Of a DNA stretch of 64,000 nt, positions 1-64,000 are shown one piece after another. The notes beneath the pieces were generated by a model. The model was not told where the DNA came from and made no database searches. It saw only the letters and a program-made list of their open reading frames with translations. The stretch lies in the NCBI GenBank assembly GCA_902521725.1, contig CABYTF010000005.1:118-64117 (forward strand), written 5' to 3'. Position numbers and translations under genes: made by a program. Source of the stretch: an uncultured Gammaproteobacteria bacterium. GTDB lineage: Bacteria; Pseudomonadota; Gammaproteobacteria; GCA-002705445; GCA-002716945. Each line of letters opens with the position of its first letter. Position 1 is the first letter of the stretch.

Positions 1-1
1 T

Positions 2-343
2 CCATCAGATTACAAGCAAATACTTACAGATATTAATAATTTTGATTTAAATAAATTACATAATGTTATATTGATTGATGAAAAGTATTTTGATGAAAAA
101 ATGAGTGCTCAACTTATTGATAAGTCATTAAGTGCTCTAACTGGGGATGGGTTTATTATTCTAGTTAATAGACATATAGATAATGATTATAAATCTAAGC
201 ATCACTCTCATACTGTCGGCACCCAGTTAAAAGAAGGATACGACATACCTCACTATTCGGATCTCATCTTCAAAGAACTCCAAGAAGAAAACGAAAATAG
301 AACGACTGCAGTTCAAGTAATTCACAAAAAAGATAATGTATGA
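2..343 (+). CDS. C-terminal part of a protein starting before the window; hypothetical, possibly a methyltransferase-like fold
   Basis: Frame open from nt 2 (PSDYKQILTD...) to the stop at 343. 'LSALTGDGFIILV' loosely resembles a class I SAM-MTase strand motif. Function is a weak guess. Confidence 0.5.
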   Translation, partial: PSDYKQILTDINNFDLNKLHNVILIDEKYFDEKMSAQLIDKSLSALTGDGFIILVNRHIDNDYKSKHHSHTVGTQLKEGYDIPHYSDLIFKELQEENENRTTAVQVIHKKDNV

Positions 344-1667
344 CATTTTAAATTATGTTAGTGGTTTTATTTGGGGTCCTTTTACGCTGATTTTGATTCT
401 TGGAACAGGTATATTTTTAAGTCTTGGTCTAAAAGGTTTTACTCTCACTTATATAGCTGTTGCTTTCAAACAATTATTTTCAAAAGAGGAAGATTCATCA
501 AGTGGGGAAATCTCCTCATTTCAATCACTCACAACCGCACTTTCTGCAACAGTTGGAACAGGTAATATTGCAGGCGTGGCAACAGCAATATTCGTCGGTG
601 GACCAGGTGCAATTTTTTGGATGTGGGTTTCTGCAGTATTTGGAATGGCTACAAAATTTGCTGAGGCATTTCTTGCGATTAAGTATAGAGAGAAAAATGA
701 ACTTGGTGAGACTATCGGTGGACCAATGTATTACATCAAGAATGGCCTGACTTCTAAATTTATGGTTTTTGCTTACCTCTTTGCTACAGCAGGTATGATT
801 GCGGCACTAGGAATTGGCAACGGTGTTCAAGTTAATTCTGTATCACAAGTAATCAATAATGAATTTGGTTTTTCAACGTTTTCAATTGGAATTGTTATCG
901 CTATATTAGTAGCACTTGTAATTCTTGGTGGAATTAAATCAATTGGAAACATCACATCGAAGTTAGTACCTGTAATGTCTCTTGTCTATATTCTTGGTGG
1001 CTTGCTGATTATTATTTTAAATGCAAATCAGGTTGGATATGTATTTAATTTAATCGTAACATCGGCATTTACTACAACTGCTGCTACTGGTGGTTTTGCT
1101 GGCGCTACAGTTTGGATGGCTTTGAGATATGGTGTGGCACGTGGCGTCTTTTCAAATGAAGCAGGACTCGGCAGTTCTCCGATAGCTCATGCAGCAGCGA
1201 AAACAAATAATCCTGTCAAACAAGGGATGATATCAATGCTAGAACCACTGATTGACACACTCATCGTTTGCACAATAACTGCTTTTGTAATCCTGATGAG
1301 TAATCAGTGGGTTGGTGAGATTAATGGCGCGGTGTTGACAGTCGCATCTTTTGAAAACCTACTGACCAATGGTAAATATATTGTAATTTTTGGTTTAATA
1401 CTGTTTTCCTTCAGCACAATAATCGGATGGAGTTATTATGGAGAGAAATGTGTTGAATTTTTGTTTGGATCAGGGGTTATTATTTATTATAGAATATTAT
1501 GGATTGTCATTATTCCGGTGGCAGCATCTATAGAGTTAAATCTAATGTGGTTGATTGCAGACATCATGAATGGGTTAATGTCTATTCCAAATTTGATTGC
1601 ATTGATTCTTTTAGCGCCTGTAATTTTCAGACAGACAAGTGAATCGATAGGAAGTTTCAAGGCCTAA
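336..1667 (+). CDS. Alanine/glycine:cation symporter (AGCS family)
   Basis: Family motifs ATVGTGNIAGVA, GGPGAIFWMW, GGPMYYI, RGVFSNEAGLGS; multiple TM helices. Confidence 0.93.
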   Translation: MYDILNYVSGFIWGPFTLILILGTGIFLSLGLKGFTLTYIAVAFKQLFSKEEDSSSGEISSFQSLTTALSATVGTGNIAGVATAIFVGGPGAIFWMWVSAVFGMATKFAEAFLAIKYREKNELGETIGGPMYYIKNGLTSKFMVFAYLFATAGMIAALGIGNGVQVNSVSQVINNEFGFSTFSIGIVIAILVALVILGGIKSIGNITSKLVPVMSLVYILGGLLIIILNANQVGYVFNLIVTSAFTTTAATGGFAGATVWMALRYGVARGVFSNEAGLGSSPIAHAAAKTNNPVKQGMISMLEPLIDTLIVCTITAFVILMSNQWVGEINGAVLTVASFENLLTNGKYIVIFGLILFSFSTIIGWSYYGEKCVEFLFGSGVIIYYRILWIVIIPVAASIELNLMWLIADIMNGLMSIPNLIALILLAPVIFRQTSESIGSFKA

Positions 1668-2474
1668 ATGGATAGACAGCAACACATAAAATTAGCTTTA
1701 ACTGAAGATCAATATAAAAAAGATATTACGACAAAGATTGTGCAGCTGGATAAGAAGTGCAAAGCCATAATCAAAGCAAAAGAATCATTTCATATATATG
1801 GTTTAAAATGGTTTTCGGATGTATTCAAATCCGTTAATAGATCTACAAAAATAAAACTTAAAGTTAAAGACGGAGATCTTGTAAGAAAAAATAAGATAAT
1901 TGGTGAAATATATGGAGCGAATCATGCTCTCTTAAACTCTGAGAGGGTAGCGCTCAATTACCTTCAAACTATGTCTGGCACCTATGATAAATGTATAAGG
2001 TTTAGAAAGAAAATCTCTAATAAAAAAATACAATTACTTCACACAAGAAAAACTATACCTTTGTACCGACTTCCTTTATCAGAAGCTTGTAATGCTGCAG
2101 GCTGTGCTCCTCACCGATATGATTTGTCATCGTCTATATTAATAAAAGAAAATCATTTGAAGTTGGCTTCAAAACCACTCGATTTAGTCACAAAAGCGAT
2201 CAATAAAAATAAAATTGTTGTAGTTGAAGCAAAAACACTTAAGTTCGCAAAAACGGTCTCAAATTTGAAAATCTCGAGAATTTTATTAGATAATTTTACT
2301 CCCGCTATGATAAAGAGTTTTATCTCAAGCAATCCAAAAGTAAAAATTGAAATTTCCGGTTCAATTAATCTAAGTAACATAAATAAATTTGCAATTAAGG
2401 GTGTACATTACATATCTATTGGAAATCTAACGAAAAATATTGAATCAAAAGATTTATCCATGCTTATTGTTTGA
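1668..2474 (+). CDS. nadC: Quinolinate phosphoribosyltransferase (nicotinate-nucleotide pyrophosphorylase), divergent
   Basis: ERVALNYLQTMSG, TRKT, HR..L...ILIKENH, ILLDNF, IEISG, ISIG motifs. Confidence 0.85.
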   Translation: MDRQQHIKLALTEDQYKKDITTKIVQLDKKCKAIIKAKESFHIYGLKWFSDVFKSVNRSTKIKLKVKDGDLVRKNKIIGEIYGANHALLNSERVALNYLQTMSGTYDKCIRFRKKISNKKIQLLHTRKTIPLYRLPLSEACNAAGCAPHRYDLSSSILIKENHLKLASKPLDLVTKAINKNKIVVVEAKTLKFAKTVSNLKISRILLDNFTPAMIKSFISSNPKVKIEISGSINLSNINKFAIKGVHYISIGNLTKNIESKDLSMLIV

Positions 2475-2495
2475 CTGTATGGTAATGTTACAAGC

Positions 2496-2504
2496 TGATA
2501 TAAT
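2496..2504 (+). promoter_or_regulatory. Extended -10 promoter (TGnTATAAT) of nhaA, probably leaderless
   Basis: TGATATAAT lies 7 nt before the ATG; no SD. Confidence 0.55.
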
Positions 2505-2511
2505 AAACTAA

Positions 2512-3690
2512 ATGGATAATTCCTTTAATATTACACAAGCAATTAAGAACTTTTTTTCTAGAGAAGAAAAATCAGGAATACTTCTTCTCCTCTTTGCGAC
2601 ACTTGCACTTATAACTGTTAATAGCCCATTACAATCGCTCTACTATGATGTTAAATACACTGATATCCCAATAAACCTTGGTGATTTCAACTTTACCAAA
2701 TCGGTTTCTCATTGGGTAAATGATGGTCTGATGGCAATTTTTTTCTTTGTTATTGGTCTAGAGCTTAAAAGAGAAATACTCGAGGGTGAATTATCAAGTT
2801 TTGATCGAATGGTTCTACCGGCCATTGCCGCTATCGGTGGAATGGCAGCTCCGGCATTAATATATATTCTAATTAATATCAATAACCCAGAGAACATGTC
2901 TGGATGGGCCATACCAACTGCAACTGATATAGCATTTTCATTAGCTGTCTTATTAATTATTGGAAAGAGTGTTCCACTTAGTCTGAAAGTTTTCCTCTTG
3001 TCTTTAGCTATTATTGATGATTTAGGTGCAGTGCTAATAATTGCTTTTTTCTATACAGCTGAGATAAGTAGTGTTTATTTATTATATTCATTGATAGTTT
3101 TTGGACTATTAGTAGTTGTAAATCTATCAGGCAATCAGAAGATGTATATCTATATGGTACTGGGAATATTTTTATGGTACTTCGTTTTGAAATCAGGAGT
3201 CCATGCTACCATTGCCGGAGTTCTACTAGCCACTACTATCCCAAACAATGTCGAAAACAATGTTGACCACTCTATGCTAAAACACCTCGAACATAAACTA
3301 CACAATTTTGTTGGTATTTTGGTCTTGCCTGTATTCGCTTTTTTTAACAGTGATATTAATTTTTCTGATGTGACTATGAGTAGTGTTTACAGTCCTCTTT
3401 CAATGGGAGTAATTTTGGGATTATTACTAGGTAAACCAATAGGAATCACTCTATTCACTTACGTAGGCATGAAAACTAAACTATTTAGCTTGCCTGAGAA
3501 TGTAACGCTCAAAGATGTTTTTGGTCTATCACTATTATGTGGAATTGGATTTACTATGAGCTTATTTATAAATGGTCTCGCATTCACTGAAACATACTTG
3601 ATTGATAGTAGCAAACTCGGAATCTTCATAGGATCTATCGTATCTGCTGTTGCAGGTTATTTGATCCTTAAATCTAAATATAGTGGATAG
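2512..3690 (+). CDS. nhaA: Na+/H+ antiporter NhaA
   Basis: WVNDGLMAIFFF, GLELKRE, GWAIPTATDIAF, LAIIDDLGA, LCGIGFTMSLFI. Confidence 0.96.
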   Translation: MDNSFNITQAIKNFFSREEKSGILLLLFATLALITVNSPLQSLYYDVKYTDIPINLGDFNFTKSVSHWVNDGLMAIFFFVIGLELKREILEGELSSFDRMVLPAIAAIGGMAAPALIYILININNPENMSGWAIPTATDIAFSLAVLLIIGKSVPLSLKVFLLSLAIIDDLGAVLIIAFFYTAEISSVYLLYSLIVFGLLVVVNLSGNQKMYIYMVLGIFLWYFVLKSGVHATIAGVLLATTIPNNVENNVDHSMLKHLEHKLHNFVGILVLPVFAFFNSDINFSDVTMSSVYSPLSMGVILGLLLGKPIGITLFTYVGMKTKLFSLPENVTLKDVFGLSLLCGIGFTMSLFINGLAFTETYLIDSSKLGIFIGSIVSAVAGYLILKSKYSG

Positions 3691-3693
3691 TAA

Positions 3694-4008
3694 TTAGTCA
3701 GTTGTGCAATCCATTGTAAGAGCTTCTGTGGCTCTTGTTGGAATCACATTCATGATAAAGTTATGAGAATCAAACTTCACTAGCAAGTCAGGTGCAACTA
3801 GTTCTATAGAATCTTTAGTTCTTTTCACAACTGCTAGATTCATGTTATTCAATTTCTCGTTATCTTTTTCCAGATCAAGTATAAAAACTATGCGTTTCTC
3901 ATAGTTATAACATGTCAGTTTATCTGTCATTGTTCTTCCATCAGATGCGTATGTAGTTGATAAAAATAATGGTAGTACAATGGCGGATAATTTTTTTAGG
4001 GAAAGCAT
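3694..4008 (-). CDS. Small exported hypothetical protein
   Basis: ATG at 4008 gives a signal-peptide-like N-terminus MLSLKKLSAIVLPLFLSTTYA; two Cys near the ends of the mature chain. Confidence 0.65.
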   Translation of the reverse strand: MLSLKKLSAIVLPLFLSTTYASDGRTMTDKLTCYNYEKRIVFILDLEKDNEKLNNMNLAVVKRTKDSIELVAPDLLVKFDSHNFIMNVIPTRATEALTMDCTTD

Positions 4009-4053
4009 GTATTTTACTATTGCATGTATTGCGACTTTACACAATTTATTTTG

Positions 4054-5370
4054 CTAGTTTCCACCAATGGTCATGTCTTTTATCAAAACTGATCCGCAGT
4101 TAATCTTTGAATTTCCATAAAAATCGCATCCAATCTCATCGATATTTTTGAACATGTCCAACATATTAGAGGCAATGGTGAAATTAGTTACTGGATGAGA
4201 TATTTTCCCTTTTTCTATGAGATACCCAAAAGCACCTCGTGAATAGTCACCTGTTAGAAGATTAGCTCCAGATCCCATCATCTCAGTGATCAAAACTCCA
4301 CTATCTATTGATTCAATTAGATTATCACTCATTGGCTTTGATGATCTAATCTGTATATTAGAGTAACCGCTGTTTGCAGTGGATTTAAGATTTAATTGTT
4401 TTGCGGAATAGGTGTCTAGTAAATAGGTGTCAAGCACACCATCACTAATAATCTGTTTAGAATATGTTTTTACGCCCTCTGCATCAAAAGGTCTTGTTCC
4501 TAGACCCTCCTCGACTATTGGGATTTCAGAAATATTAATATGATTTGAAAATATTTTTTCACCAAGACGATCAATTAGGAAACTATTTTTTTTATATATA
4601 TTATTTCCATTAATCGCTGATAGAAAAGAAGAAAAAAGTCCTACAGATAATTCAGGAGTCAAAATAACAGGACATTTTTGTGTTGAAATAGACTTTGCGC
4701 CAAGTCTTGAAATGGCTTTTTCAGCACTTAATTCACCTATGATTTTAGCGCTATCAGTTTTCTCGAAATTCCTTCTTGTGGAGTAAGCATAATCTCTCTC
4801 TTTCAAACCGTTGTCCTCAGCGATCACAACACAAGACAGTGTATAACTAGTGGATGAATAAGATCCAACAGCACCATGAGAATTGAGAATTAAATTGTTA
4901 GATTGCGAATAAGCGTACTCTGACCCTTCACTGTTCTTGATTTTATTATCGTAATCTAAAGCTGATTTTTCACATTCAACAGTCATATTTATAAGTTCAT
5001 CAGTCGTGAATTGCTTTGGGAAGTTGATATCACAATCTATATTCAGCTTATTGATTAGATTCTCACATGGTAGTCCTTGGTAATCATCTGGCTCTAAAAA
5101 TGAGGCAATTGTCTCACTTTTTTTGATTGTAGAATCTATGCTCTCTCCCGAAAGGTTGTTTGTACTTGCTATTCCCTTTTTCTTTCCATCAATGCAAGTC
5201 ACTGTCAAAGATTCGTCATTATGATATTGGATATTCTCCAGATCACCGAAGCGAGATGTAACATCAGTGCCACTTGCAGAATTAAAATGGAATTCATACT
5301 CTTTGTTCTTGTCGAGACAATCAATTATATTTTTTAGTCTAAGTGATATGTCTTCGAAATTTTCGGACAT
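4054..5370 (-). CDS. pmbA: Metalloprotease subunit PmbA/TldE
   Basis: PFDAEG, TGDYSRGAFG, ERDY motifs; directly downstream of tldD. Confidence 0.93.
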   Translation of the reverse strand: MSENFEDISLRLKNIIDCLDKNKEYEFHFNSASGTDVTSRFGDLENIQYHNDESLTVTCIDGKKKGIASTNNLSGESIDSTIKKSETIASFLEPDDYQGLPCENLINKLNIDCDINFPKQFTTDELINMTVECEKSALDYDNKIKNSEGSEYAYSQSNNLILNSHGAVGSYSSTSYTLSCVVIAEDNGLKERDYAYSTRRNFEKTDSAKIIGELSAEKAISRLGAKSISTQKCPVILTPELSVGLFSSFLSAINGNNIYKKNSFLIDRLGEKIFSNHINISEIPIVEEGLGTRPFDAEGVKTYSKQIISDGVLDTYLLDTYSAKQLNLKSTANSGYSNIQIRSSKPMSDNLIESIDSGVLITEMMGSGANLLTGDYSRGAFGYLIEKGKISHPVTNFTIASNMLDMFKNIDEIGCDFYGNSKINCGSVLIKDMTIGGN

Positions 5371-5371
5371 A

Positions 5372-6802
5372 CTATACCTCTGTCCCGCCTACAGTAATAT
5401 CATCAATCTTAAGTGTAGGTTGACCTACACCGACAGGTACGCTCTGACCCTCTTTACCACACGTGCCTACTCCATCATCTAATTTCATATCATCTGCTAC
5501 CATTGATACTTTTTTCAAAACATCGGGTCCATTACCTATCAAAGTCATTCCTTTTATTGAGTTGGTGACTTTCCCTGACTCTATTTTATAAGCTTCTGAT
5601 GCGGTGAAAACAAATTGCCCACTGGTGATGTCAACTTGACCTCCTGAAAAATTAACTGCATAAATGCCGTCTTTCACGCTGTCAATAATTTCATCTGAAG
5701 TGGATGATCCGCCTAGCATATAAGTATTTGTCATCCTGGGCATAGGTAAATGAGCATAACTCTCCCTTCTGCCGTTACCTGTTGGCTCCACATTCATCAA
5801 TTTAGCATTCATCAAGTCTTGCATGTATCCTTTCAGAATTCCGTTTTCGATGAGAATATTCTTTGCTGTTGGGGTGCCCTCGTCGTCTACTGACAGAGAT
5901 CCTCTCCTGTTGTCGATAGTTCCATCATCGATTACTGTGCATAACTCAGATGCAACCTGTTTCCCAATTTGGTCCGAGAAGTTAGAAGTTTTTTTTCTAT
6001 TAAAATCACCCTCAAGACCATGACCGACAGCCTCATGAAGAAGTACACCTGGCCAACCAGATCCCAGAACAACTGTTGTATTACCAGCTTTGCAGGGTAT
6101 AGAATCAAGATTCACATTGGCTATTCTGATGGCTTCATCTGCTAACTCGAAAGGCTTATTTGTGCCAAGTATTGTGCTGTAGGAATATCTCCCGCCGCCA
6201 CCTGCACTTCCGCGTTCAACACGATCGTTTGATTTCAAGATTACCATAACATTAAATCGAACTAATGGTCTGTCATCAAAGCAATATTTTCCAAGAGAAT
6301 TAGCAACAAATATTGAATCGTGACTAGAGCTAAGGTTTATAATGACCTGTTGAACTCTTTTATCTTTTTTCTTGATGTAATTGTCGACTTCTCGTAAGAA
6401 ATCAACTTTTTCTTTATCGCTAATTGATGTGATTGGCGATTCAGAGATATAGAGTTTTTTAAAGTCATTATATTCTTTGAGATTAATTTTTTTGTCCTCA
6501 TTCGATTTTACAATTGATTTGGATAATTTTGCTGCTTCGATAATTTTTTCAAAGTCAAAATTATTGCCATATGAGAAACCCGTTTTTTCATTACTTACAG
6601 CTCTAATACCGTATCCGCTGTCAATCTGTTGTGAACCATTTTTAACAATACCGTCCTCACAGGTCCAACTTTCAACTGTAGTATATTGGATATAAAGATC
6701 TGATAGATCTATAGATGACCCTGATGCCTCAGAAACTATAGCTTCAATTTGATCAGAACCAAGTTTGTTTTCAGGAAAAATGTAGTCTTTGACAATATTC
6801 AT
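5372..6802 (-). CDS. tldD: Metalloprotease TldD
   Basis: GWPGVLLHEAVGHGLEGDFNRK, PRMTNTYM, CGKEGQSVPVGVGQPT. Confidence 0.97.
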   Translation of the reverse strand: MNIVKDYIFPENKLGSDQIEAIVSEASGSSIDLSDLYIQYTTVESWTCEDGIVKNGSQQIDSGYGIRAVSNEKTGFSYGNNFDFEKIIEAAKLSKSIVKSNEDKKINLKEYNDFKKLYISESPITSISDKEKVDFLREVDNYIKKKDKRVQQVIINLSSSHDSIFVANSLGKYCFDDRPLVRFNVMVILKSNDRVERGSAGGGGRYSYSTILGTNKPFELADEAIRIANVNLDSIPCKAGNTTVVLGSGWPGVLLHEAVGHGLEGDFNRKKTSNFSDQIGKQVASELCTVIDDGTIDNRRGSLSVDDEGTPTAKNILIENGILKGYMQDLMNAKLMNVEPTGNGRRESYAHLPMPRMTNTYMLGGSSTSDEIIDSVKDGIYAVNFSGGQVDITSGQFVFTASEAYKIESGKVTNSIKGMTLIGNGPDVLKKVSMVADDMKLDDGVGTCGKEGQSVPVGVGQPTLKIDDITVGGTEV

Positions 6803-7620
6803 TATTTTTTCATCAATTTCATATGATCTAATACAGGGAAGTTTTCTCTGATGGATTTTAATTGTGCTAAATCAATTTCACTTGATACAAAACCCTTTCC
6901 CTTCTCCAGCGTTTCAAGTGTTTTACCCCAGGGACTTACAATCATCGTATGTCCATAGGTTTTCTTACCGTTAATATGATAACCTCCCTGACATGAGGTT
7001 ACAACATATGATAAGTTTTCAATTGCACGAGCTTTAATCAGTGTCTCCCAATGTACTTTTCCTGTTTGTTCTGTAAATGATGCGGGAAGAATTATTATTT
7101 CGATCTTTTTTTCATGTTGTAGCCTGAATAATTCGGGGAAACGGAGGTCATAACAACACGCTATCCCGGCACGACCAATAGGTGTATCGATAACTTCTAT
7201 AAAATCACCTGGCATAAAATATTTAGATTCATTGTAAGATTCCTGAGATTTAGGAAGTGTCACATCAAAAAGATGAATTTTGTTATAAAGAGAAACCCTT
7301 TCCCCTTTATGGTTGTAAGTTATCGTACTTGCCATTACTCTATCTTTATCTTCAGATTTAATCGGTATAGTACCAGCAACTATCCAGATTTTGTGAGCAC
7401 TAGCTAATTTAGATATGTTATTTTGTATTGGACCATCATCAAGTTTTTCAGAATTCTTAATATAATCATTATCATTTTCTGGCATAAGCGCGAAATTCTC
7501 CGGAAGAACAACGAGTTTAGAATCAGTGTCAGAAATTTGCTCAACATAAGTCTTAACATCATATAAATTCACTTTGATGTTAGGACCAGAATTCAACTGT
7601 ATTGCCGATACTTTAGACAT
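6802..7620 (-). CDS. Carbon-nitrogen hydrolase (Nit1/deaminated glutathione amidase-like)
   Basis: LPEN, YNKIHLFDV, CYDLRFPE (E-K-C triad), ARAIEN; usual position between yhdP and tldD. Confidence 0.9.
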   Translation of the reverse strand: MSKVSAIQLNSGPNIKVNLYDVKTYVEQISDTDSKLVVLPENFALMPENDNDYIKNSEKLDDGPIQNNISKLASAHKIWIVAGTIPIKSEDKDRVMASTITYNHKGERVSLYNKIHLFDVTLPKSQESYNESKYFMPGDFIEVIDTPIGRAGIACCYDLRFPELFRLQHEKKIEIIILPASFTEQTGKVHWETLIKARAIENLSYVVTSCQGGYHINGKKTYGHTMIVSPWGKTLETLEKGKGFVSSEIDLAQLKSIRENFPVLDHMKLMKK

Positions 7621-7634
7621 TTGTTAAGAATATA

Positions 7635-10613
7635 TTAATTGAGGATAGGTTTAAATGACTGGGTAACTCTTATTTTAGGATTTTTCCATGGACCTTTTAT
7701 CGAATACTCTATTCCTGCAAGTTTATTGGTATCAAGACCAAACTCTTTAAGAAGCTTGTCATAAAAAATTGATGCAGCCGCACCAATGGGTCCTCCCAAA
7801 ACAGCTCCAGTAACTAGGCTCGTGGATGATAAATCAGGTATAAATAATAATGTTTGATCATGGGTCTCATTGACTAAATCTGATCTTCCGGAGAGTCTCA
7901 TTTCGCCAAAACTACCTAGAATAGTCATTTTTTTTGTATCCGCAACTCCATTACCTAAACTCACATCTGATTTTAAATTATCAAATCTTAACCCTTTAGA
8001 AAAAAAGTCTGAAAAATCTAGAGAAAGTCTCTTAGGAATTGATGAAATACTGAATAAACCTAAAACTTGTCCGATAGCTTGTGTCCCTTTATCTAACTCG
8101 TTAATTTGACCATTCTTTATAGTGAAATTGAGATCACCCTTTGCGTTTGAAAAAGAAAAATCTTCTAGTGATCCCAGCCACTCGGCATCTAATTTAGCGT
8201 CCAAGTTGCCTCCCTTTAGAGCGCCTGGATACCCAAGTCCTGCAAGGGCTTGACCAAGGTTATTACTTTTTATGTTAGCAAGAATCTGTGTCTTTTCATT
8301 TTTATTTGTAAACCACTTTCCCGAGGATTCCATCTCTAGATGCAAGTTATTAAAGCTCAGTTTATCAATTGAAATATAATCATCTTTAGGCGAAAGAATA
8401 ATATGCACGTCGTCAAGCACAGCTCTCGATGTTTTTACATGTTTAGACTTAATATCGATCTGAGGGATTGATTCTCCAATGCCATCACTCCTAAGAAAAC
8501 GTGTATCAATCAACTCAAATGATCCTGTAGTAGCAATAGTAGATTCTATGTCATGAGGTATTTTTAAAAATCCCCTTGCGATGGGTGATGATATGCTTGT
8601 ATAAATGAAACCCTTATCATTTTTAAATTTAAACTCGTGTTCCTCCAAATTTATGGACATAGGATATGGCACTGAAGGATAATACTGATATCTAAAACTA
8701 AAGTTTTTTCTATCATCGCTATTTTTATTAAACGGCTTAATAAAATTCAGTGTCACACCACTTAGATCACTGGTGACATATGATGAAGTCTTATTCTGAG
8801 AATAATCATAGGTTACAACTGACCTAATTTTCGTCTTTCCTTGAATTAATTTCCCCGTATCAAAGTAAGCGCTTAGCACATCCATATCAAAAAAACCGGT
8901 TGATGACAGAGTATACTTCTGAGATATGCTATTTGATCTTGTCATAATTCTTGATTTAAAGTTCATGTCATTAACTGAAAGGTCAAAATTATTAGAACTT
9001 ATCAAAGCAGAAGATGAATATAATTTCATTTTAGGAAATGAAAAATAGATAGTATCGGACTTATTTATATATACATCCTCTATAAGAGATTCAGTGAAAA
9101 TAACTCCTCCATGATAATAAACTTTCATGCTTCCTTTTCCGTCGTAATCTATGTTGTTTGTTAGATGTATATCTAATGGAAATATGAGCTTACGGAGATT
9201 ATTAGATATTTTAAGCTTTATAGATGGAAATTTTGATGTTTTATATCCAGAAAATGACAAATTATAATTTTGATTATTTACAAAATTAGAACTACTAAAG
9301 TATATTGATTTTCCTTTTGAAATATACGATATTTTACCGGCAACGTTGCTCAACAAATTCCTATTTTTCTGATTAATTGACAAATTATCGATATTGATTA
9401 GACCGGTGAGTAATGTTCCATATAACCTGGCATTAATATTTTTTAAGGAGTATTCATCATCAATATTTATTGAGGTATTTACAAGAGATAAACTAAAATA
9501 ATCTAGATTGCCTCGATTATTCAGATGTACTTGGATATTTTCTATATTGCTTGAGGAAAGTTGAGCTAATGCATCAGACTTTTTGATACCAAATACTGGA
9601 AGGAATTCTTTGACTATCTTATTGCCATTTTCCTTAATGAATATTTTCATATTTCTTTTGTTATCTTTACTAACGACAATTTTATTGTTAGTGATATTTG
9701 TATCATTTATAACATAGTTCATTCTCATCAGGCTCAATGTTTCAGATTCTTTCTCTTTAACGAATAAAATATCACTATTAATATTTTCTACAGTATAAAT
9801 TGACTTTCCGATGTTCATACTAAGTCGATCAGTTGAAATATTGCCCGATGCCCTGATGACATTAGTATCACGAAGATTAAGCCATACTCTAAGAGACATC
9901 TGATTGGATTTAAAATTTTGCATTGGATTGGGTAGTAGAGAATATGGAATCTTTATTGAGTTGCCGCTAACAAATATTTTGCTTTCAATTTTATCATCCT
10001 TGAGTTCGCCTCGATAAACTAAAGTAATAGGATTAGGGCTAGCTTGGTGGATGAAGTTTGAGTGAATTTTGATAATATTATTTCGATAGCTAGCAAAAAG
10101 ATTCTTAGCTTTAAACAATAAAGTTTGATTACTACTCATATCCGTTAATTTTATTTTGGAATTATTTAAAACTATTTTGGGGATATTAGCTTTGATGACC
10201 GAGTTTGATTCATCTGTAAGATTCTTCTTATTAAGAAATATTTTATTTTTACCATATCGCAGATCTAAGTTTGTGTTGTCGATGACAATTTTATCAATTG
10301 ATATATTCTGATTTTGAAGACTATCAAAAGTATCAATGTGTATCTGACTATTAGGTACTTCTAAAAATATTCTATCTTGCTCGTCGCTCATATATATGTT
10401 TTTCATTTGAACTACTGGCTCAAAACCAACCCATTTGATATTTAATGATTTAATACTTACATCGACATTAAATGATTTTTTTATTTCACTCTGAATAAAG
10501 AGTGTAATCTTTGATTTCAGATTTTCTGAATTCTCTGAATAGACTATAATTGCAGATAAGAAAGTAAGGAAGATGATTATTATATTAATAAATACTTTTA
10601 TTGCTCTAGGCAT
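7635..10613 (-). CDS. yhdP: YhdP / AsmA-like phospholipid transport protein
   Basis: N-terminal TM anchor, beta-rich body, C-terminal RLSLDFSDFF and YSIKGPWKNP; synteny with nitrilase-tldD. Confidence 0.85.
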   Translation of the reverse strand: MPRAIKVFINIIIIFLTFLSAIIVYSENSENLKSKITLFIQSEIKKSFNVDVSIKSLNIKWVGFEPVVQMKNIYMSDEQDRIFLEVPNSQIHIDTFDSLQNQNISIDKIVIDNTNLDLRYGKNKIFLNKKNLTDESNSVIKANIPKIVLNNSKIKLTDMSSNQTLLFKAKNLFASYRNNIIKIHSNFIHQASPNPITLVYRGELKDDKIESKIFVSGNSIKIPYSLLPNPMQNFKSNQMSLRVWLNLRDTNVIRASGNISTDRLSMNIGKSIYTVENINSDILFVKEKESETLSLMRMNYVINDTNITNNKIVVSKDNKRNMKIFIKENGNKIVKEFLPVFGIKKSDALAQLSSSNIENIQVHLNNRGNLDYFSLSLVNTSINIDDEYSLKNINARLYGTLLTGLINIDNLSINQKNRNLLSNVAGKISYISKGKSIYFSSSNFVNNQNYNLSFSGYKTSKFPSIKLKISNNLRKLIFPLDIHLTNNIDYDGKGSMKVYYHGGVIFTESLIEDVYINKSDTIYFSFPKMKLYSSSALISSNNFDLSVNDMNFKSRIMTRSNSISQKYTLSSTGFFDMDVLSAYFDTGKLIQGKTKIRSVVTYDYSQNKTSSYVTSDLSGVTLNFIKPFNKNSDDRKNFSFRYQYYPSVPYPMSINLEEHEFKFKNDKGFIYTSISSPIARGFLKIPHDIESTIATTGSFELIDTRFLRSDGIGESIPQIDIKSKHVKTSRAVLDDVHIILSPKDDYISIDKLSFNNLHLEMESSGKWFTNKNEKTQILANIKSNNLGQALAGLGYPGALKGGNLDAKLDAEWLGSLEDFSFSNAKGDLNFTIKNGQINELDKGTQAIGQVLGLFSISSIPKRLSLDFSDFFSKGLRFDNLKSDVSLGNGVADTKKMTILGSFGEMRLSGRSDLVNETHDQTLLFIPDLSSTSLVTGAVLGGPIGAAASIFYDKLLKEFGLDTNKLAGIEYSIKGPWKNPKIRVTQSFKPILN

Positions 10614-10614
10614 A

Positions 10615-10950
10615 TTAAATCATTTGTTCATTATTCAAACTTTCGTCCCATAGTTTTTCGAGAGAGTAAAATTCTCTTGCCTCAGGATGCATGACGTGTA
10701 CTAGAACGTCGCCAAAATCGATAAGTACCCACTCTGATTTTGAATATCCCTCTATACCTATAGGTTTTATTTTAACTTTTTTGAGTTTTTTTATAATATT
10801 GTCCGAAATTGATTTCACGTGGCGAGTAGACCTTCCTGATGCTATTATCATAGTATCTGTAACAGATGATTTGTTTTTTACATCGAGCGATATAATGTTT
10901 TCTGCTTTATACTCCTCAAGTAGAAGGCTTATTTCTTTATCTAACATCAC
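10615..10950 (-). CDS. rsfS: Ribosome silencing factor
   Basis: IASGRSTRHV, WVLIDFGDVLVHVM, REFYSLEKLW. Confidence 0.95.
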   Translation of the reverse strand: MMLDKEISLLLEEYKAENIISLDVKNKSSVTDTMIIASGRSTRHVKSISDNIIKKLKKVKIKPIGIEGYSKSEWVLIDFGDVLVHVMHPEAREFYSLEKLWDESLNNEQMI

Positions 10951-11576
10951 TTATATAGACCGTTTTTTTCAATGTACTCGCAATTCTCTCTCGAGACATA
11001 ATTTTTAAAAGATTCATCTTGTTTTATCATCTGTCTCAATGTAGTAGCTGATATATCGGATTTATGCGGAGTTGAAAAATGTATTTTTCCAGATTTGGCT
11101 TGGTTAAACAAATTGATATTTTCTTCTATATATTTTTTCAACACGTCAATTTTACCATATCTTTCAATATTATCTCTAGAAAGAACAATAATATTAACAG
11201 ATGATAGAATATCAGCATATTTATACCATGATGTGAAACTGTAAAAATTATCCTCTCCCATAATGATCCTGAGTGATCTACTTTTAAACTTTTTTTTGAA
11301 GTAATAAACAGTATCTATTGTGAAGGATATGTTTTCTGATGTATTCTCAAATGTACTGACAGAAAAAAATTTATGACCTTTGATGGCATTCTTAATCATA
11401 TTTACTCTGTCAGAGTAACTTGCAAAGAATTTTCTTCCTATGGGTGATTTACTTGTAGGAACAAAAATTATTTTCTCCAGATCATAATAATCTTTTATTT
11501 TACACGGAATATCTATATGAGCTGTGTGGACAGGATCAAATGAGCCAAGATATAAACCTATGTTTTGCTCTTTAAT
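10947..11576 (-). CDS. nadD: Nicotinate-nucleotide adenylyltransferase; true start upstream of the track's ORF, probably ATT
   Basis: Frame is open to 11576 and encodes IGLYLGSFDPVHTAH (HxxH motif); also IMGED, WY, ISATTLR; proA-nadD-rsfS synteny. Confidence 0.88.
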   Translation of the reverse strand: MKEQNIGLYLGSFDPVHTAHIDIPCKIKDYYDLEKIIFVPTSKSPIGRKFFASYSDRVNMIKNAIKGHKFFSVSTFENTSENISFTIDTVYYFKKKFKSRSLRIIMGEDNFYSFTSWYKYADILSSVNIIVLSRDNIERYGKIDVLKKYIEENINLFNQAKSGKIHFSTPHKSDISATTLRQMIKQDESFKNYVSRENCEYIEKNGLYK

Positions 11577-12837
11577 TTCTGATCACTCCTCTACTTGAGA
11601 CAACGTACTTCAAATTTGTTAATCCCTCAAGACCCACTGGACCACGTGCGTGAATTTTATCTGTACTGATTCCAATTTCGGCGCCAAGGCCATATTCAAA
11701 TCCGTCTGCGAATCTTGTTGATGTGTTTACCATTACAGAACTTGAGTCAACTTCTCTCAAGAATCTAGATTGTGATTTTTTGTTCTTTGATATTATGGAA
11801 TCAGTGTGTCTACTTCCGTACTTTTCAATATGATCTATTGCCTCATCAATGCTATTTACAATTTTTACAGCAATGATCGGCTTTAAATATTCCTCATACC
11901 AGTCTGACTCATTTGCTAATTTTGTCTTTTTAAAAATAGCTTTTGTTTTTTTGCATCCTCTTATTTCCACATTATGCTCAGAGAGTGTTGTTAATATCTT
12001 GATGATAGAAGATTTTGGGAAATCTTTATGAATGATTAGAGATTCAGCGGCGTTACATACTCCGTACCGTTGTGTCTTTGAATTTATCGTACATTTCATA
12101 GCAACTTTGAAATCAGCATCGCTATCAATATAAACATGACAATTACCGTCTAAATGTTTAATAACAGGAATTTTTGACTCAGTTGATATTTTTTTTATCA
12201 GATTTTTCCCGCCCCTTGGAATTATTACATCAACATATTGCTCTAGCTTAAGAAGCTCACTCACAGCTGACCTATCTGTAGTGTTTATTAACTGAACCAT
12301 ATTTATAGGCATTTTGCACTCACGAAGAGATTCTTTTATTATACTGGAAAGAGCTAAATTAGAATTAATGGATTCACTACCACCTCTGAGGATAATACTA
12401 TTTCCTGATTTGATTGATAACCCAGCAGCATCGATTGTAACATTTGGCCTAGATTCGTATATCATCCCTATCACGCCTATTGGCACTCTCATTTGTTCGA
12501 CAGAAATACCACTTGGTTGAATTGTTTTGTTAATTTTTTTGAAAAGTGTATCCGGAATTGATTTTATTTTCTTAAGGCCATCAATCATGGAAGAAATTCT
12601 TTCATCGTTTATTAGTAGCCTATCTATCAGTGCATCTGACATTTTATTTTTGACAGCATTCTTTACATCAATAGAATTTCTTTTAAAGATATACTCTTTT
12701 TGACTACTGAGCTGATTGATTATACTGTTTAGTATTTTATTTCTTTGAGTATTCGATAGACTTCTAGATAGCTTAGAAGCCTCGTTAGACGCACGACAGA
12801 CACCTAAAATATATTTTTTTATTTTTTGTTTAATCAT
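11572..12837 (-). CDS. proA: Gamma-glutamyl phosphate reductase
   Basis: IYESRPNVT, LRGGSE, CNAAESL, RFADGFEYGLGAEIGIST, HARGPVGL. Confidence 0.97.
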   Translation of the reverse strand: MIKQKIKKYILGVCRASNEASKLSRSLSNTQRNKILNSIINQLSSQKEYIFKRNSIDVKNAVKNKMSDALIDRLLINDERISSMIDGLKKIKSIPDTLFKKINKTIQPSGISVEQMRVPIGVIGMIYESRPNVTIDAAGLSIKSGNSIILRGGSESINSNLALSSIIKESLRECKMPINMVQLINTTDRSAVSELLKLEQYVDVIIPRGGKNLIKKISTESKIPVIKHLDGNCHVYIDSDADFKVAMKCTINSKTQRYGVCNAAESLIIHKDFPKSSIIKILTTLSEHNVEIRGCKKTKAIFKKTKLANESDWYEEYLKPIIAVKIVNSIDEAIDHIEKYGSRHTDSIISKNKKSQSRFLREVDSSSVMVNTSTRFADGFEYGLGAEIGISTDKIHARGPVGLEGLTNLKYVVSSRGVIRN

Positions 12838-13793
12838 TTTGCATGTTTACTCATTAAATCATGGAATAAACTACTAAAGCTAACCCAGGGATTCGATCTT
12901 TTTGACATATATTTTGATTTTATATCAATGCTAGCAATATTTTTTAGTAAAAATAAGAGTTCATCTAAAGTATATTTCTTTGATGCATTTTTATATTTTG
13001 TTATTAAAAAAGAGGGAATATATGGTTTTGACGTCGTTGGCTTTACTAATGAATAGATTTTCTCAAGCTCTTGGTTGACTAAAAAAATAATGTATGACAG
13101 AGATGTGTCTATTTCTCTTAAATAACCACTTACTTTAACAAATCCTACAGCATCTTTGTTGAGAAGTGTATCAATGAGATCATATTCAGAATATTTCGAG
13201 CTCTCAATCATGGAATTCACTTTACTGCCCATTAGGCCTTTTAAATAGATCGATTGTGAAATTGAAAGAGTATTATTTAGGTTTAGATCAATCAACTCTT
13301 TGATGTAGTCTTGATTAAACTCAATATTATTAGCCTTACACTTACCAACAACCCACCGTTCTAGCACTTGACCTTTGAGTTCATATATTTCCACCACACA
13401 TGCTATGTTAGAAATATTTTTATAAAGGCTAGTTTTCTTAAATGATGCTGATTGTCTATCTAGCTTTAAGATAATTCTGTCTTCAGTATGTTGAGAAATC
13501 CATGAATCAAAAAGTTTTTTCATGTTTATAGGAATTGATTTAGATACTATGTTTATTACAAATAATTTCTTTTCCTCAAAAAGTGATTGTTCATATAAAT
13601 TACTTTTTACGTCTTCTGTTTGAGCATCATCATCTATAACGTAATTCACCGTTTTGTAACCTAATTTTCTGTAAAAACGGATTATATCCCGCTCTATTTC
13701 ATTGCTTATATTTCTTGGATTACCGTGCACCAAAAATAATGGTATTTCTGCTGTAAGTGGGAAATTCTTAAATTTAACATAATCAAGTATCAT
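12834..13793 (-). CDS. holA: DNA polymerase III delta subunit (divergent)
   Basis: LFLVHG, SLFEEKKL, LASIDIKSK-type C-terminus; size and position upstream of proA/nadD. Confidence 0.8.
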   Translation of the reverse strand: MILDYVKFKNFPLTAEIPLFLVHGNPRNISNEIERDIIRFYRKLGYKTVNYVIDDDAQTEDVKSNLYEQSLFEEKKLFVINIVSKSIPINMKKLFDSWISQHTEDRIILKLDRQSASFKKTSLYKNISNIACVVEIYELKGQVLERWVVGKCKANNIEFNQDYIKELIDLNLNNTLSISQSIYLKGLMGSKVNSMIESSKYSEYDLIDTLLNKDAVGFVKVSGYLREIDTSLSYIIFLVNQELEKIYSLVKPTTSKPYIPSFLITKYKNASKKYTLDELLFLLKNIASIDIKSKYMSKRSNPWVSFSSLFHDLMSKHAK

Positions 13794-13819
13794 GATTTAA
13801 ATTATACTATACATAACAG

Positions 13820-14707
13820 ATGAAGAGCGCTAAAAAAAACGAGGTTGGATTTATTGGTTTAGGCATTATGGGAAAACCAATGGTCATAAACTTAATAAAA
13901 AATGACATTAAGGTTTATTTCTATGCGAGGAAGAGACAAATAATAGATGAAATATCGAAGATTGGAGGTAAGTTTATTCCAAATCCTAGTGATATTTCAA
14001 AATTCACAAAAATCATCTTGACGAACCTCCCAAATACAAAAGATGTCGAAAATATTGTCATTGGTAAAAATGGAATTATCAATAGTCTACAAACCGGCTC
14101 TATTGTAATAGACATGAGCACGATATCACCTGAAGGCACAAGATATATAAATGGCAAATTGCGAGAAAGAAAATCCTATCTTGTGGATGCTCCGGTATCA
14201 GGTGGTGAGGCTGGCGCGAAATCTGGGAAATTATCAATTATGGTTGGTGGAGATAAATCAGCTTATCTCAAAATCAGATTTATTCTGTCAATTCTAGGCA
14301 GCAAAATAACATATTTAGGTAAAAGTGGATCAGGTCAAGTTTGCAAAGCTTGCAATCAAATCTTGGTGGCACAAACTATACAATCTATTAGCGAAATTAT
14401 CACTATTGCAAAGAAGTCAGATATAAATCCGATGATAATTAGAGAAGCTCTTCTCGCGGGATATGCCAATAGTAAAATTTTAGAGGTTCATGGGAAAAGA
14501 ATGATTACCTCAGACTATAAACCTGGGTTTAAGCTATCTCTTCATCATAAAGATCTCAAAATAGCTAAGAATTTAATCAAAAACATGGGCTTAAATCTGA
14601 AAGGATTGAATCAAGTTCAGAAAGCAATGAGGTCCGCGGAAAGTGAAGGTCTGTCAGAATTCGACTCCTCTGTCATCCATACTATATTAGAAAAAACTTA
14701 TAAATAA
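13820..14707 (+). CDS. NAD(P)-dependent beta-hydroxyacid dehydrogenase (GarR/GlxR/MmsB family)
   Basis: GFIGLGIMG, DMSTISP, DAPVSGG, GSGQVCKACNQI, PGF...HHKDL. Confidence 0.9.
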   Translation: MKSAKKNEVGFIGLGIMGKPMVINLIKNDIKVYFYARKRQIIDEISKIGGKFIPNPSDISKFTKIILTNLPNTKDVENIVIGKNGIINSLQTGSIVIDMSTISPEGTRYINGKLRERKSYLVDAPVSGGEAGAKSGKLSIMVGGDKSAYLKIRFILSILGSKITYLGKSGSGQVCKACNQILVAQTIQSISEIITIAKKSDINPMIIREALLAGYANSKILEVHGKRMITSDYKPGFKLSLHHKDLKIAKNLIKNMGLNLKGLNQVQKAMRSAESEGLSEFDSSVIHTILEKTYK

Positions 14708-14745
14708 TTATTAGTGTTTTTATTTTAATATATTATAATATCCGC

Positions 14746-15144
14746 ATGGACGACAAATACGAGAGTATATATAGAAATCTAAATGTAACCCCTACAAAAC
14801 AGAGGGTTGATTTAGCGCAGCTGATATTTTCAAAGAAACAGCATTTTACTGCTAATGACCTTATAGCAATGGCTGATAAAAAGAAATTGCATATTTCTAT
14901 GGCAACAATATATAATACTCTTTCTTTATTGGAGGATAAAGGAATGTTAAAGACAATAAATATAGATAATGAATTAAAGTTCTATGATACTAATCTAGAT
15001 AATCACCATCACCTTTACAATACAACCATGAGCACCTTGACTGATATTGACCATGATAAGATTGTTTTTGCAGAACTCCCAGAGTTACCAAATACTCTCC
15101 AAATCGAGAGCACAGAAGTATTAATCAAGGCAAAAAATAAATAA
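14746..15144 (+). CDS. Fur-family regulator, Irr subtype
   Basis: PTKQR, HFTA, SMATIYNTL, YDTNLDNHHHLY (HHH), no C-terminal CxxC, LPELP tail as in Irr proteins. Confidence 0.85.
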   Translation: MDDKYESIYRNLNVTPTKQRVDLAQLIFSKKQHFTANDLIAMADKKKLHISMATIYNTLSLLEDKGMLKTINIDNELKFYDTNLDNHHHLYNTTMSTLTDIDHDKIVFAELPELPNTLQIESTEVLIKAKNK

Positions 15145-15149
15145 TAATC

Positions 15150-15731
15150 TTAATTTGTTTTAAGATCACCTTGTAAGCTTTTTTTAGCGATCTCGTCTAA
15201 TACAATTTCCTTGTTATATTCTGGGTGATCTACGCCTATTCTCACATCAGAACTTGAAATGAAATCAGCTATGTCATCTTGCTCAAGCTGAAAACGTAAG
15301 AAGTGAACTGCAGATGTTTTCTCATCCGTGCTCCTGTCTAAATCCTCATCTGCATAAGCTATAATTTTTTTATCGCCGGAAGATAACCAAACTTTATTTT
15401 CTATATCATGGAGCTTGAACAACATCTCTCTTCTCACTTCAACATCAGGAAACATTATCAACATTGTTGCTTTGAGATTTGTTCCATCAGGAATGAGGGG
15501 ATTGTATGCATCAATTTCTTCTTGAATTTCCTTCTTATTGAAAATTTTTTCTATCCTCAGCATTTCCTGTACTTGATATTTGATAGTCATATAATCTTCA
15601 AATATAAGAACAATGTTATCGCCAATATTGATTGTCCTGTTTTTTTTATGACTAATTAGTTCTTTTTTTATTGAGTCTCTCTTAGAATCATATTCTTCAA
15701 GTGAGAGAAGGTCTTTAGGCTCTAATTTCAT
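15150..15731 (-). CDS. DUF3501 family protein
   Basis: YQVQEMLRIE, YNPLIP, KTSAVHFLRF, GVDHP; known partner of aerobic-type rubrerythrin. Confidence 0.9.
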   Translation of the reverse strand: MKLEPKDLLSLEEYDSKRDSIKKELISHKKNRTINIGDNIVLIFEDYMTIKYQVQEMLRIEKIFNKKEIQEEIDAYNPLIPDGTNLKATMLIMFPDVEVRREMLFKLHDIENKVWLSSGDKKIIAYADEDLDRSTDEKTSAVHFLRFQLEQDDIADFISSSDVRIGVDHPEYNKEIVLDEIAKKSLQGDLKTN

Positions 15732-17056
15732 GCTCTTATTCCATACGCTTTCTTAATTAAACTAATCGGATGCTCAGGCTCTTGTATGTTCCCTAGTGAA
15801 TTTTCAATATGATGAGCGGCCAATGAGCAGTCACTTGTAAAACTATCAAAATTGGCATCTTTAAATGACTTGGTTATAGGTCTAGCAATTTTGATAGCAA
15901 TATCATGTGTTTCTAGCTTTACTCCGTATGTTCCATCATGACCAGAACACCTTTCGATTGCATTGACGGTAGTACCAGGAACTAGTTCGAGAATTTTTTT
16001 TGTTAACATGCCAAAGTTTTGTACTCTCTGATGGCATGCAACTTGATACGATATGTTGCCAAGCTCTGTATTAAAATCTGTTTTCAATATACCCTCATTA
16101 TTCAACATATTTAAAAATTCAAAGGGGTCTCTAAATGATTTGGAGACTTTCAATAAATCTTGATTATCAGGGAAAAGAAGTGGCAGCTCTTGTTTATACA
16201 TCAAAACGCACGATGGAATTGGCGCAATAATCAGATATCCTAGATCAGTGAATTTTTTGAATTTAGGCAAGTTCTTTTCCATCATCTTGCCGACTTCCTC
16301 GATGTTTCCTAATTCTAACTTTGGCATCCCGCAACAGTTGTCGTCGGTTATCATTTCCACAGTTACATCATTGTGTTTTAGAATATCATAGAAGTCTTTG
16401 ATTACTCCGGGCTCGTTAAAGTTATGATAGCAAGTAGTAAAAATTGCTACCTTGAATTTTGAAGTATTAGATTGATTGGTTAGGTTGAGCTGTTTCGCAG
16501 TTTTTGATACAAATTTAGGCAACTTTGCGTTTCTATGGACCCCAAACTTCTCCAAAAGTTTTCTGAAAACTTTGTTATTGTTAAAGAAATTTACAAATGT
16601 AGAGACAAAATACCTAGAGAACATTTTGCCTAGCATATCTGTAGAGGCAAGAACTTTGTCACGAAAAGATATTTTTTTCTTTGAATTTTTAATTGCCTTA
16701 CCTCTTAGCATAAGGTGAGGAAAATCAATCTCCCATTCATGTGGTGGAACATATGGACACTTTGTCATAAAACATAAGTCACACAAATAGCAATGATCTA
16801 CAACTGAATCAAAGTCATTATATGAGACTCCGTCAACTTCAAAAGTTTCAGATTCATCAATGAGATCAAATAAAGTAGGGAATGAATTACATAGACTCAC
16901 ACATCTCCTGCAACCATGACAAGCGTCTGCGACTCGTCGTAGCTCTTCCTCGTATTTTTCTTCATTCAAAAAATCGGGGTTTTTCCAATCTATAATATGT
17001 CTGGTTGGTTTTTCAAGCCCACCTTCCAAGCTAGGTTTTAAATTCGCGTTGTCCAT
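15728..17056 (-). CDS. Rubrerythrin-associated Fe-S oxidoreductase (GlpC-like, CCG domains)
   Basis: CHGCRRCVSLC and CYLCDLCFMTKC 4Fe-4S motifs; CCGMP; CSGHDG. Confidence 0.9.
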   Translation of the reverse strand: MDNANLKPSLEGGLEKPTRHIIDWKNPDFLNEEKYEEELRRVADACHGCRRCVSLCNSFPTLFDLIDESETFEVDGVSYNDFDSVVDHCYLCDLCFMTKCPYVPPHEWEIDFPHLMLRGKAIKNSKKKISFRDKVLASTDMLGKMFSRYFVSTFVNFFNNNKVFRKLLEKFGVHRNAKLPKFVSKTAKQLNLTNQSNTSKFKVAIFTTCYHNFNEPGVIKDFYDILKHNDVTVEMITDDNCCGMPKLELGNIEEVGKMMEKNLPKFKKFTDLGYLIIAPIPSCVLMYKQELPLLFPDNQDLLKVSKSFRDPFEFLNMLNNEGILKTDFNTELGNISYQVACHQRVQNFGMLTKKILELVPGTTVNAIERCSGHDGTYGVKLETHDIAIKIARPITKSFKDANFDSFTSDCSLAAHHIENSLGNIQEPEHPISLIKKAYGIRA

Positions 17057-17080
17057 ATTTCCCTGTTTTTTAGTTAAATC

Positions 17081-17107
17081 CTAGTGGGTAAACAAATTAC
17101 CCACTAG
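17081..17107 (-). terminator. Perfect 11-bp intercistronic hairpin after rubrerythrin (leaky terminator or mRNA stabiliser)
   Basis: CTAGTGGGTAA-acaaa-TTACCCACTAG; only a weak U tract on the minus strand. Confidence 0.6.
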
Positions 17108-17117
17108 ATAGATATTT

Positions 17118-17537
17118 TTATGAGATTGATTCTAGCGCTTTAGTAAAGCGGTTAGCATGTGATCTCTCAGCTTTTGCAAGAGTCTCGAACCAATCAGCGA
17201 TCTCATCATGACCTTCATCTCTTGCTGTTTTTGCCATTCCAGGGTACATATCTGTGTACTCGTGTGTTTCCCCAGCAATAGCTGCTTTTAAGTTTGAAAC
17301 ACTATCTCCGATAGGCTCTCCTGTAGCAGGATCTCCACATTCTTTTTCAAGATACTCTAAATGACCATGAGCATGACCTGTTTCACCTTCAGCGGTTGAG
17401 CGAAAAACAGTAGCTATATCATTTTGACCCTCAACATCAGCCTTAGCTGCAAAGTAAAGGTATCTTCTATTTGCTTGGGATTCCCCAGCAAATGCGTCTT
17501 TTAAGTTTTGTTCTGTTTTTGAACCTTTTAAACTCAT
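17118..17537 (-). CDS. rbr: Rubrerythrin (short aerobic type, no rubredoxin domain)
   Basis: AFAGESQANRRY, ETGHAHGH, GETHEYTDMYP, AERSHA di-iron ligands; GGAG SD before the ATG at 17537. Confidence 0.93.
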   Translation of the reverse strand: MSLKGSKTEQNLKDAFAGESQANRRYLYFAAKADVEGQNDIATVFRSTAEGETGHAHGHLEYLEKECGDPATGEPIGDSVSNLKAAIAGETHEYTDMYPGMAKTARDEGHDEIADWFETLAKAERSHANRFTKALESIS

Positions 17538-17556
17538 TATAGTCTCCAATATGATT

Positions 17557-17575
17557 ATTTAGAATGATTCTAAAT
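17557..17575. promoter_or_regulatory. ICE (iron control element)/Irr-box palindrome
   Basis: ATTTAGAAT-G-ATTCTAAAT is a perfect palindrome matching TTTRGAAYNRTTCYAAA. Confidence 0.8.
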
Positions 17576-17595
17576 TTATCCATTACATATGTCAA
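17567..17595 (-). promoter_or_regulatory. Sigma70 promoter of the rbr operon
   Basis: TTGACA (17595-17590), 17-nt spacer, TAGAAT (17572-17567). Confidence 0.8.
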
Positions 17596-17621
17596 ATATT
17601 TTCTGCTATGATATTTAAGAT

Positions 17622-17640
17622 GATAATGATTCTTGTTATC
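17622..17640. promoter_or_regulatory. Fur-box-like site
   Basis: GATAATGATTCTTGTTATC matches 15/19 of GATAATGATAATCATTATC. Confidence 0.55.
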
Positions 17641-17654
17641 TTTGAGACGAGATT

Positions 17655-18668
17655 TTGAACAGACTATTATTTCAATTCTATAAAAAAATAGCATTTAAAG
17701 TTGATCCAGAGAAAGCTCATGATATATCGCTCTCTATTCTTGAGTTTATCTACAAAAGCTTTCTTGGAAAGATATTTCATAAAAGATTTGAAAAAAATAG
17801 TATCAAACAATTTGATGTTCTTTTCGATAACCCTGTGGGACTAGCTGCGGGGTTTGACAAAAATGCTGACTATCTTAATTTTATCACCAATATTGGATTT
17901 GGTTTTGTTGAAGTTGGTACCTTAACTCCAAAGGCCCAAGCTGGGAACCCGAGGCCAAGGGTTTTTAGATTAGCCAAGGATGAGGCGATAATTAATCATC
18001 TCGGTTTTAATAATAAGGGTATTGACTATGGAATATCTCGCATAAAAGAATTTAATAGAAATATACCCATAGGTGTCAATATAGGCAAAAATGCCTCGAC
18101 AGATGTAAAAGATGCTTTCAGTGATTACGAGTATTGTTTGAGAAAAGCTTATTCAGTAGCAGACTATATCACATTAAATATTTCCTCACCTAATACAGAG
18201 AATTTGAGAGACTTACAGAAAGGAGAAAAGATAAGTAGCTTCCTTCATTCCATAAAAACACTTCATGATAATTTAAAAAAAGTTTATAAAAAACATACGC
18301 CACTAGTTATTAAGATTGCTCCTGATGTGACTGATGAAATAATTTTTGATTTGTCAAATCTAGTAAATGAGTATGATATAGATGGAGTGATATGTACTAA
18401 CACAACTATAGATAAATCTCATTTGAGTGATCAATTCAAATCTTTACAAGGAGGTTTAAGTGGTAAACCCCTTTTCCGAAAATCAAATGATGTACTAACT
18501 AAAGTTTCTAATGCTCTTGGAAGAGAGAGAACAATAATTGGTGTAGGCGGTATCGATTCTTATGAATCAGCAAATGAGAAGTTTAGATTAGGTGCAAATT
18601 TACTTCAACTTTATACAGGTCTTGTATACAAAGGGCCAAAAATTATCGAGGATATATTACGATACTAG
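17655..18668 (+). CDS. pyrD: Quinone-dependent dihydroorotate dehydrogenase
   Basis: NPVGLAAGFDKN, QAGNPRPRVFRL, NISSPNT, KIAPD, GGLSG. Confidence 0.96.
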   Translation: MNRLLFQFYKKIAFKVDPEKAHDISLSILEFIYKSFLGKIFHKRFEKNSIKQFDVLFDNPVGLAAGFDKNADYLNFITNIGFGFVEVGTLTPKAQAGNPRPRVFRLAKDEAIINHLGFNNKGIDYGISRIKEFNRNIPIGVNIGKNASTDVKDAFSDYEYCLRKAYSVADYITLNISSPNTENLRDLQKGEKISSFLHSIKTLHDNLKKVYKKHTPLVIKIAPDVTDEIIFDLSNLVNEYDIDGVICTNTTIDKSHLSDQFKSLQGGLSGKPLFRKSNDVLTKVSNALGRERTIIGVGGIDSYESANEKFRLGANLLQLYTGLVYKGPKIIEDILRY

Positions 18669-18961
18669 TTTGATTCAGGCTTCCAAGTGCCGTATGCTTC
18701 TTCAGTGTTTTGTGGTGCTTTTTGGGCTTCACCTTCGAGAGCACTTGTTTGTTGATCATAGACATATTGAGTAAACTCAATGAGCTGTTTCAAGATATCG
18801 TCTTTATCTTTTTTGGGGATTTCGGCAGTTGCTACTATTGAGCCAACTACCGCAGATAAATACTGAGATGCTAGTATCGGATCCTCATTTTTCGGCTCAT
18901 AGTCTACAAGAACTTTTTGTAAGCCTTTGAGTAATTCTGGTTTTAGTACAATTTCAGTCAT
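18665..18961 (-). CDS. Hypothetical small helical protein
   Basis: 98-aa ORF filling the gap; 4-nt stop overlap with pyrD. Confidence 0.75.
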   Translation of the reverse strand: MTEIVLKPELLKGLQKVLVDYEPKNEDPILASQYLSAVVGSIVATAEIPKKDKDDILKQLIEFTQYVYDQQTSALEGEAQKAPQNTEEAYGTWKPESN

Positions 18962-18996
18962 AAATATTCACACAAGTTATATTATAATATGTATGT

Positions 18997-19692
18997 ATGC
19001 AAGATAAATCTGCTCTATCAGTTAAAACGTTCGATGTTGGTCCTATGCTAAATATTGTTTATCTTATTTGGGACAACACTACAAAAGATGCAGCAATAGT
19101 AGATCCGGCGTGGGATTTAACTGAGGTTCTAAATTTTACACAACAAAAAGGATTAAAATTGAGAAAAATCCTTTTAACTCACAGTCATCATGATCACGTC
19201 AACTCTATAGATACACTACTAAAAAAATATGATTTGCCAATTTACATTAACAAATTTGAGGCTAATTTTTGGAGGAAGAAATACGATAATTTGATAACTA
19301 CCGACTCCAACGACTCATTTTCGCTCGGAAAGTCGTCTATTTCAACAATTCACACGCCCGGACATACTCCCGGATCTTGTTGCTACTCATTTGATGAGAA
19401 ACTCATTGCAGGCGATACATTATTTGTTTTTGGTTGTGGAAGATGTGATCTTCATGGAGGAAACCCTGAAGAGATGTACAATTCATTAAAAAATCTAAAG
19501 ACTAACCTTAGTCAAAACACAATTATTATGCCCGGACACAACTATTCAATAAAAAGACAGTCAACCATAGGAGAGGAGATTACTGGTAATCCATTTTTCA
19601 GTTTTGATAATTTGAAAGATTTTGTTCAATATAGAATGCATGATCATGATAAAACTAGACAGGAACCATACGCTCCAATTACTCTTGACTAG
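18997..19692 (+). CDS. MBL-fold metallo-hydrolase (glyoxalase II-like)
   Basis: THSHHDH, HTPGHTPG, GDTLF..GCGRCD, PGHNY. Confidence 0.9.
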   Translation: MQDKSALSVKTFDVGPMLNIVYLIWDNTTKDAAIVDPAWDLTEVLNFTQQKGLKLRKILLTHSHHDHVNSIDTLLKKYDLPIYINKFEANFWRKKYDNLITTDSNDSFSLGKSSISTIHTPGHTPGSCCYSFDEKLIAGDTLFVFGCGRCDLHGGNPEEMYNSLKNLKTNLSQNTIIMPGHNYSIKRQSTIGEEITGNPFFSFDNLKDFVQYRMHDHDKTRQEPYAPITLD

Positions 19693-19693
19693 A

Positions 19694-20164
19694 TTATTTC
19701 AGACTATATCTTAGTTTTTGTATCAATTTCCTAATCAATACTTTATCAATAGCATTATTTGTAATAATTTCTTGCTCTCTTGTCACATGCATACGTGATT
19801 CATTAAAATCATAGGAACCAGAGGCTTTCAAAGTCCCTGTCATACTATTATTTTCTGAAATTATAATTTCATAATTTAATGATTTACTAATTTCGTACTC
19901 ATCCACTCTACCTGAAGAATTTACAGAAATTTGTCTTGTTTGACTTGATATAGAATTTATTTTTACTACAGGATATGTATCGTGATCTTGGCTCTGTGAT
20001 ATGATCGATGAACCTAGTTTTTGTGAGAGCAAATTTGAAATCGATGTATAGCCATTAGAGATAATTGTAATGTTTTCTAGACCGTCAACGTTCATCGATC
20101 CTCTAAGTTGATAACCACATGATGATATCATTGACATAGCTACAAAAAGGTAAAAAATTCTCAT
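19694..20164 (-). CDS. lptE: LPS assembly lipoprotein LptE
   Basis: Lipobox followed by CGYQLRG; directly downstream of leuS. Confidence 0.88.
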   Translation of the reverse strand: MRIFYLFVAMSMISSCGYQLRGSMNVDGLENITIISNGYTSISNLLSQKLGSSIISQSQDHDTYPVVKINSISSQTRQISVNSSGRVDEYEISKSLNYEIIISENNSMTGTLKASGSYDFNESRMHVTREQEIITNNAIDKVLIRKLIQKLRYSLK

Positions 20165-22578
20165 TTGATCACAAAGTTTATAAGCTTATTGGGTATATAA
20201 ATAGTCTTAAGGATAGATGCTTTAGCTAGGTACTCTTTTGTTTTTTGATCTTCTAGTGCAATTTTCACAATTTCCTCCTCTTTGAGGTCAGATTTTACAT
20301 TTATTTTACTTCTGAGTTTACCATTAATTTGTACTATTACTTGAACTTCTTGACCAACATCTACTCCTTCAATTTTCTCTGGCCATTCAGGATTACTAGC
20401 TTTTTCGGCTTTTATCTCAGATAGAATAGCGAAACATATATGAGGAGTAATAGGATAAAGTAATTTAGCCATACTAGAGATGCATCTCTTTGCATATTCA
20501 TTTGATATTGACTCTTCATCAATTGATTTGGAAAGACTGTTGAAAAATTCCATTACAGCAGCTATAGCTGTGTTATATGATTTTCTTTTAAAAAGATCTG
20601 TTGATACTTTGTCAATTGTCTCATTATGTTTGATCAAGATTTTATTATTTTTGTTTTTTGGAACATCGTAAGAATTACACACCAAATATGAGAGCTTCCA
20701 GAATCTCTTGAGAAATTTATAGCCACCCTCAATTGCTGAGTCAGACCATTCAAGATTTTGTTCAGGGGGAGCTGCAAATAGAATAAAAAGCCTTATTGTA
20801 TCGGCGCCATATTTATTTATTATATCGTCTGGATCAATTGTGTTGCCTTTAGACTTTGACATTTTTGCTCCATCTTTTAGAACCATGCCTTGTGAAAGTA
20901 GAGATATGAATGGCTCATCATTATCTACTATGCCTTCATCTCTTAAAAGCTTATAGAAGAATCTTGCATATAACAGATGTAATATAGCATGCTCAATACC
21001 GCCTATGTATTGGTCAACAGGTAGCCATGATTTGAATTTTTTGTTGAACATTTCTTTTTCATTATGCGGATCAAGAAACCTCAAGAAATACCAAGATGAT
21101 TCAAAGAATGTATCGAATGTATCAGTCTCTCTTGTAGCTTTTTTACCTGTTACAGGACAAGTAATATCTTTCCACTCACTAGTTCTATCTAACGGGTTAC
21201 CCTCACCATCTAATTTAATATCTTTTGGTAACTTGACGGGTAAATCTTCCTCTGGAACTGGGTAAACTGTGCCATCTTCATGATAATAGACAGGTATCGG
21301 GCATCCCCAATACCTTTGCCTGGATATACCCCAATCTCTTAGCCTATAGGTGACTACCTCTTCACCGAGATTATTATCCTGAAAATAATTCGTTATCTTT
21401 TCTTTGGCAATATCTGATTTTAGTCCATTAAATTCAGAGGAATTAACAAGCGTGCCTTTTTCAACATTTGGAAGACTATTTGTGCTCTTTTCATTATCAA
21501 TTACTTTAATAATTTCAAGATCAAATTTTTTAGCAAAGTCATAATCTCGAGGATCGTGAGCAGGAACACCCATTACTACTCCGGTGCCATAGTTATCAAG
21601 AATGTAGTTGGCAATCCATATTGGGATTTTTTTTTGAGTTATTGGATGGAAACAGTATTTACCTGTAAAGACCCCATCTTTTTCCACTTTAGCAGAAGTC
21701 TCTTCAGAAAGTTTTTGTTTTTGATACTTAGTTATAAAGTTTTTTATTTTTTCATCTTTTTTTGAAAGATTTGAAGCTATATCATGATTGATGCTAATAG
21801 CTAAGTATGTGACACCAAATAAAGTGTCTGGTCTTGTGGTAAATGCTGTGAAGATTTCAGAGCTACTTTCAGATACAAAGTTTATATTAAGACCCTTAGA
21901 TTTTCCTATCCAATTCTTCTGCATTAGCTTGACTGATTCAGGCCATCCGTCTAGCTTGTCGATGTCATTAAGTAAATCATCAGCAAAGTCAGTAATTTTT
22001 AGAAACCACTGAGGAATTTTTTTACGCTCTACTAGAGCGCCTGATCTCCAGCCCTTTCCATCAATCACTTGCTCATTAGCAAGAACTGTTTTGTCAACTG
22101 GATCCCAATTAACTTCGGAAAGCTTTCTGTATACTAATCCTTTTTTTAAAAGTTTTAGGAAAAACCATTGTTCCCATTTAAAATATCCCGGATCGGCTGT
22201 TGATATTTCATTGTCCCAATCATATAGTATTCCAATATTTTTTAGCTGAATCCTCATATGTGCAATGTTTGATTTTGTCCACTCCTCAGGGTGAACATTG
22301 TTTTTAATTGCTGCATTTTCTGCAGGCAGCCCAAATGAATCCCAACCCATTGGTTGAAAGACATTTCTGCCTTTCATGATGTTTGATCTTGTTATTACAT
22401 CACCAATAGTATAGTTCCTAACATGGCCAATATGTAATTTGCCACTTGGATAAGGGAACATGCTAAGCACATAATATTTATCTTTGCTTCTAGTGAGTTT
22501 TTCTCTAGTACAACTATTCTCATCCCATACTTCTTGGGCATTTTTTTCAACTTCTCTAGGATTATAATCTTTATTCAT
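20161..22578 (-). CDS. leuS: Leucine--tRNA ligase
   Basis: MFPYPSGKLHIGH, FTTRPDT, DWGISRQRYWG, KMSKS. Confidence 0.98.
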   Translation of the reverse strand: MNKDYNPREVEKNAQEVWDENSCTREKLTRSKDKYYVLSMFPYPSGKLHIGHVRNYTIGDVITRSNIMKGRNVFQPMGWDSFGLPAENAAIKNNVHPEEWTKSNIAHMRIQLKNIGILYDWDNEISTADPGYFKWEQWFFLKLLKKGLVYRKLSEVNWDPVDKTVLANEQVIDGKGWRSGALVERKKIPQWFLKITDFADDLLNDIDKLDGWPESVKLMQKNWIGKSKGLNINFVSESSSEIFTAFTTRPDTLFGVTYLAISINHDIASNLSKKDEKIKNFITKYQKQKLSEETSAKVEKDGVFTGKYCFHPITQKKIPIWIANYILDNYGTGVVMGVPAHDPRDYDFAKKFDLEIIKVIDNEKSTNSLPNVEKGTLVNSSEFNGLKSDIAKEKITNYFQDNNLGEEVVTYRLRDWGISRQRYWGCPIPVYYHEDGTVYPVPEEDLPVKLPKDIKLDGEGNPLDRTSEWKDITCPVTGKKATRETDTFDTFFESSWYFLRFLDPHNEKEMFNKKFKSWLPVDQYIGGIEHAILHLLYARFFYKLLRDEGIVDNDEPFISLLSQGMVLKDGAKMSKSKGNTIDPDDIINKYGADTIRLFILFAAPPEQNLEWSDSAIEGGYKFLKRFWKLSYLVCNSYDVPKNKNNKILIKHNETIDKVSTDLFKRKSYNTAIAAVMEFFNSLSKSIDEESISNEYAKRCISSMAKLLYPITPHICFAILSEIKAEKASNPEWPEKIEGVDVGQEVQVIVQINGKLRSKINVKSDLKEEEIVKIALEDQKTKEYLAKASILKTIYIPNKLINFVIK

Positions 22579-24022
22579 AGTGTTTTTTTGCTCTATTTAG
22601 GGCGTTGATGAGTAGTGAGAAAAATATTAACATCAAAATCAAAATATCACCATATTCCGAATAGAAAGATCTATTCATTTTTGTTGGGATTCGACCCTTT
22701 AATATTCCCTCTTCATTATTTTTGATCATATCAACTATTTGTCCATCATTTTTTATTACTGCACTTATACCTGTGTTAGTTGCTCTAAGGATGTATCTGT
22801 TGAATTCAAGAGCTCTTATTTGTGTTATCTGAAGGTGTTGATATGGTGCTAATGACATACCAAACCATGCATCATTGCTGATATTAACTATAACCTCATG
22901 ACTTGAAGAAGATTCAATAAGGTTTGGAAATGTACTCTCAAAACAAATCATAGGTAAGATGTCAACGTTACCAAATGATATTTTATCTATCTTCTCAGAG
23001 CCACTTGAAAGATTTGAGAGTGGGATATTAAGATTTTGGGACAATTTTATTAGAGAATTATACCAAGGGGTGTACTCACCGAAAGGTACTAATTTTCGCT
23101 TATTATATATATCAATTTTGTCTGAGAAAAAAAACATACTATTGAAAACCTTGTCACCATTTTTTGAAAACAATCCTGTGATAAGCAAATTTGAGTCATG
23201 AGTTGTTGCTTGAAAAAATTTAAAAAGCTCATCTTCTTGAGTAAAAGGAATTGGTATGATTGTTTCTGGAAAGATCACTAGGTCACTCGTCCTATTCATA
23301 TCAAGCATAGTGTTATATTTGTTCATTATCAGAGAATATTGACTACTATCATATGATTGCTGGGGGTAGATGTTAGGTTGATAGAGTGTATAACTAAGAG
23401 TCTCTGTGTCAATAGAGTTGTCATTTTTATAATTTATTGGGTTAAGAGAATAAAGTACAAATAACACAAAGGAAAAAGATAGAAATATTTTATTTCTATC
23501 AGTAAAAGCCTTATAGAAAAATAATGAAATGAGAACCACAAAATAGCTGACTGCGAAACTACCCATAGTAGGATATATAGAATCGAATATAGTTCCATTT
23601 TGACTGTGTCCAATAAGAAGCCATGGAAAGCCTCCATATAGTATTGACTTTAAGTATTCTGCCAATACAAAGAGAGATGCAACATAGCTTAGGTAAAAAT
23701 AATTATTTGATGATAGAGATTTATATAGCCCAATCAGTAGATATGGAAAACTAATAATTAGTGCGAATAGTAAAGTTATAATACTGCTAAGCAGATACCC
23801 AAGCGAACCATAATTAATCAAAGAATTATTTATCCATGATATGCCTAGAAGATGACAAAGTAGCGTGAAATAAATGACTGCCTTAATCTTATCCTTAATT
23901 GATAAATTCTCTAATGAATGGAAGAGAAGGATTAAAGAAAAGAATATAAATACTTTATAGTCAAAAGGCGAAAATGATGAGACATATAATATAGAAGATA
24001 TTGAGAGATACAGGAGCTTCAA
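22571..24022 (-). CDS. lnt: Apolipoprotein N-acyltransferase
   Basis: GFPW, FPET, KLVPFGEY, ICFES, SNDAWFG, RATNTGIS. Confidence 0.95.
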   Translation of the reverse strand: MKLLYLSISSILYVSSFSPFDYKVFIFFSLILLFHSLENLSIKDKIKAVIYFTLLCHLLGISWINNSLINYGSLGYLLSSIITLLFALIISFPYLLIGLYKSLSSNNYFYLSYVASLFVLAEYLKSILYGGFPWLLIGHSQNGTIFDSIYPTMGSFAVSYFVVLISLFFYKAFTDRNKIFLSFSFVLFVLYSLNPINYKNDNSIDTETLSYTLYQPNIYPQQSYDSSQYSLIMNKYNTMLDMNRTSDLVIFPETIIPIPFTQEDELFKFFQATTHDSNLLITGLFSKNGDKVFNSMFFFSDKIDIYNKRKLVPFGEYTPWYNSLIKLSQNLNIPLSNLSSGSEKIDKISFGNVDILPMICFESTFPNLIESSSSHEVIVNISNDAWFGMSLAPYQHLQITQIRALEFNRYILRATNTGISAVIKNDGQIVDMIKNNEEGILKGRIPTKMNRSFYSEYGDILILMLIFFSLLINALNRAKKHYE

Positions 24023-24855
24023 ATCTTTTTACGATCTTTTCTTATGGTAAGTTGTATGCGATTAATTTTTTTTGAATCTGCAGAGAGAACTGTAAAAAAG
24101 AAATCCTCATTTTCTAGAGTCTCCTGCTTATTTGGAACTTTTTCAAATTTATTCACTAGAAAACCTCCGATCGTTTCAATATCCTTATCAACTAGGTTAC
24201 AGTCAAATTTTTCATTGAAATCATCCAAAGATAATAGCGCATCAATTATGTATTTATTATTAGCCTGCTGAATTATGAGTTCTTTGCTGGAAATATCATG
24301 TTCATCATCAATCTCCCCTATTATTTCCTCAATTAGGTCTTCTAAGGTAACTAGTCCTGAAATATTACTGTGTTCATCAATAACAATGGCAATATGATTA
24401 CGACTAGCTTTAAATTCATTAAGGAGTACATTTAGTCTTTTACTTTCAGGAATAAATTTTGCTGGCCTTATATAATCATGAAGATCAAAGTCGTCAGAGC
24501 TTATAATTTGATTTTTTAATAAATCTTTTGCATGTAGGATCCCAAGAATTTCATCAGGTTTGTCATGTATTACTGGAAAGCGAGAATGTCCTGATTCAAT
24601 TACTTTAGTCACTACTGAATTTAGTTCTTCATTCACATTAATCGTGATCATGTGTGGGCGAGGAATCATAATTTCTCGTACAGGGATTTCTGATACACTA
24701 AAGACTCCTAAAATCATTTGAAATATGTCTTGAGTGATTAAACTATTCTTCGCTGCCGTATCCAAGAGAGTGATTAAATCTTTTTTATCTTTAGGTGTGT
24801 CGCCTAATAAGTCCTTTATCTTATCAAGCCAGTTGTTATCTTTAACTTCGGACAT
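24019..24855 (-). CDS. corC: CorC/HlyC CBS-domain Mg/Co transport-associated protein
   Basis: IMIPR, SGHSRFPV, GLVTLEDLIEEIIGEIDDEHD; start 24855 or 24867. Confidence 0.9.
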   Translation of the reverse strand: MSEVKDNNWLDKIKDLLGDTPKDKKDLITLLDTAAKNSLITQDIFQMILGVFSVSEIPVREIMIPRPHMITINVNEELNSVVTKVIESGHSRFPVIHDKPDEILGILHAKDLLKNQIISSDDFDLHDYIRPAKFIPESKRLNVLLNEFKASRNHIAIVIDEHSNISGLVTLEDLIEEIIGEIDDEHDISSKELIIQQANNKYIIDALLSLDDFNEKFDCNLVDKDIETIGGFLVNKFEKVPNKQETLENEDFFFTVLSADSKKINRIQLTIRKDRKKI

Positions 24856-25291
24856 ATGGGTTACCAAAATTCATACTATTTAGCAATCTAACCTCTGTTT
24901 TCTCCATAAACAAGCGCTCTTTTTTTGTAGTATGGTTATAGCCCTGCAGATGTAACATCGAGTGGACAATCATATGCGCCCATCTAAAATTAGGTGAAAA
25001 ACCATATTTCTTTGCTTCCCTGTTAATAATCTCTGGGCACAAGATAATATCACCATATAAACCGTCATCGCTGTAGGTAAATGTGAGTACATTCGTCGAC
25101 TTATCTGTTTTCAAATACTTGCTGTTTAGAGTCCTCATTCTTTTTTGGCCTACGAAAATAAGATTGACATGATTTATGAAACTCTTCATAAGACTAAAGC
25201 GTATCCAAGTCTTCAGGTTAGATGTTGATGGCACATAGTGATTTTTTATATACTTGACGTAATTAATCTTTATTTTTTTTTCTTTTTTCAT
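24842..25291 (-). CDS. ybeY: rRNA maturation RNase YbeY
   Basis: TNVLTF, GDIILC, HMIVHSMLHLQGYNH; start uncertain. Confidence 0.9.
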   Translation of the reverse strand: MKKEKKIKINYVKYIKNHYVPSTSNLKTWIRFSLMKSFINHVNLIFVGQKRMRTLNSKYLKTDKSTNVLTFTYSDDGLYGDIILCPEIINREAKKYGFSPNFRWAHMIVHSMLHLQGYNHTTKKERLFMEKTEVRLLNSMNFGNPYVRS

Positions 25292-26228
25292 ATTCACTGA
25301 TAATAGATGAGACAATCTTATGCCGCATTACATCCTTCGGTCCAAACTTCACTACATCAATACCTTTTATATTTAATATAAATTCTAAACAATCTTTTAG
25401 ACCAGATTGTGAGTCTTTCGGTAAATCTATCTGACTAACATCCCCAGTTACCACAGTCGTAGACCCGTAACCAATTCTAGTTAGAAACATCTGCATTTGT
25501 GATATGGTAGTATTTTGAGCCTCATCTAGGATAATAAATGCATCATTTAGTGTTCTTCCTCTCATGTATGCAAGCGGTGCTATTTCTATGACTTTTTTTT
25601 CTAAGAGTTTATTGACGGTTTCAAAACCTAAACATTCATACAATGAGTCATATAATGGCTGTAAATACGGATCTATTTTCTCAGCTAGATCGCCAGGTAA
25701 AAAGCCTAGCTTTTCCCCTGCTTCAATAGCTGGTCTGACTAAAATTATTTTTTTAACGAGCCGTTTCTCTAACGCGTTTACAGCACATGCCACTGCTAAA
25801 AAAGTTTTTCCTGTCCCAGCTGCACCTATCCCAAAGGTAACAGTGTTTGAATTTATCGTATCGATAAATGATTTCTGATTATTTGATTTAGGTTTAATAA
25901 TTAATTTTTTAAGTTTTATACTACTATCGATATCATCTGCGTCGTCAGATAGGAATTCACTCGAATTATTCAAATATAAATGTAGTTGCTTAGGTGTTAT
26001 TTCCTCGCTTTCAGATAAGTGGTATATTTTTTCAATGAAGTTTGAAGTATTTTCTACGTTAGTATTTCGACCTGAAATTTTGAAAGCATTACCTCTATTT
26101 GAAATTTCAACTTCAAAAAAGTTTTCTATTTGCCTTATATTTTTATCAAGAAGACCACATAATCTTATCAACCTATCATTATCAATTGGTTCTAGTTTTA
26201 TATGTTGATCGATGTTCTTTTGAGTCAA
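25263..26228 (-). CDS. ybeZ: PhoH-family ATPase (YbeZ)
   Basis: GAAGTGKT, LGFLPGDL, YMRGRTL, DEAQN. Confidence 0.93.
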   Translation of the reverse strand: MTQKNIDQHIKLEPIDNDRLIRLCGLLDKNIRQIENFFEVEISNRGNAFKISGRNTNVENTSNFIEKIYHLSESEEITPKQLHLYLNNSSEFLSDDADDIDSSIKLKKLIIKPKSNNQKSFIDTINSNTVTFGIGAAGTGKTFLAVACAVNALEKRLVKKIILVRPAIEAGEKLGFLPGDLAEKIDPYLQPLYDSLYECLGFETVNKLLEKKVIEIAPLAYMRGRTLNDAFIILDEAQNTTISQMQMFLTRIGYGSTTVVTGDVSQIDLPKDSQSGLKDCLEFILNIKGIDVVKFGPKDVMRHKIVSSIISEYEKRKKNKD

Positions 26229-26237
26229 TTTTATAAC

Positions 26238-27563
26238 CTACAAAGCTCCATCTAATGAATTCCGATTAGATCGTGTAATTTTAACATCTATAATCTGTCC
26301 TATTAAATCTGTGGGAGCGCTAAAATTTACTATTTTATTAGTAAATGTCCTACCGAATAGTTTCATAGGATCTGTCTTAGACGTTCCCTCTATTAATACC
26401 TTTTGAGAAGTTCCTACCAATTTAGATAAATACTTTTCAGAGTTGATTCTTATAAGATCCTGAACAAGACTTAATCTTTTTTTCTTTTCAGACATAGAAA
26501 TGTTGTCTGGTTCAGATGATGCAGGTGTTCCAGGTCTCTTGCTATAAATGAAACTATAGCCATCATCAAAACCAATCTGCTCTATTAAATCTAGAGTCTC
26601 TTCGAAACACTCGTTTGACTCACCTGGATATCCAATAATAAAATCTGAGGTAATACTGATATCCGGTCTGACATTCCTTACTTTCTTAATCATGTTTTTA
26701 TATTCTAAGGCAGTATGTTTTCTTTTCATTTTCGAAAGGATTAAATCTGAGCCCGATTGAACTGGTAGGTGAAGATTGCTGCATAATTTTGAATTATTAT
26801 ACTCTTGGATCAATTCATCGGTAAAATCAATCGGATGAGATGTTGTATGTCTTATTCTCTCTATTCCGTCGACTTTAGATATATATCTAATTAGCTCAGA
26901 AAAATTTACGGAACGTTTATCTCTGTTTCTGATACCTTTATAGGCATTAACGTTTTGTCCAAGTAAAATAATTTCTCTTACACCATTACTAGCTAGGTTA
27001 GAGACTTCGAAAAGTATTTCATCAAGTGGTCTGCTAACCTCCTCACCTCTGGTGTAAGGCACAACACAAAATGTGCAATACTTACTACAACCCTCCATAA
27101 TCGACACATATGCAGAAACATCTGATGATGTCGATCGAGGCAAGAAGTCAAATTTCTCTATAAGAGGGAAGGAGATGTCAATTGGTTTTATATTTTTCGA
27201 AATAGACTCATCAATCATTTTCGGCAACCTATGAAGTGTTTGTGGACCAAAAATTATATCCACAAAGGTTGCTCTTTGTTTTAAACTTCTCCCTTCCTGA
27301 GAGGCAACACAGCCGCCTACTGCTATAAGGGTTTCTGGTCTAGTCTGTTTAATTTTTTTCCATCTCCCTAATTCAGAAAAGACTTTCTCTTGTGCTTTTT
27401 CTCTAATTGAACAAGTATTTAGAATCAGAATATCTGCATTATTGGGATCCTCAGTACGAGTCATATTATAATGATGAACTAAAAGATCGGAAATCTTATC
27501 AGAGTCATAGACATTCATTTGACATCCTTGCGTTCTGATAAAATACTTTTTATTTTCTATCAT
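26238..27563 (-). CDS. miaB: tRNA-2-methylthio-N6-dimethylallyladenosine synthase
   Basis: GCQMN, NTCSIR, CSKYCTFC radical-SAM motif, TRAM domain. Confidence 0.96.
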   Translation of the reverse strand: MIENKKYFIRTQGCQMNVYDSDKISDLLVHHYNMTRTEDPNNADILILNTCSIREKAQEKVFSELGRWKKIKQTRPETLIAVGGCVASQEGRSLKQRATFVDIIFGPQTLHRLPKMIDESISKNIKPIDISFPLIEKFDFLPRSTSSDVSAYVSIMEGCSKYCTFCVVPYTRGEEVSRPLDEILFEVSNLASNGVREIILLGQNVNAYKGIRNRDKRSVNFSELIRYISKVDGIERIRHTTSHPIDFTDELIQEYNNSKLCSNLHLPVQSGSDLILSKMKRKHTALEYKNMIKKVRNVRPDISITSDFIIGYPGESNECFEETLDLIEQIGFDDGYSFIYSKRPGTPASSEPDNISMSEKKKRLSLVQDLIRINSEKYLSKLVGTSQKVLIEGTSKTDPMKLFGRTFTNKIVNFSAPTDLIGQIIDVKITRSNRNSLDGAL

Positions 27564-27566
27564 TTA

Positions 27567-27989
27567 TTAAAAAGGTATGTCTTCATCCTTAATGATATCT
27601 TGATTTGAAAAATCGTTGTTATCTTGACTCTTTGGAGTGAAGGCGTCTGATGAGTCGGACTTGCTGCCAACAAAGGTAAAATTATCGGAAATGATGTCAG
27701 TAGAAAACTTTTCAATTCCATCTTTGTCTTGCCATTTCCTAGTTTGCAGTCTGCCCTCTACGTATAGCTGCTGTCCTTTTTTAACATATTGACCTATTGT
27801 TTCAGCTGGTTTGTTAAAAAATACAACTCTATGCCATTCAGTCTTATCTTCGTATGATCCAGAATCTTGATTCTTGAATTTCCTATTAGTAGCAATAGAA
27901 AGATTTACTACAGCATTACCGCTGGGCATAAATTTGACCTCAGGATCATTTCCAACTCTGCCTAGCAGAATTACTTTATTGACCGACAA
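27567..27989 (-). CDS. ssb: Single-stranded DNA-binding protein
   Basis: VNKVILLG, TEWHRVV, VEGRLQTRKW, C-terminal DIPF. Confidence 0.97.
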   Translation of the reverse strand: MSVNKVILLGRVGNDPEVKFMPSGNAVVNLSIATNRKFKNQDSGSYEDKTEWHRVVFFNKPAETIGQYVKKGQQLYVEGRLQTRKWQDKDGIEKFSTDIISDNFTFVGSKSDSSDAFTPKSQDNNDFSNQDIIKDEDIPF

Positions 27990-29145
27990 TACTAGCTCCT
28001 TTATTTTTTATAGTAAGACAATTAAGTGTCCACACAACAGATATTACAGCAGTAAAAAAGAAAATGCCACTTAATCCATATCTATCGTATAAGTATCCAC
28101 CAATCAAGCCGCCTAAGAATGTTCCAAAAAACTGAAAAGATGTATAAATGCTCATAGTCAGACCACGATTATCTATATTTGTATTCTTAGATAAGGTAGA
28201 TGGAATGCCAGCCTCTAAAACGCTAAAAGATCCAATATAACAAATTAATGCGGTAGTGATTATGATGAGACTAGTATCAAAAAATAAATATATAAAGATA
28301 AGGGATAGTGAGAGTAGCAGTACTGATGTATTTCTTGTTAAGTGTGGTTTGCTTCTCTCTATTCCTAATAATGGTAATGTTATAACTAGAGACAATATGA
28401 AAATTGAGGAATAGAGCTGTGGAAAATCGTCTACGGCAATACGGTATACCTCATACATCATTACAGGTATTGCAATGAAGATTGAAGTTAAAATCATATG
28501 TAATATCAAAATATCCAAAAAGAAACGGTTAAATTTTTTATCTGATATTATTTCAACTAAGTCATAATTAAATTGACTTTTTGATAAGGTAGTTGTTTTC
28601 GGAATTAGCGCAGTCAATAATAAACTGAATATTGTAAGGAAGATGACTAAAAAGAAAAGACCTGACAGATTAAAAAATTTAGTTACTAGTGGACCTAACA
28701 TAAACGCAGTGAAAAAAGCAGCTCCGATAGCAACTCCAACGATTGCCATTGATAATGTTCTATTTTTCTCAGTAGTACTGTCTGATAGCAGGGCCATTAA
28801 AACGCCAGATATTGCACCAGCACCCTGGAGCGCCCTGCCTAAAACAAGATAATAAATATTTTCTGTATAAGCACAAATCATAGAGCCTACTAGAAATATC
28901 AATAGACCTATTAAAATTATTACTTTTCTGCCATATCGATCTGATAATAGCCCGAAAGGAATTTGCATTATAGCATTTGTGAGACCGTAGATACCTAATG
29001 TAACGCCAATCAAAAATGGAGTTGAATAGCTATAAGAATCGGTATAAACAGATAGCACGGGAAAAATCATAAAAGCACCAAGCATCCTGAAAAAATACAT
29101 TAGGGTTATTATGGAAATAGACTTTTTTTCTGAGACTGAAAACAT
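27976..29145 (-). CDS. MFS transporter (YajR-like)
   Basis: QIPFGLLSDRYGRK, GRALQGAGA; usual uvrA-MFS-ssb synteny. Confidence 0.9.
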   Translation of the reverse strand: MFSVSEKKSISIITLMYFFRMLGAFMIFPVLSVYTDSYSYSTPFLIGVTLGIYGLTNAIMQIPFGLLSDRYGRKVIILIGLLIFLVGSMICAYTENIYYLVLGRALQGAGAISGVLMALLSDSTTEKNRTLSMAIVGVAIGAAFFTAFMLGPLVTKFFNLSGLFFLVIFLTIFSLLLTALIPKTTTLSKSQFNYDLVEIISDKKFNRFFLDILILHMILTSIFIAIPVMMYEVYRIAVDDFPQLYSSIFILSLVITLPLLGIERSKPHLTRNTSVLLLSLSLIFIYLFFDTSLIIITTALICYIGSFSVLEAGIPSTLSKNTNIDNRGLTMSIYTSFQFFGTFLGGLIGGYLYDRYGLSGIFFFTAVISVVWTLNCLTIKNKGASIVGQ

Positions 29146-29302
29146 ATACTAATAACTACTGGGCAGAATAAAGGAGTAGACAGGTTTGCATTTACAAGCA
29201 GAATATTTAGCTACTCTCAATTTTCACTCCAACGATTAACAGTAAATTATAACACAAGCAAACTGTTGGTCTTATAACAATAAAAAATGTTAATATTGTC
29301 TG

Positions 29303-32152
29303 ATGGACAAGTACATTAAGATTAAAGGAGCAAGAACTCATAATCTTAAAAATATCGATCTAGACCTTCCAAAAAACAATTTGATAACTATAACCGGTCT
29401 ATCAGGATCAGGGAAATCTTCTCTAGCATTTGACACAATATTTGCTGAGGGACAAAGGAGATATGTGGAGTCACTGTCAGCATATGCTAGACAATTCCTA
29501 TCAATGGTAGATAAACCAGATGTTGATAAGATAGAAGGGTTATCGCCAGCTATATCTATTGAGCAAAAATCTACATCACATAATCCAAGATCCACTGTTG
29601 GTACAGTAACAGAGATCCATGACTATCTAAGATTATTATATGCAAGAATAGGCGAGCCAAAATGTCCGGAGCACAATGTAGGTTTGGATGCGATGTCTAC
29701 ATCTGATATTTATCAGAAGCTGAGCGAGACCGTAGAGAAAAAAACTGTACTCATACTCTCGCCTATTGCACGACAACAGAAAGGTGAGCACATTAAAACA
29801 ATACAAAGTTTTGCGCAACAAGGTTACAGCCGTGTGAGAGTTAACAGTGAAGTTCATAAAATAAATGATATTTCTAAACACATGCTTGGGCATATTATTG
29901 ATCCAAAGAAGAAAAATGATATAGAAGTATTAATAGATAGAGTTGAAGTGAATGAGATGAATAAGCTTAGAATAATTGAATCATTGAATTCATGTTCAGA
30001 AATTTCTGATGGCATAATATTCATAAATGAAGTTGATAGTAACAAAGAATATATCTTTTCAACTAAGTATGCTTGTCCATACTGCGGTTATTCAGTTGGT
30101 AAACTTGAACCAAAATTATTTTCATTTAATTCACCCGCTGGAGCATGCGAGCGTTGTGATGGATTAGGCGTAGATGAGTTCTTTGATGAAAATAAGATTA
30201 TCGAGAATCCTGAATTGAGTCTGAGCAATGGCGCCATAACCGGATGGGATAAGAAAAATCTTTTATATAATTCCATGCTTACTTCATTGGCTGACCACTT
30301 CAAAGTAAATATAGATGAAAAATATTATAAGTTACCCAAAAAGTTTAGAGATATTCTTTTCAACGGCTCTGATGAGAAGATTGAATTTAACATTATTAAA
30401 CTTAATAAAAGAACCAAAAAAACCGTTAATACCTCAGAAACAAGGATCTGGGAGGGGATATGTAATATTTTTGAACGAAATTATAATAACGCCTTTAGAT
30501 TTAGTGTTAAGAGGTATTATGAGAGATTTCTTACTGAAAGTGTTTGTCGGGAGTGTGATGGTGATAGACTTAATATTTCTGCAAGAAATGTTTTTGTTGG
30601 AGGAAAGTCAATAAGTGAAGTCTCAAATCTAAATGTCGAAGATGCCATACAATTTTTCGATACTTTAAAACTTGATAGTATGAAAAAGAAGATCTCCGAG
30701 AAAATTATTTATGAAATATCATCGCGTTTGAAGTTTTTAAATAATGTTGGTCTGAAATACCTCACTTTATCGAGGAGTGCAGAAACCTTATCTGGAGGTG
30801 AGTCGCAGAGAATTAGACTAGCAAGCCAGATAGGATCTGGTTTGACTGGAGTGATGTATGTGTTAGATGAACCCTCTATAGGACTACATCAGAGAGATAA
30901 TGACAGATTGCTGAAAACTCTGAAGAATCTGCGAGATCTGGGAAACACTGTAATTGTAGTCGAGCATGACGAAGATACTATTTTATCATCAGATTATATA
31001 GTTGACATCGGTCCAAATGCAGGTGTTCACGGTGGACAAGTAGTTTTTTCAGGTAAACCAACAAAATTGAAATCTGCGTCTTCTCACACATCAGATTTTA
31101 TCTCAGGTAAAAACAAAATTGAGGTACCTAATAAGCGACTCAAGCCGAATGAAAAATGGATATCTGTAAGAAAGGCTTCTGCAAATAATCTAAATGATAT
31201 TAACGTCAAAATACCTATTGGTTTATTGACGTGTGTAACTGGAGTCTCTGGCTCTGGAAAGTCCTCACTTATAAATAATGTTTTATATTTATCGATTGTG
31301 AATAAATTGCTTGAAAATAATGAGGGTTTTGTCGATTGTGAAAACATAGATGGAATAGACAACATAGATAAGATAATTGATATTGATCAAAGCCCGATTG
31401 GAAGAACGCCGAGATCTAACCCAATAACATATACTGGAATTTTCTCATTGATAAGAGAGGAGTTTGCAAAAAAACCTGAATCTAAATCTAGGGGATATAC
31501 TCCTGGACGCTTCAGTTTCAATGTAAAAGGGAAAAATAATGGCGTTTGCCCAAATTGTGATGGACAAGGACAGATAAAAGTTGAAATGCATTTCTTATCA
31601 GATGTTTATGTTCAGTGTGAAAAATGTAATGGGAAAAGATACAACGATGAAACTCTAGAAATAAAATTAAATGGAAAAGATATAAGTGATGTCCTTGATA
31701 TGACAGTAGAAGAAGCTCTAGCATTTTTTAAAAATTATCCCAGAATATACAAGAAACTAATGGTGCTCTCTGACGTTGGCCTTGGATATATAAAACTAGG
31801 GCAAAGTGCCATAACACTCTCAGGCGGCGAAGCACAAAGGATAAAACTTGCAAAGGAATTGATAAGACCGGATACTGGCCATACATTATATGTCCTAGAT
31901 GAACCTACAACTGGTCTTCACAATTATGATGTTAAAAACCTACTTAAAGTTTTAAAAAGATTAAAGGATAAAGGGAATACACTAATTATTATTGAACATA
32001 ATCTAGATGTTATAAAAACAGCGGACTGGATTATTGATCTAGGACCTGAGGGTGGTAATGGTGGCGGTCATGTAATTGCAAGTGGGACTCCAGAGGATCT
32101 TATTAAAATCAAAAAATCTCACACAGGCAAGTATCTAAAATCAAAATTATAA
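29303..32152 (+). CDS. uvrA: Excinuclease ABC subunit A
   Basis: Two Walker A (GLSGSGKS, GVSGSGKS), LSGGE signatures, Zn fingers. Confidence 0.98.
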   Translation: MDKYIKIKGARTHNLKNIDLDLPKNNLITITGLSGSGKSSLAFDTIFAEGQRRYVESLSAYARQFLSMVDKPDVDKIEGLSPAISIEQKSTSHNPRSTVGTVTEIHDYLRLLYARIGEPKCPEHNVGLDAMSTSDIYQKLSETVEKKTVLILSPIARQQKGEHIKTIQSFAQQGYSRVRVNSEVHKINDISKHMLGHIIDPKKKNDIEVLIDRVEVNEMNKLRIIESLNSCSEISDGIIFINEVDSNKEYIFSTKYACPYCGYSVGKLEPKLFSFNSPAGACERCDGLGVDEFFDENKIIENPELSLSNGAITGWDKKNLLYNSMLTSLADHFKVNIDEKYYKLPKKFRDILFNGSDEKIEFNIIKLNKRTKKTVNTSETRIWEGICNIFERNYNNAFRFSVKRYYERFLTESVCRECDGDRLNISARNVFVGGKSISEVSNLNVEDAIQFFDTLKLDSMKKKISEKIIYEISSRLKFLNNVGLKYLTLSRSAETLSGGESQRIRLASQIGSGLTGVMYVLDEPSIGLHQRDNDRLLKTLKNLRDLGNTVIVVEHDEDTILSSDYIVDIGPNAGVHGGQVVFSGKPTKLKSASSHTSDFISGKNKIEVPNKRLKPNEKWISVRKASANNLNDINVKIPIGLLTCVTGVSGSGKSSLINNVLYLSIVNKLLENNEGFVDCENIDGIDNIDKIIDIDQSPIGRTPRSNPITYTGIFSLIREEFAKKPESKSRGYTPGRFSFNVKGKNNGVCPNCDGQGQIKVEMHFLSDVYVQCEKCNGKRYNDETLEIKLNGKDISDVLDMTVEEALAFFKNYPRIYKKLMVLSDVGLGYIKLGQSAITLSGGEAQRIKLAKELIRPDTGHTLYVLDEPTTGLHNYDVKNLLKVLKRLKDKGNTLIIIEHNLDVIKTADWIIDLGPEGGNGGGHVIASGTPEDLIKIKKSHTGKYLKSKL

Positions 32153-32154
32153 TA

Positions 32155-32508
32155 TTATTCTGATAACAGCACGTAAGCTACTGGTGACGCATCACCAAGT
32201 CTGTAGCCTTTCTTAAGAATTCTGAGGTAGCCCCCTGGTCTACTTTTAAATCTTGGACCAAGGACTTCAAACAGTTTTTTTACGGTTTTTTTATCACCTA
32301 GTCTTGAGTAAGCCAGTCTTCTTCTCATTAGAGTATCATTTTTAGCAAGTGTAATTAGCGGCTCTGCAGTTTTTCGGAGTTCTTTAGCTTTAGCAAGTGA
32401 TGTTTCTATATGTTCATGCTCAAATAGTGAAATAGCCATATTTCTGAACATAGCCTTTCTATGAGATGAATTTCTATTAAGCTGCCTGCCTGATTTCTTG
32501 TGTCTCAT
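32155..32508 (-). CDS. rplQ: 50S ribosomal protein L17
   Basis: [20 protein letters not shown]. Confidence 0.97.
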
Positions 32509-33491
32509 TATCTTTTTTCTATACTTTTTGGAGGCCAATCTTCGATGATTTGGCCGAGTGATAAACTATGTGTTGATAGAACATCTTTTATTTCTGTGAG
32601 AGATTTTTTTCCAAGATTTGGAGTTTTGAGAAGTTCGTTTTCACTTCTTTGAACCAAATCGCCGATATAATGAATGTTTTCCGCTTTTAGGCAGTTTGCA
32701 GATCTTACTGTTAACTCAAGATCATCCACTGGTCTTAGCAAGACTGGATCAATATGATTTTCATCAACTTCATCTTGAGTTTCGTTCTTAATTTCAAGGT
32801 GACTAAACACCTCAAGCTGTTCTCTTAATATTTTACCCGCGGTTCTAATAGCATCTTCAGGGTCGATGGTGCTATTTGTCTCGAGCTCTATAATTAATTT
32901 ATCTAGGTCAGCTTTTTGTTTTACCCTTGCATTATCTACACTGTAAGATACTTTCTCTACTGGCGTAAACGATGCATCGACCTGCATTTTACCTATTCCC
33001 AGATCTTCTAGTTCGTTAAACTTTCGCTTAGTAGCAGGCTGGTATCCTTTGCCTTGTGATATAGTTAAATTAATTACCAATTCAGTTTTATCATTTGTAA
33101 TGTTGGCCAAGCAAAATTCTGGGCTTTTAATTTCAAGGTTTGGGTGCTCCTCTATGTCTGATGCTAATACCGGACCTTTCCCTTTTTTGCGAAGAACAAC
33201 CTCAATCTTATCTTTTTCATGCAAAACTAAAGCTAATTTTTTGATATTCAGAATTATTTCTAGAACATCTTCTTGTACACCGTCAATAGTACTATATTCG
33301 TGGAGTATATTATCTATTGAAACCTCAGTTACAGCACTGCCAGGCATCGATGATAACAGAACTCTTCTAAGTGCATTTCCTAAGGTGTGGCCAAAGCCTC
33401 TTTCCAGGGGCTGAATTACTATCTTTGATTTAGAATCAGATATCATTTCTATATCGACTAAGTTTGGTTTTAAAAATGTGATTGCTTTCAT
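32508..33491 (-). CDS. rpoA: RNA polymerase alpha subunit
   Basis: [28 protein letters not shown]. Confidence 0.98.
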
Positions 33492-33501
33492 AAGTTACCT
33501 A

Positions 33502-34122
33502 TTATTTTGAGTATAATTCTACGATCAACGATTCATTGATTTCTTTTGGTAGTTCAGATCTCTCAGGGATTCTTAAATATGTCGCCGTAAGATTTTTAGA
33601 ATCTACATCAATCCAATCGCTAGGGTTGCGTGTTTCAGCCACAGACATAGCAAACTGAATCCTAGACTGATCTTTGCATTTGCCCCTGACTGAAATTTTG
33701 TCAGTTGCTTGGACCTGGTAAGATGGAATATTTATTACATTGCCATTTACTTCAATATTTTTGTGATTTACTAACTGTCTAGATTCTGCTCTTGTTGACC
33801 CAAAGCCAGATCGGTACACAACATTATCTAATCGCGATTCTAAAAAAGTAAGTAGATTTTCACCTGTTGACCCTTTTTTGCTGGCTGATTTTTTATAATA
33901 ATTTCTAAATTGTTTCTCTAAAATTCCATACAATCTTTTGACTTTTTGCTTCTCTCTAAGCTGTAATGCATAATCAGATAGCTTTTCTCTTCTCTCACCA
34001 ATTATCCCTGGCTTTCTCTCAAGATTACATTTAGTGTCGAGGGCTCTAGACCCAGACTTTAAATATAAATCGGTACCCTCTCGCCTCATTAGTTTACATT
34101 TTGAACCAGTATACTTTGCCAT
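33502..34122 (-). CDS. rpsD: 30S ribosomal protein S4
   Basis: [26 protein letters not shown]. Confidence 0.98.
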
Positions 34123-34505
34123 TAAACTCTTCTCTTCTTAGGTGGTCTGCAACCATTATGTGGTAACGGTGTAATGTCTTTAATATTCGTAATTTTATAT
34201 CCTACATTGTTAAGCGCCCTTACAGCAGAGTCTCTGCCAGGACCAGGTCCTTTGACTAAAACTTCTAAACTTTTGAGACCAAAGATAGTAGCTTTTTGTC
34301 CCGCCTTTTCTGCTGCGATCTGTGCTGCAAAAGGTGTGCTCTTTCTTGAGCCTCTGAAACCTGAGCCACCAGATGTTGCCCAAGCGAGCGTGTTGCCCTG
34401 TTTATCTGTGATGGTTACGATGGTATTATTAAAAGATGCATTTATATGCGCAATACCCTCATTCACAACTTTTTTTACTTTTTTCTTTTTAGATTTTTCT
34501 ACCAT
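34122..34505 (-). CDS. rpsK: 30S ribosomal protein S11
   Basis: [30 protein letters not shown]. Confidence 0.98.
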
Positions 34506-34506
34506 A

Positions 34507-34866
34507 TCATTTAGCTTTAAGTAATTTTCTAGGACCTTTACGGGTTCTACTATTATTTTTAGTTTTCTGACCACGCAGAGGCAAACCTTTTCTATGTCTA
34601 ATTCCTCTATATGAGCCTACATCCATGAGTCTTTTGATATTCATAGAATTTTCTCTTCTAAGGTCGCCCTCGAGCTGATAAGCATCTATAAATTGACGTA
34701 TGCTCTCAAGATCTTTTTCCTGTAAATCTTTTACCTTTTTTGTAGCTTCAATACCAACTTTATCGCATATATGCTTTGCTCGGGTGTCACCGATACCATA
34801 AATGGAAGTTAGAGCTATCCATATATGCTTGTTGTTAGGTAGATTTATTCCTGCTATTCTTGCCAT
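34507..34866 (-). CDS. rpsM: 30S ribosomal protein S13
   Basis: [24 protein letters not shown]. Confidence 0.98.
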
Positions 34867-34884
34867 TTCTATCTCTGAGCGTAA

Positions 34885-34913
34885 ATTCTATAGTTCATTG
34901 GTCTCTAATACAA
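34885..34913 (-). promoter_or_regulatory. Alpha-operon sigma70 promoter
   Basis: TTGTAT-17 nt-TAGAAT upstream of rpsM. Confidence 0.65.
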
Positions 34914-34921
34914 CTAATATC

Positions 34922-35035
34922 TCATCCTTGTCTTTGTTTGTGTCTAGGGTCTTTACATATGACTCTTACAACGCGGTTTCTTCTAATAATTCTGCAATTT
35001 CTGCATAATTTTTTCACTGATGCTCTTACCTTCAT
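34922..35035 (-). CDS. rpmJ: 50S ribosomal protein L36 (absent from the ORF track)
   Basis: Manual translation [37 protein letters not shown]; ATGA overlap with secY. Confidence 0.96.
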
Positions 35036-36381
35036 CTCATTCCTCCTCCAATACCTCTGAGGTTAGCTTTCTTCATCATTCCTTCGTATTGCTGAGATAA
35101 TAAATGTGACTGCACCTGTGCCATCAAATCCATTACAACTACTACAACTATTAGTAATGATGTTCCCCCAAAATAGAATGGTACATTAAAATATAATATT
35201 AGAAATTCTGGTAACAAGCATACAGCGGTTATATACATAGCTCCGACAGTCGTTAGTTTAGTTGTAATCCCATCAATATATTTTGCTGTCTGGTCTCCGG
35301 GTCTAATTCCAGGTATGAATGCTCCTGATTTTTTTAGATTATCAGCTGTCTCTCTAGGATTAAAAACAAGAGCTGTGTAAAAAAAACAGAAAAAGATTAT
35401 AGCCAGTGCATACAACATTATGTATGGCGGCTGACCGGGAGATAAGGTCATTGCGATCTTTTGAACGATACTATCTGGTGACCCAGATCCTGACCAACTC
35501 GCTATCGTAGCAGGAAATAAAATTATTGCCGACGCAAATATAGGTGGAATTACACCAGCCATATTTAGCTTTAGTGGGAGAAAGCTACTTTGCGCTGCAT
35601 ACATCTTTCTGCCTTGCATTTTTCTAGCATAATTAATTGGAATCTTTCTTTGCCCTCGTTCGATATATACAACAAATGCAGTGATAACTATAGCTAATAA
35701 AAATATAAGTATGACGCTAAAGTTTTGTATTTCACCATTTCTTGCAAGCTCTATAGTTCCACCTATTGCAGAAGGTAACCCTGCAACAATTCCAGCAAAA
35801 ATTATTATTGAAATACCGTTTCCTACGCCACGTTCTGTGATTTGCTCACCAAGCCAAATTAAAAACATAGTTCCTGTAACCAAGGTAATAACTCCTGTGA
35901 TGAAAAACCCTAAACCAGGATCAAGAACTAATGTAGTTGTTGAGGTATTCTGATTCATCAGTGCGTTCATTACTCCCATTGATTGAAGCAGTGCAAGCAG
36001 TAATGTGAAATAGCGTGTATATTTTGTAATAGTTTTTCTTCCTCTCTCACCCTCTTTTCTCAACTGGATTAGGGGTGCGTATATATGTGTCATCATTTGT
36101 ATGATAATAGACGCAGAAATGTAAGGCATCACACCAAGCGCGAATATAGACATTCTGGACAGTGATCCTCCGGAAAACATATTAAACATATCAAGAATGC
36201 TGCCTCTTTGTTGTTCAAATAAAAAACTCATTACTGCAGGGTCGATGCCTGGAAGAGTAATAAAGCTCCCGAGTCTGAAAACAATTAATGCGAAAATAAC
36301 AAAAAAGATTCTTTGCCTTAATTCAGATGATTTTGTTAGACCTCCAAGATTGGGAGACATACTAGAAGCAGCTCTGGACAT
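35032..36381 (-). CDS. secY: Preprotein translocase SecY
   Basis: [40 protein letters not shown]. Confidence 0.98.
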
Positions 36382-36788
36382 TACTTGATAAACTCCATCA
36401 CTGATTTTGTAGCGACTACATCAACTAACTTTTTCTTTGAAGAAATAGTCACAGGTCCTATTATCTTTACTTTCTTGGCTTTATTACAAACAAGATTATG
36501 CTTTTTTAGTAAATCTATGGTTATTTCTTTTTCTTTGATCTTATCTAAATAATCATATTTTAGTTCAACAGTATTAATATTTTTCCGTGTGGAAAACCCA
36601 ACTTTAGGCAATCTTCTTTGCAACGGCATTTGACCTCCCTCAAAACCTACCTGAACTTTACCTCCGGTACGAGACTTTTGTCCTTTATGACCACGTCCAC
36701 AAGTTTTACCTGTTCCTGACGCTATACCTCTGCCCACTCTTTTTTTTGTGTGTTTAGATTCTCTCTTTGGTTTAATCTCATTTAACAT
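36381..36788 (-). CDS. rplO: 50S ribosomal protein L15
   Basis: [27 protein letters not shown]. Confidence 0.97.
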
Positions 36789-36792
36789 CGCA

Positions 36793-36978
36793 TTACTCTT
36801 CAATACTCTCAACGATTAACATATGCTTGACAACATTTATCATTCCAAGGTTTTCTGGAGTGTCATCTAAAATCCTAGTGTCGCTAATTCTTTTTAGTCC
36901 TAGACCTTTAATGCACGCTATCTGTTTCTTTGTTTTACCAATCAGACTCAATTTTTGTGAAACTTTAATTTTACTCAT
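36793..36978 (-). CDS. rpmD: 50S ribosomal protein L30
   Basis: [16 protein letters not shown]; position. Confidence 0.95.
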
Positions 36979-36987
36979 GACTTTACC

Positions 36988-37479
36988 TTATAACTCGCTT
37001 GTTTTCTTTCCTCTTTTCAATGCCACTTGGGCTGGATAGTACATTGATTCTAGACCCTTGACTGTTGCTTTAACCACATTTATGGGATTAGTTGATCCTA
37101 TACTTTTAGCAAGAACATTATGTATCCCTGTTGCCTCAAATACGGCTCGCATAGCTCCACCCGCTATAACTCCAGTACCCTCTCCAGCTGGTTGCATATA
37201 TACTTTTGCAGAACCATGCTCAAAGGTAATTGCATGATGAAGAGTTCCCTTTTTAAGAGACACTGATACCATACTCTTCTTTGCTTTCTCCATAGCTTTC
37301 TGGATTGCTACGGGAACTTCTTTCGCTTTGCCATAACCATAGCCCACTCTTCCATGTCCATCACCTACAACTGTTAATGCTGTAAATCCAAATTGACGAC
37401 CACCTTTGACGACTTTGGCAACACGATTAACGGCAACTAGTTTTTCTATATAATCTGAATTTCTCTCATCGGTCGCCAT
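36988..37479 (-). CDS. rpsE: 30S ribosomal protein S5
   Basis: [18 protein letters not shown]. Confidence 0.98.
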
Positions 37480-37838
37480 TATATTTTTACTCCTTTGTCT
37501 CTTAATGCCTCAGCAACTGCTTTTACTCTGCCATGATATCTATATCCGGAACGATCGAAAGCGACATTAGTAATTTTAGCTTTTTTGATATAATTAGCCA
37601 TTTTAAGACCAATATCTGCGGCACTCTTAATATTATTAGCTTTGGCTTTGTTGTCTTTCTGATTAGTAGATATAGTCGTGATTACTTTATCGCCATTCGG
37701 TGAGATCAACTGAAGGTACATATGCTGAATTGATCTGTGAACGCTGATTCTATGGTTACCTGAATCAGCTATTTTCGATCTGGTCTTGGCAGCTCTTCTC
37801 AGCCTTTGCTCGTTTTTATTTCTAGTAATTAATTTCAT
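37479..37838 (-). CDS. rplR: 50S ribosomal protein L18
   Basis: [14 protein letters not shown]. Confidence 0.97.
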
Positions 37839-38362
37839 TATTTTTTCTTAGCCTCTTTTTTGACTATTTGTTCGTCTGCATACTTTATCCCTTTACCCTT
37901 ATATGGCTCAGGTGGTCTTACCGATCTAATGTCTGCAGCTACTTGCCCAACTTTTTGCTTATCAATACCAGATATTACAATTTCAGTTTGAGATGGTGTG
38001 TTTATTGTAATTCCCTCTGGTATGTCAAAGTTAACTGGATGAGAATAACCTACGACTAACTCTAATTTGAGCTTATCCGCTTTAGCTCTGTAACCTACTC
38101 CAACAAGTAAGAGTTTTTTCTCCCATCCTTTGGATACACCAGTAACCATGTTACTAATTAATGCTCGGGTTGTTCCACTCATGGCTGTAGACTCTGACTT
38201 TGTGCTCACACTGAGGAGATTCTCAGTTTGCTCGATAGTTACATCATCTGGCTTGACAAACTCTAGTTTACCTTTCGGACCCTCAATATGAATAGTGTTA
38301 TTTGTGACATTAAATTTAATGTCTGCTGATAATTCTACTGGTTTGCTAGCTACTTTAGACAT
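37838..38362 (-). CDS. rplF: 50S ribosomal protein L6
   Basis: GVGYRA, RPPEPYKGKGI. Confidence 0.98.
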   Translation of the reverse strand: MSKVASKPVELSADIKFNVTNNTIHIEGPKGKLEFVKPDDVTIEQTENLLSVSTKSESTAMSGTTRALISNMVTGVSKGWEKKLLLVGVGYRAKADKLKLELVVGYSHPVNFDIPEGITINTPSQTEIVISGIDKQKVGQVAADIRSVRPPEPYKGKGIKYADEQIVKKEAKKK

Positions 38363-38365
38363 AAA

Positions 38366-38758
38366 CTATGAGATATAACAAATAATCTCTCCTCCGCATT
38401 TCTTCTCTTTGGCCGACTTACCTGTCATTAAGCCCTGAGAAGTTGATATGATACATATTCCGAGACCATTTTTAACAAGCGGGATCTCATCAGATGATTT
38501 ATAAATTCGAAGTCCTGGTCTGCTAACTCTTTTTATATAGTCAATAACAGGTTTACCCTCAAAATATTTCAGATCAACAATAAGTGTCCTGATTTTACCT
38601 TCATCGCTATTGTAACCGTCAATGTAACCCTCATCTAACATGACTTTACATATCGACTCTTTCATTTTTGAGTACGGTGCAGATATAGACTTCTTATTGG
38701 ACATCTGTCCATTGCGTATTCTTGTAAGAAGATCAGATATTGTATCGTTCATGCTCAT
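38366..38758 (-). CDS. rpsH: 30S ribosomal protein S8
   Basis: DLLTRIRN, SRPGLRIY, STSQG. Confidence 0.98.
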   Translation of the reverse strand: MSMNDTISDLLTRIRNGQMSNKKSISAPYSKMKESICKVMLDEGYIDGYNSDEGKIRTLIVDLKYFEGKPVIDYIKRVSRPGLRIYKSSDEIPLVKNGLGICIISTSQGLMTGKSAKEKKCGGEIICYIS

Positions 38759-38762
38759 AGCT

Positions 38763-39068
38763 TTACCAACTCGCTTTCGTTAAACCAGGAATAAGCCCTG
38801 ACATAGCCATTTCTCTTAATTTAGTTCTTCCCAATGTGAACTTTCTATAAACTCCTCTTGGTCTACCTGTTAAGGCACATCTATTTCTTTTCCTTACTGA
38901 GAGTGCATTCAATGGAATCTTTTGTAGTTTTAATCTAAGTTGTATCGCTTCATCATCAGATGTTTTGCTATCTTTTAACTTTTCCTTAATCATTTTTATT
39001 TTAGAGATATATTTTTTGTTAAGTTTTTCTCTCTTTTTTTCTCTCTCGATCATAGATAATTTTGCCAT
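38763..39068 (-). CDS. rpsN: 30S ribosomal protein S14 (long, Zn-independent type)
   Basis: [30 protein letters not shown]. Confidence 0.97.
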
Positions 39069-39069
39069 G

Positions 39070-39606
39070 TCATTTAAATGGAAAGTTAAACTGTTTGAAT
39101 AACTCCATTGCCTCCTCATTATTTTTTGCACTAGTTGTTATGCATATATCAAGTCCCTTAATTTTGTCAATCTTATCAAAATCAATTTCAGGGAAGATTA
39201 TATGCTCTTTGATGCCTAAAGTATAATTCCCTCTACCATCAAAAGATTTTTCGCTATAACCTCGAAAATCCCTAGTTCTCGGTAGAGATATTTTTATAAG
39301 TTTTTCAAAAAAATCATACATCATTTGACCTCTTAACGTCACTTTGCAGCCTATAGGCATCCCCTCTCTAAGCTTAAAATTAGCAATCGATTTTTTAGCA
39401 TATGTCAAAACAGCTTTTTGTCCAGCAATTTGAGTTAATTCCTCTTGGGCTTTCTCTAATATTTTCTTATCCGCTATCGCTGAACCTAGTCCCATGTTTA
39501 AAGTGATTTTTATCAGACGAGGAGCTTCCATATTTGATTTAAATTTAAACCTCTCCATCAATGCAGGCACAACATTTTCTTGGTAATATTCTTTATAGGT
39601 ATTCAT
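39070..39606 (-). CDS. rplE: 50S ribosomal protein L5
   Basis: [23 protein letters not shown]. Confidence 0.98.
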
Positions 39607-39923
39607 TAAATATCTATTACCTCCCTATTAGATTTATAAATTCTAACTTTCTTACCAGACTCAAGTTTCTTGAATCCAACTCTATCCTGTTTCTTCGTTA
39701 CAGGATTAAATAACATAATATTTGATAATTCTATAGGCATCTCTTTTTCTATTATCCCACCTTCTATTCCAGCATTTGGGTTTGGCTTAGTGTGTTTTTT
39801 TGCCATATTAATTGCTGAAACAAGGCATTTATTGTTATCAAGCAGCTTTATAACCTCTCCTTTTTTACCTTTGTCCTTTCCTGCAACCACTATGACAGAA
39901 TCTCCTTTTTTAATTTTGTTCAT
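39606..39923 (-). CDS. rplX: 50S ribosomal protein L24
   Basis: KOW motif [14 protein letters not shown]. Confidence 0.97.
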
Positions 39924-40292
39924 CTACAGGACCTCCGGTGCCAAAGAAATAATCTTCATGAACGTTAAGTCTCTCAACTCTCTGGTGACAGGTCCAAATA
40001 TTCTAGTGCCAATTGGCTCCAGTTTATTGTCAAGAAGAACAACTGCATTGCTATCAAATCTGATTAGAGAGCCATCCGGTCTTCTCACGCCTTTTTTGGT
40101 CCTTACAATCACGGCGTTGTACACCTCGCCCTTTTTAACTTTTGCCTTTGGAAGGGCGTCCTTGATCGCGACCTTTATCACATCTCCAACTGAAGCAAAC
40201 CTTCTATGGGAGCCGCCCAAGACTTTGATACACATCACTTTCCTAGCTCCACTATTGTCAGCTGATTTTAAAATTGTTTGCATTTGAATCAT
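39924..40292 (-). CDS. rplN: 50S ribosomal protein L14
   Basis: [23 protein letters not shown]. Confidence 0.98.
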
Positions 40293-40300
40293 AGCTATTA

Positions 40301-40537
40301 CTATTCCTCTACTAATACCCAAGTCTTAGTTTTTGACACTGGTCGACATTGCTTAATCTTAATTATTTCGCCCACCACACACTTATTATTCTCATCATGA
40401 ACGTGATATTTGGTCGATCTCTTGATAAATTTTCCATTTACAGGATGCTTAACAAGTCTCTCAACACTTACAACAGCAGACTTGTCCATTGCTGATTTCA
40501 ATACTTTTGCAGTGATAATTTTTGCTTTATTTTCCAT
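40301..40537 (-). CDS. rpsQ: 30S ribosomal protein S17
   Basis: [19 protein letters not shown]. Confidence 0.96.
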
Positions 40538-40724
40538 TCTTCATCTCGTTCAAGATTGTTTTCACTCTTGCTATGGTAATTTTATTTTCTCTAAATAAAT
40601 TTGGTTTAGGATTTAAGCCAGAACCTCTTTTTATTCTCAGATTAAACCTCTCTTTTGCAAGATCCTCAAGGGTTTGCTGTAATTCGTCCTGGCTCTTTTT
40701 TCTTAATTCATCTAACTTAATCAT
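40527..40724 (-). CDS. rpmC: 50S ribosomal protein L29
   Basis: [20 protein letters not shown]. Confidence 0.95.
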
Positions 40725-41134
40725 AGTGCAGTCCTAGTAACAAATGTTGTTAATACAGGTAGTTTTGCAGCTGCGAGCCTGAATGCCTCTCTAGCAATCT
40801 CCTCGGAGACTCCCTCCATTTCATATAAGACTTTCCCAGGCTGTACTTTTGACACCCAATACTCAACATTTCCTTTACCTTTACCCATTCTCACCTCAAT
40901 AGGTTTTTTTGTTATTGGCACATCAGGAAATATCCTTATCCATACCTTGCCACCACGTTTTATATATCGAGTCATAGCTCTTCTTGCTGCCTCAATTTGT
41001 CGTGCTGTTACTCGTCCTCGTGAGGTGGCTTTCAAACCGAACTCACCAAAACTTACTTTCGCTCCAGATGTAGCAAAACCTCTGAGTCTACCCTTTTGCT
41101 GTTTTCTAAATTTTGTCTTCTTTGGTTGTAACAT
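40721..41134 (-). CDS. rplP: 50S ribosomal protein L16
   Basis: MLQPK, RMGKGKG. Confidence 0.98.
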
Positions 41135-41805
41135 TATTTACTTTTCTGCTGTTGTTTTTTTGTCTCTTCATTAATTTCGTCTTCGGAATATATCCAGACT
41201 TTAACGCCTATAATTCCATAAGTTGTTAATGCCTCCGCAAAACCATAATCAATGGCTGCATCAAGTGTGTGAAGTGGAACTCTTCCTTCTCTATACCATT
41301 CACTTCTTGCTATTTCAGCTCCATTTAATCTTCCGGCTACATTTACCTTTATTCCAAGGGCTCCCAATCTCATGGTGTTTGTGACTGCCCTTTTCATTGC
41401 CCTTCTATACATTATTCTTCTCTCAAGCTGTTGTGTTATGCCCTCTGCAACAAGCTGCGCATCAAGTTCAGGTTTTTTGATCTCCTTTACGTTTACTTTG
41501 ACTGTCGCTTTATCAGCGTTCAATATAGAGGCAATTTTATTTCGGAACTTTTCGATGTCCTCGCCTTTTTTACCAATTACGATACCAGGTCGTGATGTGT
41601 AAATATTTACGACAGCCTCTTTAGTTGGTCTTTCTATTACAATTTTACTGACAGAGGCGTTTTCCAGCTGTTTCTTCAAATATTCTCGAATGCGGTAATC
41701 TTCAAGAAGGTAACTTGAGTAGTCTTTACTCCTAGCATACCATTTGGAGGAGTACTCTGTAGAAATACCTAGTCTAAATCCTGTTGGATGTACTTTTTGT
41801 CCCAT
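41134..41805 (-). CDS. rpsC: 30S ribosomal protein S3
   Basis: MGQKVHP, GRVPLHT, GVKVWI. Confidence 0.98.
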
Positions 41806-42152
41806 TACTTATTCTCTTCCTGTCTATCACTTACAACTATAGTGATATGACTTGTTCTTTTAATTATTTGGTTTACTCTTCCTCTAGCCCTAGGTCTATG
41901 CCTTTTGCCGTAGGGACCTTCATCAACCAAAACATTTTTTACAATTAATTCATCTAAATCGCTGGAATTGTTGTGCTCAGCGTTAGCGACCGCTGATTCT
42001 AATACTTTTAAGATTAATTGTGAAGCCTTCTTATTGCTGTAATTTAAAAATTCAAAAGCTTTATTCACAGGTAGCCCCCTAACTTCATTAGCAACAAGTC
42101 TGCATTTTTGTGCGGATATTTTTTGATATTTTAAAACTGCTTGTGTATTCAT
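41805..42152 (-). CDS. rplV: 50S ribosomal protein L22
   Basis: [15 protein letters not shown]. Confidence 0.97.
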
Positions 42153-42155
42153 AAA

Positions 42156-42431
42156 TTATCCTTTAGCCTTTCTATCCCCAGAATGTCCCTTAAATACTCT
42201 TGTAGGAGAAAATTCGCCGAGCTTATGTCCTATCATATTCTCAGTCACATATACTGGGACATGCTGCTTACCATTATGGACAGCAATAGTTAAACCAATC
42301 ATATCTGGAGATATCACAGATCTCCTAGACCATGTTTTTATGGGTTTTTTATCATTTTCCTTGAGGGCTTTATCCACTTTTGCCTGTAAATGGTGGTCAA
42401 TGAACGGTCCCTTTTTTAGTGATCTAGCCAT
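42156..42431 (-). CDS. rpsS: 30S ribosomal protein S19
   Basis: [15 protein letters not shown]. Confidence 0.98.
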
Positions 42432-42433
42432 AT

Positions 42434-43270
42434 CTACTTTCTACTCTTGTTAGTTCTTCTTCTGACAATTAGCTTATCAGTTCTTTTATTTGATCTAGTT
42501 TTAAAACCCTTAGTTGGTGTTCCCCATGGAGATACAGGATCTCTTCCGCCTGATGTTTTGCCTTCTCCCCCACCATGTGGGTGATCTATAGGATTCATTG
42601 CAACACCTCGTACCGTTGGTCTTATTCCAAGCCATCTTTTTGCGCCAGCTTTTCCATGCTTTTGAAGATTAAACTCACTATTTCCAACCTCGCCAATAGT
42701 AGCTCTGCATGTTTTGAATATTTTTCTTGTTTCGCCAGATTTTAATCTCAGCGTTGCGTAATCTCCCTCCATTGCAACTATTTGTGCCACTGTGCCTGCA
42801 CTCCTTGCTATCTGGGCACCTTTGCCAGGTTTCATCTCAATACAATGAACCTGCGTTCCTACAGGAATGTTGATCAAAGGGAGTGTATTACCAATATTAA
42901 TCGATGACTTTTCACCCGACATGAGTTTATCGCCAGATTTGAGATTTTTTGGGGCTATAATGTATCTTCTCTCACCGTCGGCGTAGAGAAGAAGAGCTAT
43001 ATTTGCATTCCTGTTAGGATCATACTCAAGTCTTTCGACTGTTGCAGGAATATTATCCTTGTTTCTTTTAAAGTCTATTATCCTGTATCTTTTTTTATGT
43101 CCACCACCGATGTGTCTGGTGGTTATCCTTCCTTGATTATTTCTGCCACCACTTTTATTGAGCTTTGTTAGTAAGGGTTCATGAGGCTGTCCTTTATATA
43201 GCTCAGAATTTGATACTTTTACCCTGAAACGTCTACCAGGTGAAGTTGGTCTTGATTTTACGATTGTCAT
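42434..43270 (-). CDS. rplB: 50S ribosomal protein L2
   Basis: [15 protein letters not shown]. Confidence 0.98.
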
Positions 43271-43572
43271 TTACTCACCTCTTCCTCACCATAATTGATG
43301 TCAAAACCTTGCTCTAGTCTGACATAGGCTTTTTTCCAATCTTTTCTCTTACCAAATGTACGTCCAATTCTTGTAAGTTTCCCTTGCATGTTAATCACCT
43401 TAACGCTTTTAACTTTTACATCGAACATCAATTCAACTGCTTTTTTAATTTCAGGCTTTGTAGCATTTTTCAACACAGAGAAGACATGCTGATTTTCTAG
43501 GTCTGCACGTGTAGTAGCTTTTTCTGATACACGTGGGGCTACAATTATACTAGCTAATCTCTCTGTATTCAT
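43267..43572 (-). CDS. rplW: 50S ribosomal protein L23
   Basis: [12 protein letters not shown]. Confidence 0.97.
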
Positions 43573-44147
43573 AACATTGTTGCCTGCTTAATTTGTTCAA
43601 GTACGTTAGAATCAATGACGACATTGTCATGTTTCATTAGAATGTAAGGATTAATTTCTTTGTGATCAATTACAGTAATATTTTTTATATTTCTAAGAGA
43701 GAAAAAAGCATTTGGGTTATCAATAGACGTGATAAATAGAGCATTGATAATTTTAAGATCACTAAGTAGTTTTTGTCCTAATTTTGTTTTTTTGTCTGTG
43801 AAAGATAACTTATCAGTTAAATGTAGCCTTTTTCTTTTAAGAAGTTCTTTAAAAATACAGTTAAGTGCGCCTCTGTACATTTTCTTATTGATTTTTTTGT
43901 TGTAGGATTTTGGTTTAGCTGCAAATGTGACTCCACCAGTCCTCCAAATTGGGCTTCTTGTTGTACCAGCTCTAGCTCTACCTGAACCTTTTTGAGGACG
44001 GGGCTTGGCGCCACCACCGCTGACTGCCGATCTATTTTTTTGTGATTTGGTTCCGCTTCTCTGATTAGATAAAAAGTCTGTTGTGACTTGATGAACAAGT
44101 GCTTCATTAAAGTCTTTTGTAAATAATTTTGAGAGTTCTTTACTCAT
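43569..44147 (-). CDS. rplD: 50S ribosomal protein L4
   Basis: FNEALVHQ, QKGSGRARAG. Confidence 0.97.
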   Translation of the reverse strand: MSKELSKLFTKDFNEALVHQVTTDFLSNQRSGTKSQKNRSAVSGGGAKPRPQKGSGRARAGTTRSPIWRTGGVTFAAKPKSYNKKINKKMYRGALNCIFKELLKRKRLHLTDKLSFTDKKTKLGQKLLSDLKIINALFITSIDNPNAFFSLRNIKNITVIDHKEINPYILMKHDNVVIDSNVLEQIKQATML

Positions 44148-44949
44148 TTTTACTCTTCTCTTTATTTTCGTTTGATGAATCTGCTTCAGTAGCTGATGAG
44201 CTATCCTCTATATTCTTATCTGTACTAGCACTTGTATCTAGTGTCTCAATGGACTCATCAGGATTTTCTTTCACTTCCGCAGTTCCCTTTTCAGAGAAAA
44301 TCTCTTTGGCAGTGTATTTTTTTTCTGTTGGCTTTATTATCACAACACTACCCTTATGTCCTGGGATAGATCCCTTTACGAGCATGATATTTTCATCAGG
44401 AATGATTTTTACAATTATAAGATTTTGAATAGTTCTGTTTACATTACCTAAATGACCAGGCATTTTTTTGCCCTTAAATACTCTTCCAGGGTCTTGACAC
44501 TGCCCTGTAGAACCAAGGGCTCTATGAGAAATCGAATTACCGTGAGTGGCATCTTGGGTTTTAAAATGATGTCTTTTTACTCCGCCTTGAAAACCCTTTC
44601 CTAGCGTTCTGCCTGTAATATCCACATGTTCGCCCGCCTTAAATGTATCAATCTTAATATCAGATCCAACAGAAAGTTTCTCCTCTAATGTTCTAACTCT
44701 AAACTCAACCTGACCTTTTGCTGGGCTAATATTGGATTTTTTGTAGTGACCAAGAATTGCCTTATTCAACCTGCTCTCTTTTTGGTTTCCATATGCAATT
44801 TGAACAGCAGAGTAACCATCTCTATCAACAGTCTTGATTTGAGAAACTCTGTTTGTATCAATGTTAATGACTGTAACAGGGATTGATGTGCCTGATTCAT
44901 CAAAAACACGTGTCATGCCAGTCTTAATGCCCACAAGGCCTATGCTCAT
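44140..44949 (-). CDS. rplC: 50S ribosomal protein L3 with an acidic C-terminal extension
   Basis: GMTRVF, GKGFQG, PGRVFKGKKMPG. Confidence 0.97.
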   Translation of the reverse strand: MSIGLVGIKTGMTRVFDESGTSIPVTVINIDTNRVSQIKTVDRDGYSAVQIAYGNQKESRLNKAILGHYKKSNISPAKGQVEFRVRTLEEKLSVGSDIKIDTFKAGEHVDITGRTLGKGFQGGVKRHHFKTQDATHGNSISHRALGSTGQCQDPGRVFKGKKMPGHLGNVNRTIQNLIIVKIIPDENIMLVKGSIPGHKGSVVIIKPTEKKYTAKEIFSEKGTAEVKENPDESIETLDTSASTDKNIEDSSSATEADSSNENKEKSKNE

Positions 44950-45005
44950 TTTCTTGTCCTCAAAATGAAAAAGTTAGTTAATTCAGTATTAATTTAAGGT
45001 GCTGA

Positions 45006-45014
45006 ATCTTAACA
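45006..45014 (-). promoter_or_regulatory. Putative extended -10 promoter for rplC
   Basis: TGTTAAGAT in the 134-nt rpsJ-rplC spacer; the same 9-mer lies upstream of tRNA-Tyr. Confidence 0.45.
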
Positions 45015-45083
45015 TAAAATTCGTAAATGTTACACTTTTTTAGGGTTTTTTGATTGGATTCAGGACTCTATGTGGATGGCGTA

Positions 45084-45413
45084 TTAACTGAGTTCTATTT
45101 GAACATCTACACCTGCTGCAAGGTCTAATTTCATAAGAGCATCAACCGTTTTATCCGTTGGCTCTATTATATCCATTAATCTCTTGTGGGTACGAATTTC
45201 ATACTGGTCACGTGCATCCTTGTCAACGTGCGGAGAGATTAATACAGTAAATCTCTCTTTTTTGGTAGGAAGTGGAATTGGTCCAATTACTCTTGCACCC
45301 GTTCTTTTAGCTGTCTCTAATATTTCTTTTGATGAAGCATCAATGAGCTTGTGATCAAAAGTTTTTAGGCGGATCCTGATATTTTGGGTATTTTTCTTCT
45401 TTTTAGCTACCAC
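45084..45413 (-). CDS. rpsJ: 30S ribosomal protein S10
   Basis: [21 protein letters not shown]. Confidence 0.98.
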
Positions 45414-45414
45414 T

Positions 45415-47514
45415 TTAAGACGCCTTCTCGATTAGTTCTTCTGCTATGTTTGATGGTATCTCTGCATACTTTTCAAACTCCATCGTATATGTTGCTCTTC
45501 CTTGAGTCATTGATCTTAAGTCTGTAGCATATCCAAACATTTCTGAAAGCGGGACCTCAGCTTTTATTATATTCCCCACAACAGTCTCTTCCATGCCTTG
45601 AATAATCCCTCTTCTTCGATTCAAGTCACCAGTTACATCACCTAGATAATCCCCAGGGGTAACTGCCTCAACCTTCATTACAGGTTCAAGTAAAACAGGA
45701 TTTGCTTTTTTTGCTCCTTCTTTAAAAGCTTGAGACCCAGCCACTTTAAATGCCACCTCACTAGAGTCAACATCATGGAAAGAACCATCGTAGAGTGTTA
45801 CCTTGACATCCACAACTGGGTAACCACCAATAACGCCATTTTCCATTTGCTCAATAACGCCCTTGTCGACCGGACCAATAAATTCTTTTGGAATTGCACC
45901 ACCTACTATTTCGTTTACAAATTCATAACCTTTTCCTGCCTCTTGAGGTTCTATTTTTAACCAAACATGACCGTATTGACCTTTACCGCCACTCTGCTTG
46001 ACATATTTAGCTTCTTGCTCGATTGATTTTCTAATTGTTTCTCTGTAAGCAACTTGTGGCTTTCCAATTGTAGCCTCGACATTAAATTCCCTCTTCATTC
46101 TATCGACAATAATGTCTAAGTGAAGCTCGCCCATACCTGAGATTATTGTCTGATTAGATTCCTCATCTGTAGTCACGCGAAAAGATGGGTCTTCTTGTGC
46201 TAATTTTCCCAATGCTAAACCCATTTTTTCTTGATCATCTTTAGTTTTTGGCTCAACGGCAATTGAAATTACTGGTTCAGGAAATTCCATTCTTTCAAGA
46301 GTAATTACAGAAGATGGGTCGCACAGCGTGTCACCAGTTGTAACTTGTTTGAGACCTACAGCTGCAGCTATATCACCTGCCCTTACTTCTTTAATTTCCT
46401 CCCTGGAATTTGAGTGCATTTGAAGTATTCTTCCTATTCGTTCTTTTTTCTGTGTAACTGCATTGTATACAGTATCCCCTGCTTTTAAGACGCCAGAGTA
46501 CACCCGGAAGAATGCAAGTGTGCCTACAAATGGGTCTGTTGCTATTTTAAATGCCAGTGAAGCGAATGGTTCGTCGTCTGAAGACTTCCTCTCGCCTTCT
46601 GTGTTGTCCTTGTCATCATTGATACCTTTAATAGCAGGTACATCTAATGGAGATGGCATAAAATCTATGACAGAATCTAACATAGCTTGGACGCCTTTAT
46701 TTTTAAACGCAGTACCACATGAAACAAGAACGATTTCGTTAGATAAAGTTTGAAGCCTCAAGCCTTCTATTATCTGCTCTCTGGTTAGTTCGCCGTTATT
46801 CAAATACGCATCCATTAAGTCCTCATTTGCTTCTGCGGCTGTTTCAACTAATTGTTCATGTAGCTCATTTGATTTGGCTGTTAGCTCGTCCGGTATCTCG
46901 ACCTCCTCAAATTTCATTCCTTTAGATTCCTCGTCCCATATAATAGCTTTCATGTCGATAAGATTAACTACACCTTTGAAATTGTCTTCAGCTCCTATCG
47001 GGACTTGAAGGGGAACTGGCTTTGATCCCAGTCGAGTTTTAATCTGATCAACAACTCTGAAAAAATCAGCTCCTGCTCTATCCATTTTATTAACGAATGC
47101 CATTCTTGGCACACTGTATTTATTTGCTTGTCTCCATACAGTCTCAGACTGTGGTTCTACTCCCCCAACTGCACAAAAAACAGCAACGGCGCCATCAAGA
47201 ACTCTGAGTGATCTCTCAACTTCGATTGTAAAGTCAACGTGTCCAGGTGTATCGATGATATTTATCCGATGCTCATCATACTGCCCTGTACTTCCGCTCC
47301 AAAAACATGTAGTGGCAGCAGATGTGATCGTTATGCCTCTCTCTTGCTCCTGCTCCATCCAGTCCATGGTCGCTGCGCCATCATGCACTTCACCTATTTT
47401 GTGAGATACACCTGTGTAATAGAGAATTCTCTCTGTAGTGGTAGTCTTGCCGGCATCAATGTGTGCCATGATTCCTATATTTCTGTAGTGCGTCAAATCT
47501 GTTGTTCTAGCCAT
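45415..47514 (-). CDS. fusA: Elongation factor G
   Basis: [23 protein letters not shown]. Confidence 0.98.
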
Positions 47515-47517
47515 GAA

Positions 47518-47988
47518 TTACCACCTGTAGTGTGCAAATGCCTTATTTGCTTCAGCCATTTTGTGAGTATCCTCGCGTTTTTTTACAGCCGAGCCTCTGT
47601 TATCTATGGCATCAGTGATTTCAGATGCAAGTTTTTCCTTCATGGACTTCTCACTTCTTTTACTCGCTGCCTCGATGATCCATTTCATTGCCAGAGATAT
47701 CTTTCTCTTTGAGTTTACTTCGATAGGCACTTGGTAGTTTGAACCGCCCACTCTTCTTGATTTGACTTCAACCGTAGGTCCGACATTTTGGAGTGCTTTC
47801 TCAAGAACTGTTAGTGGCTCCTCCTTAGTTTTTTTTGACGAAATGAATAAAGCCTCATATACGATTTTCTCCGCAGTTCTTTTTTTCCCGTCCTGCATTA
47901 TCATATTCGTTAGGCGTGTGACGTTAGTACTTTTGTAAATAGGATCAGGAGTGATTTTCTTTTTAGGAATGTCTCTTTTTCTGGGCAT
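47518..47988 (-). CDS. rpsG: 30S ribosomal protein S7
   Basis: [22 protein letters not shown]. Confidence 0.98.
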
Positions 47989-47991
47989 ATC

Positions 47992-48366
47992 TTAACTCTT
48001 CGGTCTCTTCGTACCGTACTTTGATCTACCTTGTTTTCTATTTTCTACACCTTGTGTGTCTAGACTGCCTCTAACGATGTGATACCGAACTCCTGGAAGA
48101 TCTTTCACTCTACCACCTCTTATAACTACTACAGAATGCTCTTGAAGGTTATGGCCTTCTCCGCCTATGTATGAGGTGACCTCTTGCCCATTGGTCAACC
48201 TTACCCTTGCAACCTTTCTGAGTGCCGAATTAGGCTTTTTGGGTGTTGTAGTGTAGACACGTGTACACACACCTCTTCGCTGTGGACAAGATTCCAAGGC
48301 AGGTACATCAGATTTTGAAATCTTGGATTTCCTTGGGTTTCTAACAAGTTGATTGATTGTAGCCAT
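47992..48366 (-). CDS. rpsL: 30S ribosomal protein S12
   Basis: [20 protein letters not shown]. Confidence 0.99.
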
Positions 48367-48389
48367 ATAATTCCTAATAAGTATGCGAA

Positions 48390-48418
48390 ATTCTATTGGT
48401 ACAGCATGTATGTGTCAA
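48390..48418 (-). promoter_or_regulatory. str operon sigma70 promoter
   Basis: TTGACA-17 nt-TAGAAT. Confidence 0.8.
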
Positions 48419-48452
48419 GAAATGTTTAATATTATATGAAAAAAACATAATA

Positions 48453-51400
48453 TTAATCTTTAAATAAATCTTCAGCGGAAGTTTCTGCAGACTTCTCTGG
48501 AATTACGTTTATTTCACTCGCTATTTCTTTTTCAAGCATTTCCTCAAAAGATTCACTTTCCTCTGTCTGAGCAGATAAGCCTGTGCCACATGGAAGTAAT
48601 CTACCAACTACCACATTTTCCTTTAAGCCTCGCAATTTATCTTTTCTCCCGTTAACAGCAGCATCAGTTAAAACACGGGTTGTCTCCTGAAATGATGCTG
48701 CTGAGATAAATGATTCTGTGACTAATGATGCTTTAGTGATTCCTAACAACATTGGTTTGTAAGTTGGCAAGACTGCTTCAGGATTCTTTGATTTAAGAGA
48801 ATCAATTTTCTCAAGAAGCTGTGTTTTTTCCATCTGTTCACCAGACATTAGTGAAGTATCACCCGCAGTTAGTATTTCTACCTTTCTCAACATTTGACGA
48901 AGTATAACCTCAATGTGTTTATCGTTAATCGCAACACCTTGAAGCCTATAAACGTCTTGCACTTCTTTTACTAAATGCTCTGCAAGATCTGTTATTCCTC
49001 TATAAGCCAGAATGTCATGTGGATCAAGTTCGCCATCGGAAATAATCTCACCTTGAGTGACGCTTGCGCCTTCAAACACATTAAGCAGTTTGGTCTTATT
49101 GAGCATTTGAACATGTTCGTTGCCCTCTTTATCAGTAATAATTAATCGGCGTTTACCTTTTGTTTCCTTTCCAAATGAGACAACACCTGTTTCTACTGCG
49201 AGCTCGGCTTTGTCTTTGGGTTCTCTGGCTTCAAATAAGTCAGCGACCCTTGGTAAACCACCCGTAATATCCCTTGTTCCAGATGTCTCACGCGGTGTTC
49301 GCGCAATTACATCTCCAACACCTACTTTACTGCCAGATGTCAAATTAACTGTGGAGTTAGATGGCAAATGATAATGCGCTGGCAGATTTGAATTGACCAG
49401 TGTTAACTCTTTACCTTTAGTGTCGACCAGCTTGATCATTGGTTTTCTGTTTTTATCAAATGATGCGCTAGAAGTGTCTTTAACTTTAATAGAAGTGATC
49501 CCAGTTAACTCATCAACAATATTTTCTATGCTTATACCATCTTCAAAATCCTCAAACTCAATGATACCTGCTGTTTCCGTGATGATTGGTGTAGAATGGG
49601 GATCCCATGTCACGATATTCTGACCTCTGTCTACCTTTTCACCATCAACTGTTTTTATTACTGCCCCATAAGGAATTTTATATCTCTCTTTTTCCCTGCC
49701 ACTATCATCTAGAATGCCTAGTTCACCAGATCTGGATACAGTAATTATTTCTTTTTGACTATTAACAACAGTTTTCAGATTATGGTATCTAATTGTTCCC
49801 GAATTTTTTACTTCAATGCTATTTGCAGCAACAGCTCGTGATGCTGCACCGCCAATATGGAATGTTCTCATGGTTAATTGAGTACCAGGTTCACCAATAG
49901 ATTGTGCTGCAACCACTCCAACTGCTTCTCCAATACTTACTTGTCGACCTTTGGCTAAATCTCTTCCATAACACTTTGCGCATACTCCATGTCTTATATC
50001 GCAGGTAATTACCGATCTTACCCAGACTTCATCTATGGCATTTTGCTCTAAAAGAGAAACGTTGTTCTCATCAAGCAATGTGTCCTTTGGAAGTATTACA
50101 GAATTTGTTTTTGGGTCGACAAGATCATGTAATAAGGTCCTTCCTAATACTCTCTCATTAAGAGGTTCAACAATATCTCCTCCTTCTATTAGCGGTTTCA
50201 TCAATATGCCATTTTCTGTACCACAATCCTCTTCAGTCACAACTAAATCCTGAGAAACGTCAACTAAACGCCTTGTGAGGTACCCTGAGTTAGCAGTTTT
50301 AAGGGCAGTGTCTGCGAGCCCTTTCCGTGCGCCGTGAGTAGATATGAAATACTGCATGACATCTAAGCCTTCTCTGAAATTAGCTGTAATTGGTGTCTCA
50401 ATGATAGATCCATCAGGTTTTGCCATAAGTCCTCGCATTCCTGATAGTTGTCTTATTTGCGCTGCGGAGCCTCTTGCTCCAGAATCTGCCATCATGTAAA
50501 TGGAATTGAAAGATTTGTGCTCGACTTTCTTTCCATCAGATGTCTTCGTAACTTCAGTTCCGAGTTGCTTCATCATAGCTTGAGATACTTGGTCATTTGT
50601 ATGTGACCAGATATCAACAACTTTGTTGTAGCGTTCACCAGCAGTCAGTAATCCTGAATTGTATTGTTTTTCAATGTCTTTAACTTCCTTCTCCGCTTTA
50701 GCAGTAATGGTTGTTTTCTCTTTAGGTATTACCATATCATCCACGCCAATTGATACGCCTGCTAAAGTAGAATATTTGAAGCCCATGTTTTTGATTTGAT
50801 CTGCAAAAAGCACAGTCTCTTTTAGGCCAGCTAGTCTATAGGCTACGTCAAATAATTTCGAGATAGCTTTTTTGTTTAGGTCTTGATCAATAAATGAATA
50901 TGGAATAGGTTTAGGAAGTATCTCAGAGATAAGTGCTCTACCAGTCGTCGTGTCAACAATTTTTGTTTTTTCAACTAGCTGATCTCCTTCATGTTCAGTG
51001 ATATTCATTCTAACTCTAATCTTTGCATGCATGTCTATAAGTTTGGATTGATAAGCTTTAGAGACCTCTTCTATATCACTAAAAATCATCCCCTCGCCTT
51101 TACAATTTGGTTTCTCTCTTGACATATAGTAGATGCCAAGAACCATATCTTGAGATGGGACTATGATAGGACTACCGTTTGATGGTGAGAGAATATTGTT
51201 GGTTGCCATCATTAATACCCTTGCCTCCGTTTGAGCCTCCACGGACAACGGAACATGGACAGCCATCTGATCACCATCAAAGTCTGCGTTGAAAGCAGCG
51301 CACACGAGTGGATGAAGTTGAATGGCTTTGCCTTCAATCAACACAGGTTCGAACGCTTGTATACCTAATCGGTGTAATGTAGGTGCTCTGTTTAGCAGAA

Positions 51401-52661
51401 CAGGATATTCTTTAATTATATCCTCTAAAATATCCCAAACTTCTTCACCCTCTTTTTCTACAACTTTTTTTGCCGATTTGATTGTAGTGGTAATACCTCT
51501 TGTTTGAAGCTTTCCAAAGATATGTGGTTTGAATAGTTCTAGAGCCATTTTTTTTGGAATACCACATTGGTGTAATCGGAGTGTTGGTCCGACAACAATT
51601 ACAGATCTACCTGAGTAATCAACCCTTTTGCCCAAGAGATTCTGTCTAAATCTTCCACCTTTACCCTTTATCATGTCAGCGAGAGACTTTAGAGGTCTTT
51701 TATTTGTTCCAGTGATTGCTCTGCCTCTTCTGCCATTATCCAGAAGAGCATCCACTGACTCTTGTAACATTCTTTTTTCATTTCTAACAATGATATCTGG
51801 TGCTTTAAGCTCAAGAAGTCTTTTAAGCCTATTGTTTCTATTGATCACCCTCCTATAGAGATCATTAAGATCTGAAGTAGCAAAGCGACCTCCCTCAAGA
51901 GGGACAAGCGGTCTAAGATCTGGTGGAAGGATCGGAAGCACATCTAGAATCATCCACTCTGGTTTATTGCCAGAATTGATAAATGATTCAATCAGCTTGA
52001 GACGTTTGATGTTTCTTTTATTTTTTGCTTGCGATTTTGTAACCTTAATCTCCTCAGATAGATCTTCATATGCCTTCTCCAAATCGATACTCTGAAGAAG
52101 CTCTTTAATCGCCTCGGCGCCCATACCTACCTTTATTTCATTTCCATATTCTTCGATTGCTTGATTGTACATTTCTTCATTCAATAGAGTGCCTGTCTCA
52201 TAAGGAGTCAAACCACCATCTATGACAATAAATGCCTCAAAATATAATACTTTCTCAATTTGTCTCAAAGTCATATCCATCATTAAACCTATCCTTGATG
52301 GTAAGGACCTGAGAAACCAAATGTGTGCCACAGGTGCAGCTAATTCGATATGACCCATCCTCTCTCTTCTAACTTTAGACAAAGTAACTTCAACTCCGCA
52401 CTTCTCACATACAACACCTCTGTGCTTGAGGCGTTTGTATTTTCCACACAAACATTCGTAATCTTTGACTGGGCCAAAAATCTTAGCACAAAATAGACCG
52501 TCTCTCTCGGGTTTAAATGTCCTATAGTTAATTGTCTCAGGCTTTTTAACTTCGCCGTATGACCATGACCTCATTTGATCAGGTGACGCAAGTGATATTT
52601 TTATATGATCAAATTTTTTATCATTAGTATTTTTTTTAAACATGTTTAATATTTCTTGCAT
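48453..52661 (-). CDS. rpoC: RNA polymerase beta' subunit
   Basis: NADFDGD catalytic motif, N-terminal Zn ribbon. Confidence 0.99.
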
Positions 52662-52669
52662 AATGTTCC

Positions 52670-55600
52670 CTAGTTTGGTTTATTCTCTGAATCCAAGTCA
52701 ATATTGATACTTAGAGACCTAATTTCTTTTAGTAAAACGTTGAATGATTCTGGTATGTGCGCATCAGTTGTGTAGTCACCATCAACAATATTCTTATAAA
52801 CTTTATTTCGCCCAGCTATATCATCAGATTTAACTGTCAAAACTTCCTGAAGAACATTTGTGGCGCCGTAGGCTTGTAGTGCCCAAACTTCCATCTCTCC
52901 AAATCTTTGACCGCCAAACTGTGCTTTACCACCCAGCGGCTGTTGAGTCACAAGACTATATGGGCCTGTAGATCGGGCATGCATTTTATCATCAACTAGA
53001 TGGTTTAGTTTTATGATGTACATATAGCCAATAGTGACAGGCCTTTCAAATTTTTCTCCAGTTCTCCCGTCATACAAAATTGATTGACCACTCGTAGGAA
53101 GCTCAGCCAGCTCGAGCATCTTTTTAATTTCCTCTTCAGAAGCGCCATCAAATACCGGTGTAGCCATAGGTAGACCGCTTTTGAGATTGTTGGCTAGAGT
53201 TATGATTTCATCGTCACTAAATTTATCAATAGTATATTTTGTAAAGCCCGGACACTCCTTGTAAACCTTTGATATAAACTGTTTTAACGTCTTAACTTCT
53301 TGCTGCTCCTTGAGCATTTGATTAATTTTATCACCTATGCCATGAGCAGCCCATCCAAGATGAGTCTCTAAAACTTGTCCTACATTCATCCTAGAAGGCA
53401 CACCTAGAGGATTTAGAACAATATCTACGGGTGTACCATCTTCACGATGAGGCATATCTTCAACCGGAATGATTTGAGAGATTACTCCCTTGTTACCATG
53501 ACGACCAGCCATTTTATCACCAGGTTGAAGTGTTCTTTTTACAGCTAGATACACTTTTATTTTCTTTTGTACACCAGGTCCTAAATCATCTGGCATAGTG
53601 ATTTTCTTAGTAACTTCATCAAGATCTTGATTGAATTTATTTTGTAAGTCATCAATGCTATTTGCTAAGTTGGCCAAACTAATATTCGCCTTCTCCACTT
53701 TAGTCTGTAATTTAAATAGATCATCATTATTCACTGTGTCAATTAGTGCAGCAGTCAATTTAGATCCGGCCTTGAAGTCTAAAATTGATTTGGAAAGTGT
53801 TTTATTTAATAAGAGCTTTCTAGCCCTAATATAAACCGTTTCTTGATTAATTCTAAGCTCATCAACAAGGTTTTTCTTAACCTCTTCTATTTGAGCTTCC
53901 TCTATCTGAATTGCCCTTTTATCTTTATCTATGCCTTCTCTAGTGAAAACTCTTACGTCTATCACAGTTCCATCCATACCTGATGGCACCTTTAAGGATG
54001 AATCTTTGACATCTGACGCTTTTTCTCCAAATATTGCTCTTAGAAGTTTCTCTTCAGGAGTAAGCTGAGTCTCGCCTTTTGGTGTAACTTTTCCAACGAG
54101 TATGTCACCAGATTTAACTTCTGCACCAACGTATACAATGCCTGATGCATCTAACTTATTAAGCAAATTTTCACTCACATTCGGGATGTCTGCTGTTATT
54201 TCCTCAGATCCCAACTTAGTATCCCTCGCTACACATTCGAGCTCTTCAATATGTATAGATGTAAATCTATCCTCTCTAACAACTTTCTCAGAAACGAGAA
54301 TTGAGTCTTCAAAGTTATAACCATTCCACGGCATGAATGCTATTAGTAGGTTTTGACCTAATGCAAGTTCTCCAAGATCTGTAGATGGACCATCGGCAAT
54401 CGCATCACCTGCGGTAACTCTATCCCCCGGCTTGACTAAAGGTCTCTGATTTATGCAGGTATTTTGGTTAGTTCGTGTGTATTTTGTAAGTGGATAAATA
54501 TCAACCCCAGTGTCAGAATCATCCCCAACATATTTTTCATCAACATTTACAATTATTCTTGATGCATCAACATAATCAACTTCTCCATCTCTTCGTACTT
54601 TTACTGACGCTCCTGAGTCAACTGCAACGGTTTTCTCCATACCAGTACCTACTAGAGGTTTATCAGGGATTAACAGCGGGACTGCTTGCCTTTGCATATT
54701 TGAACCCATCAATGCTCGGTTAGCATCGTCATGTTCTAGAAATGGAATAAGTGCAGCTGCAACTGAGACAACTTGGCGTGGTGAAACATCCATTAGTTCA
54801 ACCTTATCTGGTGATGAAATTGTGAATTCGTTGTTGAAGCGGCATGATATTAAATCACCAGCAATATTCCCTTTTGAATCAAGAGCTGTATTAGCCTGTG
54901 CAATCATATACTTGCTCTCCTCGATTGCGGATAACCATTTAATTTCGTCTCTTACTCTATTTTTGCTGACAACTCTATATGGTGTCTCAAGGAAACCGTA
55001 TGAATTCGTTCTAGAGTATGTTGCAAGTGAATTAATTAGACCAATATTTGGTCCCTCCGGAGTTTCGATTGGACAGACTCTCCCATAATGTGTAGGGTGA
55101 ACATCCCTTACCTCGAAGCCTGCTCTTTCCCTAGTTAACCCACCTGGACCAAGTGCTGATATTCTTCTTTTATGAGTAATCTCGGCTAGAGGATTATTTT
55201 GATCCATAAATTGCGATAACTGACTAGTTCCAAAGAATTCTTTGAGAGTCGCAGTTATAGGTTTTGAATTAACAATATCTTTTGGTTGTAGTTTTTCTGC
55301 TAATTCCATTGTAGTCATTCTCTCTTTGACTGCTTTTTCTACTCTAACCAGTCCCACTCTGAAGACATTCTCAACCATCTCGCCTACACACTTGACTCTT
55401 CGGTTACCTAGATGGTCAATATCATCAACAGAATCTGATCCATTTCTTATATTTATGAGAGTCTTAAGAACATCTAATATATCCTGATTGGATAATGTGG
55501 TCTCACCCTCCATGCTCTCACGGCCTACCCTTGAGTTAAACTTCATTCGCCCAACATCAGACAGATCATACCTGTCCATAGACTGAAATAAATTGGTAAA

Positions 55601-56902
55601 CAATTGATTAGCTGCCTCTTCGGTAGGTGGCTCACCTGGTCTCATCATTCTATAAATTTCAATCAAAGCAGATTTTTGATCAGTAGTTGGATCAACATCT
55701 AGGGTGTTGCAAATAAAAGCACCCCTATCAAGATCATTTGTGTGAAGGATTGTGAAATTAGTAATGCCAAATTCATGTATTTGAGCTATGGCATCGAGGT
55801 CAATTTCTTGATTGCACGATAAAATATTCACTGGGACTGTTTTTAGATTGATTAATTTTTCCTTAGTAGCTTTATCTATTTTCTGATTAGCGTCACAGAT
55901 GAGTTCTCCCGTATCAGGATCAATTATTTGCTCTGAGACTATCATATCGACTTTCAGATCAGCACCTTTCAACTTAATGGCTACATTGCTGGCAACACGT
56001 TTCCCTAGAATAAAATCATCAGGCACTTGAAACACTTTCATTTTACTTTTCTTGGCAGCATCAATTTGTCTAGCTGTAATACGTTTTCCTTTGCCAACAA
56101 TGAGTTTTTTATTATGATAGATGTCAAATGAAGCAATACTACCCTTGAGATCTTCTAGGTTTTGGTCGATAAATATTTTGCTATCTTTGACGGTAATTTT
56201 ATTGAAGTCATAAAACTGAGCAATGATTTCTTGTGTGGAATACCCGAGAGCTCGCAGAATTATCGTTGAAGCTATTTTCCTCCTGCGATCAATTCTTGCG
56301 TAGATAATATCTTTTTGATCAAACTCAAAATCTAACCAAGAACCTCTGTAAGGAATGACCCTTGCTGAAAAAAGCAACTTACCAGAAGAATGTGTTCTTC
56401 CTCGATCATGATCAAAAAAGACTCCTGGCGATCTATGAAGCTGAGATACAACGACTCTCTCCGTTCCATTAACAATGAACGTGCCATATTTGGTCATTAT
56501 TGGTAACTCGCCAAGAAAGACCTCCTCGTTTTCAAAGATTTCTACTTTTTCTGAATTTTTCTCGTCTAGATTCGTATAGAGTTTAAAGTTCACCTTAATA
56601 GGTACTGAATATGTTTTGCTACTAATCCTACATTCCTCCTCATTAAACTCGGGCTTGTCCAGTTTGAAACTGGTGTATTCAAGTTTACAGTTGTTGGAAT
56701 AGTCGTATATCGGGAAAACTGATTCAAATACCCTGTGGAGTCCTGACTTGTCTATGTCAAAGGTACCATTAGAATATCCTAGAAAATCATTATATGAGTT
56801 TATTTGCAGATCAATTAAATTCGGTGCCTCTATTACGTCACTAGTTTTTCCAAAGCTTTTACGAATACGTTTTTTTTCAGTATAAGAATACGTCATAGCC
56901 AA
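52670..56902 (-). CDS. rpoB: RNA polymerase beta subunit
   Basis: [31 protein letters not shown]; start TTG 56902 or ATG 56896. Confidence 0.99.
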
Positions 56903-56971
56903 AAGATCCTTCTGGTTTCTACCAAATTTAAGTTCTCAAAACTAGTTTGAGTAGTGTTATGTTCTAAGAGT

Positions 56972-57352
56972 TTATTTAAGTTCAACAGTTGCTCCAGCTT
57001 CTTCCAATTGCTTTTTAAAATCGTCTGCTTCCTCTTTGGAAGCACCTTCTTTTAAAACGCATGGTGCTGATTCAACTTTGTCTTTTGCTTCTTTCAGCCC
57101 AAGACCAGTAATTGCTCTTACAGCTTTAATAACTGCAACCTTATTACTGCCCATGTCTGCTAGAGATACATCGAATTCAGTTTTCTCTGCTGCTGCATCA
57201 CCGCTCTCACCTGCTGCTGCTGGTGCGGCTGCCACAGCTGCTGCTGCTGTAACTCCAAATTTCTCTTCCATCTGTGATATGAGATCAACAACCTCCATCA
57301 CAGTCATATTAGAAATGCTCTCTAGTATGTCATCTTTACTCACTGCCATCAT
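56972..57352 (-). CDS. rplL: 50S ribosomal protein L7/L12
   Basis: EEKFGV, Ala-rich hinge, GLGLKEAK. Confidence 0.98.
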
Positions 57353-57366
57353 TTTCTCCCGATAAA

Positions 57367-57888
57367 TTAATTCTTAGCTGCTTTCACAGCATCAATAGTT
57401 CTTACTAATTTATTAGGTACGGCCTTCATCGTACCCATAAGTTTTTGAATAGGTCCCTGCATAACTGATAGTAATTTTGATATTGCCTCCTCATATGTTG
57501 GAAGTGATGCAAGTTTTTTCAATTCGCTAATATCTAAATCTTGACCTAGATAGTTGATTGCTTTTGGTTTTAAATTCTCATGTTTATCAATAAATTCTTT
57601 AATAGATTTTGCAAATTTACCCGCGTCTTCTTTTCCTACCGCAACAATCTGTGGTCCTGAAACATTCTCAGACATAGACGCAAATTGGCTATCTTTCAGG
57701 GCCATTTTCAACATATTATTCTTAACAAGCTTAACAAACACGCCTGCTTCACGCGTTGTCTTTCTGAGTTCATTTAATTCATTCGATGTTAAGCCAGAGT
57801 AATCAGCTGTCAAAACGACCTCAGCATCACTTAATACAGTGGTCATTTCTTTGACTAAATCTTTTTTCTGGGATAAATTCAGCGGCAT
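57367..57888 (-). CDS. rplJ: 50S ribosomal protein L10
   Basis: [21 protein letters not shown]. Confidence 0.97.
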
Positions 57889-57889
57889 A

Positions 57890-58591
57890 CTAACTCCTCT
57901 TCTCGACTGACGATAAGTCTACCTTAATTCCTGGTCCCATAGTAGAGGAAATTGTAATATTTTTCATATATTTACCTTTGGCAGATGATGGTTTTGCTTT
58001 AATTAAATCTGAGACTAGTGCAGCGGCATTATCTGCAAGCTTGTTTGTGTCGAAATCAAGTTTTCCTATAATTGCATGAATTATCCCTGCCTTGTCATTC
58101 TTATATCTAATCTGACCTTTTTTAGCCTTAGTTATTGCCTCGGCAATGTTCTTCGTAACTGTGCCTTCCTTTGGATTAGGCATCAAATTTTTGGGACCTA
58201 AAATCCTGCCAAGTTGTCCCATTTTCTTCATACAATCAGGAGTTGCAACAACAATATCGGCGACGAGATCTTTCTCTTTTTTGACTTTATCAATCAAATC
58301 CTCAAAACCAACTTCATCCGCGCCAGCATCTTTGGCTGCCTTCTCATCTTCTCCATCTGCAAAAGCCACCACGGTCATAGTTTTGCCGATCCCATGTGGC
58401 AAAGTTGAGGAACCTCTCACACCTTGATCTGACTTGGTCGCATCAATGCCCAAATTGACACTAAGGTCAACGCTCTCATTAAATTTGGCTTTTGGAGCGC
58501 TTTTTAACAGTTCAATTGCTTCTTCTAAGCTATAGTCTTTAGATGTGTCAATTTTATCTTGTATCGCTTTTGTCTTTTTTGATAAGCTCAT
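57890..58591 (-). CDS. rplA: 50S ribosomal protein L1
   Basis: LPHG, LGPKNLMPNPK, SSTMGPG. Confidence 0.98.
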   Translation of the reverse strand: MSLSKKTKAIQDKIDTSKDYSLEEAIELLKSAPKAKFNESVDLSVNLGIDATKSDQGVRGSSTLPHGIGKTMTVVAFADGEDEKAAKDAGADEVGFEDLIDKVKKEKDLVADIVVATPDCMKKMGQLGRILGPKNLMPNPKEGTVTKNIAEAITKAKKGQIRYKNDKAGIIHAIIGKLDFDTNKLADNAAALVSDLIKAKPSSAKGKYMKNITISSTMGPGIKVDLSSVEKRS

Positions 58592-59022
58592 TAATCTTCC
58601 ACCTCGATACCCATGCTCCTAGCTGTACCAGCAATAATTTTCATTGAGTTCTCTAGATTCGCGCCAGTTAAGTCACCCTCTTTAGCCTTCACAATACTCG
58701 CTAATTGATCTTTCGTCACTTTTGCAACTTTATTAGTGTGTGGGGTTGCGCTGCCTTTTTGGATACCTGCAGCTTTTTTTAGTAGAACTGCTGCTGGAGC
58801 AGATTTAATTATGAAATCAAACGATCTATCTTTATAAACATTTATCACCACTGGTAATGCCATACCTTTTTCTGCATCCTTAGTTTTATCATTAAATTGC
58901 TTGCAGAAATCTTGAATATTTAGTCCATGTTGCCCTAAAGCTGGTCCAACAGGTGGTGCTGGATTTGCAGACCCCGCAGGGACTTGAAGCTTAACTTGTG
59001 TCATCAATTCTTTTGCAGCCAT
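58591..59022 (-). CDS. rplK: 50S ribosomal protein L11
   Basis: [17 protein letters not shown]. Confidence 0.98.
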
Positions 59023-59552
59023 TATCCTTTCTCCACTTGTGTTAATGATAGCTCTATAGGCGTCGGCTTACCGAAAACCAAAACTGATACTTTAAGCTTA
59101 TTTTTTTCAAAATCAACTGTTTCTACAACACCATTGAAGTCATTGAATGGACCATCTGTAATCCTTACAACTTCACCAGGTTCGAACATGACCTTTGGTT
59201 TAGGTTTATCCACATCATTTTGCATAGACTGCATTAAGTTATCAGCCTCGGATTTCTTGAGGGGAACAGGTTTGTCACTTGTGCCACCAATAAAACCGAG
59301 CACTTGTGGTGCGCTCTTCACAAGGTGCCATGTCTCGTCATTCATATCCATTTTGATCATTACGTATCCTGGAAAATATTTTCTCTCTGACCTTTTCTTT
59401 TTCCCCTCTTTGATTTCTAAGACTTCCTCAGTAGGAACTAGGATTTCCTCGAAAGAGTCTTGTAATCCGCTTCTTTTGATTCTGTCCTCGAGTGTAAGTT
59501 TTACCTTATTCTCATAGCCTGAGAAAGCTTGCAATACGTACCAATCCATCAT
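59022..59552 (-). CDS. nusG: Transcription termination/antitermination factor NusG
   Basis: [30 protein letters not shown]. Confidence 0.97.
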
Positions 59553-59917
59553 GCTACTCCGTATAGGGTGCCTATAGCCCATCCTAAAAACATGTCAAAA
59601 AGCCATAATAAGATACCTACAATAATTACAACAAAAATAACGCCCAATGTTGTTTGTGTAGTCTCTTGTTTTGTAGGCCATGTGACTTTTTTTAGCTCTA
59701 CTTTAGAGTCAGTCACATATGAATAAACTAATTTGCCAAAATCACTCTGATAGGCGATAAAAGCAGAAAAAACAACAACAGAAATCATACCAACTACTCT
59801 GTAAAATAATCTTACATCACTGAAGTAATAGAATAGAATCATTCCAGTGATGAGCACACCAATTGATAGTATTAAGTAGGGTGTACTAGACTTAGTTTCT
59901 ATATTATTCTCTGTCAT
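59549..59917 (-). CDS. secE: Preprotein translocase SecE (3-TM type)
   Basis: ELKKVTWPTKQET. Confidence 0.95.
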   Translation of the reverse strand: MTENNIETKSSTPYLILSIGVLITGMILFYYFSDVRLFYRVVGMISVVVFSAFIAYQSDFGKLVYSYVTDSKVELKKVTWPTKQETTQTTLGVIFVVIIVGILLWLFDMFLGWAIGTLYGVA

Positions 59918-59939
59918 GGCATTATCTTCGTAAATTCGT

Positions 59940-60012
59940 CAGGCCAGGAGGGACTCGAACCCCCAACCTACGGTTTTGGAGACCGTCGCTCTACCAGTTG
60001 AGCTACTAGCCT
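59940..60012 (-). tRNA. tRNA-Trp (CCA)
   Basis: AGGCTAG...CTCCAAA anticodon loop...GGTTCGAGTCC...CTGGCCTG; 3' CCA not encoded. Confidence 0.95.
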
Positions 60013-60033
60013 ATCATCAAAATCAATGATAGC

Positions 60034-61224
60034 TTACTCTACTATTTTCGATACGACTCCAGCTCCAACAGTCTTGCCACCTTCACGTATCGCAAATTTT
60101 AGTCCTTGTTCTAGAGCGATAGGTGTTATAAGTTCGACATTCATTTTTACATTGTCACCAGGCATGACCATTTCCACATCTTTGGGTAGTTCAATCGCAC
60201 CTGTTACGTCAGTTGTTCTGAAATAAAATTGAGGTCTGTAATTGCCAAAGAATGGTGTATGTCTTCCGCCTTCATCTTTTGATAGAACGTAAACTTCACA
60301 TTCAAATTTAGTATGAGGTTTTATTGAACCTGGAACACAAAGTACTTGTCCCCTCTCAACTTCCTCTCGTTTTGTTCCTCTGAGAAGTACGCCTACGTTA
60401 TCGCCAGCGACACCCTCGTCAAGAAGCTTTCTAAACATTTCTACGCCAGTACATGTGGTCTTTTGTGTTTCTCTTATACCAACTATTTCTATTTCTTCAC
60501 CCACATTAACTTTTCCTCTTTCTATTCTACCTGTCACAACCGTTCCACGACCTGATATAGAAAATACATCCTCAATCGGCATGAGGAATGTTTGATCAAC
60601 TGGACGCTCAGGCACAGGTATAAACTTGTCCATCTCTTCAACAAGTTTTTCAATTGACGGGATACCTATATCTGACGAATCACCTTCAATAGCTTTTAAC
60701 GCTGAACCTGAAACTATAGGCACATCGTCACCTGGAAAATCGTATTTAGAGAGAAGCTCTCTTATTTCCATCTCAACTAAATCTGTTAATTCTTTATCAT
60801 CTACTTGATCGGCTTTATTTAGATAAACTACAATGTGTGGTACTCCAACTTGACGAGCTAAAAGTATATGTTCTCTAGTTTGAGGCATCGGACCGTCTGC
60901 TGCAGAGCACACTAAAATAGCGCCATCCATTTGCGCTGCACCTGTAATCATATTTTTTACGTAGTCAGCATGACCTGGACAATCTACGTGTGCGTAGTGT
61001 CTGTCTGTTGACTCATACTCAACGTGAGCTGTCGCGATCGTAATCCCACGCTCTCTCTCTTCAGGAGCATTGTCGATCTGATCATAAGCTTTTGCTTCTC
61101 CACCAAATTTCTCACCCATCACCTTGGTGATAGCAGCAGTAAGTGTTGTTTTGCCATGATCTACGTGGCCAATCGTACCAACGTTTACATGGGCTTTATT
61201 TCTTTCAAATTTTTCCTTAGCCAT
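60034..61224 (-). CDS. tuf: Elongation factor Tu
   Basis: [18 protein letters not shown]. Confidence 0.99.
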
Positions 61225-61320
61225 TTTTTAAATCCCGAGTTAGTTAAGTTTCAAGTGGGGTAATAATAAACCACTTTTATGCGCATTTACACTAAAATTT
61301 TACTAAAATCAACGAAAAAA

Positions 61321-61393
<73 letters not shown>

Positions 61394-61401
61394 GTCGAAT
61401 A

Positions 61402-61590
61402 TAAACACCTGGATGATAGTCAAAAGAAACGATATATACAACCAAGATTGACGTAGTTCAATCATATATTTATTCAAGACGATAGCCATGAAGGGATTAC
61501 ATAGCGATCGTCTCAGTACCCTATGGAGGAGAAGCCTCTAGATACTAAGAATAGTTATGAGGATCGAATTACTGTTTTGTTAAATGTCTA
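61402..61590 (-). ncRNA. Candidate structured non-coding RNA in the tRNA-Gly/tRNA-Thr spacer
   Basis: Three adjacent hairpins plus a possible closing stem, read by eye; G-U pairs favour the minus strand; no convincing ORF. Confidence 0.5.
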
Positions 61591-61602
61591 TTTTAATGAT
61601 TG

Positions 61603-61673
61603 AGCGGGTAGCGGGAATCGAACCCGCATCGTCAGCTTGGAAGGCTGAAGTTCTACCATTGTACCATACCCGC
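61603..61673 (-). tRNA. tRNA-Gly (TCC)
   Basis: GCGGGTA...CAGC-CTTCCAA-GCTG...GGTTCGATTCC...TACCCGCT. Confidence 0.95.
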
Positions 61674-61685
61674 ATCAAATTTGTT

Positions 61686-61767
61686 TGGAGGGGGCAGGAT
61701 TCGAACCTGCGAAGGCAGGGCCAGCAGATTTACAGTCTGCCCTCGTTGACCGCTTGAGTACCCCTCC
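61686..61767 (-). tRNA. tRNA-Tyr (GTA)
   Basis: GGAGGGG...GCAGA-CTGTAAA-TCTGC, long variable arm, GGTTCGAATCC. Confidence 0.95.
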
Positions 61768-61783
61768 GAAAATCAACTTTTGT

Positions 61784-61812
61784 ATCTTAACAAAGCATTG
61801 ATCCTATAGCAT
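61784..61812 (-). promoter_or_regulatory. Putative promoter of the tRNA-tuf operon
   Basis: ATGCTA-17 nt-TAAGAT with extended TG, 16 nt upstream of tRNA-Tyr. Confidence 0.5.
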
Positions 61813-61824
61813 TAAATTTTTTAG

Positions 61825-62034
61825 TTAGTATGGTCTTTCTGGTTTTTTAATGAACCACAAATATAAAACCCAAGCAATACCTAAAGATAGTATGGTTTGA
61901 CTAGTTTTGTTAAAGTTATTTGCAAAAAATATTAGAAATAATACAACTGTTGCGAATAAAACAAAAAATGCTTCGATTCGATTTGAGGTAATTTTCATAC
62001 CAAAAATTCTTGGTGGTGGACCCAGAGGCTTCAT
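61825..62034 (-). CDS. Small hypothetical membrane protein (2 TM)
   Basis: Two hydrophobic stretches; ATGA overlap region with the upstream ORF stop. Confidence 0.65.
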   Translation of the reverse strand: MKPLGPPPRIFGMKITSNRIEAFFVLFATVVLFLIFFANNFNKTSQTILSLGIAWVLYLWFIKKPERPY

Positions 62035-62258
62035 TTAATCTCCATAAGTTTGATGATATTTGTATTCAATACATTTATATCATGAGTCCTAATTATGTTG
62101 TAGACTTCTGAGACATCAATGCCTCTTTTTTTCGAAATATGAACTAAACCAGGTTTCTTCTGAAAATCATTTATGATGCCCTGATTCGAAGAGTAGAAAT
62201 CTACTTTTTTAAGTATGAAAAATGCATGAAGAAATCTTCTAATGCTACTAGTATGCAT
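62031..62258 (-). CDS. Hypothetical protein with a probable Mor-like helix-turn-helix
   Basis: NQGIINDF...LVHISKKRGIDVSEVYNII pattern; overlaps both neighbours. Confidence 0.55.
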   Translation of the reverse strand: MHTSSIRRFLHAFFILKKVDFYSSNQGIINDFQKKPGLVHISKKRGIDVSEVYNIIRTHDINVLNTNIIKLMEIK

Positions 62259-62661
62259 TAATCATCCTCTCAAGATCCTCAAGACTTTTTTGTTTTTTTC
62301 TATCAAAGCGCTCAAATATTTTTAGGTAGTTGCTACAGTTACTTTTTTGCACATTTAGCTTAAGTTTCATTAATTGCGTTATTGTAGCTGATTTAGTTTT
62401 CATATAGGTTGACTTCAACATATCATAATCATCATCAGTAAAAAGCATATATTTATCCTTCAGCTCTCTGAGTAAAACAAATAGTGAATTCAACTCTTGA
62501 TCATCATCATAGTTTTGCACACACAAAGAACTATAACCGTCAATACTTGCAGAATAATTGACGAGATCAATAAACAATTTATCCGGTGCAGCACCTAATG
62601 AATTTGAAAAAAGTGGTGTTAGGAGAACAAGCTTAATTGTTAATGATCTGATAAATTTCAT
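62248..62661 (-). CDS. Hypothetical exported helical protein
   Basis: Signal-peptide-like MKFIRSLTIKLVLLTPLFSNSLGA; two Cys. Confidence 0.7.
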   Translation of the reverse strand: MKFIRSLTIKLVLLTPLFSNSLGAAPDKLFIDLVNYSASIDGYSSLCVQNYDDDQELNSLFVLLRELKDKYMLFTDDDYDMLKSTYMKTKSATITQLMKLKLNVQKSNCSNYLKIFERFDRKKQKSLEDLERMINAY

Positions 62662-62989
62662 TTATGATATCCCTACTGATATTATATCCTTTCTTTAAAA
62701 AATATTTTTCAAACTCTGCAATAAATTTCTCTTTATTATAGTTGTTATTGACGGAAGTTACAGCTTGCGCCACAAATGCTTTCAGTTCCCATTTCATAAA
62801 TTGTGAATTACCGATGGATGGATATTTTTTTTTATTCAGGGATATTTGCGTTATGATCTCTTCCCAGACATGTGGCATGTTAGGGGAAGATAAAAGAATG
62901 TCCAAAATATTTAGCCAACTTCCCTTCCATATTAATGGATCGAGCTGGGCAAATACATGCCTGACCTTTAGAGGTAAATCTTTATTCAT
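62633..62989 (-). CDS. Hypothetical cytoplasmic protein
   Basis: ATG at 62989 avoids overlapping the tRNA; TATAAT 15 nt upstream. Confidence 0.7.
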   Translation of the reverse strand: MNKDLPLKVRHVFAQLDPLIWKGSWLNILDILLSSPNMPHVWEEIITQISLNKKKYPSIGNSQFMKWELKAFVAQAVTSVNNNYNKEKFIAEFEKYFLKKGYNISRDIINEIYQIINN

Positions 62990-63053
62990 AATGAAAACTT
63001 CGATATTATACGTCAGTATTATATCATTATGACTATAAATGAGTTTAGTAATT

Positions 63054-63127
63054 GCCACCTTAGCTCAGTTGGCCAGAGCAGGGGTTTTGTAAACCTCAGG
63101 TCGTCAGTTCGAATCTGACAGGTGGCT
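63054..63127 (+). tRNA. tRNA-Thr (TGT)
   Basis: GCCACCT...GGGGT-TTTGTAA-ACCTC...AGTTCGAATCT...AGGTGGCT. Confidence 0.94.
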
Positions 63128-63148
63128 CAATTAATTTAGTGAGTTCAA

Positions 63149-63622
63149 ATGGATAAAATACCAATGACCGTTGAGGGTGAGAAGTTACTCAGAGATGAGC
63201 TTCATGAATTAAAGACTGTGAAACGACCAATGATAACTGAAGCCATTAAGGAAGCAAGAGAAAAAGGTGACCTAAAGGAAAATGCTGAATATCACGCCGC
63301 GCGCGAACAGCAGAGTTTTGCTGAGGGAAGAATAAAAGATATTGAGGGTAAACTGTCCAATTCTCAGATTATTGACATATCAAAAATTCCAGCATCAGAT
63401 AAAGTCATCTTTGGAACCACTGTAATTGTAGTTGATGAAAATAATAAAAAAGTCACATATAAAATCGTTGGTGAAGATGAAGCAGACTTAAAAAAAGGAA
63501 AGCTGTCAGTAACATCCCCTATTTCTAGGTCTCTAGTAGGGAAAAGTGAGGGTGACGTAGTCACCATCAAGACGCCATCCGGAAACATTGAATATGAAAT
63601 CTTTGAGGTCAAATATGTCTGA
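63149..63622 (+). CDS. greA: Transcription elongation factor GreA
   Basis: [30 protein letters not shown]. Confidence 0.96.
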
Positions 63623-63989
63623 AGTACAGAAAAATGTTTTGGGCGAAGATCTAGAAGTCTGCGGGTCAGATCCAGTTACAGGATATTTAAGAGATGGCTG
63701 TTGTAATACAGATTCATTTGATAGGGGCTCTCACACAGTTTGTGCAGTAGTCACTTCAGATTTCTTAAAATTCTCCAAATCTAGAGGAAATGATCTTATG
63801 ACGCCAATTCCTGAACTAGACTTCGCTGGACTTACTGATGGGGATTCGTGGTGCTTGTGCGCTGATAGATGGCTTGAGGCATATCAAAATCATAAAGCTC
63901 CATTCGTCAAACTAAAATCAACAAATATCAAAGCTCTTGAAAAAATTGACTTAGATAGTTTAAAAGAATTCGCTCTAGACATATCTTGA
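63615..63989 (+). CDS. DUF2237 family protein
   Basis: [37 protein letters not shown]. Confidence 0.88.
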
Positions 63990-64000
63990 CATTATTTCAC

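Follow-up and report, generated by a model that had tools for sequence, protein, structure and literature searches.

A predicted tRNA-Thr-tuf promoter and a candidate genus-restricted small RNA motif in the tRNA-Gly-tRNA-Thr spacer of an uncultured gammaproteobacterium

The window (the whole 64,000-nt stretch of DNA that was analysed) belongs to an uncultured gammaproteobacterium with a genome assembly (G000) of 0.97 Mb, 92% complete and with a G+C content of 34%, containing 31 tRNA and tmRNA genes. On the minus strand, tRNA-Tyr, tRNA-Gly, a 208-nt gap, tRNA-Thr, tuf and tRNA-Trp follow one another in this order (Table 1). Mapping with ARAGORN and Rfam placed the Gly-Thr spacer at 61394–61601 and gave a Tyr-Gly gap of 12 nt, confirming both features of an initial annotation of this DNA; the median gap in the window, by a crude ORF pass, was 14 nt. 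The claim that the spacer was the largest gap of the window was roughly right, but a stretch of 227 nt (34575–34801) lacking an ORF of at least 60 aa in a crude pass, and with no Rfam match at gathering score, is longer.

Table 1. Features of the tRNA-Tyr to tRNA-Thr region (window positions)
Feature	Position	Strand	Basis or remarks
tRNA-Tyr	61686–61767	(−)	ARAGORN and Rfam
tRNA-Gly(UCC), upstream neighbour of the spacer, CCA not encoded	61602–61673	(−)	ARAGORN; Rfam RF00005, 69 bits
Block I, TTAACA, −35-like	61578–61583	(−)	TT[AC]A[ACT]N in relatives
Block II, CATAAC, −10-like	61554–61559	(−)	CA[CT][AG]A[TC]; relatives CAYRAT
H1 region, with CCUCC motif at 61525–61529	61515–61546	(−)	MFE; in G000, GAGG pairs with CCUC
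H2, 14-bp hairpin, loop UAAUCCCUU at 61491–61499	61476–61514	(−)	MFE; strongly covarying
Predicted −35 hexamer of tRNA-Thr-tuf, TTGTAT	61436–61441	(−)	13/13 genus sequences; also L016, L017, L032, L038
Predicted −10 hexamer of tRNA-Thr-tuf, TATCAT, 17 nt past −35	61413–61418	(−)	Conserved spacing
tRNA-Thr(GGU), heads the downstream unit with tuf	61321–61393	(−)	ARAGORN and Rfam

Rfam 15 at gathering score detected only tRNAs in the window. When the spacer was searched on both strands at E up to 10, no family was found, in agreement with the initial annotation, which had assigned it to none; a single hit of 11.4 bits was at chance level. Orthologous loci (n = 14), searched at E up to 0.1, matched none either. 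A literature search located nothing on this element, by which the absence of a publication is not proven. The minimum free energy (MFE) of the spacer on the minus strand was −45.3 kcal/mol (z −2.58), and 2 of 200 shuffled sequences folded equally well; the plus strand gave a z of −1.06. The comparison with shuffles called for by the initial annotation thus came out in favour of the tRNA strand.

BLAST of the spacer found no match in 60 relatives. Since the spacer was too diverged for BLAST, its orthologues were fetched through the flanking tRNA-Thr and tuf. The Gly-Thr gap was 166–208 nt in seven genomes of the same genus, 380–394 nt in three sister genera, where it encodes a 98-aa DUF6787 membrane protein (e.g. 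L010:2017–2310 (−), and likewise L011–L013 and L015), and 21–93 nt in other families of the class. A fourth sister genus has a gene for a 477-aa protein ahead of tRNA-Thr. Five more usable copies, from metagenomes, came out of a pattern scan, which also brought up two contigs with gaps of 63–64 nt (L032 and L038). The genus sequences were sorted into group A (G000 and L035), B (G002, L034, L036, L037 and G009), C (G006 and G012), D (G004, G003 and L039) and E (G010). Among the short Gly-Thr spacers of other gammaproteobacterial families, two of the five that were folded had a strong hairpin (L018:1939–1991 (−), −25.6 kcal/mol, z −6.5; L027:204–262 (−), an 8-bp GC-rich stem). G000 has a DUF6787 homologue elsewhere (C4:61274–61537, 47% identity), 234 nt downstream of tmRNA; in both arrangements, therefore, the DUF6787 gene adjoins a tRNA-type gene. 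A remnant of this gene in the genus spacers was considered and rejected: nhmmer of ORF-bearing against genus spacers gave a best score of −5.2 bits (E 8.8), and a similarity seen by eye was not significant.

The spacer falls into two parts. In its last 48 nt, the hexamers TTGTAT and TAT[CT]AT are 17 nt apart in 12 of the 13 genus sequences and 16 nt apart in G010, and the −10 hexamer ends 19 nt ahead of tRNA-Thr in the genus. The 17-nt spacing recurs in two sister-genus loci (L016 and L017), which keep the hexamers with a different sequence between them and have a 477-aa membrane-protein gene upstream, and in the two short-gap contigs, which retain the promoter block and nothing else of the spacer. 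Because hexamers and spacing are conserved and the sequence between them is free, the block was taken to be a sigma-70-type promoter. Positions 61441–61394 would accordingly comprise this promoter and a short leader, starting a separate tRNA-Thr-tuf unit; transcription probably begins at an invariant G (61406), giving a leader of 12 nt. The match to the consensus is moderate, at 8 of 12 positions (3/6 for −35 and 5/6 for −10). Motifs of the form TTGnnn-N16–18-TAnnnT were also present upstream of five other tRNA genes among the 31 tRNA and tmRNA genes of G000. The tRNA-Thr-tuf gap (61225–61320 (−), 95 nt) is 87–100% identical across the genus, far above the Gly-Thr spacer; it contains a conserved hairpin (AAGUGG...CCACUU) and a promoter-like TTGATT-17-TAAATG, and may be a tuf leader with a promoter of its own.

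The first ~160 nt of the spacer form a module that was found in one genus only; no other part of the locus varies as much. Its promoter-like blocks I and II are separated by exactly 18 nt of variable sequence in 12 of 13 spacers and in a second copy described below; block II of the window copy is without the final T. A consensus promoter scan flagged neither this putative promoter nor that of tRNA-Thr-tuf, both being weak matches to the consensus. Wherever block II was found, a CCUCC motif lay 24–26 nt past it. In groups B, C and D a near-invariant CUUUUCCUCCAGAAAG folds as a hairpin of 5–7 bp with the loop CUCCA, and the relatives have a short hairpin, CUUUUC-CUCCA-GAAAAG, in place of H1. The consensus of this helix has six pairs, mostly invariant, with 94.7% of cells paired. 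Every variant read keeps UCC in both hairpins: the loop of the CCUCC hairpin reads CUCCA, CUUCC, UUCCU or UUCCC, and that of H2 reads AUCCCUU, GCUCCAUU, UAUCCUUU or CUCUCCCUG. A conserved small ORF, on either strand, was considered and rejected: a plus-strand ORF of 26 codons (61523–61603) shrinks to 10 codons in L035, by reading.

H2 was the sole strongly covarying element of the spacer. In an alignment of 10 sequences, which was fitted to the model and therefore leans toward structure (12 loci were given; L009, with E 0.25, and L035, without a match, were dropped), 94.4% of cells in its 13 pairs were paired and 10 pairs had changes on both sides; the sequences (n = 14) represent about five lineages and are not independent. 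None of 500 shuffles reached any of the measures, and slid partners paired in at most 48% of cells vs 92.8%. Aligned with MAFFT, neither H2 nor the 5′ part as a whole agreed with the structure, and RNAalifold run on all groups together produced no consensus. The search for a conserved structure in orthologous spacers, proposed in the initial annotation, yielded one, on the tRNA strand. The strand preference that had been read there from G-U pairs was also borne out: across relatives H2 has 10 G-U cells vs 2 A-C cells, favouring the tRNA strand, on which H2 was the more stable in 10 of 11 sequences and the 5′ part had the more negative z-score in 11 of 13.

In 8 of 11 sequences the folding energy of H2 lay between −14 and −18 kcal/mol, and the stem is of the G+C-rich kind found in intrinsic terminators; no group had a U-tract after it, and a search of 61150–61900 gave no terminator-like site. 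H2 was deleted in G010 and degraded in L035 (−5.3 vs −17.9 kcal/mol) and G009 (−6.5 kcal/mol). Pairing of its loop with the tuf ribosome-binding site was tried and rejected: the GGGAU of that site does not change between groups, even in group D with its different loop, or in relatives without the module, so that loop and site do not co-vary.

The architecture drawn in the initial annotation, a single RNA of ~200 nt, has to be revised in the light of these two parts. H2 was present in the MFE structure as drawn. H1 was also in the minus-strand MFE structure, but in the form GAGG/CCUC it exists only in group A, being weakly kept in L035, the closest relative, and is thus particular to a diverged copy. 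The junction closing H1 and H2 is not conserved: the consensus fold of the relatives consists of two local hairpins only, H2 and the short CCUCC hairpin, with no conserved central bubble. H3 was absent from the MFE structure, and the −35 hexamer of the predicted tRNA-Thr promoter makes up its 3′ half. Pairing of the spacer ends did appear in the MFE structure, but it draws on the promoter and leader of tRNA-Thr and is not conserved. As both H3 and the end pairing are built from the promoter block, neither was regarded as an RNA feature, and the 3′ 48 nt would not belong to an RNA of this element.

A covariance model trained on 10 sequences found G003, which was not one of the ten, at E 1.6e-5. 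Spacer identity in groups B and C was 75–78% (75.2% for G002 of group B vs G006 of group C). Between G002 and G009, both of group B, identity was 78% in the 5′ part vs 52.5% at fourfold tuf sites; between G000 and G010, its closest relative by tuf, it was 57% vs 77%. These identities show that the 5′ part is constrained in some lineages and has decayed or been replaced in others. The module was absent from L032 and L038, and H2 was deleted or decayed in others, so from this distribution the module appears dispensable and non-essential. A mobile or phage origin was rejected: a 16-mer had 34 matches in viral contigs, judged to be about chance level, and no module was found there (best score 17.4 bits).

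A paralogue of the module was detected on another contig of the same genome (G000:C3:141766–141856; 28.2 bits) by a model trained on groups B and C only. Against the group C spacers it gave a Smith-Waterman score of 81 (maximum of shuffles, 41), with the homology starting at position ~10 and reaching the 5′ arm of H2. The locus is free of tRNA genes: the paralogue lies between psiE and a gene for a 73-aa DUF6552 protein, 34 nt ahead of the start codon. It carries both hexamers, 18 nt apart, and its H2 is a different stem that still pairs, with three double compensatory changes relative to the group C stem, by reading. The paralogue is the better preserved of the two copies and that of the window the more diverged. 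Its occurrence at another locus indicates that the module is a self-contained unit that has been copied. Since the module has promoter-like hexamers of its own and a second copy away from tRNA genes, release by tRNA processing, as suggested in the initial annotation, is not required. At E up to 1, Rfam matched no family where the paralogue lies, the element was missing upstream of DUF6552 in other genomes of the genus, and a model search gave no further copies in 37 genomes of the family, which here is the whole order. The psiE-DUF6552 interval (G000:C3:141339–141889; L065 1074–1624) is 550 nt long without an ORF of at least 50 aa, and is a mosaic missing there in relatives; G007 has a different non-coding stretch of ~370 nt upstream of DUF6552.

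A search for marine RNA runs yielded 24, of which the best contained 0.21 of the sampled words. Contigs from RNA runs (X1, X2, X3 and X5; likeness of at least 85%) left 61408–61577 uncovered and are silent on expression, ends and strand; coverage of the tRNA genes and tuf was mostly due to other organisms.

Taken together, sequence comparison suggests that the module is a real, lineage-restricted and undescribed small RNA motif, neither an RNA of 200 nt nor 6S RNA. With the anatomy, conservation, covariation and strand bias as observed, and with transcription, RNA ends and any target as predictions only, we tentatively prefer, at somewhat less than even confidence, to read the spacer as the promoter and leader of tRNA-Thr-tuf preceded by a small RNA gene, non-essential and restricted to one genus, that lies on the tRNA strand and whose product acts on targets through UCC loops. 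The RNA would be made from its own promoter (TTAACA-18-CATAAC) or as a trailer of tRNA-Tyr-Gly. It would be ~75–90 nt long and consist of two hairpins, the short one with CCUCC and the longer H2, of which the latter may protect or define the 3′ end. Through its two UCC loops the RNA could then base-pair with target RNAs, at GGA or Shine-Dalgarno-type sequences.

An account nearly as good, which we still consider a good deal less than probable, is that H2 acts purely in cis, as a non-canonical terminator, an insulator or a structure for processing and 3′-end protection that sets two co-directional units apart, without a function in trans. Both copies do lie between units of the same strand (tRNA-Tyr-Gly and tRNA-Thr-tuf; psiE and DUF6552), stable hairpins occur in two of the five Gly-Thr spacers folded from other families, and dispensability suits a modulatory role. 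However, the lack of a U-tract in every group speaks against a terminator, and no local terminator style could be defined, canonical terminators numbering 12 in 20 kb of the window vs 11.6 in shuffles. A terminator would also leave the invariant UCC loops, the near-invariant CUUUUCCUCCAGAAAG and the hexamers spaced by 18 nt unexplained. That the module is instead a non-functional relic, for example the scar of a lost or relocated DUF6787 gene with a hairpin there by chance or descent, seems unlikely. The DUF6787 ORF at this site in sister genera, its homologue downstream of tmRNA in G000, the fastest evolution of the locus in the G000 lineage and the loss or decay of the module in several lineages would all fit such a scar, but nhmmer showed no homology between ORF-bearing and genus spacers, and the compensatory changes in H2, the conservation in group B above that of synonymous sites and a paralogue that keeps the structure indicate selection.

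Read on the plus strand, the module could be a decoy of the Csr/Rsm kind, with two GGA loops titrating CsrA; this we hold to be slightly less likely again than a relic. GGA in hairpin loops is the recognition mark of CsrA. G000 encodes CsrA (83.4 bits), and covariance models of CsrB, RsmZ and RsmY (RF00018, RF00166 and RF00195) had no match in that genome; csrA (G000:C4:12586–12741) ends 44 nt before a tRNA-Ser gene (12786–12873). Two GGA loops are conserved on the plus strand, and GGA is kept in all loop variants, diverged ones included; the window copy has four GGA in 160 nt. The plus-strand loops are UGGAG and, for H2 of groups B and C, AAGGGAUGA, which matches the core of the CsrA SELEX consensus, ARGGAUG, and their distance of ~35–40 nt would suit one CsrA dimer. 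Against a decoy stand the excess of G-U over A-C cells (10 vs 2), the fold energies and the z-scores (11 of 13), all favouring the tRNA strand. The plus strand had no promoter in the scan and no convincing promoter or terminator by eye, its transcript would lie antisense to tRNA-Gly, the two conserved GGA sites compare with the usual five or more of Rsm RNAs, and neither strand matched an Rfam family. A divergent 6S RNA, of which short words had been noticed in the initial annotation, is scarcely credible. Its length would be roughly right and no other 6S RNA was detected in the genome or the family, but RF00013, whose model matched in E. coli, B. subtilis and others, found nothing in 61250–61800 or in the rest of the genome at E up to 10, nor in any of the 37 family genomes at E up to 1. 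The closing stem, which is not conserved, would be formed with the promoter and leader of tRNA-Thr, and a conserved central bubble is lacking; the element is missing in close relatives, and an ORF occupies the site in sister genera. The 6S-like words are therefore unsupported.

The tRNA-strand RNA gene that we prefer and the CsrA decoy can be carried one step further: an undescribed mini riboregulator gene, seated in a tRNA-tuf cluster and duplicated, might serve as an anti-GGA RNA competing with CsrA or as a two-site CsrA decoy, in a streamlined marine host that is apparently without Hfq, since Hfq was not found in the 92%-complete assembly. This is speculative, and we think it improbable. 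RNA regulators of uncultured bacteria with 1-Mb genomes are little known, and nearly every intergenic base in such genomes is under pressure. If true, a conserved and covarying mini-RNA with a promoter of its own, kept and even duplicated in a genome of this size, would offer one of few ways into the post-transcriptional control of abundant ocean lineages; its weight is modest, because the module is confined to one genus, appears dispensable and has no assigned function.

Parallels to known RNAs can be drawn on several sides. Spacers of E. coli tRNA operons reportedly give rise to RNAs, namely the 3′ETS of leuZ and the internal spacers of the metZWV operon. Like these, the module lies in a tRNA cluster, on the tRNA strand and directly after a tRNA, and could be released by processing; unlike them, it has promoter-like hexamers of its own and a copy at a tRNA-free locus, in a genome in which Hfq was not found. 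RNAs with C-rich loops that pair with Shine-Dalgarno regions include RsaE/RoxS and the loops of S. aureus RNAIII. The hairpin loops of the module show similar conserved C-rich words (CCUCC, UCCC and CUCC), but the module comes from a different phylum and has no homology to those RNAs, and Shine-Dalgarno-like words are rare in G000 (GGAG ahead of 55 of 810 crude ORF starts). Both the tRNA-spacer RNAs and the C-rich-loop sRNAs would thus be functional analogies only. With Csr/Rsm sRNAs the module shares, on its plus strand, two GGA hairpin loops in a genome with CsrA, but it differs in having no covariance-model match, two sites only and strand evidence pointing the opposite way.

The gene order Tyr-Gly-Thr-tuf is the same as in the enterobacterial thrU-tyrU-glyT-thrT-tufB operon. 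In Salmonella this operon is described (PMC6134099) as consisting of one promoter region, four tRNA genes and then tufB. Unlike the enterobacterial operon, the locus described here has a promoter-like block directly before tRNA-Thr and an extra element between tRNA-Gly and tRNA-Thr, and the ancient tRNA-tuf operon appears to be split here by an internal, predicted promoter.
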